In this document: positions 1 to 53,744 of the stretch, in pieces | How positions within the stretch are numbered: position 1 is the stretch's first letter | Layout of the letters: every line of letters begins with the position of its first letter | Source of the DNA: a virus | Taxonomy: Duplodnaviria > Caudoviricetes | DNA length: 53,744 nt | Reading direction: 5' to 3' (one strand) | Virus record (IMG/VR): IMGVR_UViG_3300025590_000010 | Location: 1-53,744 of that record | Program-made: the position numbers and the translations under genes | Notes under the pieces: generated by a model | What the model was told of the DNA's origin: nothing | The model's database searches: none | What the model saw: only the letters and a program-made list of their open reading frames with translations

Positions 1-155
1 CTAAGGTACATGATAACAACAACATTCTATCCTCATACGAGGACAACCATGAGCAGGACATACATGACTTGGTTACAGATATTATCTACGACATAGATGA
101 TGTAGAGATAGAGAACTTAAACGTGAGAGAGAGACAATGATTACACAGGAAGACA
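1..155. repeat. Terminal direct repeat (circular assembly overlap), copy 1
   Basis: 1-155 matches 53590-53744 except at positions 9, 14 and 29; 30-155 identical. Confidence 0.95.
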
Positions 156-496
156 TAGATGCTTTTGCTGCTATGGCAGACGTTAACCCACAGGATTACT
201 CCTATTGGGTTGAAGGTAAGATCGTAACAGAGGGAGAGACACGGCTAGTAGAGAATACCCTAGGGTTAGTCGGTGAGGCAGGCGAGGTAGCTGAGAAGAT
301 CAAGAAGCTACTACGTGACTCAAGCAAGATTAACCCAGATGATATTATTAAAGAGCTAGGTGACGTTGTATTCTACGCTACTGCCTTGGCTAATTACTTT
401 AACAGTGACCTCACAGAGGTACTGCAGACTAACATGGATAAACTAAACAGCCGTGCAAGACGTGGCGTTATTAAAGGATCAGGAGACAATAGATGA
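137..496 (+). CDS. mazG: MazG-like nucleoside triphosphate pyrophosphohydrolase
   Basis: LGLVGEAGEVAEKIKK...KELGDVVFY dimeric dUTPase/MazG motif. Confidence 0.85.
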   Translation: MITQEDIDAFAAMADVNPQDYSYWVEGKIVTEGETRLVENTLGLVGEAGEVAEKIKKLLRDSSKINPDDIIKELGDVVFYATALANYFNSDLTEVLQTNMDKLNSRARRGVIKGSGDNR

Positions 497-2397
497 GCAA
501 TCAATTACCAACAGACTACCAAGCATTCATTCACAAGTCACGTTACGCCAAGTACTTTGATGGCAAGGGCCGTGAGTCATGGGGTGAAACAGTAGGACGT
601 TACATGGATAACGTAGTACGTAAGGCATTGGGTGGCGTAGACAACAGTTACATCAAGGATATTGAGCAGGCTATCGTAGGCCAAGAGATCATGCCCTCCA
701 TGAGAGCTATGATGACAGCTGGCCCAGCCTTAGATCGTGACAACACAGCAGGGTACAACTGTAGCTACCTACCCGTAGATGACCCTAAGTCCTTCGATGA
801 GGCTATGTACATTCTCCTCTGCGGTACTGGTGTCGGGTTCTCTGTCGAGCGCCAGTTTATCAGCAAGCTCCCAGAAGTACCTGAGCTCTTCGAGAGTGAG
901 TCTATCGTTGTCGTTAAGGACAGTAAGGAAGGTTGGGCTAAGGGGTTCCGTCAAGTTCTTGCACTCCTCTGGGCTGGTGAGATCCCTAAGTGGGACGTAT
1001 CACAGGTACGCCCTGCAGGTGCAAGGCTTAAGACGTTTGGCGGTAGAGCGTCAGGCCCAGCGCCACTCGTAGAACTATTTAACTTTGCTGTAGCTACATT
1101 CAAGGCTGCACAGGGACGTAAGCTTAGCTCTATGGAATGTCATGACCTTATGTGTTTCATTGGTCAGATCGTTGTCGTAGGTGGTGTGCGCCGCTCAGCT
1201 ATGATCTCTCTGTCTAACCTGAGTGATGATCGTATGCGTCATGCTAAGTCAGGACAGTGGTGGGAAACAGCTGGGCATCGTGCCTTGGCTAACAACTCTG
1301 TATCATACACTGAGAAGCCAGACATGGAAACATTCATGCGTGAGTGGCTTGCACTGGTTGAGTCTAAGTCTGGTGAGCGTGGTATCTTCAATCGTGAAGC
1401 ATCCAAGAAGCAAGCAGCTAAGTTTGGGCGGCGTGATCCTAACTATGAGTTTGGTACAAACCCTTGTTCTGAAATCATTTTACGTCCATATCAGTTTTGT
1501 AACTTAACGGAGTGTGTAGTACGTGCTACTGATAGCATTGAAGATCTTGAGCGTAAGGTTAAGCTGGCTACCATCTTAGGTACTATTCAGTCTACCATGA
1601 TTAAGTTTCCTTACCTACGCAAGGTATGGCAGAACAACACAGCAGAGGAGCGGTTGCTTGGTGTATCTATGACAGGCATCATGGACAACCCTCTTATGAC
1701 AAACAAGAACGCAGGATTGGAGAAGACACTTGAGCATTTACGATCCATTGCTGTGGCTACTAACGCTGAGTGGGCTGAGTTGCTTGGCATCCCTGCTAGT
1801 GCTGCTATCAGCTGCGTTAAACCTTCGGGTACGGTATCACAACTGGTTGATTCTGCTAGTGGAATTCATGCTCGTCACAGCCCCTATTATATTCGTACTG
1901 TCCGTGGTGATAGCAAAGACCCACTAACACAGTTCATGATTGATAAGGGTATCCCTAACGAGCCTTGCGTTATGAAGCCTGACTCTACTGTAGTGTTCAG
2001 CTTCCCTGTTAAGTCTCCTGAGCAGGCTGTCACACGTAATGATATGACTGCTGTAGAGCAGCTTGAGTTGTGGCTCACCTATCAGCGACACTGGTGTGAG
2101 CATAAGCCAAGCGTAACTATCTCAGTTCGTGACACCGAATGGATGTCTGTAGGTGCATTTGTATATGAACACTTTGATGAGATGTCAGGTGTCTCATTTC
2201 TGCCACATTCTGATCATACTTACCAGCAAGCACCCTATCAGGATTGCACTAAGGAACAGTATGAAGAGATGCTTGAGCTTATGCCAGACAGCATTGACTG
2301 GGAAGAGCTTAATGATTACGAGAGTGAAGATAACACAGTGTCTATGCAGACTATGGCCTGCTCTGGTGACAGCTGTGAGATTGTGGATCTGGTATGA
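493..2397 (+). CDS. nrdJ: Class II (adenosylcobalamin-dependent) ribonucleotide reductase
   Basis: PSMRAMMTAG, GGVRRSA, TNPCSEI, CNLTE, VKPSGTVSQL motifs; C-terminal CSGDSC cysteine pair; no beta subunit gene. Confidence 0.92.
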   Translation: MSNQLPTDYQAFIHKSRYAKYFDGKGRESWGETVGRYMDNVVRKALGGVDNSYIKDIEQAIVGQEIMPSMRAMMTAGPALDRDNTAGYNCSYLPVDDPKSFDEAMYILLCGTGVGFSVERQFISKLPEVPELFESESIVVVKDSKEGWAKGFRQVLALLWAGEIPKWDVSQVRPAGARLKTFGGRASGPAPLVELFNFAVATFKAAQGRKLSSMECHDLMCFIGQIVVVGGVRRSAMISLSNLSDDRMRHAKSGQWWETAGHRALANNSVSYTEKPDMETFMREWLALVESKSGERGIFNREASKKQAAKFGRRDPNYEFGTNPCSEIILRPYQFCNLTECVVRATDSIEDLERKVKLATILGTIQSTMIKFPYLRKVWQNNTAEERLLGVSMTGIMDNPLMTNKNAGLEKTLEHLRSIAVATNAEWAELLGIPASAAISCVKPSGTVSQLVDSASGIHARHSPYYIRTVRGDSKDPLTQFMIDKGIPNEPCVMKPDSTVVFSFPVKSPEQAVTRNDMTAVEQLELWLTYQRHWCEHKPSVTISVRDTEWMSVGAFVYEHFDEMSGVSFLPHSDHTYQQAPYQDCTKEQYEEMLELMPDSIDWEELNDYESEDNTVSMQTMACSGDSCEIVDLV

Positions 2398-2624
2398 GTT
2401 ACGTAGTAGTAGGCACAGACAAGTGTGAGTTCTGTACTAAGGCAAAGCACTTGTTACGAGAGAAAGGGGTAGGCTTCACGGCCTACTCACTAAGTTCACA
2501 AAGTAGCAAATGGCTATTGACACTAATTAAACAAGCAGGTATGACTACCGTACCACAAATCTGGGACAACAACGGTGACTACATAGGTGGTTACACAGAA
2601 CTAAAGGAAAAACTAGAATGTTAG
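2394..2624 (+). CDS. Glutaredoxin
   Basis: CEFC active site, TVPQI and IGGY motifs; next to RNR. Confidence 0.88.
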   Translation: MSYVVVGTDKCEFCTKAKHLLREKGVGFTAYSLSSQSSKWLLTLIKQAGMTTVPQIWDNNGDYIGGYTELKEKLEC

Positions 2625-2785
2625 AGTTTGTATTATACTTCTTCACAGTTGTAGCTGTAGTGGAGACTACGGTTGATGTAGGCACTAAGACTTACGATAC
2701 CGTAAGTACTGTAGTGCAGGAAGTCTTGGCTGACGAAGAGCCTGTAGAGTTAGAGGAAGAGCACTCTACAGAGCAGGAATACTAA
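2618..2785 (+). CDS. Small hypothetical protein (55 aa), N-terminal hydrophobic segment and acidic tail
   Basis: ATG 2618 with AAGGA upstream; MLEFVLYFFTVVAVVE...TEQEY*; below ORF-track cutoff. Confidence 0.6.
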   Translation: MLEFVLYFFTVVAVVETTVDVGTKTYDTVSTVVQEVLADEEPVELEEEHSTEQEY

Positions 2786-2790
2786 GAGTA

Positions 2791-2823
2791 AAGGCTCAGC
2801 GTTACGGCGCTGGGCTTTCCTTT
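2791..2823 (+). terminator. Rho-independent terminator
   Basis: AAGGCTCAGCG-ttacgg-CGCTGGGCTTT stem followed by CCTTT. Confidence 0.6.
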
Positions 2824-2838
2824 AACGTAGGAGTAATC

Positions 2839-3471
2839 ATGGCAATATGTTATAAATGTAATTGCTCATTAGATGCTACAAACTGGATGGCATCTTTTAA
2901 AAAGAGAAACCAACGTATATGTAAGGCTTGTTACCGAAGTAAGTTTAACTCTAAGAATGGGCCTCAACGTTTATACATAAATGGTGAATATATACCTAAG
3001 AGAGATCCACGTCATAAAGTGTTTAAGCCTGGTAATTATAAAAACATAAATGATGCGGTATTCTCACAATCAAGTATTAATCAAATACAAGAGGGCTACG
3101 TCTATGTCATGACTAATAAGGCATGGCCTGACTGGGTAAAGATAGGTATGGCTATTGATGCAGAGGACAGGCTAAACGGTTATCAAACAAGTAGCCCACA
3201 CCGTGACTACGTATTGGAGCACTACGTTGCATCTAATGATCGGCGCAAGTCAGAGAGAGAGGCTCACACTAGGGCTTTACCCTTGGCATCTGACTCTAAG
3301 GGTGAGTGGTTTAAACTATCAGTAGAACAAGCAATAACAATACTGGATAATCTGGATGAACAACATCGAACCGTTATCAAAGCCGACAAGAACCCGCAGG
3401 AAGACGAACTACAAGAACGCCCAAAGCAAACCGACTTCTGGGATCTTACCAAAGACTTCCAACCAAGCTAA
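2839..3471 (+). CDS. T5orf172/GIY-YIG-like nuclease with N-terminal CxxC...CxxC zinc finger
   Basis: GYVYVM...VKIGMA...RL..YQTSSP...E..H...GEWF pattern. Confidence 0.75.
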   Translation: MAICYKCNCSLDATNWMASFKKRNQRICKACYRSKFNSKNGPQRLYINGEYIPKRDPRHKVFKPGNYKNINDAVFSQSSINQIQEGYVYVMTNKAWPDWVKIGMAIDAEDRLNGYQTSSPHRDYVLEHYVASNDRRKSEREAHTRALPLASDSKGEWFKLSVEQAITILDNLDEQHRTVIKADKNPQEDELQERPKQTDFWDLTKDFQPS

Positions 3472-4066
3472 GCTCATTGAAGCTATTACTAACAGCAAGC
3501 AGGTGCTTATCCTTGGCCCTGCTGGTACTGGTAAGACTTACGTTACAGCTACATGTGCAGCAGACTTGTACACACTCAAAGAGATTGACAAGATTGTTAT
3601 CACACGCCCTCACGTAGCTGTAGGTAAAGACATTGGGTTCCTGCCCGGTACACTAGAAGAGAAGGCACAGCCGTGGGCATTGCCTGTGCTTGACGTACTG
3701 GTGAAACACTTGGGGCGTGGTGCTGTTGATACAGGACTTAAGAACGGTAACATCGAAGTAGCTACTCTGGCGTTGATGCGTGGGCGTAGCTTTGATGATG
3801 CTTTCATTATCGTGGATGAAGCGCAGAACATTGAGATACCAGAGATCAAGATGCTCTTGACACGTGTAGGTGAAGGCAGTACTATTGTACTCAATGGTGA
3901 CATCCAGCAGTCTGACCTTAAGTCTGGTGACGGTCTAAGTAAGATCATTCATCTGGCTAAGAAGCACATGCTTGATGTACCCGTGGTAGAGTTTGGTATT
4001 GATGACATTGTGCGTAGTGGTATCTGCGCTGAGTGGGTCAAAGTATTTATGAAGGAAGGTCTGTGA
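3356..4066 (+). CDS. phoH: PhoH-family ATPase
   Basis: GPAGTGKT Walker A, ITRP, GFLPG, MRGRSF, DEAQN, GDIQQSDL, IVRS motifs. Confidence 0.95.
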   Translation: MNNIEPLSKPTRTRRKTNYKNAQSKPTSGILPKTSNQAKLIEAITNSKQVLILGPAGTGKTYVTATCAADLYTLKEIDKIVITRPHVAVGKDIGFLPGTLEEKAQPWALPVLDVLVKHLGRGAVDTGLKNGNIEVATLALMRGRSFDDAFIIVDEAQNIEIPEIKMLLTRVGEGSTIVLNGDIQQSDLKSGDGLSKIIHLAKKHMLDVPVVEFGIDDIVRSGICAEWVKVFMKEGL

Positions 4067-4266
4067 AGTTAGAACAAGAAGCCAAAGCGCACGTAGAAGG
4101 CACACGCATTAAGTTCTATGATGAGTTAGCCCAACATGCAGAAGCACTAGAGCAACACATCAAGAATAATCTATGGCAGAGTGACGAAAGGAACAAAGCA
4201 CTAGAGCATCTTATAGCTACAGTACTATGGGCAAGACACTGTGTTAAGAAACATGGTACACAATAA
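4063..4266 (+). CDS. Small helical protein (67 aa), possible Acb2/Tad1-hairpin-like
   Basis: GTG overlapping phoH stop (GTGA); SDERNKALEHLIATVLWA motif. Confidence 0.6.
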   Translation: MKLEQEAKAHVEGTRIKFYDELAQHAEALEQHIKNNLWQSDERNKALEHLIATVLWARHCVKKHGTQ

Positions 4267-4300
4267 AGAAAAGGGGAGCTTAGTGGCTCCCCTCTCTCGT
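4266..4300. terminator. Bidirectional terminator between the converging arms
   Basis: AGGGGAGC-ttagtg-GCTCCCCT hairpin (4272-4293) with A-run upstream and pyrimidine run downstream. Confidence 0.8.
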
Positions 4301-7300
4301 TTATAACTTAGCTGACTCATCGTAGATCTCTTTGAGATACTCAGCGTACTCTATGAAGAGGTCTATCTCAGCGAAGTTGTAGTCCTCTAGCGATCCTGTT
4401 ACACCATGCTGCTCTTTCATTATCCTAGCAGCCTCACGGCGGATCTCTTTATTGCCACCCGCCCTGTTAGCTTTACTTGCTAGGCGTAGACGCATAGTCT
4501 CTGCACCACCGTAGCCTTCTTCCATCAAGCCAGTGATCTCTTTCTTAGCATCCTTCATGACTTGCTTAAGCATACGGCGGCGTCCTGTTAGGTTTGCCTC
4601 CTTAAACATAGCGCTATTGATAAGCTGCTGTGTCTTACGCTCAAGTGCTGGTGCAAGCATACCATTGAGAGCCTTATCATATGCAGGTATCTTGCTACGC
4701 TCATTAGCCTGCCAAGGAAACATCTCAGCCATAGAGTATGCCTTCTCAGATGCTGTGCGTCCTGGCTTTACAGTGATACCAAAGATACGAGCAAAGGGGT
4801 TAGCGTCATAGATCTCACCCTCACGTGTAGCAACACGAAGCTCCTCACCTGTGATAGTGTCTGTCTTATCAATGAATGCCTCAAGGATATTATCCACATA
4901 CTTTGTAGCAGACTGACTTAAGACGTTGATACCCTCTGCCTGACGTACATCCTTAGCAGTGTCCGTACCCATGGCAAAGCCAACGATCTTATTCACTGCA
5001 TCTAATGGGCGTGTAGCACCAGCCAGTAAGTTACCCGCTACCTTATATCCACCCTCAAGTGATGCACCACGTGCGCCCTCATCAGCATTGAACATAATAT
5101 CTAGTAGATTGTTAATGTCATTACCAAACTGTACGTCACGTGCAAGCTGGCCTACAGCTACCTGTGTGCCTAGCTCTTGGAGAAGTTCCCTGGGTACATC
5201 CTCGCCATTACGCTTCATATTAAAGATGCGCCCTGCTGCCAAGAACAGTGAGAAGGGGAAGGTGTTACGAGCGTCTACAATAGTACCACCACCTACTTCG
5301 ATCTCATTGTAGGCTAATCCTTTAGCACGGCGCTCTGTGTCAAACTCTGCTGCTGCATAGATAGCTGCAGTACCCACAGTCATACGAGCAAAGGCTTCAC
5401 GCTCTGTAAGGTCTGTACCTTCCTTCTTAATGGTACGAACCATGAACTTACCAAGCTGTTCAGGTGCAGCCAGAGGTGACCACTGATATGCTGTAGCAAG
5501 TACGTTGTTAAAGAAGCGTCCAAAGGGTAGGATAGTACCTAAGCCTGGTGTGTTAGAGAACTTCTCTGCAAGACCAGCTGTTGTTTCAAGCAACTCACGT
5601 CCTATGCCCTCTTGGTTCTTAGTGTAGTCCTTAGAGAACACAGACCGTAGTGTGCCATCAAGTGCAGCACCCAGTACATCCTCATCAATAGGCTTACCAG
5701 ATACAAGCGCATCCTTGAGTGTAATACCTTTCTCAACACGTAGATACTTATCAAGCTCTGTCATGAACATCTGAGACTTAGTAAAGCTATCCTGTACACG
5801 TACACCAGTGATCTGATTGGCAGCTGTAGTAACAGCCTCAACGTTTTTAAACAGCTTACTGTTAGGGTCAATGCCATAACGCTTAGATGTACCCTCAACA
5901 CCACCAGATAGTGTCTCAAATAAGATCTTCTGAATGTCACTGTTCTTATCCAAGAACTTCATGTACTCATCGTGAGTAGTGAAGGGGTCTAACAGGTTAC
6001 GGATCTTCTGTCCCTGTATTGCAGTTAATGCCCGTGCTTGGCGGAACGTTTTCTCTGCAGCCTTAGGGTTATACGCCATCTGTCCCAGCCCTTTAAGACC
6101 TAGTGTAGATGCGTTAAACAAGTCAGCCATAGTCTGACCTGCATAGTACTGGGAGAAGCCTGCAATGTTCAATGCTGTTGTAGCAGGGGATGAAACAAGC
6201 AAGCGCTTCCACACAGACTGACCATACTTATACTTGTCAGACTTGTTCATCTTCTGTAGTTCTTCACCTACAGCTTCCTTAGCGTCAATGTCTTCTACAG
6301 CTGCGTCAATCTTATCCTTAGATGCAACGATACCAGCGTCTAGGGTTTTACGTACCTGAGACATAACGTTCAGGGTCTTACCTGCCTCGTTAATTCTCTT
6401 GGCAAGCATGTCACCCATCTTAACTTTAGAGCTACCTAATTCACCGAACTGAATACCTGAGTACTTTAACATACCCTCATTGATACGGTTAAGCTCTTCC
6501 TCTGGGATGTAACGCACAACATTTGTGATCACATCTGAGATAGTCTTATTACGATCAATACCATAGCCAGAGTCTTTAAACACTTTAGCTAGACCGCCTG
6601 CACCATCTTCACCTAGCATAATGTTCTTGATAAGATCAGCTGGCATAGCATCTGCTGTGTAGGCACTACCCTTAGCCACCTTCTCATTCCATGAGTCAAC
6701 ACTCTCCATGATAGCCTTGGCTGCTTTACTTGACTGCTCCTTGTTGAGGGTAGGTGCAGCCTCTTCAATCACAGCATTAGATAGCTTCTCTAAAGAAGAT
6801 CCTGTATCCTCTAAGCCAGATGCACCACGGAACTTACCAAAGCCTAACTGTGCAGCACCAGCAACACCACCAAGTAGTGATGCAAAGCCTGTCTGCAGAG
6901 CGCTGTACTCTTCCTGTGCGCCTACTTCAAGCATGACATTCTGTGCCATGACATCCTGTAGTACAGCAGCAGTAGCATCTAGTGCAACAGTCTGCTTTAG
7001 GGCAGTCTTAGCGCCTGCAGCGAACAGTTCTTTCTGTTGCATAAGCATAGCATCTTTAGCTAAGGCACGGCGTCCCTCACTAGCTACACGCTTGGATACT
7101 TCATTGTATGCCTTACCTGCTTGGCGGGTAGTCATACCCTTCTCAACAGCCCTACGTGCAGCCTCAATACCAGCACGTTCACCAGCCTCTTTAGCTGCAG
7201 CCTTAGTAGCACCACTCTTAAGTGCCTCTCTACCAGCCTGACGTACAGATGCCTTGATGAGTTGCTTACCAGTAACACTAAGACCAGCTGCACCAGCACG

Positions 7301-7771
7301 AGCAATACCACCAGTAGCTACACCAATGTAGTTTGTAGGATCAGATGCTGCAGCAAATACGTAGTCTTTAATACCATCTACTGCACCCATGATACCATCA
7401 TTGACAAATACGTTGCCTAGCTGGTCATACAGCTGGTATGCCTTAGCAGCCTTAGCCTTACGTCTATCATCTGCTTTACTAATGAAGCGTACCTCACCAG
7501 CTGTCGATACAGTGTTAGCGTTGAAGTAACGCATATGATCTACGAAGTCTTCTACAAGAGTGTCTTCATCTGTCTCTTGGTAGTCCACACCCTTACGCTC
7601 TACCATGTAGTCACGAATGGCTGTGGTGTATTCGTAGTTCTTCTTAAGGTCATCCTTCTTTAGAGTGACACTTGGATCTAGCGAGAATGTACTAGGTGTC
7701 TCTATCTCTGGTGTCAGAGGAGCAGAAGACTTAAAAGCATTAAGCCGTGCAAGGGATTCTTCGTAGCTCAT
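4301..7771 (-). CDS. Large internal virion (ejection) protein
   Basis: 1156 aa, Ala/Gly-rich helical, last gene of structural arm as in podovirus ejectosome genes. Confidence 0.65.
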   Translation of the reverse strand: MSYEESLARLNAFKSSAPLTPEIETPSTFSLDPSVTLKKDDLKKNYEYTTAIRDYMVERKGVDYQETDEDTLVEDFVDHMRYFNANTVSTAGEVRFISKADDRRKAKAAKAYQLYDQLGNVFVNDGIMGAVDGIKDYVFAAASDPTNYIGVATGGIARAGAAGLSVTGKQLIKASVRQAGREALKSGATKAAAKEAGERAGIEAARRAVEKGMTTRQAGKAYNEVSKRVASEGRRALAKDAMLMQQKELFAAGAKTALKQTVALDATAAVLQDVMAQNVMLEVGAQEEYSALQTGFASLLGGVAGAAQLGFGKFRGASGLEDTGSSLEKLSNAVIEEAAPTLNKEQSSKAAKAIMESVDSWNEKVAKGSAYTADAMPADLIKNIMLGEDGAGGLAKVFKDSGYGIDRNKTISDVITNVVRYIPEEELNRINEGMLKYSGIQFGELGSSKVKMGDMLAKRINEAGKTLNVMSQVRKTLDAGIVASKDKIDAAVEDIDAKEAVGEELQKMNKSDKYKYGQSVWKRLLVSSPATTALNIAGFSQYYAGQTMADLFNASTLGLKGLGQMAYNPKAAEKTFRQARALTAIQGQKIRNLLDPFTTHDEYMKFLDKNSDIQKILFETLSGGVEGTSKRYGIDPNSKLFKNVEAVTTAANQITGVRVQDSFTKSQMFMTELDKYLRVEKGITLKDALVSGKPIDEDVLGAALDGTLRSVFSKDYTKNQEGIGRELLETTAGLAEKFSNTPGLGTILPFGRFFNNVLATAYQWSPLAAPEQLGKFMVRTIKKEGTDLTEREAFARMTVGTAAIYAAAEFDTERRAKGLAYNEIEVGGGTIVDARNTFPFSLFLAAGRIFNMKRNGEDVPRELLQELGTQVAVGQLARDVQFGNDINNLLDIMFNADEGARGASLEGGYKVAGNLLAGATRPLDAVNKIVGFAMGTDTAKDVRQAEGINVLSQSATKYVDNILEAFIDKTDTITGEELRVATREGEIYDANPFARIFGITVKPGRTASEKAYSMAEMFPWQANERSKIPAYDKALNGMLAPALERKTQQLINSAMFKEANLTGRRRMLKQVMKDAKKEITGLMEEGYGGAETMRLRLASKANRAGGNKEIRREAARIMKEQHGVTGSLEDYNFAEIDLFIEYAEYLKEIYDESAKL

Positions 7772-9339
7772 TAGCCTGCTCCGAAAGTAGTTAAGTCTTT
7801 TTGGGATAAGCTTTTTCTTACCTTATCCTCACCCTCATCATACTCCTCTATAGTAATCTGTGGATTAGATCCAATAAAGTTAGACTCATCCAACATCTTT
7901 AGTTGCTCAGCAGTTACATTGAATGTACCTAGCTTACCTCTAATCTTGACTTTGTAATTAGGTTTATCTGCGTTACGTACAATGTTCAGTGTCTTAACAG
8001 CTGGTGCTACCAATTCGTCAAGCTCATCACGGAAGTAGAAGTTTAAAAAGCCACCAGCAGGAGACTCAGGCAAGCCTCTCTCCCTACGTTCTGCCCTACT
8101 CATCTCATCCCATTGCGCACGGGTGTACTTATCTGAGTAGTTACCATCAAAGAACTGACCTTCCATAGCCTGTTCTACTAACTTGATACCTGTCTCATCA
8201 AAGGGAGCAGCAGTAGGATACTTCTCATCTTGTTCTGCATCCTCAGGCTTAGGTTCAGTAAGCGTCACAGGTTCTGGAACCACAGGATCATCTGCAGCGA
8301 CTGGCCCAGTAGGCTCTACTGCATTTCCCTCAGTCTCTGTATCCTCTACACCATCAGGTGCTTCAATAGAGTACTGCTCTTTAAGAGTACTTACATAGCC
8401 CTCACCCATAACACCTGTGATAGTCTGTAATGCAAGCCTATTCTCAAAGAACTTACCAGTGTGATATACATCAGCATAGTAATCAATGAGAGGCTTAGCA
8501 GCTACTATTTGTAGGTCTTTAATAGCCTGTGCTTCTGCTCTGTTCATAGCAGCCACCTGTTCAGCAGATGACATACCCGGCTTCATAGCTTCCTGTTTAG
8601 CTGCTTTAATATAAGCCTCTGCCTGATCACCCTCAATAGCATCTGCTGTAACCTCTGTGATCTTCTTAGAGAAGTCAAAGGCTTTGTCTGTGTCAAACAT
8701 GTTACGCTCAGTGAACACCATAGTAGCACCAGGAATGAGTGAGGTGTACTCTTCCTGTCTAGCTAGTTGGTTGATCTCAGCTACAGTCATGCCACTACCA
8801 AAGTCCTGCTCAGCAAGTTGTTGCTTAACACGAGCCTTAGCACCAAAGCCAAACAGTTGTCCTACAGAGCTTGTATCGTCTTCTGGTGCAGCATACTGTG
8901 TAGTAGGGCTAACACCGTATGTCTTCTTAGCGTACTCTTCTAAGCTCATGTCCATAAGAGACTGATCTACAGCGGGGATACTAGGCATATTAATGATAGC
9001 TTCAATATCATCTACACCCAACCTACCGTTCTGGCCTGGTGCATTAGCAGCCTTGTTTAACTTCTCATACAACTCCTGTACTGTACCCATACCAGATGCC
9101 ATAGCTTGACGCACGAGAGCCTTACCCTGAGGGTATGCACCCATAAGTGTTTCAGCTTGGCGTCCGTACTGTGCAGCCTGTCTAGCCCTAGAGTTACGCT
9201 GTGTGATTAAACTCTGGTTACGCTCAGCTGCAGCTTCCTGCTGCTCTTTATACTTCTTAGCTTCCTCACCACGCTCTTGAATACCTTCTGTGACTTCACC
9301 CAAGAAGGCTGCGCCGAATGCTTTCCAATCAAATGCCAT
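7771..9339 (-). CDS. Putative internal virion protein
   Basis: 522 aa, N-terminal FGAAFLG then coiled-coil; position among ejection genes. Confidence 0.55.
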   Translation of the reverse strand: MAFDWKAFGAAFLGEVTEGIQERGEEAKKYKEQQEAAAERNQSLITQRNSRARQAAQYGRQAETLMGAYPQGKALVRQAMASGMGTVQELYEKLNKAANAPGQNGRLGVDDIEAIINMPSIPAVDQSLMDMSLEEYAKKTYGVSPTTQYAAPEDDTSSVGQLFGFGAKARVKQQLAEQDFGSGMTVAEINQLARQEEYTSLIPGATMVFTERNMFDTDKAFDFSKKITEVTADAIEGDQAEAYIKAAKQEAMKPGMSSAEQVAAMNRAEAQAIKDLQIVAAKPLIDYYADVYHTGKFFENRLALQTITGVMGEGYVSTLKEQYSIEAPDGVEDTETEGNAVEPTGPVAADDPVVPEPVTLTEPKPEDAEQDEKYPTAAPFDETGIKLVEQAMEGQFFDGNYSDKYTRAQWDEMSRAERRERGLPESPAGGFLNFYFRDELDELVAPAVKTLNIVRNADKPNYKVKIRGKLGTFNVTAEQLKMLDESNFIGSNPQITIEEYDEGEDKVRKSLSQKDLTTFGAG

Positions 9340-9342
9340 GTC

Positions 9343-9897
9343 TTAGCCCCTTGCCATCAAACCCGTAGGTTCTTCTTCTACAGTTTCTACAGGAGCCATG
9401 TCATCCATAGACTCTTCTTCTACAGGCTCTTCCTGATCTACTAACTCACGTAGCATTGCCTTACCGGGGTCACTTGTATCGTCACCCTCTTCAAGCAGAT
9501 ACTTGTTAGCCAACAGAAGGAAGCGTTGCTTCTCTTTCTCCTCAGCCTTCTTCTTAGGATCAGCATTGGTATCCTTAGCTGTGATACCCATCGAACCCAG
9601 TGCCTGCTTTAGAAAGGTGTGAATGACAGGTGCTACCAGCATACCTGCATCAACTGTGTGGAGACCACGAGTTACACCCTGTAAGTAGATACTCTCTACG
9701 ATAGGGGCTAGGGGTACACCCGCCTCACACAATGCACCAAAGTCATCAAGTACTTCTTGGTTAGCTAGCTTGTTAATGTAAAACTTTGTAACATCCTCAA
9801 TGTCAGCCATCTCTGGTGGCTGCTCCCACGGAACATTACCAGGCTCCATAGTTAGAGACTGTCCGGGAATAGGTCTATCGAAAAAGTCTTGTTCCAT
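9343..9897 (-). CDS. Conserved hypothetical virion-associated protein
   Basis: PIPGQSLT..PG..PWE.PP N-terminus; acidic tail ending GLMARG. Confidence 0.6.
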   Translation of the reverse strand: MEQDFFDRPIPGQSLTMEPGNVPWEQPPEMADIEDVTKFYINKLANQEVLDDFGALCEAGVPLAPIVESIYLQGVTRGLHTVDAGMLVAPVIHTFLKQALGSMGITAKDTNADPKKKAEEKEKQRFLLLANKYLLEEGDDTSDPGKAMLRELVDQEEPVEEESMDDMAPVETVEEEPTGLMARG

Positions 9898-9906
9898 AAT
9901 TATACC

Positions 9907-10329
9907 TTACTTAGTGAAACCTGCGCCAAAGTAGAGACCTACGATAGCGGATACGATGTGTGTGTCTAGGGGTGTGATAACAAAGCCACGTGCTGCCTGC
10001 CATTGTACTGTACCGTCACCGCCAAACAGCCAGTTAAATAAGCCACCATGTACCTCAGTGTAGCCTACGATAACGCTGACCTCAGGATACCACACAGCAA
10101 CTAGCTTTGGCAAGACTATAATAGCAAAGATTGAGGATAAGGCTATGAGCCTACGTGTCCAAGCGAAGTGTGTGTCAGTCTTGCCATGCTCTCTGGCTTG
10201 CTGCATACCACTGATCATCATCTCTTGCTGCTTAGCTTTGTTCTTAGTGTTCTGCCCCCAGATAGACATGACTGCGCCTAGCACGGTGGAGAAGAGCATT
10301 GTGATAAGTTCTAGGGGGAGACCAAACAT
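9907..10329 (-). CDS. Membrane protein, putative holin
   Basis: Two to three hydrophobic segments, ends IVGLYFG; directly downstream of lysin gene. Confidence 0.55.
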   Translation of the reverse strand: MFGLPLELITMLFSTVLGAVMSIWGQNTKNKAKQQEMMISGMQQAREHGKTDTHFAWTRRLIALSSIFAIIVLPKLVAVWYPEVSVIVGYTEVHGGLFNWLFGGDGTVQWQAARGFVITPLDTHIVSAIVGLYFGAGFTK

Positions 10330-12104
10330 TAGGAGTTCTCGTTGACAAAGATAGCGAGTTTAAGCTTGTCTGCAGGTGAATATGTTTGATAGCTATTTCC
10401 TGTTCGATTCGACACTTTGGTTATCTCTGTAACAGCAGGTGGTGTTAAACCCTTAGAAGCGGCCCACGCATCAATACGTGCTTTAGTGCCTGTTCCTATA
10501 TCTCCATCTACACCCCTACCTGTTAAACCTACTTCTATCTGTGCAGCATATTCGTCACGTAGTTCAAGCTCCGCTCTCTCTGCAGGAGAGGCAGCGTTTA
10601 GTACATTCTCCCAGCGCTCTTGTGCAGTTTCCCTATCTGCACCGCTGTTGATAGCGTTGTTTAGTGTCTTTGCCGACATGGTATCAGCACTGGAAGAGTC
10701 TACCCCTAGTATATCCATCATAGCAAGTGTGGCAGGTAAAGCGTATCTCTCATCATTAACTAACTCAGGGTTTGCCATTAAGTCTATGTTTAGACCTGTC
10801 TCTGCTAGTCTATCTTGAACTGCTTGATAATTAGCTCTTCCTGTTATCTGTACTAAACCACGGCCTTTGTATGTAGACCCATCGCCACTCGCAATATCTC
10901 CATTACCATTTCTACCAGCATATTGAACATCAAAGATGGTATCTCCCAAGCGACCTTCTGAGTTAAGCTGATTCGCTAAGGGTGTTGCATTTCCGTTTCT
11001 GTCTAGTAGACCCGCATCAATAGATCTTTGACGCCAAGTACCTGTAAAGTCTTCTAAGTTTGAAAGGCTATAAGGATCTTCTGTTCTAGGGCCATCAGTT
11101 CCTACTTCTGTTTTTACTGCACCTTTAAGTAGTGCTGATTCTTTACCTACTAAACCGGAATCTTCAAGGCTTTTCTCCATAGTAGGCTTGTCAAAAGAAC
11201 CATCCTTATTGATAGGGAGTCCTTGAGACTTTTGCCAAGACGGGCCTCTATCTGACAAAGCTGTACGCTCTTCTGCAGTAAGAGGTCTACTCATAAGACC
11301 TGCATCTTTAGCAGGAGGCGCAGTACCTCTTTCAACAGCAGACGGTATTTCTACAGGTGTATCTTCTACAGGTGTATCTTCTACAGGTGTATCTTCTGCT
11401 GTTGTATCCGTAGGTGTGACTGTGCTATCTGACAATCGTGGGCTATCTGGTACACCACGTGGTTTAGGCACACCTTCAAAGCGTGGGTCTGGTACAGTAA
11501 CCTTCTCACCTGGGCGAATCAAGTCAGGGTTCTTGATCTGTGGATTAGCATCAATGACATCCTGTACAGGTACACCCTTCTCTTCTGCAATAGCAGTTAG
11601 AGTGTCACCAGCCTTAACTTCAATCTCTTCTACAGTGATAGGCTCAGGCTGTAGTGCATCCTGCAGTACATCCATATCAAGGTTAGGCTCTGGTTCTTCC
11701 TCACCCATCTTACCTGTGTATACCTCTGGTACATCAACACCTAGCGCTTCGTACAATGCACGATCTGCTGCTGTAGTCTCAAAGGGTAGACCTCCCTGTG
11801 GCGCAGTGTCATTGTCAGAGCCACCATCATAGGGTGCAAACATAGGGCTATCATAGAAAGATACACCTGAGTCACCATCATCATCCTTACGATCACTAGG
11901 TAAGTCTGCACCAGCACCAGAGAACAGATTAGCTATACTCTCAAAGAATCCTGGCTCATCCTTATCATCATCTTTAGCTGTAGCATTAGAGGTGTTACTC
12001 ATAAGCCCTGATGAGCTAGAAGCACTAGGATTGCCGTAGCCCTCTGAGCCACCTAAGTTGCGAGGATCAGCACTTGTAATACCTTGTGTGTTATAATTGG
12101 GCAT
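10329..12104 (-). CDS. LysM + glycoside hydrolase family 19 (chitinase/lysozyme-like) peptidoglycan hydrolase
   Basis: LysM: VKAGDTLTAIA...NPQIKNPDLIRPGEKVTVP; GH19: DGSTYKGRGLVQITGRANY, NPELV; likely start ATG 12104 with AAGGA upstream. Confidence 0.8.
   Translation of the reverse strand: MPNYNTQGITSADPRNLGGSEGYGNPSASSSSGLMSNTSNATAKDDDKDEPGFFESIANLFSGAGADLPSDRKDDDGDSGVSFYDSPMFAPYDGGSDNDTAPQGGLPFETTAADRALYEALGVDVPEVYTGKMGEEEPEPNLDMDVLQDALQPEPITVEEIEVKAGDTLTAIAEEKGVPVQDVIDANPQIKNPDLIRPGEKVTVPDPRFEGVPKPRGVPDSPRLSDSTVTPTDTTAEDTPVEDTPVEDTPVEIPSAVERGTAPPAKDAGLMSRPLTAEERTALSDRGPSWQKSQGLPINKDGSFDKPTMEKSLEDSGLVGKESALLKGAVKTEVGTDGPRTEDPYSLSNLEDFTGTWRQRSIDAGLLDRNGNATPLANQLNSEGRLGDTIFDVQYAGRNGNGDIASGDGSTYKGRGLVQITGRANYQAVQDRLAETGLNIDLMANPELVNDERYALPATLAMMDILGVDSSSADTMSAKTLNNAINSGADRETAQERWENVLNAASPAERAELELRDEYAAQIEVGLTGRGVDGDIGTGTKARIDAWAASKGLTPPAVTEITKVSNRTGNSYQTYSPADKLKLAIFVNENS
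11349..11397. repeat. 15-bp coding tandem repeat x3 (EDTPV)
   Basis: TTCTACAGGTGTATC three times in the lysin linker. Confidence 0.9.
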
Positions 12105-12114
12105 GTCTTTATCC

Positions 12115-15051
12115 TTACTTACCAAACATGATGTCTGCAGCGTTAGAAGCAATAGCACCCATGAACGTACCTGCAGCAGCGCTAAGAGCCGAACCACTTT
12201 CATCCTCTGCACTCTCGGTTATCTTAGCTACAGTAATCTTAGCATCCCTATCACTAGCATTCTCTGCAGACTGCCAAGCCCAAGCCAGAGTATCACGCTC
12301 ACGCTGAATAGCGTTGTTATACCCTGTTGTGGTGAAGTTATTAGCTGCTATTGCTTCATCACGGTTTGCTTGGTTTAATGCAGCGTTATCCATGGTAGTA
12401 ATAGCCTGTGACCACTGTGCGTTAGCCTGTGCTACAACTAGCTGGTTCTGTGCATTGAACTGATCACGAGTATTCTGCTGTACTGCATTGAACTGAGACA
12501 GTGCATTAGCCTCACCAGCGTTAAACTTCTCCATAGCATTATACTGTTCATTGTTAAACTGATTAATGTTATTCTGTAAGTTAGAGAAGAACATACCAAC
12601 CTGATCATCACTAGAAGCGTTGAACTGTCTAGCAGCATTAGCAGCTGCAGTATCAGAGGTATACACACTAGCTAGGCTCTGCGCTTTAAACATAGCCACT
12701 TGCTGTTGGTTACTCATGCTAGTCATATCAAAGTCTAGGAAAGCCTGAGCACGTTGTACGTTAGCCTGCTGTCTATTGTTTAGGTTAGCCATGTCTAACT
12801 GTGACATAGCTGCAGCATCTGCCATAACCTTAGCATTCCTAGCATCTAGGTTAGCAATGTCTACAGTCTGAGCCATACGAGCATTCTCTAGGGCTACCTG
12901 CTGTTCAGCTGTGAAGTTAATCTTAGCTACGTCAGCGATACGTGCAGCATTCTGTACACGTGACTGGAACTCTTGGTCAAACTCCATACCCAAGAACTTA
13001 GCACGTTGCTCTGCAGCAAATACAGCAGCCTGTTGACGGTTAGATAAGTTCTGCGCCTCAAAGCTTGCACGTGTCTGTGCATCTGCCATAGCGATAGGTA
13101 GTGCAGACTCCATAGCAGCCTGTACAATAGCCTGACCAGCCATGCTTGATGCACCTAGACCACGAGAAGCTAGAGCAGATGTAGCAGCCCTCATAGCTCC
13201 TGCTGCCCATGCTGGTGTGTCACCACCCTCAAACTGTTCTAGCAGTCCTGTAAGTTGTCCCTGTACAGTAGCCTCAGTAGATGGTACACCTGTAGCTGCA
13301 GCAAAGTTAGTCTCTGCTTTAGCACGTTCAAAGTCTACAGCACTAGTTACCTGCATCTCAGGTGTAACTTCTAGGGGTGCTACAGCCTCTACACGTTGAG
13401 CACGACTTAGCTGTTCAGCAGTTAAGCCTAGCTGTGCTAACTCAGAGGTAGACATTGTAGCTGCATCAGCCAATGCCTGAGCACTAGGCTTACCAGTTAC
13501 AGCAGTAAGCTTAGACATGACACTAGCTACTTCTGCAGCAGCCTCTTTAGGTGTCATACCTGCAGCTTCAAACTCTTTTGCTAGAGGCACATCAGCAGCA
13601 ATGTTAGCCTCTGTCTGTGTAGCAGTAGCAGCTACTGCAGGAGCCTGACCTGTACCCTCAGCAATCATACCAGCATCTGCTTGTGCTTGAGAAGTAGTTA
13701 CTACATCAGCCTTAGTAGTCAAGGATGCAGGATCTGTAAGAGCAGCAGACTGTAGCTCTGTTGTGCTAGGTGTACCTATACGTGCTACGTTTGCACTAGC
13801 CTGTGTTAGTCTAGCCTTAGCTTGAGTAACCTTGATCTGCTGATCATCTACAAGCTTCTGCATTACCTCTCGTTGAGGATCATCAGCTGGAAGGTCAGAC
13901 AGTTGCTGTTGCAAGGCGGTTAGTGCACCCTGCTCCTGAGATACAGCAGTCTGTGCCGTGTCTAATGAAGCCCCTACATCAGTAAGTGCTTCGCCTGCTT
14001 GGGTGTACTGGTTCTGTCTATACAAGTCTAGCTGTTGAGTGTATTGTTCTTGAGCAGCACCATAGGCTTTGAAAGGCTCAGATTCTTTATACTGCTGCAG
14101 AACATTAGCTATATTAGCTGCTTCGGCCTCTATGCTTGCACGTTTTCTGTAGGGAGACTTTAGTGTAGTACCATCAGCATACGTGATAGTCCAGTTTTTA
14201 CTGCTACCAGTTATCTCATAGTCTGTAGGGTTTTCTGGTAGATTACCTGTAGCAAACATAGTGTCTATGCCTGTAACATTACTCTCAGTACCGCCTGCTA
14301 TCTGCGATCTAAAAGGTGCATAATCAGCTTCTGTTACACCCTCAGGTGCAGTAGGTAGACCTTGTGATGGATCATAAAAGCCTCCCGCATCTGTACCCTC
14401 TGATACTGTACCTCCTGCTACACCTACTTTCCCTGCCTGTAAAGCATCGTCTGACGTGATCTTACCGTCTCTGTTGAAATCATATTGTAAGTCTACAGGA
14501 GTAATACCAGTAGACATCTTCATAATATCCTGTAGAGTTTGGTTTGTTACGTCACCTGAGTACAGAGAAGATGGTTCTACAGCACGTTCATTTACACCTG
14601 TATAACGTTCCTGAAATACTTCTTGGCCTGTAGTATAAGTTGGGCCTTGTTGCCCTGCACCCGTAGCAAACCCACCAGTAGTATTAGGCGTGTTAGTATT
14701 AAGGAAGTCCTGCGCAGATGTTATACCAGCATTCGCATAAGGCTGTCCTAGATTGGGAGAGTTTATTCTATTGTTAATCTGGAAAGGGGTAAGGTTTTTA
14801 CCTGAGATAGGATCAAACACTTTAGTTGTAGTATCAGCCATACCACCATCAGCGTAACCCTGCTTCTTAGCATAGCCACCAGCAGCCATACCAATGCGTT
14901 GCTGTGCTAGTTCAGCCATACGGCCTACACGTGCAGCTGCACCTGGTTGTGAAGCTAAGAACTTAGTCTGCTCATCAGCCTGCATACCCTGCATCTCAGG
15001 TATAATCTTACCCATCTGTTCAGGTGTAAACCCACCAAACCGTTTAGCCAT
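12115..15051 (-). CDS. Putative internal virion protein
   Basis: 978 aa, Ala/Gln-rich C-terminal half with QFNA repeats; N-terminal MAAGG/YADGG motifs. Confidence 0.65.
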   Translation of the reverse strand: MAKRFGGFTPEQMGKIIPEMQGMQADEQTKFLASQPGAAARVGRMAELAQQRIGMAAGGYAKKQGYADGGMADTTTKVFDPISGKNLTPFQINNRINSPNLGQPYANAGITSAQDFLNTNTPNTTGGFATGAGQQGPTYTTGQEVFQERYTGVNERAVEPSSLYSGDVTNQTLQDIMKMSTGITPVDLQYDFNRDGKITSDDALQAGKVGVAGGTVSEGTDAGGFYDPSQGLPTAPEGVTEADYAPFRSQIAGGTESNVTGIDTMFATGNLPENPTDYEITGSSKNWTITYADGTTLKSPYRKRASIEAEAANIANVLQQYKESEPFKAYGAAQEQYTQQLDLYRQNQYTQAGEALTDVGASLDTAQTAVSQEQGALTALQQQLSDLPADDPQREVMQKLVDDQQIKVTQAKARLTQASANVARIGTPSTTELQSAALTDPASLTTKADVVTTSQAQADAGMIAEGTGQAPAVAATATQTEANIAADVPLAKEFEAAGMTPKEAAAEVASVMSKLTAVTGKPSAQALADAATMSTSELAQLGLTAEQLSRAQRVEAVAPLEVTPEMQVTSAVDFERAKAETNFAAATGVPSTEATVQGQLTGLLEQFEGGDTPAWAAGAMRAATSALASRGLGASSMAGQAIVQAAMESALPIAMADAQTRASFEAQNLSNRQQAAVFAAEQRAKFLGMEFDQEFQSRVQNAARIADVAKINFTAEQQVALENARMAQTVDIANLDARNAKVMADAAAMSQLDMANLNNRQQANVQRAQAFLDFDMTSMSNQQQVAMFKAQSLASVYTSDTAAANAARQFNASSDDQVGMFFSNLQNNINQFNNEQYNAMEKFNAGEANALSQFNAVQQNTRDQFNAQNQLVVAQANAQWSQAITTMDNAALNQANRDEAIAANNFTTTGYNNAIQRERDTLAWAWQSAENASDRDAKITVAKITESAEDESGSALSAAAGTFMGAIASNAADIMFGK

Positions 15052-15065
15052 TATAATAGTCCTTA

Positions 15066-15320
15066 TTAATTACCTAGCTTCATCCAGATTGCAGCCGCAA
15101 TGAAGGTAAACACAGCAATGGTAGTTATCTTTATGAAGGTGTTCCATATGCTTTGACGGGTCTGACGCCACGTTTCAAGCAAGCTACGTATCTCACGTAT
15201 GTCTACAGCAGCTGTTTCGTCCTGTAAGCCAAGCTCACGCAGGACTAGCTTAGCCCCACGCTTAGCAGACCTGTCTAGCATTTCCTCTAGCTCTTCTGTT
15301 GTTAGCTTAATGTCAGACAT
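15066..15320 (-). CDS. DUF6127-like small protein with C-terminal transmembrane helix
   Basis: EEMLDRSAKRGA...LGL.DE.A..DIREIRSLL pattern plus hydrophobic C-terminus. Confidence 0.6.
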   Translation of the reverse strand: MSDIKLTTEELEEMLDRSAKRGAKLVLRELGLQDETAAVDIREIRSLLETWRQTRQSIWNTFIKITTIAVFTFIAAAIWMKLGN

Positions 15321-15330
15321 AGCCTACGTC

Positions 15331-15834
15331 CTATGGCTTAGTAGGCCAGTCAGCCTCATCCAAGTGAGGCCAGTTAGCGTGGCTTGTGATGTTACGCAGT
15401 GCTTGACGATATGCTGTTTGTTCAGCTGTCATAGTCAAGTCAGAAGATGCCCACCAGTCTGTTTCACCAATCAAGCGGTCACGCTGTGTGCGATTACTCT
15501 CTGCTGCATTGCTGTCTAGCTGTGCTTGGTATGCTGCCTCATGTTCAGCCTTGGTGGTTGTTACACCATCCTCAGTTGTGTCACTAAACATGTCAGCAAC
15601 TTCCCATGCCTCAACCCAGTTGCCTTTAGCATCCTGTGTAACACCATTGCGGCGTACTGATTGGTATGCACCAATGCCTTCTGTAGGCTTAGGCGCACGT
15701 AGAACAGGGTCTACACTGAGTGCGTCAAACACATTGCTTGTCCACACTTTAGGCATGGACATGTTAGGGTTTTCTTTGCGTAACTGGCCTTGAGATTTAA
15801 GCTCACCAGTTGTGCGATCACGATATTCAGTCAT
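15331..15834 (-). CDS. Tail fibre assembly chaperone
   Basis: RTQRDRLIGETDW...YRQALRNIT...WPTKP C-terminal motif; follows fibre genes. Confidence 0.8.
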   Translation of the reverse strand: MTEYRDRTTGELKSQGQLRKENPNMSMPKVWTSNVFDALSVDPVLRAPKPTEGIGAYQSVRRNGVTQDAKGNWVEAWEVADMFSDTTEDGVTTTKAEHEAAYQAQLDSNAAESNRTQRDRLIGETDWWASSDLTMTAEQTAYRQALRNITSHANWPHLDEADWPTKP

Positions 15835-15891
15835 TAGTTGATACTCCTTGTATGACCTTGAGTATTAGCACGTGAGTGCGTTGCGTATGCG

Positions 15892-17844
15892 TTATGCGAC
15901 TGCGTAGAAGATGTATTCAGCCCCAGATGTATTTATTGATGCGCCAGTATTAACTGTAAAGCCGCTATTGTTAGGGTCAATGATGTCAGTGTTTGTCACG
16001 GCGTTAGCAGTGCTAGACATATCAAAATAAGGGTCATCTCCAGCTACAATGCCACGCACAGAATCCCATACAAGCCAGCCGCTACTTGCTGATGTTGCAG
16101 ACTTGATGAGAATAAACCTAGCCCCAGATGAAAAACCGCAGTCTATAGTTTGGCTGGCCCCATTTCCCGAAAACGATCCTACTTTGCTAACACCACTAAG
16201 GGTGGCAAAAAGGTATGCAATGTATCTGCTCCCGTTTCCATTGACATTAAGTGAATTGCCAAGAGAAAAAACCTCATCGGTTGGTGCTGTGTCGTTCCAG
16301 TAGACGGAAGATGTAGTCTCATTGCTTGCGGTGTCCAACACCAAGTTTTTAGTAGCCCCCCTAGACGCATGATAAACAGACCAAGAACCAGCTTGGTTGA
16401 GCCTTTTTACCCATATCATCTCAGGAGCAACCCCAAGTCCGTGGGTTACAGTGTTTCCAGACGAACCGTCTCCTTCATAGTTGACTATGTCCAAGTAGTG
16501 AGGAGCACGCTTCCACATCCAACCAAAGTAAGCAGAATAACCGTACCGATAACCGTCCTGATAACCAAAGTGCGCCAAACTATCACCTGTCTGCGCACTG
16601 GATCCATCTGTTGTTACATACTGAGGTCCACGCAACCTGTCATTAACTCTACGGGGGTCACCATCCCTTGTAACAATAGCCATGTCCACAGTAAATCCAG
16701 CCGTGAAAGAAGGTGGGTCGTAATATGTTGCGCCCGATTGCTGGTAGGCAGCGGCAAAAACATCTGCCCCACTTTCAGGTATTTTAGTCCCTCTACGGAT
16801 AGCCATGTAGATGTAATCTGAGCCGCCTGAATTAAGTGCTGAACTACTGCCATTAACCCTAAAACCTGTAGCTGTTAACTCAAAAGTGTCACCTAAAGAG
16901 GTGTAGGTGGTGCTGGATGAATTAGGGCGCAAAAGGGGGTCAGTCCCAAACTCAGCTACAATGCCACGCATAGAGTCAGCTATGAACCAATCACCATTGC
17001 CATCCGCTTTCTTGACAAGCAAAAACTGAGGCTGGAAACCTAATTCTACCTCTTTATACCCGTCTGGATAACCATTGTTACCTGTGTAGTTGCCACACTT
17101 AATGATGTCTTGATCCCCTGTAGGGCCGAACTCACCGTCACCATCGTTGTGGGCGAATAGGTAGGCGACATAACTATCGTTATTGATGTTATTACTGCCT
17201 CCTAAAGTAAACACGCTGTCTGTTGGAGCCGTGTCATTCCAAGCACTAGAATCATCTAGCGCAGCGTCACTAACATGTAGTCGAAGATAATCTGTCTCAG
17301 GCGATGCGCCTGGAGATGTGGCTGCTGTGCTGAGCATGCGGTGATAAACATTCCAACCAAAGCTACTATCTAAATTCTTAACGATAATCATACCAGGAAC
17401 ACTACCAAGATTGTGGCTGACTGTACGACTAGAAGTACCATTCCCAGTGTAAGTCACCACATCAAAGAACTTAGGGGCTTTGCGGAATGTCCAAGAGACG
17501 TAGTCTAAATCACTATTAGTGAACCCACTAAATGCACCAAGGGTAAAACCATCTGTGTTGAAGGAGGTCATATAGGTACTAGAATAGTTCTTCGCAGCGG
17601 TGCTGGCTGTCTCCAAGTAATTCCCTGCACCCATCTCCGTATCTGTAATAGTTGAAGAAGAGAACGCATTCCTTGCCTTAAACCACACCATGCCTCCCTC
17701 AGTAGCTAAGTCTATATTATTAGTTATAGTCTGACCGCCTACCTGAGTTTGAGTCCCGTGATACAAATAAGTGCTGAACACATCCTCTACGTTCAGGGCT
17801 TCATCACCAGCGGCAGACATCATTAGCTTTTTAATATTGCTCAT
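15892..17844 (-). CDS. Tail fibre / receptor-binding protein with repeated beta modules
   Basis: Repeated YTGNG...HNLG..P.MI.VK...W.VYH modules. Confidence 0.7.
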   Translation of the reverse strand: MSNIKKLMMSAAGDEALNVEDVFSTYLYHGTQTQVGGQTITNNIDLATEGGMVWFKARNAFSSSTITDTEMGAGNYLETASTAAKNYSSTYMTSFNTDGFTLGAFSGFTNSDLDYVSWTFRKAPKFFDVVTYTGNGTSSRTVSHNLGSVPGMIIVKNLDSSFGWNVYHRMLSTAATSPGASPETDYLRLHVSDAALDDSSAWNDTAPTDSVFTLGGSNNINNDSYVAYLFAHNDGDGEFGPTGDQDIIKCGNYTGNNGYPDGYKEVELGFQPQFLLVKKADGNGDWFIADSMRGIVAEFGTDPLLRPNSSSTTYTSLGDTFELTATGFRVNGSSSALNSGGSDYIYMAIRRGTKIPESGADVFAAAYQQSGATYYDPPSFTAGFTVDMAIVTRDGDPRRVNDRLRGPQYVTTDGSSAQTGDSLAHFGYQDGYRYGYSAYFGWMWKRAPHYLDIVNYEGDGSSGNTVTHGLGVAPEMIWVKRLNQAGSWSVYHASRGATKNLVLDTASNETTSSVYWNDTAPTDEVFSLGNSLNVNGNGSRYIAYLFATLSGVSKVGSFSGNGASQTIDCGFSSGARFILIKSATSASSGWLVWDSVRGIVAGDDPYFDMSSTANAVTNTDIIDPNNSGFTVNTGASINTSGAEYIFYAVA

Positions 17845-17850
17845 TCTATA

Positions 17851-19335
17851 TTACCCTAAGTTTAACCCTGCTGTGAAGCCCTGCCAAGTAGTGCCACCAT
17901 CATATGTGTAGAACACAAACTGATCTACTGCAGATGCTGTACTTGTAAGTTGTGGCGCACCTGATGCTGCATACTGATCTAAGCTAGGCCACACTACAGC
18001 AGCAGGCCATGTTACAGTATAACCACTAGCACTTGCATCCTGTACAATCTTTAGTGAGAAGCCATAGGCTGTACCGCTTGATGGTGGATTACTGAATGTA
18101 AACGTAGTGTTTTCACTTAGTGTGTGGCTGAATACGTTACCTGCTTCACAGTTAATTGTTGTGCTACCACCTGATGACGTTACAGCTTGATAGGTTTCAT
18201 TGTAGGATGATACTATAAGTTCGCCATCAATGTCAACATCACCAGTGTAAGTTTCTAGTGAAAAACTTGTAAGTTTTGTATCAAGCTGTGTTTGGATGTT
18301 AGAAGTTACACCGTCTACAAAGTTTAACTCTGCTGTAGAGGCTGTTACACCATCCAGAATGTTAAGCTCTGCTGTAGAGGCTGTTACGCCATCCAGAATG
18401 TTAAGCTCTGCAGTTGTAGCAGTAACACCATCTAGGATGTTTAGCTCTGCAGAAAGTGCTGTAACGCCTAGATCACTTAACCCATCTGGTTTAGAATCTA
18501 GTGCAGCCTCTAGCCCATCTACGTTAGCGATAGTGTGGTTGTGGCTATCATCAGCAATGACTGTAGTAATAGTGATGTTAGAGGAGCCATCAAAGTTAGC
18601 TGCACCCGATACGTCACCGCCTAGGGTGATAGTACGTGCTGTTGTAAGAGCATCTGCTGTTGCTGCCACACCAGAGATAGATGCATTAATGCTACCTGTA
18701 ACAGTAAGGTCACCGTCTACATCAGCATTACCTGTAACATTTAAAGTACCTACATTAGCAGTGTCTACTGCAGCAGTGTCAATGTTAGCTGTACCATCAA
18801 TGTACAGGTTACGCCACTCAGAACCTACAGCACCTAAGTCATACGTATCATCTGTAGCAGGTAGTACATTAGAGCTTACATCAGCAGCAAAGCTAACGGT
18901 GTCAGTGGCTGCATCACCAAAGGTAAGGTTACCTGCGATAGTAGCATTGCCAGTTACAGTGAGGTTACCACCAATAGTAGCGTTGCTTGTTACAGCTAAG
19001 GTGTCCTGTAGTGTAGTAGCACCCTGTACGTTTACTGTGCCATCTACATCAGCGTTACCTTCAAGGAACAGATCTTTATAGCGAACTGCATCAGTACCCA
19101 AACTAATTACATTTGTAGTCTTAGGGCGTAGCAGAGTAGCTGTAGCTATAATATCTTGTACAGGGCCAAGCCTTGTAATAGGCGCACCATTCTCAGCCGT
19201 ACCATCATGTACATGTCCTGTAGAATTATTGAACGCTGCATCAATAGCGTTAAACTCATTATCAAAGTCATCAGCATCAATTACGTTGCCGTTAGCAATG
19301 TTATTAGCTGTGTCTTGGCGTGTATAACCTGCCAT
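17851..19335 (-). CDS. Tail fibre protein
   Basis: Podovirus-type N-terminus (GYTRQ...IDADDFDNEFNAI..AF), G.L.V.G repeats, AELNILDGVT repeats. Confidence 0.8.
   Translation of the reverse strand: MAGYTRQDTANNIANGNVIDADDFDNEFNAIDAAFNNSTGHVHDGTAENGAPITRLGPVQDIIATATLLRPKTTNVISLGTDAVRYKDLFLEGNADVDGTVNVQGATTLQDTLAVTSNATIGGNLTVTGNATIAGNLTFGDAATDTVSFAADVSSNVLPATDDTYDLGAVGSEWRNLYIDGTANIDTAAVDTANVGTLNVTGNADVDGDLTVTGSINASISGVAATADALTTARTITLGGDVSGAANFDGSSNITITTVIADDSHNHTIANVDGLEAALDSKPDGLSDLGVTALSAELNILDGVTATTAELNILDGVTASTAELNILDGVTASTAELNFVDGVTSNIQTQLDTKLTSFSLETYTGDVDIDGELIVSSYNETYQAVTSSGGSTTINCEAGNVFSHTLSENTTFTFSNPPSSGTAYGFSLKIVQDASASGYTVTWPAAVVWPSLDQYAASGAPQLTSTASAVDQFVFYTYDGGTTWQGFTAGLNLG
18304..18460. 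repeat. 39-bp coding tandem repeat x4 (TAELNILDGVTAS)
   Basis: Four near-identical 13-aa units in the tail fibre. Confidence 0.85.
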
Positions 19336-19346
19336 ATCAGTTTTCC

Positions 19347-20894
19347 TTACTGTCTATCATCTGTAGCATACTCAAAGAGTGCTGTGTCTAATAGGAATGC
19401 TGCATCATCACTATTATCTTCAATACGTATCGCTACTGTTTCACCAGAGCCAATAACTTGGTTAAGGTAATTCTGAGTTCTAGGCGCACCAAACACAGCA
19501 GTGCCAAAAGTAGACGTGTTATCACTATAGATGCCGACCGCACCACCCGTCTGTACAATCTGAAACGAAGGTGGCTGAATATACCCTGTTCTGCCTTGAT
19601 TAAACTTAATACCTGCAGTTATATTGATAGCACCAAAAGGCTTAATGTAAAAGTTCAACTTATAGAAAGTCTTACGTACTTGAGGGTCATTAATAGGCAT
19701 ATAAGGTGATTCATAGATAGCATCAATAGCAGAGCCATTACGGCTAGTGCCTACATCTAAGTTATACACGTAGCCATCATTATTAGCAAAGATACGATAC
19801 TCATCCTCACCAATAAACTGAGAGTCTGCAATGTATACTTTAAAGCCTTTAAGCTCAGCCCACTGAAAGCCTTGACCCCCTTGGTCAATAAACTTAGTAC
19901 CTAGCACACCCTTAGCAACACCATCCCGTTCACTGTCTACATAAGCAAACAATCTGTACTGAGCTTTACTACGAATAACAGTACTGCTAAAACTAGCAGC
20001 GTAGTCCTGTAGTTTAGTTACTGTAGGTCTAATGTTCTTAGATGCAACATCAATACCAAAGTCACCAATACGGTCTGTAGAACTTAGTGTACGCAAACCG
20101 TCAGGGCCAAGGAACATAACATCTGCGCCTACCTCTTGGATAGTATCAGCACTTAAGCATCCCAAGTCTTCTGTCACAGCACTCATAGAAAAGTCTGCTG
20201 CGCTAGTACCTGTGATACGCATGATCTTATCTACAGCAAAGATGATAAGCTGATCACGGAATACAATAAGACCTGTTATCTCTGAACCAATACTTATACT
20301 ACCAGCACCGTTAGCTGGGTCTAAGTCATCTGCACTATAGGGTGCTGTAAAGACTAGCTCTGTACCTACACCAAAGAAGAGCGTACTCTTAAACATACAA
20401 ACATGACTAGCACCCTCTACAGCATCATTAGTTGCTGAACTTGTCATGTGCGTCAATGTACCCGCAGTGCGATCATAGTATGCAGGGAAGTTTACACCAT
20501 CAACAAAGCATATCTGGTATACGTTATTGAAGTTGTATCGTGCCTGTCTTACCTTAGTGAAGGTAGTGTTAGGTGCTGTAGCAAGAGAAGTCCATGTAGG
20601 TGTAGCATCAATGGCGTTGCCTATGTAGTATACGCCATTACGTGCAGCAATGACCTTTTGGTTGTTAGCCTGCTGCACTAACGCTAGAGCCTGTACTACA
20701 CCAGAGCCAGGAAGCTCAGCATCAATAAACTTTGTGTAGCCTGCTACCTTACGGTAACCACCATCAAGTGAAGGCTCAAAGTTCTGCAGTTGAAATGCTG
20801 AACCTACGTTATTAATACCTTGTTGTAGTGGGCTGATGTTTGTAATCAACCCACCAGTAAAAGGTACAGGAAATGTTTGCCACTGTGTAGCCAT
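19347..20894 (-). CDS. Tail nozzle / tail tubular protein B-like
   Basis: 515 aa beta-rich; FTGGL...NFEPSLDGGYR; follows adaptor gene. Confidence 0.65.
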   Translation of the reverse strand: MATQWQTFPVPFTGGLITNISPLQQGINNVGSAFQLQNFEPSLDGGYRKVAGYTKFIDAELPGSGVVQALALVQQANNQKVIAARNGVYYIGNAIDATPTWTSLATAPNTTFTKVRQARYNFNNVYQICFVDGVNFPAYYDRTAGTLTHMTSSATNDAVEGASHVCMFKSTLFFGVGTELVFTAPYSADDLDPANGAGSISIGSEITGLIVFRDQLIIFAVDKIMRITGTSAADFSMSAVTEDLGCLSADTIQEVGADVMFLGPDGLRTLSSTDRIGDFGIDVASKNIRPTVTKLQDYAASFSSTVIRSKAQYRLFAYVDSERDGVAKGVLGTKFIDQGGQGFQWAELKGFKVYIADSQFIGEDEYRIFANNDGYVYNLDVGTSRNGSAIDAIYESPYMPINDPQVRKTFYKLNFYIKPFGAINITAGIKFNQGRTGYIQPPSFQIVQTGGAVGIYSDNTSTFGTAVFGAPRTQNYLNQVIGSGETVAIRIEDNSDDAAFLLDTALFEYATDDRQ

Positions 20895-20896
20895 TA

Positions 20897-21607
20897 TTAA
20901 GCTCTCAGGCTAGGTCTATTGCGTGTAATAACTGTAGAACGTATGTAGTCATAACGGTTTATGTACAAACTACGCATGTACTTAATACCTGATTCAAACT
21001 TACCCTGTGCAATCTGAGATGCCTGTGTATCAGCACGGAACTGATAAGCGTAGAACATAGCACCATCTACAATAGTATGCTTAAACTCAATAGGAACGTT
21101 AGGTACATCATCATACAACTCAAGTGATACCTGATTGCGGTAGTACTCATATACTATTTCATATGCTTTGTCTGGGGTAGGTATTATGAGAAACTCTTGA
21201 CTAGGTGCTCGTGAAACATGACGGGGAATATCTTGTAAATCGCTACTAGAGTTATACTCATAATCAACGTATCTGTCAAGGTATTCTTGATAATCCATTG
21301 ATTTAAGTTTAGTAGTGCTTACATTTAATGCGTCACTTTTCTTTATGCGAAAGCTTTGCATATCAATTAGTTTAGCATCAGTAGGATAATCGTAACGTGT
21401 TACACCAGGAGTAAGAGTCTCTTCTTCTAGGATGTGATTCCAAGGCCAGTTATACTCTTCATGGTTGATATGTCTTAGTGAGGCATTTACAGCATCCTTA
21501 GCTGAACTATAGAAACCTCCAGCAGTATCAAAGTTAGAACTTGTTAGCTCTACTTCATTAAGCCTGCGATTTACCTCGTTTACTAGCCCTAAATAGTTAT
21601 ATGCCAT
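20897..21607 (-). CDS. Tail adaptor / tail tubular protein A-like
   Basis: YLGLVNEVNRRLNEV N-terminus, WPW and PTPDKAY motifs. Confidence 0.7.
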   Translation of the reverse strand: MAYNYLGLVNEVNRRLNEVELTSSNFDTAGGFYSSAKDAVNASLRHINHEEYNWPWNHILEEETLTPGVTRYDYPTDAKLIDMQSFRIKKSDALNVSTTKLKSMDYQEYLDRYVDYEYNSSSDLQDIPRHVSRAPSQEFLIIPTPDKAYEIVYEYYRNQVSLELYDDVPNVPIEFKHTIVDGAMFYAYQFRADTQASQIAQGKFESGIKYMRSLYINRYDYIRSTVITRNRPSLRA

Positions 21608-21927
21608 TATTTATTCCTTACACGTAAACGAACCTTACGTTCTACTACTAACCCATTCGTGTCGGCTATACGGCAGTAGAACTGATACTCTATATTATTA
21701 TCACCAGAGCCTAAACGTGCAGTTGCTACTTTGTCTGTGTTAGTAGCAGAGATAAGCTGTATGCCCTTCACAAGCTGCCCACTAGGGATAAGCTGAGTCT
21801 TTACACCATCAGCATCATCAACAAACCAAGTAACACTACTAAGTGTTGCACCGCTAAGAAAGCGTGACCAGTCAATGCTATAGTCTAGTATTTCATCAGG
21901 GTCTTTGTTGGGCCATTTAAGAGACAT
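21607..21927 (-). CDS. Fibre-tail adaptor-like structural protein
   Basis: KDPDEILDYSIDWS motif. Confidence 0.6.
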   Translation of the reverse strand: MSLKWPNKDPDEILDYSIDWSRFLSGATLSSVTWFVDDADGVKTQLIPSGQLVKGIQLISATNTDKVATARLGSGDNNIEYQFYCRIADTNGLVVERKVRLRVRNK

Positions 21928-21938
21928 TATTATTATTC

Positions 21939-22751
21939 CTATGCTGCACGAACATACGCTGTGTTACCTAGTGTACTATACTCACCAATGTAAGCAGTAC
22001 GATCTCTGCTGTAGTTATCTTTAATTGCTTCATAGTCAAACTGTACTACATTGACTGTCTCATCTCCTACAGTAAATGTACCTTGTACGCCTGTTGGTAC
22101 TACTACAGCTTTACAGTCTAGTGTGACAGTATTCAGTGCTGTTGTACCTGCGACACCCGTTAGCGCTACATCAGCCTCAGCATCAATGACAACCTCATCC
22201 CCGTCAACCAGAATAGAGTCAGTGATAATGTCACCTTCTACCCCTACAGGAAGTACAACAGACTTAGCTGCTACAGTTACAGTATTTGCCGCACCAGTGC
22301 CTGCAACACCTGTAACGCTAAACACTGCTTCTGCATCGATGATGATCTCATCGCCAGACACGAGTGGGTCATCCGTGATTACATCAGCTTCTACACCAGT
22401 CGGTGCAACTACAGCCTTAGCTACTACTGTTACATCATCTACTGCACCAGTACCTGATACACTGTTTGTAGTAAAGACAACACCTGTACCGCCTGTGGCT
22501 GTAACTGTGTTAGCTGTTCCTGTAGCAGATACACTTGCTGGTGTAAGAACTGCCTCAGCTTGGGGGGTAGGTACACCTATAGCACCATCACCCTGTGTGC
22601 CTACAAGATCAACATTAGTACGTGAGCTAACGTCAATCCCTGTATCTACTGCACCTGTGCCTACTACACCAGTAAGTAAGACTGTAGGGCTGGCCTGCTC
22701 ATAGCTCTCACCAAAGGTAGCTACGGAGAAAGGATTAGTTGAGTAGGCCAT
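21939..22751 (-). CDS. Structural protein with Val/Thr/Gly-rich repeats
   Basis: Repeated V..TGV.GT units in the structural module. Confidence 0.55.
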   Translation of the reverse strand: MAYSTNPFSVATFGESYEQASPTVLLTGVVGTGAVDTGIDVSSRTNVDLVGTQGDGAIGVPTPQAEAVLTPASVSATGTANTVTATGGTGVVFTTNSVSGTGAVDDVTVVAKAVVAPTGVEADVITDDPLVSGDEIIIDAEAVFSVTGVAGTGAANTVTVAAKSVVLPVGVEGDIITDSILVDGDEVVIDAEADVALTGVAGTTALNTVTLDCKAVVVPTGVQGTFTVGDETVNVVQFDYEAIKDNYSRDRTAYIGEYSTLGNTAYVRAA

Positions 22752-22761
22752 GCTTTACTCC

Positions 22762-25242
22762 TTATGCAGCAGCATCACTTGAGAGTACACCGTACCAGTT
22801 TGTACCACCATCACGTGTATGGAAGACCAACACATCAGTTTCACCACTTGCAGGAGCATCTGGTGCAGTACCACCTGCCCACTTAACTGAGCTAGGCCAT
22901 GTGACTGTTGAGCCGTTGCCTGTTAGCTGTAGGACAAAACCAACAGAACGTCCTGACGTTACACTACCAAAGGTAAAGGTTGTGTTACCTGACATGGTAA
23001 GGCTAAATGCACCTGCATTATCTGCATCAGGTGCGGGAGAAGTGCCAGACAGACTATCATAATCCTCTTGCAAACTCTCCGCTAAAACAACACCAGAAAA
23101 AGTAGGGGATGAGGAAACATTAAGCGTAACTGAACCGGACGATCCTCCACCAGTTAAGTTAGTACCAGCCGTGACGCCAGTGATATCTCCAGTGTTTGTG
23201 GTATAGCCAGCACCGTTAGTAAGCTGGTTATTATTTGTAATGTAGTTAGCATTGGTTGCACCAGTGTAACCTAAATCACCAAGAGTTAAAGTACGAGTAC
23301 CCATGCTGGTAATAACACCGTCTGTGACGAAGATATTATCAATAATAGTTGAGCCAGAAGTATTGATGTCGCTGTCAGTGCCGATTACAGTGTTGTATGT
23401 ACCAGACGCTTGCTTACCATCCAGCGCAGTCTGCAACCCATCTACATTTGAGATAACGTGGTTGTGGCTATCGTCTGCTACAGTAACAGTGAGTGTAGCA
23501 TTGCCAAGGTTAGTGAATGTAGCGCTACCAGACGCATCACCAGAAAGCGTCAATGTAGGGTCAGCCGTGGCTGTGGTAGCAATGGACACGTTGCCCAAGT
23601 TAGTCATTGTGCCTGAGCCAGTAACTGCACCTGTGAGTGTAACTGTCGGGTCAGATGTAGCAGTAGTAGCAATACTGATATTACCAGAGCCATCAAAGTT
23701 GGCATTACCTGTGACAGCACCTGTGACAGCAATATTACGTGCGGTTGCTAATGTGCTTGCCGTACTTGCGTTGCCACTAAGAGCAGCAGTAACTGTACCA
23801 GCACTAAAGTTACCAGAAGCATCACGGGCTACAACTTTAGATGCCGTATTGTTAGGGGTAGCATCTACGTTAAGCGTAGGTGTAGAACCCTCACCAGATG
23901 TACCACCTGTAAGGTAGTTTCCTGATGTAACAGTAGATACGTAATCACCTGTAGTGTCAGTACCAAGTGCTACAGAGTTAGGCTGGATAGTAGTAGCAAT
24001 AGAAGCATTACCTGTACCGTCAACACCAGTAACGCTACCAGTGACATCACCTGTCAAACTAATAGTGCGACCTGTCTCCCAAGCTGTTGCAGTAGCTGCA
24101 TTGCCTGTTGTGTCTTGGTTACCTGCAGTGTTAACACCGGGAAGGTTAATGCTTGCTGTACCATCAAATGATACACCACCAATGTTACGTGCTGTCTCAA
24201 GGGCAGTAGCTGTATCAGCATTACCTGTTACATCCCCAGCGACATTACCTGTTACATTACCTGTTAAGGCTGCTGCCACACTATTAAATGTTACATCAGA
24301 AGATGTTTCTACAGCCTGACCAATGTTAATGCCAGAGCCATCTACAGTAACACCTGTACCTGCATCAGCAGAGAATGTAGTACCTGTGAGTGTTACACCG
24401 TTACCTGCACTGTATACAGCAGTCTCAGCGATTACAGAGAAAGTAATGTTAGTAGTACCGAATGTAATCGTACCACTTGTGTTCATCACATAGAGTTCAC
24501 CTGCACCTGTGTCACCTTCTTTAACGAAGAATGCGTCACCTTCACCAAACGCATTAGGGTCTGATACACCATAAGAGTCAGCATCTGTAGAACGAGTAAG
24601 TACCCAGTTAGTAGAGCCATCACCTACAGTAGTAACAGTATAAATACCATTGTGTGCAGCATTAGTTTGGTTATAAATAAGTACACGATCTGCAGAGCTA
24701 AGAGCTACGCCATCAATAGTAATAGCTGCTTGTGTACCTGCATTAGTAAGTGTAGCACCTACGCCAGATGTACCATTGTCATATGTAGCGTTTAGGTTAG
24801 TTGGTGATTCTACACGTACTGGGTCATGATAGTGAATACCTGCAGCAGCAATAGTGTCAACGTACTGCTTTGTAGCTGCGTGTAATGCACTCTGAGGATC
24901 ACGATTAAGTTCAAGATCACCTGCAGCATTAAAGAATGCAGCTTTAGTAGCAGGCTGTGTAATGAACACCTCAGACTGTGCTGTAAGACTAACGGCACTT
25001 CCTGAGTTAGAACTTGCTAAAATGGTAGTACGAGCTAGGAGTGATGAACCTTCTGTCCATGTACCTAGCCCGACTTCCCATTCATTAGTGCTAGGCTCTA
25101 GTAAGGCATAGTACGTAGTATCGCCATCAGACAAAGCAGCAGCAAAAGTCTGAAAGCCATCCACTGTACCATTGAGGGTAAGTGTACCCGTACCTGTAGT
25201 GGTACTTGTTTGTTTTACTCTGTCTTTAATTACTAGAGCCAT
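22762..25242 (-). CDS. Second long fibre protein (tail or head fibre)
   Basis: LVIKDRVKQTSTTTGTGT N-terminus, GNA.TA..L.TAR.I repeats, C-terminal TWP..VKW.GG..P domain. Confidence 0.7.
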   Translation of the reverse strand: MALVIKDRVKQTSTTTGTGTLTLNGTVDGFQTFAAALSDGDTTYYALLEPSTNEWEVGLGTWTEGSSLLARTTILASSNSGSAVSLTAQSEVFITQPATKAAFFNAAGDLELNRDPQSALHAATKQYVDTIAAAGIHYHDPVRVESPTNLNATYDNGTSGVGATLTNAGTQAAITIDGVALSSADRVLIYNQTNAAHNGIYTVTTVGDGSTNWVLTRSTDADSYGVSDPNAFGEGDAFFVKEGDTGAGELYVMNTSGTITFGTTNITFSVIAETAVYSAGNGVTLTGTTFSADAGTGVTVDGSGINIGQAVETSSDVTFNSVAAALTGNVTGNVAGDVTGNADTATALETARNIGGVSFDGTASINLPGVNTAGNQDTTGNAATATAWETGRTISLTGDVTGSVTGVDGTGNASIATTIQPNSVALGTDTTGDYVSTVTSGNYLTGGTSGEGSTPTLNVDATPNNTASKVVARDASGNFSAGTVTAALSGNASTASTLATARNIAVTGAVTGNANFDGSGNISIATTATSDPTVTLTGAVTGSGTMTNLGNVSIATTATADPTLTLSGDASGSATFTNLGNATLTVTVADDSHNHVISNVDGLQTALDGKQASGTYNTVIGTDSDINTSGSTIIDNIFVTDGVITSMGTRTLTLGDLGYTGATNANYITNNNQLTNGAGYTTNTGDITGVTAGTNLTGGGSSGSVTLNVSSSPTFSGVVLAESLQEDYDSLSGTSPAPDADNAGAFSLTMSGNTTFTFGSVTSGRSVGFVLQLTGNGSTVTWPSSVKWAGGTAPDAPASGETDVLVFHTRDGGTNWYGVLSSDAAA

Positions 25243-25256
25243 AGTCTATGCTCCTA

Positions 25257-25694
25257 TTAAGCGATACGAATGATAGCGTTTGATGCGTCTGCAGCAGGGA
25301 ACTGAATAGTGTAGTCACCATTTGTAGAAGTTTTAGTACCACCAAAGTCAATCACTGCGATTGCTGCATTAGAAGCATTAGTATTATAAATAATACAACC
25401 GTCTGCAGAGATAGTAGAAGATGTGAATACTTCATCATCAATGTCAATGATAGCAGTTGTGCCATCTACTGAGATAGTAACGTTGTCTAGTACTTGACCA
25501 CCAGCTGTATAACCAGTGCCTGTAGCTTCGTCAGAGTTACCAGTTACGTCAGAGTAGTTAGTAGTTGCAGCACCATAAGTGCCTGAAGGTGTAGCTTTAA
25601 TCAGAGCCAGTTTGATAGAGTGGGTATCCAAATCATGAGTACCACCCAGTAGTTCCGACTTAAAGCTTGTACACATTGCTGTTGTGATAGCCAT
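25257..25694 (-). CDS. Conserved structural protein downstream of the capsid gene
   Basis: MAIT.AMCTSFK.ELL.G.H...IKLAL...GYTAGG...DFGG.K. Confidence 0.6.
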   Translation of the reverse strand: MAITTAMCTSFKSELLGGTHDLDTHSIKLALIKATPSGTYGAATTNYSDVTGNSDEATGTGYTAGGQVLDNVTISVDGTTAIIDIDDEVFTSSTISADGCIIYNTNASNAAIAVIDFGGTKTSTNGDYTIQFPAADASNAIIRIA

Positions 25695-25726
25695 TATTGG
25701 AGTCCTTTGTAAGAGTATAACGTACT

Positions 25727-25755
25727 AAAGGGCCAGCCTCAGAAGAGACCAGCCC
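25727..25755 (-). terminator. Terminator after major capsid gene
   Basis: GGGCUGGUCUC-UUCU-GAGGCUGGCCC then UUU on minus strand. Confidence 0.7.
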
Positions 25756-25771
25756 AATAGGTTACGCAAGA

Positions 25772-26836
25772 TTAGGCAGCGTTGTAACGTGCTGTGATAA
25801 GTGCCTCGGGGCGCAAGATTTTGCGTCCGTAAAGGTGCATACCACGTACAATGTCAGCAAAGCTGTCTGGGTCACGGTAGTTCTCAACTTTGTTGATCTG
25901 CTCAGCAGAAGCAACAGCATCGTCCTGACCAGCTACGATAACACCGTAGTTAGCGTCTTGTGCAGTTGTACCAGAAGTACCAGCACCAGTGCCTTTAGCA
26001 GGCAAAGCATTGGACACATAAACACGGAAGCCGTGAATGTTGTTCAACACCAGACCGTTTTGCAAGCCTGAGCCACCAAAGTCGCCATTCAACATACGTG
26101 AATCTTCGTCTTTGAGCATCTCTACGAACACGGGGTCAAGAACGACCCAACGTCCACGTGCATCTACATTTGCTGTGTCCATCTTACGAGCCATACGTGC
26201 AAGTACAGTCAAAGGGGATACAGTTGTAGCTGACAGGGCTGTTGCACCTGGCAAACGTGGAGCCAATGGTACGGAGTCACCTGCAGTCGCTGTACCAGCA
26301 ATAGTCAAGTTACCGAAGTCAGTTGCGTCTAGGTGATTAGCTGCAAGATATTCACCTTCTACTGCAGCATTGTCTAATGCTGTGCCGTGCTGTGCATCAC
26401 CACTAGAGGTAGCAATAAATGCACCTGCAGATGTGTGACCTGAGAGGTAAGACAATACGTCTGCATCCATTGCATCAGCCATCTTATATGCAGCACGATC
26501 AGCAGCCAAGCTGGTGAAGTCTACGTTTGCAAACTGCTCTTCAATGTCATCCATTTTGAAAGCAAAGTAGTTAGCTTTGTCAATGGTGAGCGAGAAGTCA
26601 GAGTCATCAAGCTTCTCTACTGAGATACCTGTGTGACGCTGCAGAGCGTTGACTGTTACGTCTGGCTCTTTTTGAATGCGAACTGTGTCGCCTTGGTTTG
26701 CAATCTCACCAAAGTAAGAGTTGTTAGTGATTGCGTTAGTTACAGCTGCACGGCGAAGTGCAATCTGTGCTTGTTTGGAGTAAATAATCGGGGAGAAGTT
26801 CCCGTCAAATCCACCACTAGCGGAAGTAATAGCCAT
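25772..26836 (-). CDS. Major capsid protein
   Basis: NFSPIIYSK, GEIANQGDTVRI, F.DIVRGMHLYG.KILRPEA; follows scaffold. Confidence 0.9.
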   Translation of the reverse strand: MAITSASGGFDGNFSPIIYSKQAQIALRRAAVTNAITNNSYFGEIANQGDTVRIQKEPDVTVNALQRHTGISVEKLDDSDFSLTIDKANYFAFKMDDIEEQFANVDFTSLAADRAAYKMADAMDADVLSYLSGHTSAGAFIATSSGDAQHGTALDNAAVEGEYLAANHLDATDFGNLTIAGTATAGDSVPLAPRLPGATALSATTVSPLTVLARMARKMDTANVDARGRWVVLDPVFVEMLKDEDSRMLNGDFGGSGLQNGLVLNNIHGFRVYVSNALPAKGTGAGTSGTTAQDANYGVIVAGQDDAVASAEQINKVENYRDPDSFADIVRGMHLYGRKILRPEALITARYNAA

Positions 26837-27042
26837 GATTGATTCCTTTCAAAGATATGGCGTGAAGATAGACACTACATACCCACTTGAAAGAGGCTCG
26901 TCTTAGTAGGGTGGTCAGCGTTGCTCTAAGGATGGCCGTCCGTTGAGCGCTGGGCCTATAATCTGAGGTAGTTCTTTTGGTGTGGCTAGTGCTTATTGAA
27001 AAGCATGTACAGGCAGTTTATGCCTGACACTGTACATACCTA

Positions 27043-27072
27043 TAGTTTTATCTACTAATGAGAGTTTGTCAA
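27043..27072 (-). promoter_or_regulatory. Promoter for capsid gene, TTGACA-N16-TAAAACTA
   Basis: Minus strand -35 at 27072-27067, box at 27050-27043. Confidence 0.7.
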
Positions 27073-27073
27073 C

Positions 27074-28003
27074 TTATTTCTTACTCATATCGTAAATAAA
27101 CTTACCAGAGCGCTGAGCATCAAAGATCTCATCCATGCGCTTCTCGTATTCCTTAATAGACATCTTAGCTACCTGTGACTCAGTGATGTACTTAGATGAA
27201 TCATCTGTGTCTGGTGTAGCACGTCCTTTAGCTTTAATCGAGGACGCTGCTGCCTTATCTGAACTAGAAGAGGCTTTAGTCTTAATGCCTTGATCTGCCT
27301 TATAAAGATCAATAACACGTGCAACTGACTTAGCGTCTTCACTGTTCTCATACAGAGCATCCTGTACGACTTTAGGTTGTTTCTCTGCCCAAGAGTGGAA
27401 CGCATCATCTGCACGAATCTCTTGGAAGTCGGGGTGAAAAGAGAGTAACTCTGCTTCTGCCTTCTCACGCTTAGCTGTAGAACGTAAAGATTCAATCTCT
27501 TTTAAACGTCCATCAAGCTCAGAGGAGCGCTCACTAGCTTTCTTATCAGCGATAGCCTCAACGATACCTGCTACATCTGGATACTTCTTAGCCCAAGCCT
27601 CTACTTCGTCTTCTGACTTAGGTAGTACAAGCTCATTCTTTGTAGCTGCATCTAGCTGTGCTGTAAGCTTATCTAGTTGTGCCTGAAACGCTTTCTCTTT
27701 CTCTTGAGTGTGTCGCCGTAGATCACCATAACGTTTCTTGAAGTTCTTTTCCTCAGGGCTTAGATCTTCATCTTGTGCTTTGGCTTGTGGTTCTTCTTCT
27801 TGTTTGGTACTACTCTCTGCCTGAACTTGGGGTTCGCTAGGCTCTGAGCTATAGGGTTGCGCTTCAACAGCTTCTTCTTCTGTTTCATCTTGTGTTACGC
27901 CTGCCTGTTTAAGCAGTTCCCGTAGCTCAGCCTCATCACGTTCTACACGAGAAAGGTTACGTTTGTGGGACTTTGAGTCCGTTTGAATTAGGGCTTCCGA
28001 CAT
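27074..28003 (-). CDS. Capsid scaffolding protein
   Basis: Acidic N-terminus, FKKRYGDLRRH coiled-coil, HPDF; between portal region and MCP. Confidence 0.75.
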   Translation of the reverse strand: MSEALIQTDSKSHKRNLSRVERDEAELRELLKQAGVTQDETEEEAVEAQPYSSEPSEPQVQAESSTKQEEEPQAKAQDEDLSPEEKNFKKRYGDLRRHTQEKEKAFQAQLDKLTAQLDAATKNELVLPKSEDEVEAWAKKYPDVAGIVEAIADKKASERSSELDGRLKEIESLRSTAKREKAEAELLSFHPDFQEIRADDAFHSWAEKQPKVVQDALYENSEDAKSVARVIDLYKADQGIKTKASSSSDKAAASSIKAKGRATPDTDDSSKYITESQVAKMSIKEYEKRMDEIFDAQRSGKFIYDMSKK

Positions 28004-28070
28004 TTATTACTCCTTATGTTGGGGCCAGCCTTAGCTGGGTAGCCTTATAGTTTTATGGGTAGTCTAGTAG

Positions 28071-30680
28071 TTACTTCTTTTTCTTCTTCATCAGGCCGCC
28101 TTTGTTCATGCCTCGCTGACCGCCTGCACCACGAGTTGCACCTGCTTCCTCCGCTGCTTTATCATCCTCTGACTGAGGAGCAGTAGAGGGTGCTGACTCA
28201 CGACCAATCTCTGCAATACTCTTACCTGTATCCTCAGATTCTTTTTGAATATCTCTAGACCTAGATATAGCGCTTTTTGTTGCGGAGAACGTATCATCTT
28301 CCTTGTCTTTGCGTAACTGCGCAGTGGTACGTGGTACTGGACTTGCTTTGAGAGCATCATTAGCAGCTTTAACTTCTGCTGTTTCTGCAGCTGTTGCAGC
28401 AGGAGTGTAACCTGCCTCAGGTGTATAAGTATACGGTTCTGTTACACCAGGGGTATCAGTCATAGCTGCTTCTACTGCCTCAGGCGTCATTACAGGAGGT
28501 GGTGCTGTAGGTGCTACCTCAGGCTTCTTAGCTTCTTCTGTCTTACCAAACAGACGCTCAAACAAACCAGGCTGATCTGCAGTCATAGTCTCTGTAAGAT
28601 CTGTATAGAAAGCCTTTTGTTTAGCATCCAAGGAAGGATCTTCCATACGTCTCGCAAGCTCTTTAGTGACCTGCTTAGATTGATGCCACGTAGCTGCTTT
28701 GAAGGCCATACCAATAAGAGGATTAACCATACCTAAACCTAATGCAATAGTGGTTCTATTTGTATCTTTCTGTGCATCAACTAGGTCACGTAACTCTGCT
28801 GCTGACAAGCCTTTGTAGTCAATAGGCTCTGGATCAGATGCACTTGGGTCAAACGAACTATCATCGTCACTAGTTGCAGTTTCTTTAGCTTCACTAGGTA
28901 CAGCATCAGGAGTGTAGGGAGAATACCCATCAGGCACTGCACTCATAGGCATACCGTTGAAGAACAGAATAGTAATGATATTACCTGCAGCATTGCTATA
29001 CTGGCGCTGCTCCATGCCTGTGCCTTGGTAGTTCTCTTCTGTCAGAGGGATGTCACCTGTATCGACTAACCCACCAGGAGCATAACCAGAGATGTAACCA
29101 CCCTTGTTCATCATAGGTTGTTCTGGCTCACCATCGTCAACTATCTGTAGCTCAGAGATGTCAAAGGGTAGTTCATCACCACCCATCTCCATACCAATAG
29201 GCTCACCACCAATACGTCCATTAGCTTCCATAGCATTGAAGCCTGTCTTAGCTTCTGTACGTAGATCCTCAAAGAACTTGACACCAAAGAAACGAACTAC
29301 ATCAGCAGGTACAACATACTCACCCTCACTTAGTTGAGCAGGGATGTCATCACGTACTTCTTCTGGTAAGGAGCCTGTAGGGACTTCATTGCCTGACACG
29401 GGATCTACCTCTGGCTGGTCACCAAAGGCCATTTGCATCTGTTCATCCATTACTGCTCCACCCTCGTTAAATAATCTAAGTTTGCCATCTTTAGTTCTAA
29501 CAGCAAGCTCTTTTAGTTGTGTTTTAGTGGGTTTCTTTACACCCTTAGCCAATACTAATGGCCCTACCTGAATAACCTCATCAGCCTCAAATACGGGAAG
29601 ACCAGTATTCTTATCATAGAAGTTACTCTGCCTGTAAGGGTTCATACCTACTTGTGTCCACTCAGGGTCAGATAAAAGCTTACGTGCTTGTTCTTGTAAA
29701 GAATAAGGGTCTTCTGGAACATAGTCACCATACACACGAGCAATAGTAGCCTTACCCATAGGTTTCTCTGGAGTATCAGTCCCTGCTTTAGCGCCCCTTA
29801 ATCGTGCTTTACCTCTAGCTATATCCAAGGCATCCTGTGACTCAGATCCAAACTTAATGTTCTTAAGACGAACAGCTTGACCATAACCTAATACAGAACC
29901 TTTTGTATCATTCTTACCGTCATGTATAGATACAACCCAAGTGTCGTAGTTGTTATATGCAGGTATATCTAACCTAGAGCCTACACGAGTGCCTGCAGGG
30001 ATGTCAAAGCCCTTCACACCTACAACACCTGTCTTCTGTACCTTCTTTCCTAAAGACCCTGCGACCTGTGCAACAGTAGGCATTAATGGCATAGTCTCTT
30101 CTGTGTATATAGAAGTAACAGGTAGGTCTTCTTTTATTATATTACGAGCTTCTTTGGAGGTGATGTTACCTTGGTATAAATCTTCTGCAGCAGCTTTAGA
30201 AGCTTCTGTATTTGCTTGACGTTTATTCTCTGGTATTTTATTAGCCTGTTGCCACGCTGAAAGAGCATCATCACTCTCTAAAATAGCAGCGGCTTCTTCT
30301 ACATCATCCTGTTTAGGTTTTAATTGTACATTACCAAGACCAGAACCCATAGCATTAGGGTCTACCTCTACACGCTTGGCTACATCAAATACTTCTTTAG
30401 CACCCTTTTTAATGGCTTTAGCAGCAACATCGCCTAAGCCTGGTACAAGTCCTACAAGAGCAGCCCCGCCCAGCGCACCCGCTAAGTAGTAATTAGGCTC
30501 ATCTTTTTGTAGTTCGTCATAGACATCTTTAGCAGCCATAGCGTCACCAATGATAGGTGTAGCACTAGCAACAAAGGTAGCAGCATCTTTAAAAGACACC
30601 TCTGGAATGTCTACAGCAAGTTTCTTACCTTCTGCAGCCCAACCTAAAGCTTCCTCTGTCTGCTTATCTAAGTCAGCCAT
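28071..30680 (-). CDS. Modular head-associated protein: pre-toxin-like N-terminus, variable domain, LSEGEYVVPADVV domain
   Basis: 869 aa; see findings; possible internal in-frame start at 29450. Confidence 0.7.
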   Translation of the reverse strand: MADLDKQTEEALGWAAEGKKLAVDIPEVSFKDAATFVASATPIIGDAMAAKDVYDELQKDEPNYYLAGALGGAALVGLVPGLGDVAAKAIKKGAKEVFDVAKRVEVDPNAMGSGLGNVQLKPKQDDVEEAAAILESDDALSAWQQANKIPENKRQANTEASKAAAEDLYQGNITSKEARNIIKEDLPVTSIYTEETMPLMPTVAQVAGSLGKKVQKTGVVGVKGFDIPAGTRVGSRLDIPAYNNYDTWVVSIHDGKNDTKGSVLGYGQAVRLKNIKFGSESQDALDIARGKARLRGAKAGTDTPEKPMGKATIARVYGDYVPEDPYSLQEQARKLLSDPEWTQVGMNPYRQSNFYDKNTGLPVFEADEVIQVGPLVLAKGVKKPTKTQLKELAVRTKDGKLRLFNEGGAVMDEQMQMAFGDQPEVDPVSGNEVPTGSLPEEVRDDIPAQLSEGEYVVPADVVRFFGVKFFEDLRTEAKTGFNAMEANGRIGGEPIGMEMGGDELPFDISELQIVDDGEPEQPMMNKGGYISGYAPGGLVDTGDIPLTEENYQGTGMEQRQYSNAAGNIITILFFNGMPMSAVPDGYSPYTPDAVPSEAKETATSDDDSSFDPSASDPEPIDYKGLSAAELRDLVDAQKDTNRTTIALGLGMVNPLIGMAFKAATWHQSKQVTKELARRMEDPSLDAKQKAFYTDLTETMTADQPGLFERLFGKTEEAKKPEVAPTAPPPVMTPEAVEAAMTDTPGVTEPYTYTPEAGYTPAATAAETAEVKAANDALKASPVPRTTAQLRKDKEDDTFSATKSAISRSRDIQKESEDTGKSIAEIGRESAPSTAPQSEDDKAAEEAGATRGAGGQRGMNKGGLMKKKKK

Positions 30681-30861
30681 TCACTTTGTCCCTCAAGTAC
30701 TTTAGTTGTCTCAGCGCTTTGATAGCACCCTGATGTCGGTATAGCTCTGCAGTATCAGAGATGTTTTCCATACTTCTATGTGTGGAAGAGATGCACCCAT
30801 CAAGCTCCTCAATGAACGCATCCCATATCTGTTTATCGTTAACTAGCTTCTTAAGCGACAT
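30673..30861 (-). CDS. Small conserved protein downstream of portal (62 aa)
   Basis: MSLKKLVND...YRHQGAI.AL..LK.LRD; ATG at 30861. Confidence 0.7.
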   Translation of the reverse strand: MSLKKLVNDKQIWDAFIEELDGCISSTHRSMENISDTAELYRHQGAIKALRQLKYLRDKVNG

Positions 30862-32980
30862 TACCAGTAAACCCTTGCTCACCCGGTGTAGGTGCTGTGC
30901 CAATGCCTATCTGAGAGCCACCACCACCTGAGGTGTCCTGTACGCCCTGTGGAGCCTGTCCTTCTGGTGCTGGGCTACCCTGAGGCATGTTAACGCCTTC
31001 TGGCCCTGCAGGAGGCTGTACGGGAGCCTGGAAGCCTTTTAGGATCTCAGCTTGGATAGCCGCATCCTGCATGGAGTTAGTAACCTTGTCTGGGTCAAGA
31101 TCCATAGACTTAGCAATCTCACGGATGATGTAGTCCATCTTAGCAAAGGGAGCTAGTACTGGGTTCTGTGCAACTTGCAGGAACTGCATCAAGCGTTGTG
31201 ACCGTACTTCGTTAGCCATCAAGCTTTCTGTACCAGAGGCATGTACCTCTAAGTCACCTCGAATCTTCTCATCAAAGTCAAACTGCATGTTGAATGAGAA
31301 GAATGCTTTACCTAGTGGGCGAATCAAGTAGTCATCTACGTTCTTAACTACCGTCCGAATAGAACCGTTAGCAGCACTCATAAGCATGGAGATACCAGAA
31401 GCTGTACGCCCAACGCCTGATACTCCGGTTTGTCCATGAGCAAAGCTAGGAAATCCAGTACTCTCATCAGCTAGAACTCGTGCCTTATCAAAGAGTTGCA
31501 TGTTCTCTTGTGCTACGTTAGGGAACTTAGTACCAAAGATTCCTTGCCCTGGAGCACCACCCTGACGCCGGAACACCTTGCCTGGGTACACAGATAAGTC
31601 TTGACCCGGAACCATGTTGGTCTCATCTACTTCAATGATAAGATTACCAGACAGTGCAGCATTGTCAATAGCCATACGCATAAAGCCATTCATCAATGTC
31701 TGAGTATCATCCATGTTCTCAGCAATACCTACACCAAAGAAGGAGTAAGGGTTATGCTCATAGGGTACGGAGTAGTAAGGGATACGTGTAGGTTTGAATG
31801 GATTAAGTACAAAGCGAAGTACCTCACCATTACAGATCCAAACGTTACAGTTTACTTCATCTAAATCTTTAAGTGCCTTGGGGATAGCAACACCATGCTG
31901 TTCAAGTACAGACGTATCAACAAAGCCCCAGAACTCTAATACTTCCCAGCGCTCAGAGGCTGGCTGTGTATCGTCATCCTCCATAGTCATTTCCCAGTAC
32001 TTCTGAATGTAGCTGGGGCCTTTATCAATAGCCATGCCGATTGAGTCTGACATAAAGTAAGGGCGAGACTTGAGTGAGCGTAGCTGTGTGCGGGACATCT
32101 TATGACGTTGAACAACATACTCTGCATCATTCATAGACTTAGCTTCTGGGTCAGGATAGAAGTCCCATATAGAAACGTGGCTACACTCAGGTACGGTCTT
32201 TACAATAGGGTCATACTCACCCTCATCATCCCAGTTAGGATACTCCTTATCTACAGCAAACGGGCCTTTCATGACACCTGTGCCAAGTAGAGCCATCTCA
32301 AATGCCATAGAGCGTAGATGCGTAGAAGCACCAGACTCTTGAAGCTGGTCATGTATCTTCTTTTCCATCTTCTTAGCTGCAACCATGGCAGGATGGAATG
32401 TAACGGTAGTTGGTGTAGTACCGTCACCCTCAATGATCTTATCTGATACTGCTTCTAGCTTGCTAGACAGGGGGCCAAGACGCCTAGAGAGATCTGCTAG
32501 TGTCTCACCAGGTTCTAACTTATTGTTACCATCAAGTAGGTATGGCTGTGCTTTGCCTTGCTGTGTTACAGGCTTTAGTGCATCACCAGCAGCAGCAGCA
32601 TTAGGATCGACATTAATGTGTACCGACTCAGCTACACCATCAGGGAGCACAGAAGGGTTTACAGAAAGAGGAAACTTGTTGTTACCGAATAATACGTCTA
32701 CGATCTGACCGTATGCTGCAAGTGTTTTAGTCTTAGTGACCTTAACAAATACACGAGACTTCTCAGTGTCAGTGAACTGTACATCCTTGCCATACAAGCC
32801 ACGATAGTTACGATAAGCACGTAGCCAACGTTCCTCATCCGCAAAGCGAGAATCCTCAGCACGTTTGTAGCGCTCTTCAATAAAAGATACTACACTTGAT
32901 TTAGTCTCAAAGATACTGTCAGTACTGTCTTCTGCAGCTACGACTTCATCTGTTTCAAACATTTCTTCTTGTTCTGCCAT
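30851..32980 (-). CDS. Portal protein
   Basis: Follows terminase; LLGTGVMKGPF, DFYPDP, FGVGI, RTASG.SML motifs of podovirus portals. Confidence 0.88.
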   Translation of the reverse strand: MAEQEEMFETDEVVAAEDSTDSIFETKSSVVSFIEERYKRAEDSRFADEERWLRAYRNYRGLYGKDVQFTDTEKSRVFVKVTKTKTLAAYGQIVDVLFGNNKFPLSVNPSVLPDGVAESVHINVDPNAAAAGDALKPVTQQGKAQPYLLDGNNKLEPGETLADLSRRLGPLSSKLEAVSDKIIEGDGTTPTTVTFHPAMVAAKKMEKKIHDQLQESGASTHLRSMAFEMALLGTGVMKGPFAVDKEYPNWDDEGEYDPIVKTVPECSHVSIWDFYPDPEAKSMNDAEYVVQRHKMSRTQLRSLKSRPYFMSDSIGMAIDKGPSYIQKYWEMTMEDDDTQPASERWEVLEFWGFVDTSVLEQHGVAIPKALKDLDEVNCNVWICNGEVLRFVLNPFKPTRIPYYSVPYEHNPYSFFGVGIAENMDDTQTLMNGFMRMAIDNAALSGNLIIEVDETNMVPGQDLSVYPGKVFRRQGGAPGQGIFGTKFPNVAQENMQLFDKARVLADESTGFPSFAHGQTGVSGVGRTASGISMLMSAANGSIRTVVKNVDDYLIRPLGKAFFSFNMQFDFDEKIRGDLEVHASGTESLMANEVRSQRLMQFLQVAQNPVLAPFAKMDYIIREIAKSMDLDPDKVTNSMQDAAIQAEILKGFQAPVQPPAGPEGVNMPQGSPAPEGQAPQGVQDTSGGGGSQIGIGTAPTPGEQGFTGNVA

Positions 32981-32982
32981 TA

Positions 32983-34584
32983 TCAATACCCGAATGATGG
33001 ATCACTAGCCTGAAAGCCAGTGCGTTGTTTTGCTGGGTTGTAATCCCATATGCTGCTACGTGGACGTGTCATAATACCATATCTTAGAGCGTCATATAAG
33101 TGATCCTCTGCATGAGTATCAACATCTTCTGGGTTTCGCTTGTCCAGAGGAATACTAGGTATCTGTGCAATAGTGTTTGTACAGTTATCCATGAATACAA
33201 GTTGAGGCTTCTCAGTGAACTCATCCACCTTTAACCGTCTATGTATCTCGTTCTTACCTGCGACACGTGAGCCTCTTGACCTGTCAGACGGACGCCAACG
33301 ACACCCTTTTTGATTCATCTGCTCTGCCAAGCTAGGCCCAGTGTCGCCACGGTTGTGCCATAAAGAACTATCTAGCACCCCGTATCGTATTGTACCATCT
33401 TTTGCTTCTGCTTCAAGTATTAAATCTGCTAAATCAGAAGCTGTAACTTTAGAGACGTACATCTCACGGTACACAATGACTTGCTCATCAGGTGCTACAG
33501 CAAACCACAGAACACCAGTGTAGCTACCATAACCGTAATCGCAAGACCTAAACTTTGCCCAAGAGTCAGGTACATCGAATGCGTCCACGACATGTATCTT
33601 TCGGTCAAACTCTGGAAAAGCTGCACCCTCGTTAATGTCCCAGTTACCTTCAAGTAACTGCTTGCGCTGATGCTCTGGAAGCGAGAGAAGCATTGCTTCA
33701 TAGTCGCCAGCGTCAGCCAAGTACGGATTGTCGAATAGAGAGGCTGGAATAAAGCGTCTTTTAAATAGAGGCATACCTTCTTTACTATGCCCTTTAGGGA
33801 AAGTAATCGTGTCGCCTGTTTCAATATTAGTTGCCCAGAACGGCTTACCACCGATTGCAGGGTCAATAAACATCTTTTTAACCCAAGCATGTCCTGCTCC
33901 TCCGGGGTTTGTTGTTGCTCTCATGTATAGGCCAAGATTGGAAGCATGTGCAGATCTCAAGCGAGACCTCATATAATCCCAAGCGTAAGGGCTAGACCAT
34001 TGCGTAAGCTCATCGAATCCAATCCAGTTAAAAGCCTGACCTTGATACCGTGTGACATCCGTGTCTTTATCAAGATAAGACATCCAAAGTCTGCCACCCT
34101 GAGGAGAAGTCCATTGCGATTTACGTTCCGACCACTTAATACCAGGTATTGCACGGGGGTATAACTCCTGACTCTTTTGTATAAGTTCTCTTAGTTCTTC
34201 CGTAGTATGTCGGACTAGCAACCCTGAGAAGTTAGGGTCATTCAGTCCATGTAGAGGGTCAGCCAACATGGCGTAGCTCTTACCTCCACCAGCTGCTCCA
34301 CCATAAAGTACCTCACGTTCTGACGCACTCAAGAAGGATGTCTGAGGGCCAGGGTTAGGTTTGAATACTACCTGCTGAGCTTCCTCAACATCATACTCAG
34401 GCGCTTTAACTTGTGCAGGTATACTCTCTACAACAGTAGCAACAGGCTCCTCAATACTTTTCGTTAGGGTCTGTGTAGGCTCCTGCGCCTTTCCTTTCGA
34501 GCTTTTCGATTTGGTCAAGCGTTTCTTCGAGCCACTTGGCAAGCTTACGTTTAATTGTAATTGCTTTTCTACGTTTTTGCTCAA
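32983..34584 (-). CDS. terL: Terminase large subunit (start uncertain)
   Basis: LYGGAAGGGKS Walker A, FDELTQW Walker B, TTNPGG, DYGY, DHLYDALRYG nuclease motifs. Confidence 0.93.
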   Translation of the reverse strand: MSKNVEKQLQLNVSLPSGSKKRLTKSKSSKGKAQEPTQTLTKSIEEPVATVVESIPAQVKAPEYDVEEAQQVVFKPNPGPQTSFLSASEREVLYGGAAGGGKSYAMLADPLHGLNDPNFSGLLVRHTTEELRELIQKSQELYPRAIPGIKWSERKSQWTSPQGGRLWMSYLDKDTDVTRYQGQAFNWIGFDELTQWSSPYAWDYMRSRLRSAHASNLGLYMRATTNPGGAGHAWVKKMFIDPAIGGKPFWATNIETGDTITFPKGHSKEGMPLFKRRFIPASLFDNPYLADAGDYEAMLLSLPEHQRKQLLEGNWDINEGAAFPEFDRKIHVVDAFDVPDSWAKFRSCDYGYGSYTGVLWFAVAPDEQVIVYREMYVSKVTASDLADLILEAEAKDGTIRYGVLDSSLWHNRGDTGPSLAEQMNQKGCRWRPSDRSRGSRVAGKNEIHRRLKVDEFTEKPQLVFMDNCTNTIAQIPSIPLDKRNPEDVDTHAEDHLYDALRYGIMTRPRSSIWDYNPAKQRTGFQASDPSFGY

Positions 34585-34867
34585 CTTCGATTCTTTTCTT
34601 TAGGCCTGTAAAAGATATAGTTCTACCTGTCTCTTTACTTAGCCAGGCTGCTACCGCACGATAACTATACTGCTTAAGGTGACGCTTTGCAAGCTCTAAA
34701 GCCTCAAGTTCTGACTCAATAGGTAAAAGCACCCTATCGTTCTCTGGATCTACCCTGTAGCCAAACGGTACTTTCTTAGCAATCTTAACTATAGGATGCC
34801 ATTCTTTTGTGTGGTTCTTGGGTGGTAACGGTAACTGCCAGAACCCTAAGTCTCTATCAGGTATTAT
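34451..34867 (-). CDS. HTH/recombinase-like DNA-binding protein; probable non-canonical start
   Basis: Frame open upstream of the GTG at 34732, encoding VPFGY..DPEND.VLLPI..E; ATA codons overlap the terS stop. Confidence 0.6.
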   Translation of the reverse strand: MIPDRDLGFWQLPLPPKNHTKEWHPIVKIAKKVPFGYRVDPENDRVLLPIESELEALELAKRHLKQYSYRAVAAWLSKETGRTISFTGLKKRIEVEQKRRKAITIKRKLAKWLEETLDQIEKLERKGAGAYTDPNEKY

Positions 34868-35232
34868 TCGTTTGAACCTTCTTTTGGTGGCAGATAGAAG
34901 ATGCCTCCACCAGATGTTACGTCTATTTTGTCTACCTTACCAAGTCCTGCACGATCTAGCAAGTCCTTAGCTGCAATCATCTTCTCTTTTATGCCTAGCT
35001 CAGTAGGGTCATACAGAGCACCTACCATAGACATAGCAGCTTTAGGAGCAACACGTGCAAAGTAAGTACGTGTCTTCTCACCGATCTCATCCTTGAGAGC
35101 TTCAACAATAGCCGAAGTGCTAGATGCAGGGTCATAACCTGCAAGCTTCTTAGCTGCTACTGCATCACCGTTAGCCTCATCAAAGAGTACCTCTAGGAAG
35201 CGCTGTTGCTTTTCTGTTAGTGCTCTAGCCAT
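34864..35232 (-). CDS. terS: Terminase small subunit
   Basis: LTEKQQRFL...A.KLAGY HTH, AAKDLLDRAG motif; upstream of terL. Confidence 0.75.
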   Translation of the reverse strand: MARALTEKQQRFLEVLFDEANGDAVAAKKLAGYDPASSTSAIVEALKDEIGEKTRTYFARVAPKAAMSMVGALYDPTELGIKEKMIAAKDLLDRAGLGKVDKIDVTSGGGIFYLPPKEGSNE

Positions 35233-35241
35233 GTTATTTCC

Positions 35242-35715
35242 TTACCACTTGCCTTGTTTTACGCCTAGGAAGTACATCCCTATTATTAAAGCACCCACAC
35301 CCGCTAATGCTACTGCAATACCTACAGCCCAGTTAATACAGTTGTCTATGAACTCTTGCTTCTTATAGACTAACTCACGTTGTTCTTTGCGTTGCTGTGC
35401 TTCTATTCGTACTATCTCATCCCAGGCACTAGGGCCATACGTCCAAGAGATGTGTGCCTTAAGCTCTTCTCGCATCTCTTTGAGCTTCTGCTTTTGTGAC
35501 CATATGTCTAATGCAGTAGCTTGGTTGTCATTAAACATCTTGTACATTGGAGGGTTCTTAGCTTTTTCCTCCAAGAAGTCTAGGTCACTTACAGCCTTAG
35601 ACCATTGAGATACTGCACCTGCCATACCACTGATTTCTCTGCCTACAGATACAGCTTTCTTGATGCCATTGTAAGCCGTAGTAGCTGCCGCCATAGCTGT
35701 AAAAGGATCAATCAT
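35242..35715 (-). CDS. Hypothetical protein with C-terminal transmembrane helix
   Basis: MIDPFTAMAAAT.AY..IKK N-terminus; hydrophobic C-terminus. Confidence 0.7.
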   Translation of the reverse strand: MIDPFTAMAAATTAYNGIKKAVSVGREISGMAGAVSQWSKAVSDLDFLEEKAKNPPMYKMFNDNQATALDIWSQKQKLKEMREELKAHISWTYGPSAWDEIVRIEAQQRKEQRELVYKKQEFIDNCINWAVGIAVALAGVGALIIGMYFLGVKQGKW

Positions 35716-35885
35716 TTGAACTTAACCTCTACTGGACATACATAGTTATAACTTACTCTGTACACTCTGTCATACCAGAGACCATTCTTAGGTAAGCCAC
35801 AGTCGTAGTAACAATACTGAAATAACCTATTACCACTGTCAGTCCATGCGTGATTGAATGATATAAAGGCTAGTACGCATAGCAA
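35712..35885 (-). CDS. Small Cys-containing hypothetical protein (57 aa)
   Basis: TTG start; MLCVLAF...YCYYDCG...YVCP*; ATGA overlap with next gene; fills the gap exactly. Confidence 0.55.
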   Translation of the reverse strand: MLCVLAFISFNHAWTDSGNRLFQYCYYDCGLPKNGLWYDRVYRVSYNYVCPVEVKFK

Positions 35886-35887
35886 AA

Positions 35888-36247
35888 CTACTTGCCCTTT
35901 TTATCTAGCATACTTTCGTGGTCACGACCAATGTACTTTAGCTCATTCTCAATAATAGCTACTCGTTGTTGCAGTTCAGTGATCCTAGAGATAGTACGGG
36001 TTAAAGCGTCTAACTCCTCCCATAACTCTTCTACATCATCCCATACGTATTGTATTTCTACACCATTACCTGCAACATCACGTTTAAGGTTAACGTTATC
36101 TTCAATAGCCATACGGGAGCCAAGCTGGCTTACTGTTTCTTCTAGGCTTGCTATTGTGGAGGCTTGTTGAGATACCCACCACACACCACCAGCAAGCTGT
36201 ACAGCCATAGCAGCTACAAGTGCTAAAGGTATCTTAACGTTTTCCAC
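35888..36247 (-). CDS. Membrane-anchored coiled-coil protein
   Basis: GTG 36247 with AGGAG RBS; N-terminal TM then heptads. Confidence 0.7.
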   Translation of the reverse strand: MENVKIPLALVAAMAVQLAGGVWWVSQQASTIASLEETVSQLGSRMAIEDNVNLKRDVAGNGVEIQYVWDDVEELWEELDALTRTISRITELQQRVAIIENELKYIGRDHESMLDKKGK

Positions 36248-36261
36248 AATAGCTCTCCTAA

Positions 36262-36432
36262 CTATTTGAAACTTTCTGCTATGACATTGCGTATCTCTCC
36301 ACGAGCAATGCCAATATCGTGTAACTCTTTGTCTGACATGTTGGTTAGAATCCAATAGTCAGCACGGGCTTGTTGTGCTTTCTGTAAACTTGCGAGAAAG
36401 TTTGTGAATGTTTTAACGATTAGTGCGTACAT
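36262..36432 (-). CDS. DUF1127-family small protein (56 aa)
   Basis: MYALIVKTFTNFLASLQKAQQARADYWILTNMSDKELHDIGIARGEIRNVIAESFK; L..MSD..L.DIGI.R.EI signature; AGGA RBS; missing from ORF track. Confidence 0.8.
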   Translation of the reverse strand: MYALIVKTFTNFLASLQKAQQARADYWILTNMSDKELHDIGIARGEIRNVIAESFK

Positions 36433-36534
36433 GGTATGTTCCTATGTGTTTAGCCTAGCTCCACTGCTAGACTTACATAGTTATACTCATGTTAGCGCTA
36501 TTTACCTCTACTAAGTTTGCATACCCGCTATGTG

Positions 36535-36894
36535 TTATCCAACAGGTACAAACGTTTCAGTTACAGTAAGGATAGTGTCAATATGACCAGCAGTAGTGGG
36601 AACGTTTTGTATCTTGTCACCAGGCTGTAGTACTAGGTCAATGTTTGTGAAGGAAACGTAATCACCAGCATTCAAACTCTTGCCTGACAGAAAGTGAGAC
36701 GTATAAGAATCAGCTGCTACATACCATTCTACATCTACAGAGTTTGTACTGCCACCACCGTTGACTACATGGATAAACGTAACCTCAGCTACACAGTTAG
36801 CAGGGCATGTATATACAACCTCTGTAGTATTGGTACTGTTGTGACCATACACAGAACGCATACGTGATGGCTTGCCCTGATTAACTAAACTCAT
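36535..36894 (-). CDS. Beta-rich hypothetical (possible virion) protein
   Basis: VYTCPAN...I.VVN, LVLQPGDKI pattern. Confidence 0.6.
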   Translation of the reverse strand: MSLVNQGKPSRMRSVYGHNSTNTTEVVYTCPANCVAEVTFIHVVNGGGSTNSVDVEWYVAADSYTSHFLSGKSLNAGDYVSFTNIDLVLQPGDKIQNVPTTAGHIDTILTVTETFVPVG

Positions 36895-37196
36895 TACTCG
36901 TCAACCCACGCTTCATTCTCTGGTGTGCTAGGATCATCTGCTATGTAGTGACCCTTAGATGTACGAGCACGTTTCTTACCCTTAGGTGCTGCAGCCTTCT
37001 TAGCCTTCTTAGGCTGTGTAGCTGCAATGTCAGCTGCTTCACAGATAGCATTAACGTTAGGGTCTTTGCTCTGTACGTTACCGTAGTTGTCTTCACCAGC
37101 TGACTGGTTACCCATGGAGTCCCACACGTAGCCATGCTCATCTACACGGTAACCCTTAGCTTCCAGTGCTTCTTGGTACTTGTGATAATACTTCAT
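36894..37196 (-). CDS. Hypothetical protein
   Basis: 100 aa; C-terminal KRAR..KGHY.ADDPSTPENEAW. Confidence 0.65.
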   Translation of the reverse strand: MKYYHKYQEALEAKGYRVDEHGYVWDSMGNQSAGEDNYGNVQSKDPNVNAICEAADIAATQPKKAKKAAAPKGKKRARTSKGHYIADDPSTPENEAWVDE

Positions 37197-37396
37197 TACT
37201 TCATCTTCTTCATAGGACGTTCTGCTGGATTAGATGCACCACAAGCTAAGCCACCTTCCTTGTAGCCCATCTTCTTCTTAGTCATACCACCCATACCGTA
37301 GCCTGACTTCTTAGCCATACCGCCACCCATGTAACCCATCTTCTTAGCTACTTCTGGTGCTTCCTTCTTAAGAGCCTTCATACCTTTGTTCATCAT
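37196..37396 (-). CDS. Small Lys/Met/Gly-rich basic protein (66 aa)
   Basis: ATG 37396 with GAGGA RBS; three GY..GG motifs. Confidence 0.7.
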   Translation of the reverse strand: MMNKGMKALKKEAPEVAKKMGYMGGGMAKKSGYGMGGMTKKKMGYKEGGLACGASNPAERPMKKMK

Positions 37397-37397
37397 T

Positions 37398-37706
37398 TTA
37401 GTATTCCTCATCCATGTGTTGATCTTTACAGTCCCACCCTTGGCAGGACTTCTCTTGGCTACAAACAAACTTAAACTTACTACAAGCACCTAAGCCAGAC
37501 TCAATGTTCAATGACTTGAGAGTACGAGCACGGTTGTCAAAGTAATCACAGTTACCACAGGTCTTTAGCTCAGCCATCTCTGTAGGCTTATCCCAAGCCT
37601 TGCCTAGCTCCTCAGCAGTAGCACCATACATCCAGTATGTCTCTGCACGGTCACGGTTCTTAGGGTCAACCTCAGGTGGCTCCCCTAACATCAAACTCAT
37701 CATCAT
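37398..37706 (-). CDS. Cys-rich small protein, putative metal-binding
   Basis: CGNCDYF...GAC..FKFVC....SC.GW; start ATG 37706 overlaps upstream stop. Confidence 0.65.
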   Translation of the reverse strand: MMMSLMLGEPPEVDPKNRDRAETYWMYGATAEELGKAWDKPTEMAELKTCGNCDYFDNRARTLKSLNIESGLGACSKFKFVCSQEKSCQGWDCKDQHMDEEY

Positions 37707-37975
37707 GTTCGTTTCTTCCCTGATGCTGTAGTAGACCACTTAACTTTCTTTGGTCCTGTTTTCTTTGCTGCTTCTTTCTTACTAATCTTAGAAGCTACTG
37801 CCTTTGGTCTACAAGCTGGGTAGTCCCTACCGTCACCCTTAGACCTACCACAAGGCTTACCTGTCTTAACGTCTGTCCACTCTTCACCAAACCACTTACC
37901 TAAGCCACCAGCGGCATAACCACGAGCATTAGGCAGTACGTGTTGGCTATTTAACTTTGTTGGCTTTCGTGCCAC
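37703..37975 (-). CDS. Small basic protein (90 aa)
   Basis: GTG 37975 with GGAGGT RBS; GGLGKWF.E.W.DVKTGKPCGR...YPACRP. Confidence 0.7.
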   Translation of the reverse strand: MARKPTKLNSQHVLPNARGYAAGGLGKWFGEEWTDVKTGKPCGRSKGDGRDYPACRPKAVASKISKKEAAKKTGPKKVKWSTTASGKKRT

Positions 37976-38114
37976 TGTACTTACCTCCACGTGCTTTGTA
38001 AGTCTTAGTAAGCCAAGCAGACGCATAAGCGCTGGGCCATACGTCAAACTTCTTCTTAGCCTCAGCCTTGACCTTGTTATACAGTTTCGTGTTAGTCGGC
38101 TTAGGTGCTGCCAT
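37947..38114 (-). CDS. Small basic protein (55 aa), DUF5872-like
   Basis: PTNTKLYNKVKAEAKKKFDVWPSAYASAWL.K.YKARGGKY; not in ORF track. Confidence 0.7.
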   Translation of the reverse strand: MAAPKPTNTKLYNKVKAEAKKKFDVWPSAYASAWLTKTYKARGGKYSGTKANKVK

Positions 38115-38326
38115 TACGCTGGCTCCCCATTGTAGCTTAGAGCTACACAGTTAGGCACTATCGTTGCGTGACTGTACTGCTCTTTAATCTTACGTGCTTC
38201 AGCTACGATAGAAGCCTGACACTCCTCTACACTGCTAAACACATACGGACTAGTCAATACCTGGCAATGCTCAGCTAAGGCAGACATACATACCATCATA
38301 ACACCAAGAGTACCTATGCTCACCAT
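38114..38326 (-). CDS. Small hypothetical protein with hydrophobic N-terminus and four Cys
   Basis: ORF track; tight packing with neighbours. Confidence 0.55.
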   Translation of the reverse strand: MVSIGTLGVMMVCMSALAEHCQVLTSPYVFSSVEECQASIVAEARKIKEQYSHATIVPNCVALSYNGEPA

Positions 38327-38598
38327 TTTACTTTATCAGCCCAGTACGCAGCAGAGAGCTTACCCTTCTTGATATTCTTAGCATGTCTAGCTTTGAAGGA
38401 TGCACGTTTCTTCTTCATGCGATCAGATTCACCTGCTTTAGGCTTACCTGCTGTGGACGCTCCCTGTTCACCGAAGCGGATGAGCTTAATGGTGTCACCT
38501 TCTTTGGCAAGGACAGCGTGGGACTTGGTAGGGTGCTTGGGAGTACGCTTGGGTTTGTTGTAACCTTCAAACTTCTCACCTCTATACTCAATCGCCAT
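38320..38598 (-). CDS. Small basic protein
   Basis: YNKPKRTP.HP.KS..VLAK...KLIRFG...R.SFKARH...SAAYWA.K.KW. Confidence 0.75.
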   Translation of the reverse strand: MAIEYRGEKFEGYNKPKRTPKHPTKSHAVLAKEGDTIKLIRFGEQGASTAGKPKAGESDRMKKKRASFKARHAKNIKKGKLSAAYWADKVKW

Positions 38599-38848
38599 AA
38601 GGTCTCTTCCTGTCAGGGTCTAACACATCACTACGAGATAACATGCCCTCTAAGTACATAGCCCTCTCTACGTGATCCAGAGAGTACCTAACCCCTGTGT
38701 CAGCCTCTATAGCTGCACGTGCATAGAACACGTCACTACGAGGGATATGAATACGGCGTATACGCTTGGCACTACCGTCAGCTAAAGCAGAGTAAAACTC
38801 TTCTAGTATGTTATCATCTGCATATAGTTGTACGGGTTTAACAGGCAT
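38588..38848 (-). CDS. Hypothetical protein, first gene of the left-pointing arm
   Basis: HIPRSDVFYARAAIEA motif; start probably ATG 38848. Confidence 0.6.
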   Translation of the reverse strand: MPVKPVQLYADDNILEEFYSALADGSAKRIRRIHIPRSDVFYARAAIEADTGVRYSLDHVERAMYLEGMLSRSDVLDPDRKRPYGD

Positions 38849-38854
38849 TGTCAA
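38825..38854 (-). promoter_or_regulatory. Promoter TTGACA-N16-TACAACTA
   Basis: Same architecture as 27043-27072, 39231-39260 and 50984-51013. Confidence 0.6.
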
Positions 38855-38867
38855 CACTTTTCTTAAT

Positions 38868-38992
38868 AAAAAAGGTACGTGTCGCAAACTACATGTTAGG
38901 AGAGAGGAGACATGAGGAGAGTATACACATATGTTTGTGACACGTACCAGGAATGTAACACTTATGTTTATACAAGTTTATGTGTGTTACAT
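38868..38992 (-). ncRNA. Putative small RNA with anti-Shine-Dalgarno loop
   Basis: Promoter upstream, 9-bp 5' stem, 16-bp terminal stem with three UCUCCU in the loop, U6 tail; no ORF. Confidence 0.6.
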
Positions 38993-38998
38993 ATGGAT

Positions 38999-39027
38999 AG
39001 TGTACAAACTATTAAGAAGGGTGTCAA
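38999..39027 (-). promoter_or_regulatory. Sigma70-type promoter TTGACA-N17-TACACT
   Basis: -35 at 39027-39022, -10 at 39004-38999; predicted start about 38992. Confidence 0.7.
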
Positions 39028-39030
39028 CCC

Positions 39031-39212
39031 TATAGTTAAACTATCTAAGTTAAACTTACTATTAATTATTACTTATATAAAGTTATAAGTGTATAGTTAA
39101 ACTCTGTAAGTTAAACTCTTCCTATGTCCAGTAACTTTATTAACACACTCTTTATATAGTTTAACTATTTATTATTTATTACTTGTATTAAGTTTAACTT
39201 AAATGTTTAACT
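39031..39212. repeat. AGTTAAACT iteron-like array in AT-rich DNA
   Basis: Forward at 39034, 39048, 39095, 39109; inverted at 39158, 39191, 39204 (last has 1 mismatch). Confidence 0.8.
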
Positions 39213-39230
39213 CTGTCTACTACTACTACG

Positions 39231-39260
39231 TAGTTATACTCCACAGAACACCCCTGTCAA
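39231..39260 (-). promoter_or_regulatory. Promoter TTGACA-N16-TATAACTA
   Basis: -35 at 39260-39255, box at 39238-39231. Confidence 0.65.
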
Positions 39261-39579
39261 TCCCTAAAATACGCATACTCGTAAGAAAGTTTTACTAATG
39301 AGCGGATCTTTGCCTATGTGTTACATAAATGCACCACTTATATGCTTATGTGTTTGGAATGTGGCAACAATAAGGCAATCTAAAATACCCGTGCGTGTAG
39401 TTGTACATATATACGTAACCCCATACCCGCCCGTGGCCCTCGCACCCCCCCTCTTTTAGCATGGCATAGGGCGAATCGTGGTGGTTTGACTTGGTAAGTT
39501 ACTGTAAATGCTGTACTCTTTAACTGATGTGTCGTCAGACTATTCAAGAAAAGCGTGTGTTTTCAAGGAGTTTCAAAAG

Positions 39580-39646
39580 TGTGATCACAAATCAAAGAGG
39601 GATGCACAAAACACCAAACCACACCCCCTATTATGTGATCACAAAT
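39580..39646. promoter_or_regulatory. Two copies of palindrome TGTGATCACA(AAT), putative operators
   Basis: 13-bp identical copies at 39580 and 39634. Confidence 0.5.
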
Positions 39647-39886
39647 AGGCCACCCCCTCAAAGTAATGGCTGACTATATAATGGCACAAAAGAAAAACAT
39701 TCCTGCCAAGCCACAATGCGACAACATTATCCAACAAAAACACAGACTTATAAAATAATTAGGATAAAACGCAAAATAATTCTGGACAATCACAAAACAT
39801 TCGGGCCATAGTGAATACATCGAAAGCGACAAGGTTCAACCGCTAGCAGCGTAGCTCTACAAAAGAATCAGCGTCCTAGGCGATCA

Positions 39887-39981
39887 AGCCGCATAGAAGA
39901 GCCGCATAGAATACCAAGACCGAATAAAAGTAAGACCGAATAAAACGATTGACTAACTAAACCGAATATGCAGACTGAATA
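39887..39981 (+). repeat. Short direct repeats around an early promoter
   Basis: AGCCGCATAGAA x2 (39887, 39900); AAGACCGAATAAAA x2 (39916, 39932) plus two degenerate copies; TTGACT at 39949. Confidence 0.7.
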
Positions 39982-40200
39982 GCAACAGAAGTAACGGCAC
40001 ATAGACTAGCTTAAGGACAGCGTCCAAGATACGGGGCGGTAGTACGGTGACTTGAATCAGCCCGTCAAAGGTCTGAGCTAGTGTGTCTAACAGATATAGC
40101 TAGGATAGGCTTTCCAGGTTACCGCTTGGCTTGTGCCTATCTCATGGTGTATCTAACCAATCACCTTAACCAATTAAATCTAACACAAGGAATGACCCCC

Positions 40201-40467
40201 ATGTATGTAATCGAAAAGAACATCCCAATGCCAAACGCAACTCGCAATGGCGTGGCTTACTATAAATACCCCTTCTTCACCATGAATGTTGGTGACAGTT
40301 TTGCTGTGCCTGTAGATCCAAGTACCACGTTAGGATACATCCGTACCCGTAGTCGTGTGGCTAATTGTGTATATAAACAACACCAGCGTCCCAATAACAA
40401 CAACATGAAATTCTGCTACCGCACAGATAAGGTGAACCGTGTGATCCGTGTCTGGCGCACAGCATAA
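40201..40467 (+). CDS. Early hypothetical protein (small, likely DNA-binding)
   Basis: IEKNIPMP...YKYPF..M.VGDSF.V...RVWR; AAGGA RBS upstream of ATG 40201. Confidence 0.7.
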   Translation: MYVIEKNIPMPNATRNGVAYYKYPFFTMNVGDSFAVPVDPSTTLGYIRTRSRVANCVYKQHQRPNNNNMKFCYRTDKVNRVIRVWRTA

Positions 40468-40537
40468 AAACTAACTTGACAGGTAGGCGCTTGATGTGCC
40501 TACTCTCTGGATAGTTTAACCCCGAAAGGATGACCAG

Positions 40538-41128
40538 ATGACCCAATATGTTCGCAACATTCTTAAACTCTACCGCCAAGCTTCCAATGATGACACGCTA
40601 AATGGTGTGGAATGGTACGCTAGGGCAGAACGTGTGGCGGTACAAATAGCTGACACTCACAAGCTTCCTATCAATACAGTGATTGGTGTCATGGCGGCAC
40701 TATCGCCTAACAATAGGTGGGAGCGTAACTGTAAAGACACTGACACCATGTGCGCTGCATGGCAGAGTGGCGACAGCTTGGATGACTTCAAGGTGTCATG
40801 CTATAACACGATGAAACAGAAGGCGTGGTCTATTCTACAGGATGACTTGATTGATGATGATGACATTCTGACACGCTTGAACGGGCAGAAGATCCGCTCT
40901 TTCTACTCTAACATTCGTGGACTGGATGAAGTGACTATTGACGGTCACGCTCTTAACATTGCCCGTGGTCAGCGTGAGGGCTTGACCTCTGATAAGACTA
41001 ACATGGGCAAGCGCCAATATCGTGAGTTACAGGTGGCGTATGTCACAGCAGCCAAGCGTGTGAAGGTCAAGCCTCATGTGCTACAGGCTATCACTTGGAC
41101 TACATGGAAACGTATTCATAATATCTGA
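40538..41128 (+). CDS. DUF7178-like protein, possible HhH-GPD glycosylase-like fold
   Basis: G..WY..A, AALSP...W..N, K..SFY.NI, VTIDGHA, LQAITW motifs. Confidence 0.6.
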   Translation: MTQYVRNILKLYRQASNDDTLNGVEWYARAERVAVQIADTHKLPINTVIGVMAALSPNNRWERNCKDTDTMCAAWQSGDSLDDFKVSCYNTMKQKAWSILQDDLIDDDDILTRLNGQKIRSFYSNIRGLDEVTIDGHALNIARGQREGLTSDKTNMGKRQYRELQVAYVTAAKRVKVKPHVLQAITWTTWKRIHNI

Positions 41129-41139
41129 GGAGATGTAGC

Positions 41140-41241
41140 ATGATGGCAACACTTTTAATCTTTGCCCTATGCTTGGGCTTCTCAATCGCTGGGGCTGCGT
41201 TTATGTATTTCCCATTAGATGACAACAAAGAGGATGAATGA
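41140..41241 (+). CDS. Small membrane peptide (33 aa)
   Basis: GAGGAG RBS; single hydrophobic segment. Confidence 0.45.
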   Translation: MMATLLIFALCLGFSIAGAAFMYFPLDDNKEDE

Positions 41242-41411
41242 CAATGCAAAACAGCACCAAGAACATAGACGAGATACTTATAAAGATGAAATCTGATCAT
41301 CCTGGAGACATCATTGCTGACATCCTGCACTGGTGTGACCACTACAAAGAAGACTTTGGTGATCTGCTGAGACGAGGCACAGACTTTTATCACGATGAAG
41401 TAGGAGACTAA
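41238..41411 (+). CDS. Small early hypothetical protein (57 aa)
   Basis: GAGG RBS; IIADILHWCD....DF..LL. Confidence 0.55.
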   Translation: MTMQNSTKNIDEILIKMKSDHPGDIIADILHWCDHYKEDFGDLLRRGTDFYHDEVGD

Positions 41412-41412
41412 T

Positions 41413-41703
41413 ATGCAAACGATTATGACAAAATACCTTGGCCCTACTGACACCAAAGCACCACGGGTCAAAGCAATGACATCCAGCGGTCACAGAGGAT
41501 CAACCTACACTGTGGAATGGGATGACAGCCTAAACATAGAGGGCAACCATGCTGACGCAGCACAGAAACTATTGGACAGGCTGGGCTGGCGTGGTGAGTG
41601 GCGCATGGGTGCAATGGACAGGGGTTATGTATTCGTGAACGTAAATGATATCAACTCGCCTAAGCTTATGGCAAAACAACATGATTGGAGGGTAAGCCAA
41701 TGA
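41413..41703 (+). CDS. Early hypothetical protein
   Basis: AGGAG RBS; I.TKYLGPT.TK..RVKA. Confidence 0.7.
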   Translation: MQTIMTKYLGPTDTKAPRVKAMTSSGHRGSTYTVEWDDSLNIEGNHADAAQKLLDRLGWRGEWRMGAMDRGYVFVNVNDINSPKLMAKQHDWRVSQ

Positions 41704-42017
41704 TCTACGCAATCGCTGACGTACCGCACAAAGACTATGACAATTATGACACACTCAATAAGTTGTTTCACGCAATCATGCCACATGGCTGGCGTGTTAG
41801 TATATGGAAGAAAGGTGAGCTACCTTCACTCTATAAGAAGGAGAAGCATGGCAACATCTGCAGGATATTCGTGGACTATAGCAGCACTGCCATGCGTCAA
41901 CATCCAGATGATTCAGTTCTGTCATACCAATGCCATGATGCAGAGGGTTGCCTGACATTCCATGAGGTGTTTGACAATGTGGACAAGCTCATAATCTATC
42001 TGACAGGGAAGGTATAA
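41700..42017 (+). CDS. Early hypothetical protein
   Basis: GGAGG RBS, ATGA overlap. Confidence 0.6.
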   Translation: MIYAIADVPHKDYDNYDTLNKLFHAIMPHGWRVSIWKKGELPSLYKKEKHGNICRIFVDYSSTAMRQHPDDSVLSYQCHDAEGCLTFHEVFDNVDKLIIYLTGKV

Positions 42018-42021
42018 GACA

Positions 42022-42339
42022 ATGACACTAAAAGTATATGATCACACACACCGCTGGCCTGAGAAGGTTTTTGATATGCCAGAAGCCAATGCTGTCCGTG
42101 ATGGCGGTAATGAGATTACAGTTATGGGTAACGACTATCGTGATGGCTTGAACATAAGCATAAAGAATGACGATTTCAGTGTGGATATTACACACAAAAC
42201 AGCAGAAATGTTAATAGAAGCCTTGCTTAGTAATGGAGAAGCAGAATATCTTTTGCAAGATAGCGTAAGGAGCAGGCTTCAATGGGGCGGGGTCAATTAC
42301 CCTAACCTATGGCAAAGCCTTGTAGAGGAGATGGCATAA
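42022..42339 (+). CDS. Early hypothetical protein
   Basis: ORF track; in operon. Confidence 0.6.
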   Translation: MTLKVYDHTHRWPEKVFDMPEANAVRDGGNEITVMGNDYRDGLNISIKNDDFSVDITHKTAEMLIEALLSNGEAEYLLQDSVRSRLQWGGVNYPNLWQSLVEEMA

Positions 42340-42427
42340 ATGTCACACTTCCAGGATTACTTATTAAACTTATTGTAACGCACAACTAATAGGCCTAGGT
42401 ATGGGTCACACACAAAGGAGAGTAACA

Positions 42428-42613
42428 ATGCTAGACGCTAAAGCTAAGGATAGGATCATCGCTATCGTAGAGGATTACGTTAAAGTTCCTGATCATATGC
42501 GTGACCACTTATGTGAGACACTATACAAGGCCTATGTTGAGGCTAGAGAAGAACTGGAGAGAGACACTCCCTATACTAGTAACGGTAAGAACAGGAGAGA
42601 AAACAATGACTAA
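42428..42613 (+). CDS. Early hypothetical protein
   Basis: AAGGAG RBS before ATG 42428. Confidence 0.55.
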   Translation: MLDAKAKDRIIAIVEDYVKVPDHMRDHLCETLYKAYVEAREELERDTPYTSNGKNRRENND

Positions 42614-42779
42614 CCTAGAACTAAGCACAAACGAACTGTTGATGCTCAAGGATCTACTTGAGGGTGACATGGAGCAGACCTCATGGGGTGATGTTGAATA
42701 TGATGACGTTGAACTGATGCAGTATTACCTTGATCGTGCCGTGGTGCTGGTCAAAGTAAGAGAGGAGCTAGGCGCATGA
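42606..42779 (+). CDS. Small acidic early protein
   Basis: AGGAG RBS before ATG 42606. Confidence 0.55.
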   Translation: MTNLELSTNELLMLKDLLEGDMEQTSWGDVEYDDVELMQYYLDRAVVLVKVREELGA

Positions 42780-42925
42780 TAATCGTTAGAGTTTTCAGTG
42801 AGGTTTCAGGCAAAGAGACGTGCTGGGAAACAATCCTGTCTGGCTGCATGGCTGAGGCAGAGAGCAAGGCAAGGTGGTTCAACAGAATGAAGAACACAAA
42901 AGCAGAGATAGAGGTAACAGAATGA
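42776..42925 (+). CDS. Small early hypothetical protein (49 aa)
   Basis: GAGGAG RBS; ATGA overlaps at both ends. Confidence 0.5.
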   Translation: MIIVRVFSEVSGKETCWETILSGCMAEAESKARWFNRMKNTKAEIEVTE

Positions 42926-43173
42926 AGAAGAATTATCGTACCGCATATGATCAACTTAAGAAGCTAGGCGTCACAGTCTATGAGGATGACGATGGCTTTC
43001 GTATCTCAGGAGAGGACAACTATCCAGAGGTGTGGGCTGACTACTACTGTGAGTTTGGTGGCACTGTCCTAGATGACTTTGGTGTCAACCACAAGATCAA
43101 TGCCATCCTAGAAAAGCAGGGGCTATTCGCTGAGTGGGAGAACACTGGCGTCCTAGGTGTTGCAGAAATGTAA
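42922..43173 (+). CDS. Acidic early hypothetical protein
   Basis: GAGGT RBS; WADYY...GV...I..IL.K.GL.AEW.N.G. Confidence 0.6.
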   Translation: MKKNYRTAYDQLKKLGVTVYEDDDGFRISGEDNYPEVWADYYCEFGGTVLDDFGVNHKINAILEKQGLFAEWENTGVLGVAEM

Positions 43174-43191
43174 CGTGATATAATGGTAACA

Positions 43192-43220
43192 TTGACGCAG
43201 GCAAACACAACGACTAACCT
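43192..43220 (+). promoter_or_regulatory. Sigma70-type promoter TTGACG-N17-TAACCT
   Basis: Intergenic, upstream of HTH gene. Confidence 0.6.
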
Positions 43221-43248
43221 ATAAATGTCTAACACAGGAGAAACAGAC

Positions 43249-43470
43249 ATGACTAACACACAAAACTCTAAGATCATCACACACCTTCGTGCAACCAAGG
43301 GTCTGACCCAGCGTGAGGCTATGCTGGACTACAGCATCCAGTCATTCACTAAGCGTATCTCTGAGCTACGCAAGTCAGGCTACCGCATTGATGGCGTGAA
43401 GGGTAAGCACCCTGTGACAGGTCAGCAGTACACACGCTATGTTTTGATTGATGAAACTAGTGGAGCGTAA
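43249..43470 (+). CDS. Winged helix-turn-helix protein
   Basis: Q...I..HL....GLT.REA...Y.I.....RISELRKSGY.I; AGGAG RBS. Confidence 0.75.
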   Translation: MTNTQNSKIITHLRATKGLTQREAMLDYSIQSFTKRISELRKSGYRIDGVKGKHPVTGQQYTRYVLIDETSGA

Positions 43471-43567
43471 GGGTAAGTACATAGGGTATGATGGTGATGG
43501 TAAAGTTATCATCATATCCACTAACAAAAGTATTGTAATGCAATACATGAAGGAGAGAGACAAATGA
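43451..43567 (+). CDS. Small hypothetical protein (38 aa)
   Basis: MKLVERKGKYIGYDGDGKVIIIST; ATGA overlap with next gene. Confidence 0.45.
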   Translation: MKLVERKGKYIGYDGDGKVIIISTNKSIVMQYMKERDK

Positions 43568-43764
43568 TTGCAAGTCGTGCCATAAAAGTATACGCAAGTG
43601 TAGGTCAGCCTGATGGTGAGTATGTCACCACAGTGTTTACCCCACATGATGCTAACCAGGCTCGTATCAAACTGTTCAAGCGCACGGGTGTACGCCGTGT
43701 TATCTTCAAGACGTTAGCAGGTAATGAGCTATCATTCAGTAATGACAGAGTAGAAAAACTATGA
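43564..43764 (+). CDS. Hypothetical protein
   Basis: AAGGAG RBS. Confidence 0.6.
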   Translation: MIASRAIKVYASVGQPDGEYVTTVFTPHDANQARIKLFKRTGVRRVIFKTLAGNELSFSNDRVEKL

Positions 43765-43940
43765 CAGTATATCCCTTCAACACAACTAACTTGATGCCTG
43801 CCTCAGACTACTATCACAAACTGTTGAAGCAGATTGATGATGCGTACTGGAACGGTGGAACGGCTAAGGCATTGGAGCTTACAGCTATGGACGTTAAGGA
43901 ACACATAGAGAGAGGAGACGCATGGTATCCCAACTTCTAA
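43761..43940 (+). CDS. Hypothetical protein (59 aa)
   Basis: ATGA overlap; ends RGDAWYPNF. Confidence 0.55.
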   Translation: MTVYPFNTTNLMPASDYYHKLLKQIDDAYWNGGTAKALELTAMDVKEHIERGDAWYPNF

Positions 43941-44024
43941 TGCACTCACTGCCACTAGCTGTAGCACTTGCTTATTTTGGTGGCTTACTTTATCTCTGGT
44001 ATAAACACGTGAAAGGAAAGTAAC

Positions 44025-44942
44025 ATGAAGATCCCCAAGGCTTCTTCCACACTACAGGAAGTCATTGATTTCTATAGTAAGTCTGCTGCATTTTGTCGGC
44101 TATCAGGCTCTACACAGAAAGACTATGACATCCACTTGGCTGCAATATGCAGTACTGTAGTTGAGGGCAAGGCACTTGGGGCTTATCGCCATAAGTCTAT
44201 CAAGGTACGTCACCTCACTCAGGCTTACGAGGATTGGTTATCCTCTGGTGTTCGCACAGCGAATTACCGCAAGTCTGTGTTATCTATTGCGTGGAAATAT
44301 GCGATGAGGCATGACGTAATGACGCACGATCCAGTAGCTCTAGTACAAACCAGGTCTGGTCAACCACGGCGTGTACTATGGAGCCGAGATCAAGTGCAGA
44401 CATTCCTTGCTACAGCTTATGGCGACTTCCGTTGGCGCAGCATTGGTCTGATCGTCCACATGGCATATGATTGGGGGCAGCGTGTTGGTGATATGCGTGT
44501 TCTCACTTGGGATAAGCTAGACTTAACTCAGTGCCGCTTGGACTTAACTCAGAGCAAACGCAACGCAGAGGTACACCTCCCTATCTCATCAGGGTTGTGT
44601 GATATGCTGCGCCAGCAGAAGGAAGACTTTAAGTTTCAGGAGTATGTAGCACCCCGTGTTAAGCCACGAGCAGGTGCATACACACCCTATGATAAACTAG
44701 AAATAAGCTATCTTATCAATGACGTACTGAAAGAAGCTAACCTACCTACCACCCTGACAGCCATGGACTTACGGCGCACGGCAGTGACAGAAATGATGGA
44801 GGGTGGGGTAGACTTAGCAGGTATCATGCAGGTGACAGGACACAAGAACATAACGTCCATCAAACCCTACATGGTCAACACATTCAGCGGTGCATCGAAA
44901 GCATTAGCAGCTAGAGGAAACGATGACGATGAACATTCGTAG
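44025..44942 (+). CDS. int: Tyrosine integrase/recombinase
   Basis: GQRVGD (Arg), QSK (Lys), DLRRT, TGH, terminal Tyr in KPY. Confidence 0.88.
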   Translation: MKIPKASSTLQEVIDFYSKSAAFCRLSGSTQKDYDIHLAAICSTVVEGKALGAYRHKSIKVRHLTQAYEDWLSSGVRTANYRKSVLSIAWKYAMRHDVMTHDPVALVQTRSGQPRRVLWSRDQVQTFLATAYGDFRWRSIGLIVHMAYDWGQRVGDMRVLTWDKLDLTQCRLDLTQSKRNAEVHLPISSGLCDMLRQQKEDFKFQEYVAPRVKPRAGAYTPYDKLEISYLINDVLKEANLPTTLTAMDLRRTAVTEMMEGGVDLAGIMQVTGHKNITSIKPYMVNTFSGASKALAARGNDDDEHS

Positions 44943-45714
44943 TTACGTTGAGGCGCTCAACCTACAGGATGGTGACACCTATCGCAGCAACTGTCCTCAG
45001 TGTAAGGGTAGAGGTACATTCACAGCCATGAATGATGGTGGCACAATGAAGTACAACTGCTACAAGCTAGGCTGTCGGGTTGGCGGCATCTATGAGACAG
45101 ACATGACAGCGGCAGAGATCATCATGCGTATGAGACCACCCCCTGAGAAGGCCATAGAGGAGGCTGAGACCATGGAGATCCCCGCTTACCTAGTGTCCCC
45201 TACCTTTGAGCATAAGAAGCACACAGCCTTTGTTCTGCGCTGGGGTATTAGTGACTATCCTGGCTTGATGTATGACGTTAAACAGGAGCGAACTGTCTTT
45301 CCGATACACTACAGAGGAAGGCTCATTGATGCAGTAGGTAGGGCCGTGGGTAAGAGAGCGCAACCCAAGTGGTATCGTTACACTGGTGCAGCTGATTACT
45401 TCACAGCAGGTAATGGTGATGTCGTTTTACTTGTAGAGGATGTCGTATCTGCCATCGTTGCCACCCAGCTAGTGCCTAACGTCACAGCCTTGGCTATCCT
45501 TGGCACTTCACTATCCAAGAAACACATGGATAAGGTAGGCACATACCGCAAGGCTGTGGTTGCACTTGACCCTGACGCCATGGATAAAACTTTACAGTTC
45601 AGCAGAGACATAAGGCTCTGGACAGGAATAGAAACAGTTGCTATGAAGTTATTTGATGACATCAAGTACAAAGTTAGCGATGACGTTAAACAATTAAAGG
45701 AGATATGTAGATGA
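44923..45714 (+). CDS. DNA primase (zinc finger + TOPRIM)
   Basis: CPQC...CYKLGC zinc-binding domain, VED, LDPDA TOPRIM motifs. Confidence 0.85.
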   Translation: MTMNIRSYVEALNLQDGDTYRSNCPQCKGRGTFTAMNDGGTMKYNCYKLGCRVGGIYETDMTAAEIIMRMRPPPEKAIEEAETMEIPAYLVSPTFEHKKHTAFVLRWGISDYPGLMYDVKQERTVFPIHYRGRLIDAVGRAVGKRAQPKWYRYTGAADYFTAGNGDVVLLVEDVVSAIVATQLVPNVTALAILGTSLSKKHMDKVGTYRKAVVALDPDAMDKTLQFSRDIRLWTGIETVAMKLFDDIKYKVSDDVKQLKEICR

Positions 45715-45890
45715 AACTAATGTTCTTACTTATATGGTTCTATGCAATACCAGAACAAGATATTAGGTATCACCATCTAGGTTCATTCGAGAATGAGACA
45801 AAGTGTATGACAGAACTTAGACATGCTTCTGTTCTTGTCAACAACAAACTAGAAACTATAGCATGTATTGAGGTACAGGTAGATGATTAA
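45711..45890 (+). CDS. Small hypothetical protein (59 aa)
   Basis: AAGGAG RBS; hydrophobic N-terminus, two Cys. Confidence 0.5.
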   Translation: MKLMFLLIWFYAIPEQDIRYHHLGSFENETKCMTELRHASVLVNNKLETIACIEVQVDD

Positions 45891-46533
45891 AGCAACATAC
45901 ATAGACCGCATGGGTACTGACCTTACTGTAGCTAACGCTGCCCGTGTGTCATTCGGTAAGACAAGCGAGATGGAAGACGATCCGTGGGGGCCACCTAAGC
46001 TCAAGGCTAAGGATGCTAAGCTGATTCGTTACCTTGCCAAGCATAAACATATCAGTCCCTTTGGGCATTGCTTCGCAAGCTTCCACGTCAAGGCTCCTAT
46101 CTTTGTGGCACGACAGTTAGTCAAGCATAAGTTCTTGAGATGGAACGAGATTTCTAGGCGCTACGTTGATGATGAGCCTGAGTTCTACACTCCTTATGCG
46201 TGGCGTGGGCGTAGTGCCGACAAGAAGCAAGGCTCTGAGGGTGTAGTAAATGTAGGTGACTGGGGTAGCTCAGGATGGGCAGCACTTAAAGCCTACAAAG
46301 ATCTACTAGCTCACGGTGTAGCACCTGAGCAAGCCCGTATGGAACTGCCACAGTCTACTATGACAGAGTGGTACTGGTCAGGTTCACTAGATGCCTTCGC
46401 TGACATGTGTAACCTGCGTTGCAAGGATGACACACAGGCAGAGACACGAGAGGTAGCACGACAGATTGACCACAAGATGATTGAACTATTCCCTGTATCG
46501 TGGGATGCATTAACGGAGAATGAAGATGCCTAA
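45883..46533 (+). CDS. thyX: Flavin-dependent thymidylate synthase
   Basis: [20 protein letters not shown]...NEISRRY, PEQAR..LP, LR. Confidence 0.93.
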
Positions 46534-46738
46534 ACTATATGACTTAGAGCCTATGATTATGGACTGCTGGCATGTATGCGATGACCTACAGGTAGTGTTC
46601 AGACAGATAGGTGACGGTGAACGTGAGCCTACTCACGATGAAATGATGAACACCTTGATGGGTATGCAACAGCTATACCAGTGGAAGTTCGAGCAGTTGT
46701 TCTTCAAGTATGAGGAGGTACTACGTGACAGACAATGA
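46526..46738 (+). CDS. Hypothetical protein
   Basis: YDLE..IMDCW.V.DDL...N.L.G..QLY..KF. Confidence 0.65.
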
Positions 46739-46898
46739 GTGGCCCTTAGAGGCAGACTTTAGTGACATCAGACCTATGACACCAGAGGAACGTAAGGCAT
46801 CTAAAGATCGTGACGAAAAGAATAAGTGGCGCAAGTGTGTTAGTTGTGGTAATGCTAGTAGAGACACGTGGTGTGGCTTTTGTCTGGAGGAAGAGTAA
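46725..46898 (+). CDS. Small zinc-ribbon protein
   Basis: GAGG RBS, GTG start; CVSCG...WCGFC. Confidence 0.55.
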
Positions 46899-47194
46899 TG
46901 ATAAACAGTGAGTGGCGAAGATTAATAAAAGAACAAGAAGACTTTAAGGAGACAGTAATGGCAGAGCATACATCAGACAACGTGAACAACCCGCCACACT
47001 ACGGTAAGGGTAAGATAGAATGTATTGATTACATTGAAGACTTCCTAACCAAGGAGGAATACATTGGTTATCTGCGTGGTAACATAGCTAAGTATCTGCA
47101 CCGCTGGCGTTACAAGAACAAGCAAGAAGATCTACTCAAGGCGCAGTGGTACTTGGATCGTCTGGTACATATGGATGGAAAGGATACAGCATGA
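46898..47194 (+). CDS. DUF3310-family protein (putative nucleotide kinase-like)
   Basis: DNVNNPPHY....IECID.I...GN..KY..R...K...EDL.KA.WYL. Confidence 0.85.
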   Translation: MINSEWRRLIKEQEDFKETVMAEHTSDNVNNPPHYGKGKIECIDYIEDFLTKEEYIGYLRGNIAKYLHRWRYKNKQEDLLKAQWYLDRLVHMDGKDTA

Positions 47195-47319
47195 TACCTG
47201 TAGGCCAACTACGTTTGTTACTCACCAAGGCAGGGCTAGACTTTGTTATCACTCGTGTTGAGGGTAACGTAGCACACGTCAACATACTTGTAGCGGAGGG
47301 GTCAGATGTTCACAGTTGA
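47191..47319 (+). CDS. Small hypothetical protein (42 aa)
   Basis: AAGGA RBS, ATGA overlap. Confidence 0.45.
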   Translation: MIPVGQLRLLLTKAGLDFVITRVEGNVAHVNILVAEGSDVHS

Positions 47320-47542
47320 GTTTGAATCAGATGCAGCTGTTATCACAACTCTAGATCAGAGTAACTTACATGAGGATGTAGAGGTTATCTTTGGTGACGA
47401 TGGTGATGTCTACATGAGACAGTTTGAACCAGAGATGGATTCCTACCAGATGTTAATCATGAGCGCTCAACAGTGGCTAGACCTTATGGCTGCATACAAG
47501 AGCAGTGAGGGGTCATACTACTTGGAGGTGAAACATGAGTGA
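47306..47542 (+). CDS. Hypothetical protein
   Basis: GGAGG RBS; acidic 78 aa. Confidence 0.65.
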   Translation: MFTVEFESDAAVITTLDQSNLHEDVEVIFGDDGDVYMRQFEPEMDSYQMLIMSAQQWLDLMAAYKSSEGSYYLEVKHE

Positions 47543-47747
47543 TGAAGGAATGTATTTCCTGGGTGGTGCTTTCGCAATGTATGTGCTAGCACTGCCCTTA
47601 CTATACCATATGGTAGAGCCAGAGGATGAGGAGATGGACAACTCTGGCCCTATCAAGTTTACTTTCCTGTGGCCTCTGATTGCCTTGGAAGTAATATACC
47701 GTATCTTTGTAGGAGAGAAAGACAATGATGGAACTGGCCCTAATTAA
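47535..47747 (+). CDS. Small membrane protein
   Basis: GGAGG RBS; two hydrophobic segments. Confidence 0.6.
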   Translation: MSDEGMYFLGGAFAMYVLALPLLYHMVEPEDEEMDNSGPIKFTFLWPLIALEVIYRIFVGEKDNDGTGPN

Positions 47748-48945
47748 AACATTACTAGACCGTGACTTTTATGAACAACACAAGGGCATCCGCTGCCCCG
47801 ATAAGATCTTTAGTAAGGATGTACGCAAGATCAAGCAGGCACTAGATAGTGCAATGGAAACCTATGATGGTAACATGAATGTGCAGGACTTACAGGCTGT
47901 GTTCAACCGCATGAACCAGAGCATGACCACTGCCACACGTACAGCATACGATGCACTCTTCCGCCGTATTGAGGTTGCTGAACCTATCAAGGAAGAGATA
48001 GCACAGGATACACTATCACACCTGTTTCAGCAGCACGTTGGTGATGTGGTTGCCAACCTTGGCTTCGACTATGTGAATGGCACAGAGAATAGCCTTGAGC
48101 CTTTGCGCATGTTACTTGAGGAATATAAGAATGACTTCACCCCTAACTTGCGTGTAGACTGGGAGGATGATGACCTTGATACGATCCTAGATGCTACCGC
48201 TCTTGAGTCACGCTGGTCATTCAACATACCTAGCCTAGCTCGTAAGGTTGAGGGTGTCAGTGGTGGACATCTTGTTGTTGTAGGCGCACGTCCCAACACA
48301 GGCAAGACATCCTTCCATGCCTCACTTATCGCAGCGGATGGTGGCTTTGCTCATCAGGGTGCACGTTGTATTGTGTTGTGTAATGAGGAGGCATACACAC
48401 GGGTGGCATCACGCTACGTCAGCGCCTCTGCTAACATGACCATGAAGGAGGTACGAGAGAACCAAGCCCTAGCACGTATGCGCTATGAGCCTGTGCGTAA
48501 GAACGTCATGTTCAAGGAGAGCACAGGTAAGGGCATGGCATGGGTTGAGTCTGTAGTTAAACAGGAGAAGCCTGACGTTGTTGTGTTGGACATGGGTGAC
48601 AAGTTCTCTGACATCAAGAGTGAGCGCAGTGACATCACGCTCAAGGCTGCAGCTATCCATGCTCGTAACATTGCCAAGCAGTATGACTGTTGTGTGATAT
48701 GGATGTCACAGTTGAGTGCTGAGGCAGAGGGTAAGGCAGATCTTAATCAGTCTATGATGGAAGGCAGTAAGACAGGCAAGGCTGCTGAGGCTGACCTAAT
48801 GCTGCTCATTGGCAAGACTATGCAGGTAGAGGGGCAGGATGAAGATCCAGTACGCTATCTTAACCTTGCCAAGAACAAACTAAACGGGTATCAGGGTAAG
48901 ATTACTTGTGTGCTAGATGGATCACGTTCTATCTACACAGCTTAG
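47725..48945 (+). CDS. DnaB-like (SF4) replicative helicase
   Basis: GARPNTGKTS Walker A, VVVLD Walker B, SQLS, AEADL, NLAKNK. Confidence 0.9.
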   Translation: MMELALIKTLLDRDFYEQHKGIRCPDKIFSKDVRKIKQALDSAMETYDGNMNVQDLQAVFNRMNQSMTTATRTAYDALFRRIEVAEPIKEEIAQDTLSHLFQQHVGDVVANLGFDYVNGTENSLEPLRMLLEEYKNDFTPNLRVDWEDDDLDTILDATALESRWSFNIPSLARKVEGVSGGHLVVVGARPNTGKTSFHASLIAADGGFAHQGARCIVLCNEEAYTRVASRYVSASANMTMKEVRENQALARMRYEPVRKNVMFKESTGKGMAWVESVVKQEKPDVVVLDMGDKFSDIKSERSDITLKAAAIHARNIAKQYDCCVIWMSQLSAEAEGKADLNQSMMEGSKTGKAAEADLMLLIGKTMQVEGQDEDPVRYLNLAKNKLNGYQGKITCVLDGSRSIYTA

Positions 48946-48954
48946 GAGATAGAC

Positions 48955-51003
48955 ATGAGACTAGTATTAGACGTTGAGAACAGTGTGACTTGGAGGGATG
49001 GCAAGATCTTTAATGATCCCTTTGAGCCTACCAACACACTAACTCAGGTTGGCATGGTAAATGCTGACAATCACGAAGAGTTACATATTGTAAACTTAGA
49101 TCACAATGAAGCTAAGGATACGTCAGGTGCAGGCCGTGCATTGATACAGAGTGTGCTGGACATGACAACCCTGCTCATTATGCACAATGCTAGGCATGAC
49201 TTGATGTGGCTGTGGGAGAGCGGCTTCACCTATGACGGTGCAATCTATGACACAATGCTGGCTGAGTACCTACTTCTACGTGGACAGAAGGATGCTATAT
49301 CCCTTAGCGCCTGTGCTATACGCCGTAACCTAGCTGAGCAGAAGGAAGACTACCTATCTACGTGCATCAAGAAAGGTATCAACACCAATGAGACTGATCT
49401 CAGTAAGCTTAGCCTTTATACTAGGGCTGACCTGCTCACAACTAGTGAGTTGTTCCACAGTATCGAAGCAGACTACGCAACCCCAGAGAGTAAGTCCCTA
49501 CACACCGTCAGAGAAGTTACCTTCGATACCTGTAAGACCCTCACCAGAATGTACATGTCAGGAATCAGGGTGGATCTTGAAGAACTAGAACGGGTGCGTG
49601 AACAGTTTGAGGATGAACGCTCTGAGTTAGAGACACGACTACAGCAACGTGTTCGTGAACTAATGGGTGACACACCTATCAATATAGGCTCACCAGAGCA
49701 GATGTCACAGGTTGTGTTCAGTGTTCGTATGAATAACAAGAAGGAATGGGATGGACTATTTGAGTTCACTAATGACTCGGCGGAATTCCGCTCAGCAGTA
49801 AAGGCTAACAGCCACCCTATCTATCGCACCAAGGCATTCACCTGCCCTACATGCGAGGGTGAAGGCAAGACATACAAGACCAAGAAGGATGGCACTAGGT
49901 TTGCTAAGCCTAATAAGTGCAAGGACTGTGATGCACGTGGCTTTCAACTAACACATACAGATCAGATTGCTGGCTTGCGTTTCTCTGCACCTAACAAAAA
50001 GTGGGTAAGTGCTAATGGTTTCAGCACAAGCAAGGACAAGATACAACAGCTAATAGGTACAGCAAAGACACACAACAAGGATGATGCTGTCTCCTTCCTG
50101 CAAGACTATCTGCGTTACTCAGCTATCCGCAGCTACCTGTCTACGTTTGTGGATGGTATAGGTATCTACTCAAAGGATGATGGCTTCCTACATGCTACGC
50201 TCACTCAGAGCGTGACAGCTACTGGACGTTTCAGTGGTAAGGAACCTAACATGCAGAACATGCCACGTGGGGGTACATTCCCTGTTAAGCGTGTGTTTGT
50301 GTCACGCTGGAAGGGTGGTCAGATATGTGAGGCTGACTTTGCCCAGCTTGAGTTTAGAACGGCTGCATACCTAGCCCAGGATGAGATTGCTATGGAGGAG
50401 ATTAACACAGGGTTCGATGTTCACAGCTACACAGCCAAGGTTATCTCTGATGCAGGTCAACCTACGACACGGCAACAAGCAAAGGAACACACCTTCGCAC
50501 CCCTCTTTGGGGCTACAGGTTATGGCAGAAGTAAGGCAGAGGAGGCGTACTACATTCAGTTCATTGATAAGTATAAGGGGATTGCAGCATGGCATAAGAA
50601 CTTAGGAGAGGAGGCAATGCGCTTCAATAAGATTACCAATGTTTCGGGTAGGCAGTACGCTTTCCCTGACATATCTCGTAGGTCAAACGGGAGTGTAACA
50701 CACTTCACGATGATCAAGAACTATCCAGTGCAGGGGTTTGCAACAGGTGATGTCGTACCTGTCGTACTCAATGAGATGTACAAGCGTCTTGAACCTATGC
50801 AATCCTGTCTGGTTAATACCGTGCATGACTCAACAGTGATTGACATACACCCTGACGAAGTAGATCAGGTACTAGGTATGGTAAATGATATGAATGAGGG
50901 CTTGACTGATCTAGTTGAGTCAGTGTATGGAATAAGAATGAATGTGCCTCTACTATTAGAAGCTAAAATCGGCCCCAACTGGCTTGACACAGTGGATGTT
51001 TGA
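48955..51003 (+). CDS. polA: Family A DNA polymerase with inserted DnaJ-like zinc finger
   Basis: LDVE and HN...D exonuclease motifs, CPTCEGEG/CKDCDARG insert, TATGRFS, DFAQLEFR, NYPVQG, TVHDS. Confidence 0.95.
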   Translation: MRLVLDVENSVTWRDGKIFNDPFEPTNTLTQVGMVNADNHEELHIVNLDHNEAKDTSGAGRALIQSVLDMTTLLIMHNARHDLMWLWESGFTYDGAIYDTMLAEYLLLRGQKDAISLSACAIRRNLAEQKEDYLSTCIKKGINTNETDLSKLSLYTRADLLTTSELFHSIEADYATPESKSLHTVREVTFDTCKTLTRMYMSGIRVDLEELERVREQFEDERSELETRLQQRVRELMGDTPINIGSPEQMSQVVFSVRMNNKKEWDGLFEFTNDSAEFRSAVKANSHPIYRTKAFTCPTCEGEGKTYKTKKDGTRFAKPNKCKDCDARGFQLTHTDQIAGLRFSAPNKKWVSANGFSTSKDKIQQLIGTAKTHNKDDAVSFLQDYLRYSAIRSYLSTFVDGIGIYSKDDGFLHATLTQSVTATGRFSGKEPNMQNMPRGGTFPVKRVFVSRWKGGQICEADFAQLEFRTAAYLAQDEIAMEEINTGFDVHSYTAKVISDAGQPTTRQQAKEHTFAPLFGATGYGRSKAEEAYYIQFIDKYKGIAAWHKNLGEEAMRFNKITNVSGRQYAFPDISRRSNGSVTHFTMIKNYPVQGFATGDVVPVVLNEMYKRLEPMQSCLVNTVHDSTVIDIHPDEVDQVLGMVNDMNEGLTDLVESVYGIRMNVPLLLEAKIGPNWLDTVDV

Positions 51004-51013
51004 GGTATAACTA
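50984..51013 (+). promoter_or_regulatory. Promoter TTGACA-N16-TATAACTA
   Basis: Overlaps polA 3' end, upstream of putative SSB. Confidence 0.7.
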
Positions 51014-51046
51014 GGTACTCTTTGACTCTATTAAAAGGATATAGAA

Positions 51047-51922
51047 ATGAGCAATGAACTACAAATCGCAACAGATCGTGGGCAGTCTATGGCTGAGCTT
51101 ATGGGTGTGTCTTCCGCACCAGCACAGCAGGCTACACCATCTATTGCACGTGTCGGTATGATCCACCAGCCTATCATGGGTGAGGTTGAGTTCAACGGCA
51201 AGACAATCAAGACAGAGGTTGTTCCCATAGGTGCATTCACCCTAACACAGGGCGAGGATAAGGTGTACAGCAATGGCATTACCTTTCGTGTCTTTGCCCA
51301 GCGCCAGCAGTGGCAGCGTTGGAACAGTGAGACAGAAGAGATGGAGAAGTCTGTCCTGTCTAACTCCCTTAATGGTGACATGAAGGATAGCATTGGTGGC
51401 TTTAACCTTGGGCGTCCTACTGGATACATCGAAGACTTCCAGTCACTACCTGAGGCTACCAAACAGATCATGCGTTCAGTCAAGCGTGTTAAGGTATTCT
51501 TTGGTACGGTAACACTAGACAACCCTATCAATGACAAGGGTGAACCAGTGACAGGCAACTACACTGATATACCTGTGGTCATGGATGTTAAGAACCGTGA
51601 ATCACTCAAGAGTATTGATGCTGTACTGAACGGTTTGAACCGTAAGAACCTACTACCTATCATGTCTACCATTAAAATGTCTGGTGTAGAGGATAGCATT
51701 CCTACTGGTGCTAAGTTTGGTAAGATTGAAGCCAAGCTAGGTAGCAGCGTTGATCTGTCAGACAGTGACAATGAGACACTCAAGGACTTCATTGAACTTG
51801 TTGAGTACATGAATGGTAAGGTGCTTGATCTACACAATGAGCGTAATGATAAGAGCATGTCAGCAGCTGATGAGGCTGTGGTCAAGGACATTCTTAACAA
51901 CGACTTCATTGAGGTGGAGTAA
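51047..51922 (+). CDS. Putative single-stranded DNA-binding protein
   Basis: Position between polymerase and exonuclease; acidic C-terminus ending DFIEVE. Confidence 0.5.
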   Translation: MSNELQIATDRGQSMAELMGVSSAPAQQATPSIARVGMIHQPIMGEVEFNGKTIKTEVVPIGAFTLTQGEDKVYSNGITFRVFAQRQQWQRWNSETEEMEKSVLSNSLNGDMKDSIGGFNLGRPTGYIEDFQSLPEATKQIMRSVKRVKVFFGTVTLDNPINDKGEPVTGNYTDIPVVMDVKNRESLKSIDAVLNGLNRKNLLPIMSTIKMSGVEDSIPTGAKFGKIEAKLGSSVDLSDSDNETLKDFIELVEYMNGKVLDLHNERNDKSMSAADEAVVKDILNNDFIEVE

Positions 51923-52791
51923 TGAATCATCCCGCTGAGTTAAAAGTCTTCAACTTCTTACAGAAGGCTATGGCTGGCGAGAGTACTATGACAGAGGAGG
52001 TGGCTAAACAAGTCGCCTCCGATGTTGAGGCTGCATTGTATAAGCAGTTTGATAGTGGCCCTCGTGATAAGTTTCGCTTACGTATGTCTAACATTGGCAA
52101 GCCTAAGTGTCAGCTGTGGTTTGAGAAGAACGATCCAGAAGACAAGACACCCTTCCCTCCTGCGTTCCTGATGAACATGATCCTTGGAGATATTGTTGAG
52201 GCTGTGTTCAAGGGAGTACTACGCTCTGCTGGTGTAGAGTTCAAGGACAACGATAAGGTTACACTCAAGTTACCTCACGGTCAGGAGATCAAGGGTGAGT
52301 ATGACATGGAGATGGATGGGCGCATTGATGATGTTAAGTCTGCATCCCCATGGTCATACGATAACAAGTTCGCTTCCTTCGATACGCTTGCACGAGGTGA
52401 TAGCTTTGGGTACGTGGCACAGCTTGTGGGCTACGCAGAGGGCGCTGGAAAGGATGTAGGTGGCTGGTGGGTAGTCAACAAAGCAAACGGACAGTTCAAG
52501 TATGTAGACGCCTCTGAGGGAGTGGACAAGGAAGCAGTACTCGCTGACATCCAAGCTCTCGTAGACTACATAGATAATGATGAACCCTTTGAGCGTTGCT
52601 TTGAGCCAGTAGAGGAAACATTCTACCGTAAGAAGACAGGCAACTGGGTACTGCCATCAGGGTGTAAGTTCTGTAGCTTCAAGCACAAGTGTCACACTAA
52701 CTTGCAGCCACGTCCTAGCATCCCTAGTAAGTCTAAGAACCCACAAGAGGTTGACTATACTTACATAGCACCTGAGTATAAGTATGGCTAG
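51922..52791 (+). CDS. PD-(D/E)XK Cas4-like exonuclease
   Basis: RMSNIG.P.CQLW, G.YD......DDVKS, Y..Q..GY, C.FC.FK..C. Confidence 0.85.
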   Translation: MNHPAELKVFNFLQKAMAGESTMTEEVAKQVASDVEAALYKQFDSGPRDKFRLRMSNIGKPKCQLWFEKNDPEDKTPFPPAFLMNMILGDIVEAVFKGVLRSAGVEFKDNDKVTLKLPHGQEIKGEYDMEMDGRIDDVKSASPWSYDNKFASFDTLARGDSFGYVAQLVGYAEGAGKDVGGWWVVNKANGQFKYVDASEGVDKEAVLADIQALVDYIDNDEPFERCFEPVEETFYRKKTGNWVLPSGCKFCSFKHKCHTNLQPRPSIPSKSKNPQEVDYTYIAPEYKYG

Positions 52792-53212
52792 AAGACATAA
52801 CTCACGCTTGTATCGCAGTGGTCTTGAAGTAGAGGCTGCTGCGTACCTCAAGGATAGGCAGAAGATCGTAGCCTATGAAAAGCTAAAGATCGAATGGGAA
52901 GACCTAAAGTATCGCACCTACACGCCTGACTTTGAGTTAGACAATGGCATAATAATTGAGATGAAGGGGTTGTTTTCTGCTGCAGACAGACGTAAACATA
53001 TAGAGATACAGCGTCAGCATCCTACACTAGATATTCGTTTTGTATTTAGTAATGCTAATTCAAGGCTTTACAAGGGAGCCAAGAGTAGGTACTGCGACTG
53101 GTGTGATCAGAAGGGCTTCAAGTGGGCGCATCGTGTGATACCAGAAGAGTGGCTCAAAGAGAAGGGCAAGCGAATGAAAGAGCAACGTGTCAAAGTTAAG
53201 AGGAGAGAGTAG
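52784..53212 (+). CDS. T7 endonuclease I-like Holliday junction resolvase
   Basis: YRSGLE, YTPDF.L.NGIIIE.KG.F...DRRKH, LDIRFVF. Confidence 0.92.
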   Translation: MARRHNSRLYRSGLEVEAAAYLKDRQKIVAYEKLKIEWEDLKYRTYTPDFELDNGIIIEMKGLFSAADRRKHIEIQRQHPTLDIRFVFSNANSRLYKGAKSRYCDWCDQKGFKWAHRVIPEEWLKEKGKRMKEQRVKVKRRE

Positions 53213-53565
53213 TGGCTTACGAGATTAAACCTGGTGATGTAGCTATTGTGTTGTCACCTGTTATTGAGGAAGGCGAATGGAACGGTAACATCAAGACAGG
53301 TATGGTGTTTGGTTCTGCTGGCTCTGAGGATGGCATGAGGGCTGCTCTTGATGAAGCACTAACTATGTCAGCAGCACAGAAGTTCTTAGAGATATACCCT
53401 GATGCTTGGGAAGACTTCTCTGATATAAGGGCTGACATAATGCAGGAAATGTTTCCTGATGAGTTTCATGAAGCAGAGGTAGAGCTAGAAGAGTTAGAGG
53501 AAGTCAATGTAGAGGGTAACGTTTACACGCTAGGACGCTGGACTAAGACAGAGGGTAGTGCATGA
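53212..53565 (+). CDS. Hypothetical acidic protein
   Basis: ORF track; ends TKTEGSA. Confidence 0.7.
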   Translation: MAYEIKPGDVAIVLSPVIEEGEWNGNIKTGMVFGSAGSEDGMRAALDEALTMSAAQKFLEIYPDAWEDFSDIRADIMQEMFPDEFHEAEVELEELEEVNVEGNVYTLGRWTKTEGSA

Positions 53566-53729
53566 AAAAGTTTAGCGTGACGTTTGTTGCTAAGGTAGAT
53601 GACAACAACAACATTCTTTCCTCATACGAGGACAACCATGAGCAGGACATACATGACTTGGTTACAGATATTATCTACGACATAGATGATGTAGAGATAG
53701 AGAACTTAAACGTGAGAGAGAGACAATGA
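53562..53729 (+). CDS. Small acidic hypothetical protein (55 aa) spanning the terminal repeat
   Basis: MKKFSVTFVAKVDDNNNILSS...NVRERQ*; ATGA overlaps at both ends. Confidence 0.65.
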   Translation: MKKFSVTFVAKVDDNNNILSSYEDNHEQDIHDLVTDIIYDIDDVEIENLNVRERQ

Positions 53730-53744
53730 TTACACAGGAAGACA
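53590..53744. repeat. Terminal direct repeat (circular assembly overlap), copy 2
   Basis: Repeats 1-155 and runs into the first codons of the MazG-like gene. Confidence 0.95.

Follow-up and report, generated by a model that had tools for sequence, protein, structure and literature searches.

The window, which is an entire virus record of 53,744 bases, carries on its minus strand a small gene for a protein of the DUF1127 family. The gene is genuine and under purifying selection, and belongs to the conserved accessory genes of CRP-type (HMO-2011-type) phages, whose hosts are Roseobacter RCA strains. It is not one unit of inheritance with a CU-rich hairpin RNA of the same genome (the CU-loop RNA). 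The explanation that we favour as a whole, and towards which we lean with modest confidence, combines a genuine DUF1127 gene, an internal promoter-like element, masking of the ribosome binding site (RBS) and an RNA-binding role for the product.

The DUF1127 gene and its relatives

The closest cultured relatives of the window are phages of Roseobacter RCA strains, the CRP series. In a megablast search with positions 35000-40000 the five records that matched were Roseobacter phages only, the best being CRP-207 with 86% identity across 12% of the query. Pfam searches on 37 ORFs gave a two-arm gene layout. The plus-strand arm (about 40.1-53.7 kb and 0.1-4.1 kb) includes genes for an integrase, ThyX, a DnaB-like helicase and a family A DNA polymerase, and also for endonuclease I, MazG, ribonucleotide reductase and PhoH. 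The minus-strand arm, which runs from 38.85 kb down to 4.3 kb, has small genes and the large terminase, portal and structural genes. Between the divergent arms lie 1.2 kb of non-coding DNA, at 38.9-40.1 kb. Three genes are needed for the discussion.

36262..36432, minus strand: DUF1127 small-protein CDS, 56 aa plus TAG stop, with ATG start and containing LTNMSDKELHDIGIARGEI (from the ORF listing)
35888..36247, minus strand: the gene after the DUF1127 gene, with a GTG start 14 nt past the DUF1127 stop (from the sequence and ORF listing)
3356..4066, plus strand: phoH (Pfam PhoH, E 1.5e-64), in the arm opposite to the DUF1127 gene and ~21 kb from it around the map

That the DUF1127 ORF is a real gene under purifying selection follows from the Pfam match, the intact syntenic homologues and the low dN/dS. 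PF06568 (DUF1127) matches the protein with 31.9 bits against a cut-off of 23.3 (E 1.1e-7), with residues 13-48 aligned to profile positions 2-37 of 37. The family assignment made in a preliminary description of this DNA thus holds, as does the ORF of 56 aa, which the ORF listing gives with an ATG start at 36432 on the minus strand. With the PHROGs profiles the sole match of the protein was to phrog_26566, a function-unknown family (E 0.0028).

A tblastn search of 50,697 phage records found 10 records, each of them a Roseobacter phage CRP-x, with 39-67% identity, and in all ten the frame is open and has a start codon and a Shine-Dalgarno (SD) sequence. The position of the gene is also kept in the CRP phages, upstream of the terminase genes, and in the six relatives in the window's own subgroup it is preceded by a conserved gene of about 120 aa. 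The gene had been described as unannotated, which is correct for the ORF track then used but not for the relatives, as a CDS is called in nine of the ten and one of these, CRP-603 gp69 (UAW59236.1), is already named 'DUF1127 domain-containing protein' in the database. CRP-13 has the homologous frame without a called CDS. Beyond the cultured phages, a pattern scan of IMG/VR found at least 427 stretches that encode DUF1127 relatives, and a word-indexed protein search gave 52 metagenomic clusters, with PF06568 present in 51.

For 29 close homologues the median dN/dS is 0.113 (353 pairs), with synonymous differences from the window copy of up to 0.9 per site. The shortness of the ORF, at 56 aa, and its absence from the first ORF track could be taken to mean that the frame is open by chance and that no gene is there at all, but this is contradicted by the Pfam match, the conservation and the dN/dS value, and we regard it as so improbable that it can be set aside.

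With regard to the window protein itself, it has the DUF1127 core [ST]D[RK]xLxDIGIxRxxI and a length in the expected range of about 40-75 aa. Across 41 phage and cellular sequences there is no variation at L29, L37, D39, I40, G41 and R44, and conservation is 90% or more at D34, I42 and I47. The window protein is of the QQARADYWIL subtype, which is found at 75-96% identity in many IMG/VR contigs among the matches listed. There are 336 confirmed cellular relatives in species-representative genomes, and the best 80 of these are mostly 33-57% identical to the phage protein, with two short segments of 22 residues reaching 77%. Those of the 80 with a taxon in the record title are mainly from Alphaproteobacteria (Sulfitobacter, Roseobacter, Roseovarius, Marivivens, Bradyrhizobium and Sneathiella), and comparison with the same 80 gave no sign that the phage had recently acquired the gene from a host.

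The gene that follows, at 35888..36247, is probably co-transcribed with the DUF1127 gene, and the terminase genes come after it. Its product has no Pfam match and has a hydrophobic N-terminal stretch that resembles a transmembrane segment. The phoH gene, which the preliminary description had named as context, is on the other strand and the other arm and is not a neighbour of the DUF1127 gene, and we found no tie between the two. A figure legend in the HMO-2011-type phage paper gives phoH as an annotated gene in that phage group.

The phage DUF1127 proteins are thus a known family in a new setting, with one relative already annotated at database level. Our full-text literature search, judged by title and abstract, found no paper on phage-encoded DUF1127, and the term DUF1127 does not occur in the main text of the HMO-2011-type phage paper. 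A DUF1127 gene that is phage-borne and strongly constrained, in an abundant marine phage group, would be a compact natural test case. As it is kept (dN/dS 0.11) where most small genes turn over, a measurable infection phenotype is to be expected.

The control region and the proposed masking of the RBS

The stretch upstream of the DUF1127 ATG has the following features, all on the minus strand.

36440..36443, minus strand: AGGA Shine-Dalgarno sequence, 7 nt before the ATG at 36432-36430 (from the sequence)
36442..36480, minus strand: RBS-occluding stem, in which the arm CTATGT (36480-36475) by the -10 box pairs with ACATAG (36447-36442), overlapping the SD (MFE fold)
36452..36473, minus strand: leader hairpin AGUCUAGC-AGUGGA-GCUAGGCU, 8 pairs (predicted fold)
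36476..36485, minus strand: -10-like box TATAACTATG, with hexamer TATAAC at 36485-36480, invariant in 31 close relatives
36502..36527, minus strand: conserved upstream element CGGGTATGCAAACTTAGTAGAGGTAA, unique in the window and nearly invariant in about 27 of 31 relatives

The three elements first reported for this region are all present: the AGGA at 36443-36440; the leader hairpin at 36470-36455, with a core of CTAGC (36470-36466), AGTGGA and GCTAG (36459-36455) that extends to 8 pairs; and the promoter-like box, which reads TATAACTA at 36485-36478 and is conserved in every relative examined.

Past the stop of the upstream gene, comparison of 31 distinct close relatives shows a non-coding stretch that is better conserved than the coding sequence, with CGGGTATGCAAACTTAGTAGAGGTAA followed after 16 variable bases by (G)TATAACTATG. 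Even with up to 3 mismatches allowed, the window has a single copy of the upstream 26-mer (0 expected), and its near-invariance persists while synonymous sites are close to saturated. It is a candidate for an activator or UP-type site. Its core CGGGKWTKC is recognisable in nine of the ten CRP phages and degenerate in CRP-235. In the window, CRP-207 and CRP-1 the box is 42-43 nt downstream of the CGGGTATGC motif, by a count made by eye. We also tried to read the upstream motif as RpoH-like or sigma-54-like, but by eye the spacing did not fit and both readings were rejected. The sequence TATAAY precedes the ATG in all ten CRP phages, at a distance of 26-57 nt.

The TATAACTA extension of the box is found also at two canonical TTGACA-N16-TATAAC sites (39260 and 50984) and at an ATGACA-N17 site at 35750. 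The window has 5 copies of the pattern TTGACA-N15-18-TAYAMY where 0.45 would be expected, a number reached by 0 of 100 shuffles. Alone, TATAACTATG with at most one mismatch is not enriched in the window (9 found and 5.8 expected), and the DUF1127 box has no recognisable TTGACA-like -35. A generic sigma-70 scan gave 8 promoter-like sites against 8.6 expected and did not flag the DUF1127 box; as the scan demands T at position 6 of the hexamer, no TATAAC site was picked up. From the sequence we infer that the box is the -10 element of an internal promoter which depends on an activator or is atypical in some other way. The DUF1127 gene would then be the first gene behind an internal conserved promoter-like element, comprising the CGGGTATGC motif with TATAACTA about 42 nt downstream, within the packaging/structural arm.

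The contig L138, which has no DUF1127 gene, is informative in this regard. Its empty slot has a diverged motif, a TACAACTATG box, a small hairpin and an ATAGGAG SD, and then the next conserved gene, with the homologue of the 35888..36247 gene located elsewhere in the contig. As L138 keeps the control element without the gene, the element belongs to the transcription unit and DUF1127 is a cassette behind it.

In the leader itself GTATAACTATG and ACATAGGAA, the latter covering the SD, are invariant in 22 distinct sequences, and the more distant CRP phages have AAGGAGA at the position matching the window SD. All 108 of the 108 cells for the leader hairpin are paired in the 22 sequences, with only one pair that varies, and covariation among them is no better than in shuffles (231 of 500). 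A hairpin of different sequence is present at the corresponding place in CRP-603, CRP-345 and CRP-1 (found by script) and in CRP-13 (by eye only), and the six other CRP leaders are short, at 14-24 nt, with at most weak predicted pairing.

The MFE fold of 36425-36540 (z -3.07) has CUAUGU, after the box, paired with ACAUAG at the RBS. The corresponding post-box and RBS segments are CTATCTCC and GGAGATAG in CRP-207, ATTACCT and AGGTAAT in CRP-212, GTCTCCG and CGGAGAC in CRP-13, ATGTTCAT and ATGAACAT in CRP-603, and CTTGTAA and TTACAAG in CRP-345. For 11 phages the mean for pairing of the post-box segment with its own SD/AUG region is -9.97 kcal/mol, against -6.49 for non-cognate combinations, and 0 of 5000 permutations were as low, a result inflated by the relatedness of the phages, which the permutation test ignores. 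At least five different sequence pairs are used by the 11 phages; the pairing is weak in CRP-738 (-3.0 kcal/mol) and CRP-235 (-3.3 kcal/mol). Post-box/RBS pairing with different sequences in different phages is a new observation here.

We suggest that the bases right after the -10 box may act as the 5' arm of a helix covering the DUF1127 SD and start codon. In read-through transcripts from upstream promoters the RBS would be masked and the DUF1127 gene left untranslated. The 5' arm is mostly upstream of a hypothetical start site 6-9 nt past the hexamer, and since the predicted start is past most of the arm, transcripts from the gene's own promoter would be without it and DUF1127 would be translated from them. 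The arrangement suggests translation solely from transcripts begun at the gene's own promoter. A covarying RBS-masking arm beside a -10 box is a simple and directly testable regulatory layout.

Contigs from four metatranscriptome runs, of four studies, match parts of 35700-39300 at 90-99% identity, and these parts include the DUF1127 gene and leader. As these are assembled contigs, starts, ends, strand and level cannot be read from them and DNA carry-over is possible, and we rest no conclusion on them. A different reading of the control region is that the box and the 26-mer work at the level of RNA, for instance as a site of processing or of protein binding in a long polycistronic transcript, with the RBS-covering helix present in all transcripts. 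RNA-library contigs of 3 runs do cross the region unbroken as this reading would have it, although contigs cannot reveal transcript starts. The absence of a -35, the uniqueness of the 26-mer in the genome and the location of the last base of the box hexamer inside the helix are also in keeping with an RNA element. However the box is identical to the -10 context at canonical TTGACA-spaced sites in the same genome, and it is the box that is invariant, whereas the adjacent arm covaries with the RBS. We consider an RNA-level element unlikely for these reasons, and prefer the internal promoter.

The CU-loop RNA and the proposed two-part module

The second element brought into discussion of the DUF1127 gene is a structured RNA, reported at about 38992-38868 on the minus strand. 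It is indeed present, as part of the following region.

38846..39027, minus strand: CU-loop RNA region, with promoter-like TTGACA-17-TACACT (39027-38999), hairpin 1, the CU-loop hairpin, a U-run and TTGACAATG

The predicted fold has an MFE of -36.7 kcal/mol and z of -5.66. The CU-loop hairpin (38948-38874) has a 21-pair stem and a 30-nt loop with CUCCUC and CUCCUCUCUCCU, and is followed by a U-run (38873-38868). Twenty bases past the U-run is the conserved TTGACAATG, and the ATG of the first gene of the arm is at 38848. CRP-207, CRP-603, CRP-2 and a large number of IMG/VR contigs share this layout. Their stems show compensatory changes, and 18 aligned relatives keep UGUCUCC in the loop. Conservation does not extend to the U-run. 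The CU-loop RNA is best described as the 5' leader of another gene, and it may also terminate in some phages.

Rfam has no family match for it, either by gathering score over the whole window or at E<=10 for 35800-40300. As a positive control, Rfam ar14 was found 14-16 nt past the DUF1127 gene in 3 of 20 cellular loci (L233, L241 and L257). The motif CCUCCUCCC is absent from the CU loop of the window, and CRP-207 has CUCCUCCCUCCU. Complementarity of the CU loop to phage RNAs was also looked for. It gave matches of 10 nt at 34428 and at the RBS of the gene that follows DUF1127 (36262), and one of 12 nt at 43908 on the plus strand. We set them all aside, since chance alone would give about one 10-mer per strand.

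The preliminary description had taken the DUF1127 gene and an anti-SD sRNA as both halves of a regulatory module. In its full form the proposal is that the protein and the CU-loop RNA are a dedicated phage version of CcaF1 and CcsR, in which the protein binds or matures the RNA, and CU loops block SD sequences. In favour of this the two share strand and arm, the loop has CUCCUC, CUCCUCUCUCCU and the conserved UGUCUCC, and CIN1 RNA is described as being either 5' or 3' of the DUF1127 gene (PMC8034643). Against this the RNA is not adjacent but 2.4 kb upstream, with about nine ORFs between, it leads another gene, its U-run is unconserved, and there is no ar14/CcsR match in the window when the positive control worked.

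R1, a covariance model of the CU-loop leader, was run on the whole genomes of the ten cultured DUF1127 phages and matches only three: CRP-207 (E 5.6e-21), and CRP-2 and CRP-603 (E 1e-10 each). CRP-345 has a weak match (E 0.046) without CU loop, and there is none in the whole genomes of CRP-1, CRP-13, CRP-212, CRP-738, CRP-235 and CRP-3. R1 also matches in 26 of 80 IMG/VR DUF1127 loci. Of the 26 IMG/VR DUF1127 loci for which 4 kb or more is available upstream, R1 matches 17 and the RNA is missing from the other 9. The R1-positive phages span two DUF1127 subtypes, the window/CRP-207 type and the CRP-603/CRP-2 type, and each of these subtypes also has RNA-negative members, CRP-13 and CRP-212 for the former and CRP-1 and CRP-345 for the latter.

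Starting from the RNA, we scanned for the pattern of the CU-loop hairpin and obtained 72 new loci. R1 matches 37 of these, and in 32 of the 37 there is a DUF1127 gene 1.5-6.4 kb downstream on the same strand. Three of the 37 are uninformative as they have under 2.4 kb of downstream sequence, so that DUF1127 is downstream in 32 of the 34 RNA-positive contigs with enough sequence. This counts in favour of a module, but so high a share would be seen anyway were the gene near-universal in the clade. A clear CU-loop leader with no DUF1127, either within 7 kb downstream or contig-wide by the Pfam model or a clade profile, is found in two contigs, L138 (55.4 kb) and L098 (26.9 kb).

All three mixed states of gene and RNA thus exist, and their distribution is partly independent, which in large part fulfils what the preliminary description had itself named as refuting its proposal. 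In phages that have both, the protein may yet bind this RNA. The claim of a two-part module is mostly unsupported, and a dedicated CcaF1/CcsR-like pair in these phages seems to us improbable. The negative result matters, as the tempting 'phage CcaF1 + CcsR module' is not inherited as a unit. We prefer to see the DUF1127 protein as probably acting independently of the CU-loop leader RNA, which is present in some of these phages only.

Possible function and comparison with known systems

DUF1127 proteins are numerous and a role has been assigned for few (PMC8034643, PMC11707872). In our preferred explanation the phage protein is most likely a small RNA-binding protein that would alter host or phage RNA processing or stability late in infection. 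RNA binding is suggested by analogy, because two DUF1127 proteins, CcaF1 (71 aa) and a 50-aa KD131 homologue, affect CcsR levels and purified CcaF1 binds CcsR RNAs (PMC8034643). For that property taken by itself we would put the chances at roughly even or a little under. Salmonella YjiS, another DUF1127 protein, is reported to show no RNA association and to be membrane-associated (PMC11707872), and membership of DUF1127 alone is therefore no predictor of RNA binding.

The AlphaFold2 model of the phage protein has three helices (2-30, 34-39 and 44-54) with a mean pLDDT of 77.9. Foldseek comparison of the model with the PDB gave nothing at E<=0.001, and a profile search of PDB sequences gave matches no better than E 0.3-1.7. 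Rows for SAM domains recur at non-significant levels, with E 0.45-1.7 in the profile search and above 5 in Foldseek. A Smaug/SAM resemblance via PHYRE2 has been published for CcaF1 (PMC8034643), which these weak rows echo, though they are not significant here. The domain of the window protein has 3 arginines and 1 lysine, the medians being 4 and 1 for the phage clade and 5 arginines for the cellular relatives.

A different role is possible, in which the protein resembles YjiS and does not bind RNA but is a small membrane-associated or protein-binding regulator, its long N-terminal helix contacting the membrane or neighbouring hydrophobic proteins, for example in the timing of lysis or packaging. 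The N-terminus is hydrophobic (MYALIVKTFTNFLASL) and within the long helix 2-30 of the model, the domain has fewer arginines than the cellular relatives, and the gene 14 nt downstream has a product with a hydrophobic N-terminal stretch. There is an annotated endolysin gene a few genes downstream in CRP-345 and CRP-1, and a spanin gene also in CRP-345. YjiS is reported to be inner-membrane-associated with no RNA partners (PMC11707872). However the phage protein is itself without a transmembrane segment, and adjacency to the gene for the hydrophobic protein is not conserved, as CRP-207 and L138 differ. Further, the enterobacterial YjiS clade is described as separate from the alphaproteobacterial proteins (PMC11707872), and the nearest cellular relatives of the phage protein are alphaproteobacterial. 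We think a YjiS-like role unlikely, and retain RNA binding as the preferred suggestion.

A more ambitious reading would join all of the elements. In this reading a widespread clade of marine roseophages would use an RNA-binding DUF1127 protein of its own to reshape RNA turnover in the host during late infection, acting for example on processing that depends on RNase E or on host stress sRNAs of the CcsR type. Synthesis of the protein would be controlled by what may be called a 'promoter-embedded anti-RBS', in which the masking arm overlaps the gene's own -10 and start region, and the protein might also act on the CU-loop leader RNA where present. We rate this joint reading as a long way from probable.

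With regard to known systems, CcaF1 (RSP_6037) of Rhodobacter sphaeroides, encoded in the CIN1 locus with the CcsR1-4 'cuckoo' sRNAs (PMC8034643), is like the phage protein in being a small DUF1127-only protein of alphaproteobacterial type, and the phage protein has the SD[RK]xLxDIGIxRG core. It differs in that the phage protein is phage-borne and in that the phage clade has slightly fewer arginines in the domain than the cellular relatives; for CcaF1 the domain is described as arginine-rich (PMC8034643). As in the CIN1 locus there is a CU-rich anti-SD-like hairpin RNA in the phage genome. In contrast to CIN1, the phage gene and RNA are not adjacent and do not share a transcript unit, the gene has its own promoter-like box, and the two are distributed partly independently. 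The phage RNA also has one large CU loop and matches no Rfam model. The CIN1 RNAs are assigned to the cuckoo/NfeR1 family, ar14 (PMC8034643). Rfam ar14 (RF02344; NfeR1/CcsR-type cuckoo RNAs) and the phage RNA both have a CU-rich loop able to pair with SD sequences, but ar14 has no match in the window and the phage RNA is a 5' leader with one loop of 25-30 nt.

In the case of Salmonella YjiS the likeness is in the Pfam family, the length of about 54 aa and the helical N-terminus, and the difference is that YjiS is of the enterobacterial clade and is reported as membrane-associated and without RNA partners (PMC11707872), the comparison being by description. The small DUF1127 proteins of Agrobacterium tumefaciens (Kraus et al. 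2020, cited in PMC11707872) are similar as small alphaproteobacterial DUF1127 proteins. Their link to phosphate and carbon metabolism is that of the bacterium (PMC11707872), and we found nothing to tie the phage gene to phoH or phosphate.

CRP-603 gp69 and the unnamed homologues in CRP-1, -2, -3, -207, -212, -235, -345 and -738 are syntenic with the window gene and their products are 34-55% identical to the window protein over the alignment. They differ from it in having C-terminal extensions in CRP-1 and CRP-345, and N-terminal extensions in CRP-603 and CRP-2, and have the layout of the control region in common with the window.

Promoter-like sites and the divergent non-coding region

Five promoter-like sites of one family, with the pattern TTGACA-N16/17-TATAAC (or TACAMY), occur in the window where 0.45 are expected, and several members of the family extend to TATAACTA. 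The family was overlooked by a generic promoter scan because the hexamer ends in C. A further site, at 35750, has ATGACA in place of TTGACA. The promoter-like sites listed for the window are:

39260-39233 (-), promoter-like site
39027-38999 (-), promoter-like site
38854-38827 (-), promoter-like site
21279-21251 (-), promoter-like site
50984-51011 (+), promoter-like site
35777-35741 (-), promoter-like site

Two promoter-like sites flank three copies of an iteron-like sequence, TATAGTTAAACT.T.TAAGTTAAACT, which lie at 39031-39180 with a spacing of 61-63 nt. The 1.2-kb divergent non-coding region has more short repeats and palindromes, for example TGTGATCACAAAT and AAGACCGAATAAAA, each present twice. 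With its repeats, the region may serve as an operator or as an origin.

In the minus-strand arm, the first gene invariably starts with TTGACAATG and lacks a Shine-Dalgarno sequence (38846-38854 (-) in the window). Equivalent sites are found in the relatives L001, L002, L007, L008 and L010 and in many IMG/VR loci, and this form of start is kept even where the phage leaders are otherwise unrelated. The TTGACA-16-TACAAC at this start is also promoter-like, but it may be that TACAA here simply codes for (V/I)Q.

An apparently divided gene and a relative with another gene order

The DUF5872 gene at 37706-38114 (-) is, from the Pfam matches, seemingly divided between two overlapping frames, and this could be due to a frameshift, a programmed shift or an assembly error:

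37950-38114 (-), ORF matching DUF5872 profile positions 1-50
37706-38047 (-), ORF matching DUF5872 profile positions 53-108

In a relative, the 55.4-kb contig L138, the arm's first gene is followed by the gene for the hydrophobic N-terminal protein, and nothing occupies the DUF1127 slot (7122-7734 and 10388-10534 in L138 coordinates). One RNA-library contig from metatranscriptome run X3 has the same junction, with 36211 joined to 38646.

Integrase gene and phage relatives

The tyrosine integrase gene at 44025-44939 (+) (Pfam Phage_integrase, E 7e-19) suggests possible temperate potential; RCA strains were the hosts on which the cultured relatives of this integrase-bearing phage were isolated. 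The gene is preceded, at a distance of about 105 nt, by GAGAGAGGAGAC (43908-43919 (+)), a perfect 12-nt complement of the CU-rich loop in the leader RNA that precedes the first gene of the minus-strand arm, the chance expectation for complements to this loop being about one 10-mer per strand.

L206 is a 15-kb contig from a metagenome-assembled 'uncultured bacterium', and probably represents a piece of phage DNA that was assigned to a bacterial genome during binning. Across the aligned core, its DUF1127 domain does not differ from those of the cultured Roseobacter phages CRP-603 and CRP-2.

Follow-up and report, generated by a model that had tools for sequence, protein, structure and literature searches.

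What does the non-coding junction between the two divergent gene modules of an HMO-2011-type roseophage encode, and how might its product act? In the genome considered here, a sequence able to fold into an RNA with two hairpins stands at the head of the leftward strand. A preliminary description of the locus proposed a self-contained phage small RNA that presents three anti-Shine-Dalgarno (anti-SD) motifs and resembles the cuckoo-type small RNAs of alphaproteobacteria. This raises the questions of whether such an RNA is conserved, whether it is independent of the genes that follow it, and with what its loop may pair. To our knowledge, the regulatory RNAs known to be encoded by phages come, with very few exceptions, from enterobacterial and Vibrio systems. 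A literature search found no regulatory RNA described for HMO-2011-type phages, and in the main text of the comparative paper on this phage type the terms 'intergenic', 'non-coding' and 'RNA polymerase' are absent.

Genomic setting

The DNA analysed, termed the window, is an entire IMG/VR virus record of 53,744 nt, 98% complete, from an HMO-2011-type roseophage. Its nearest isolates are the HMO-2011-type roseophages CRP-207, CRP-13 and CRP-603, and the hosts of related isolates are Rhodobacteraceae. HMO-2011-type phages have been reported to form a dominant, widespread marine viral group (PMC9038755).

The genome is divided into a leftward module of minus-strand genes, which runs from 38848 down to 4301 and includes the large terminase and portal genes, and a rightward module of plus-strand genes from 40081 on. 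The latter encodes an integrase, a DnaB-like helicase, DNA polymerase A, ThyX, endonuclease I, MazG and a winged-HTH protein (43249-43470). The names rightward (replication) and leftward (packaging/structural), and any timing of expression attached to them, are drawn from gene content. The two-hairpin RNA heads the leftward strand, within a 1.2-kb stretch free of open reading frames between the modules. About a dozen small open reading frames directly after the RNA matched no known function, and a search for tRNA and tmRNA genes found none. Pfam scans of 40 open reading frames, from approximately 72 crude gene calls, detected no Q-like, N-like or sigma-like protein and no RNA polymerase gene, in a type of search that often misses small phage regulators; the winged-HTH protein was the sole find of the antiterminator and sigma factor search.

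Structure of the two-hairpin RNA

The features of the RNA and its promoter are as follows.

38999 to 39027, minus strand: P1, sigma-70-type promoter (TTGACA, 17 nt, TACACT), predicted start near 38992
38953 to 38992, minus strand: hairpin 1, 9-bp stem (7 pairs modelled) at the extreme 5′ end, with an A-rich loop
38874 to 38948, minus strand: hairpin 2, 21-bp interrupted stem, with the U tract a predicted intrinsic terminator
38897 to 38926, minus strand: apical loop of hairpin 2, 30 nt, 80% pyrimidine, three UCUCCU copies and a conserved UGUCUCC core
38868 to 38873, minus strand: U6 tract of the terminator

The elements named in the preliminary description are all present on the minus strand. 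The promoter consists of TTGACA at 39027-39022 and TACACT at 39004-38999, separated by 17 nt, and the hairpin 1 stem, formed by AUGUAACAC (38992-38984) and GUGUUACAU (38961-38953), begins 7 nt past the -10 element. The second stem pairs GGUACGUGUCACAAAC (38948-38933) with GUUUGCGACACGUACC (38889-38874) with one mismatch, and six U residues follow at 38873-38868. Three UCUCCU copies are found in the RNA, the corresponding AGGAGA sequences of the plus strand being at 38898, 38905 and 38915. A third copy of the hairpin 1 arm motif is found at 39317-39327, and hairpin 1 could therefore double as a DNA operator.

Folding of the 125-nt RNA (38992-38868) by RNAfold likewise bears out the proposed structure, with a minimum free energy of -36.3 kcal/mol. 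Dinucleotide shuffles have a mean of -16.9 (sd 2.8), which gives a z score of -7.04, and none of 200 folds as well. The stem of hairpin 2 grows to 21 pairs in the RNAfold structure. The 30-nt apical loop is predicted to be open: its bases are unpaired with a mean probability of 0.93, whether the short RNA or a read-through RNA of 433 nt is folded. A 21-bp stem followed by U6 has the sequence properties of an intrinsic terminator, and hairpin 2 is predicted to be one; a simple terminator scan missed it because the loop is above the 8-nt limit of the scan.

No Rfam family matched the RNA: a search of the whole window with 4227 models, among them alphaproteobacterial small RNAs, riboswitches and leaders, gave no matches at gathering thresholds, and at E values up to 10 the region 38780-39100 yielded a microRNA model alone, on the other strand and with an E value of 5.1. 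This is a chance match, at 14.9 bits versus a gathering score of 100.

Conservation in related phages

Downstream of the RNA is a small conserved gene, here termed gene 1, which was used to collect related loci. At least 587 relatives of gene 1 were confirmed in IMG/VR among 599 candidates. Eighty loci were kept, and these together with three isolates and the window make up 84 sources; after nine duplicates were dropped, 75 non-redundant upstream sequences remained. When the 84 sources were searched with a covariance model derived from 23 sequences, 76 had the RNA on the gene strand at E ≤1.3e-5 and 80 had it at E <0.01. The model had no match in the other four, L002 (CRP-13), L073, L079 and L083.

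In 47 distinct model-aligned sequences, an alignment that is fitted to the structure, 91.3% of the cells are paired and 19 of the 28 base pairs show compensatory, double-sided changes. None of 500 shuffles reaches any of the five measures used, and slid controls show 4-9 double-changed pairs. Both hairpins contribute: 5 of the 7 modelled pairs of hairpin 1 are double-changed, with 98.5% of cells paired, as are 14 of the 21 pairs of hairpin 2. A plain MAFFT alignment of the 23 closest sequences gives 94% pairing and seven double-changed pairs (0/500 shuffles); all seven are in hairpin 2, hairpin 1 being invariant among the 23. RNAalifold, applied to a 41-sequence MAFFT alignment, recovered just nine basal pairs of hairpin 2. 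It missed the inner stems because of misalignment in that region, and the covariance-model alignment was used instead. Paired columns contain G.U 102 times versus A.C 14 times, an excess that would be expected if the minus strand is read as RNA, but not from a structure of the DNA or of the other strand. Thus, by comparative sequence evidence, the RNA is real and is selected for its structure and its open pyrimidine loop.

Among isolates, CRP-207, CRP-603 and CRP-2 carry the RNA. It was not detected in the whole record of CRP-13, nor, over a stretch of 700 nt upstream of gene 1, in CRP-9, CRP-1, CRP-345, HMO-2011 and MW202701. The RNA is thus directly testable, there being cultured carriers (CRP-207, CRP-603 and CRP-2) and close relatives, infecting the same host, that lack it (CRP-13, CRP-9 and CRP-1). 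A search for host or prophage copies in 185,579 bacterial and archaeal species genomes gave no match with a strict stem pattern; a looser pattern gave 55 matches in unrelated taxa, mostly Streptomyces, all of them negative with the covariance model.

The pyrimidine loop

The apical loop is 17-30 nt in length, 79-100% pyrimidine and has 0-3 G residues in 70 of the 75 non-redundant sequences. The five exceptions are CRP-13, which is without the element, L064 and L070, in which the RNA lies further upstream, and L079 and L083, which have a different hairpin with a CCCUCCUU loop. The CU-rich loop is kept where the stems are unlike those of the window (L052, L068, L073 and L075), and in L073, L079 and L083 the stems are unrelated and the loops still CU-rich. 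In L057, L059, L062 and L072, hairpin 1 too presents a CU-rich loop. Across diverged relatives, no other feature of the element persists as well as this pyrimidine-rich, anti-SD-like loop of hairpin 2. The recurrence of a UGUCUCC core with a fixed G suggests sequence-specific recognition rather than mere composition.

Promoters and gene 1

The promoter scan rates P1 at 10 of 12 matches. A generic scan for sigma-70-like sites between 34 and 44 kb found 17, versus 19.3 in shuffles, that is, no excess, and support for P1 therefore comes from conservation and not from the scan. In the window and 20 hand-picked loci with full flanking sequence, the -35/-10 pair ends 4-9 nt before the model match in 21 of 21, and the -35 element is TTGACA in 18 of 21. 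CRP-1 and CRP-345 have a TAAAAC -10 element at P1. Upstream of P1 is a repeat array.

39034 to 39212, both orientations: AGTTTAACT array, candidate sites for a P1 regulator

Six exact copies of AGTTTAACT are found in 39034-39199, versus two elsewhere in the 53.7 kb, and the copies are covered by repeat families termed D1-D4. The nearest pair adjoins the P1 -35 element, and relatives keep this pair or related palindromes such as AGAGTTATAACTCT. The array suggests a DNA-binding regulator that acts on P1.

A second promoter-type motif lies beyond the terminator and overlaps the start of gene 1.

38827 to 38854, minus strand: P2, second promoter-type motif (TTGACA, 16 nt, TACAAC), overlapping the gene 1 ATG
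38588 to 38848, minus strand: gene 1, 86-aa conserved protein without an SD sequence, its start codon inside P2

P2 spacing is constant in 74 of the 75 non-redundant sequences, and the gene 1 start codon moves 0, 3, 6 or 9 nt relative to the P2 TTGACA. With the spacing fixed and the start codon shifting, TTGACA is not conserved as coding sequence. The stem pattern retrieved 51 further contigs, and every one of them has P2 no more than 80 nt downstream of the hairpin. The chance expectation of TTGAC[AT]-N16-TA[AC]AAC is ∼0.03 per genome; the window and CRP-603 each have two copies of the motif, CRP-207 has three and CRP-13 has one. One copy in each of the three isolates is P2 itself (in CRP-13, the motif upstream of gene 1). 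The window's second copy, at 27072, is upstream of a 354-aa gene (25772-26836), and another copy in both CRP-207 and CRP-603 precedes a leftward structural-block open reading frame of similar size (∼355 aa). The fixed spacing, the presence in further contigs and a recurrence far above chance are the basis for taking P2 as a real promoter type. Both P1 and P2 are presumed to fire. The tandem P1 and P2 layout persists even in relatives without the RNA, and together with the TTGACA-N16-TAMAAC motif it offers a first handle on transcription in this phage group.

The gene 1 protein has a mean column identity of 79%, no Pfam or PHROG match, and an AlphaFold2 model that is poor (pLDDT 55.7). As the start codon lies between the -35 and -10 elements of P2, gene 1 should be translatable solely from P1 transcripts that read through hairpin 2. 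A leaderless start of gene 1 from P2 was considered and rejected, since the ATG in TATATGCA lies out of frame and many relatives do not keep it, having TATACGCA instead. Pairing of the 5′ arm of hairpin 1 with GUGUUGACA at P2 was also rejected; P2 is constant and hairpin 1 varies in L020/L022, L029 and L052.

Small RNA or mRNA leader

The preliminary description termed the RNA self-contained. The window bears this out to the extent that a promoter and what looks like a good intrinsic terminator belong to the RNA itself, but gene 1 needs read-through of that terminator. The U tract is variable: of the 8 nt that follow the stem, at least five are U in 35 of the 47 relatives and three or fewer in 7. 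Strict self-containment fails in L064 and L070, where hairpin 2 is followed at ∼10 nt by an SD-led gene and no promoter intervenes. In L070 this is a 236-aa gene with its own AAGGA; L064 has two genes of this kind. By its position in these two loci, the element certainly belongs to a long mRNA. Gene 1 of L064 and L070 keeps TTGACAATG, with the RNA 720-1366 nt away. Translation of gene 1 would thus not need a nearby loop, which argues against a translational enhancer specific to gene 1. The best reading of these arrangements gives the element two roles, that of an mRNA leader in every lineage and that of a putative short-RNA source in most.

Comparison with known RNAs

The cuckoo family comprises CcsR1-4 (RSs0680a-d) of Rhodobacter sphaeroides and C14 and related RNAs of Sinorhizobium; as the family is defined, its members have two to four hairpins, each with CCUCCUCCC, and the matcher used for it accepts hairpins that are 24-50 nt long and whose loops measure 9-27 nt (PMC4615179). 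Measured against this definition, the phage RNA shares an alphaproteobacterial setting, adjacent hairpins, two in number and so within the range of two to four, and variable, covarying stems. In both, a C/U-rich, anti-SD-like loop is the sole strongly conserved sequence, and occlusion of ribosome-binding sites is presumed. However, the exact CCUCCUCCC is found in none of the 75 sequences upstream of gene 1, and 18 of the 75 are within one mismatch. The hairpin 1 loop of the window is A-rich and the motif is in hairpin 2 only; hairpin 2 itself, at 75 nt with a 30-nt loop (17-30 nt in relatives), exceeds the family limits. The RNA also differs in being phage encoded and in doubling as a terminator and an mRNA leader. 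Its motif, its size and the lack of an Rfam match place it outside the cuckoo/CcsR family, to which the preliminary description had likened it, although it might function in a similar manner.

C-rich (UCCC) loops are thought to seed pairing with ribosome-binding sites in RNAIII of Staphylococcus aureus and in other small RNAs, as summarized in the same paper (PMC4615179). RNAIII, on that summary, also has several unpaired copies of a C-rich motif in hairpin loops, but its sequence and the host phylum are unrelated, and it carries one motif per small loop where the phage RNA carries three in one large loop.

Two further systems resemble the phage element in layout. In phage lambda, the strong promoter PR′ produces the short 6S RNA, which is terminated at tR′ just upstream of the morphogenesis genes, and P1 with its short terminated RNA occupies a similar position. 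Here, however, a second promoter follows the terminator, and no antiterminator is found among the 40 scanned open reading frames. The loop sequence of the phage RNA is also under selection, and we know of no such selection in lambda 6S RNA. Small RNAs are also derived from mRNA leaders by premature termination, as in rnTrpL from the trp attenuator of Sinorhizobium and the riboswitch-derived SreA and SreB of Listeria. In these, as proposed here, one unit yields both a short terminated RNA and a read-through mRNA leader; the phage element differs in having no evident ligand-sensing or leader-peptide element and no match to an Rfam riboswitch or leader.

Proposed function and predicted targets

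The following course of events would account for the features of the element. Host RNA polymerase would start at P1, near 38992, and transcribe the two-hairpin RNA. Hairpin 2 and the U6 tract may stop most transcripts to give a free RNA of ∼125 nt, and the transcripts that read through would carry the element as the 5′ leader of gene 1, so that termination would be partial. The long stem would hold out the 30-nt unpaired pyrimidine loop, with its UCUCCU and CCUC motifs and UGUCUCC core, and the loop would most likely pair with purine-rich ribosome-binding regions of the AGGAGA type and so occlude them. Among the predicted partners, rightward genes of the phage itself rank highest, foremost those of the DnaB-like helicase and DNA polymerase A, but host mRNAs could be targets just as well.

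Sense-strand AGGAGA is present 21 times in the 17.7-kb rightward module versus four times in the 34.5-kb leftward module, and is thus ten times denser in the former. By crude gene calls, many of the rightward copies stand at SD positions and leftward genes mostly have (T)AAGGA. Rightward genes also form the stronger predicted loop-to-TIR duplexes, both in the window (p = 0.0017), and in the other two RNA-bearing genomes, CRP-207 (p = 0.00057) and CRP-603 (p = 0.0083), but a generic anti-SD comparator points in the same direction (p = 0.011, 0.0033 and 0.11). CRP-13, which does not have the RNA, shows the same skew when foreign loops are used (p = 0.04 and 0.005), and its AGGAGA counts show it too. 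When 39 ortholog triples are averaged, the top eight are all rightward genes, with DnaB (47725) and PolA (48955) leading, but these ranks are not independent evidence, since CU-rich loops score well against any SD sequence. Thus, the expectation that the early, rightward genes would be favoured is borne out, but the skew is shared by the generic comparator and by the RNA-free CRP-13. The contrast between early and late SD sequences is therefore weakened as support for specific targeting, and the rightward bias in large part reflects SD sequences that are generally unequal in strength between the modules. The predicted targets agree with the preliminary description without discriminating in its favour, and serve as leads.

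The most economical reading of the loop is that the element is both a leader and the source of a terminated short RNA whose loop pairs with SD-type sites; from the sequence comparisons, we would place this tentatively at somewhat short of an even chance. A more elaborate form of this proposal makes the RNA a phage analogue of the host cuckoo-type anti-SD small RNAs, serving to switch translation. With P1 active, the 125-nt RNA would be abundant and, by way of the three anti-SD motifs in its single open loop, would occlude AGGAGA-type sites and shut down DnaB, PolA and host mRNAs, and the morphogenesis genes, which have mostly AAGGA-type sites or none, would stay translated. This fuller scheme is speculative and rather improbable. 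If action at ribosome-binding sites is true, it would represent a simple, all-RNA mechanism by which a phage reprograms translation, and the phage would share a solution with the cuckoo-type small RNAs of its host.

Alternative interpretations

Perhaps the element acts only in cis, as the leader of gene 1 and, in some relatives, of inserted genes. A leaky terminator would then set the flow from P1 to gene 1 and insulate the P2-driven genes, the 5′ hairpin would stabilize the mRNA, and the loop would bind a protein (ribosomal protein S1 at a standby site, Rho, a cold-shock-type protein or a phage factor) without pairing with other mRNAs. Such a role fits the read-through that is required by the position of the gene 1 start inside P2 in 74 of 75 sequences, the absence of an SD sequence from gene 1, and the survival of the tandem promoters in relatives that lack the RNA. 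The two loci with displaced RNAs cut both ways, in that an SD-led gene follows hairpin 2 directly but gene 1 keeps TTGACAATG far from the RNA. The same is true of the 3′ end: the seven relatives without a U tract, and the extra CU-rich sequence that some carry past the stem, are consistent with a leader, whereas 35 of the 47 have a terminator-like tail. The fixed G of the UGUCUCC core again suggests sequence-specific recognition, and for Rho in particular one would expect a longer loading site than a 30-nt loop on a stable stem. An exclusively cis-acting leader is, on the whole, unlikely, although it has to be considered seriously beside the dual leader and short RNA favoured above. Attenuation of late transcription in the manner of lambda PR′-6S-tR′ would explain the consensus promoter, the short structured transcript and the strong terminator just upstream of the packaging and structural strand, as well as two stem-loops straight after the predicted transcription start. 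P1 would be constitutive and the short RNA a by-product, and a Q-like antiterminator, or the RNA itself in the manner of HK022 put, would allow passage of the terminator. However, a promoter of the P2 type sits between the terminator and the genes, and the terminator is therefore not a gate for them. The conserved CU-rich loop would also be left without a role; the failure to find a Q-, N- or sigma-like protein in the 40 scanned open reading frames of the ∼72 crude calls is a weaker argument. Late attenuation thus seems improbable.

The inverted repeats might instead function in the DNA, as operators or origin structures of the 1.2-kb non-coding region, or the other strand might encode a small protein, there being a plus-strand open reading frame (38912-39088) with AGGAG before its ATG. 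The region is rich in repeats, as seen in the additional copy of the hairpin 1 arm and in the GTAACAC repeats upstream in CRP-207, and the complement of the loop does resemble an SD sequence followed by ATG. But the many G.U pairs would be mismatches in DNA or on the other strand, and a 30-nt strand-specific pyrimidine loop has no obvious role in DNA. Readings of this type are already disfavoured by the sequence comparison and appear very improbable. As for the plus-strand open reading frame, its ATG is gone in the close relatives L010, L015, L017 and L027, which have CCT or CTT in place of CAT, and it was rejected as a gene.

Repeat motifs upstream of the predicted RNA promoter

Several repeated motifs are found in the 1.2-kb non-coding region that separates the leftward packaging/structural module from the rightward replication module, upstream of P1, the predicted promoter of the ~125-nt minus-strand RNA element.

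39034-39212, both orientations: array of six exact AGTTTAACT sites
39317-39327, read on the minus strand: arm motif of hairpin 1 (TATGTAACACA), its third copy, lying 334 nt 5' of the RNA
39580-39592 and 39634-39646: palindromic TGTGATCACAAAT, two exact copies 54 nt apart
39887-39912: exact tandem pair of AGCCGCATAGAA
39916-39945: AAGACCGAATAAAA, two exact copies spaced by 16 nt

The nearest AGTTTAACT pair touches the -35 element of P1, and the six exact sites of the array compare with two in the remainder of the genome. In relatives, the AGTTTAACT sites are kept or related palindromes (AGAGTTATAACTCT, AGAGTAATACTCT) are present. The array is likely to be an operator or activator array, and the product of a winged-HTH gene (43249-43470) is a candidate for its binder. 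In the isolate CRP-207, GTAACAC occurs several times 5' of that phage's P1 (L001:1220-1330); hairpin 1, the first stem loop of the RNA, may also serve as a protein-binding site at the DNA level. The TGTGATCACAAAT, AGCCGCATAGAA and AAGACCGAATAAAA repeats may act as iterons of an origin or as operators of the rightward genes.

A recurrent promoter-type motif

The sequence TTGACA-N16-TA[AC]AAC recurs in the window, where the chance expectation is ~0.03 per genome.

38827-38854, minus strand: P2, the copy 3' of hairpin 2, overlapping the start codon of gene 1 (the 86-aa open reading frame next downstream of the RNA)
27045-27072, minus strand: second copy, in the gap 5' of a 354-aa gene (25772-26836)

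CRP-207 and CRP-603 also have a copy at the position equivalent to 27045-27072.

Variant loci among relatives

Between the RNA and gene 1, L070 (670-1380) and L064 (about 140-813 and 815-1486) carry an insertion of one or two genes from a ~230-aa family whose N-terminus reads MKLKLPFFNR...; the inserted genes start ~10 nt downstream of hairpin 2. L064 has a further paralogue beyond gene 1 (1745-2449). An unrelated G+C-rich hairpin takes the place of the usual hairpin 2 in L079 (506-660) and L083 (1400-1494). Its loop is CCCUCCUU and it ends in a U5 tail, after which comes a further CCCCUCCUU stretch. L079 additionally has a ~90-nt tandem duplication spanning the U5-tail region, P2 and the first gene 1 codons. 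CRP-1, CRP-345 and HMO-2011 (L101, L102 and L103) are without the CU-loop RNA, yet the tandem P1...P2 layout is kept in a region ~250 nt upstream of gene 1; the two motifs are separated by ~200-240 nt, and repeats of CACTTAAGTG-like motifs are found between them in place of the RNA.

Ribosome-binding sites

The type of ribosome-binding site differs by module: AGGAGA(G) predominates among the rightward replication genes and (T)AAGGA among the leftward structural genes. In the window, sense AGGAGA is found 21 times in 17.7 kb rightward versus four times in 34.5 kb leftward. The AGGAGA skew is ~3-fold in the CRP-207, CRP-603 and CRP-13 records, the last of which is without the RNA.
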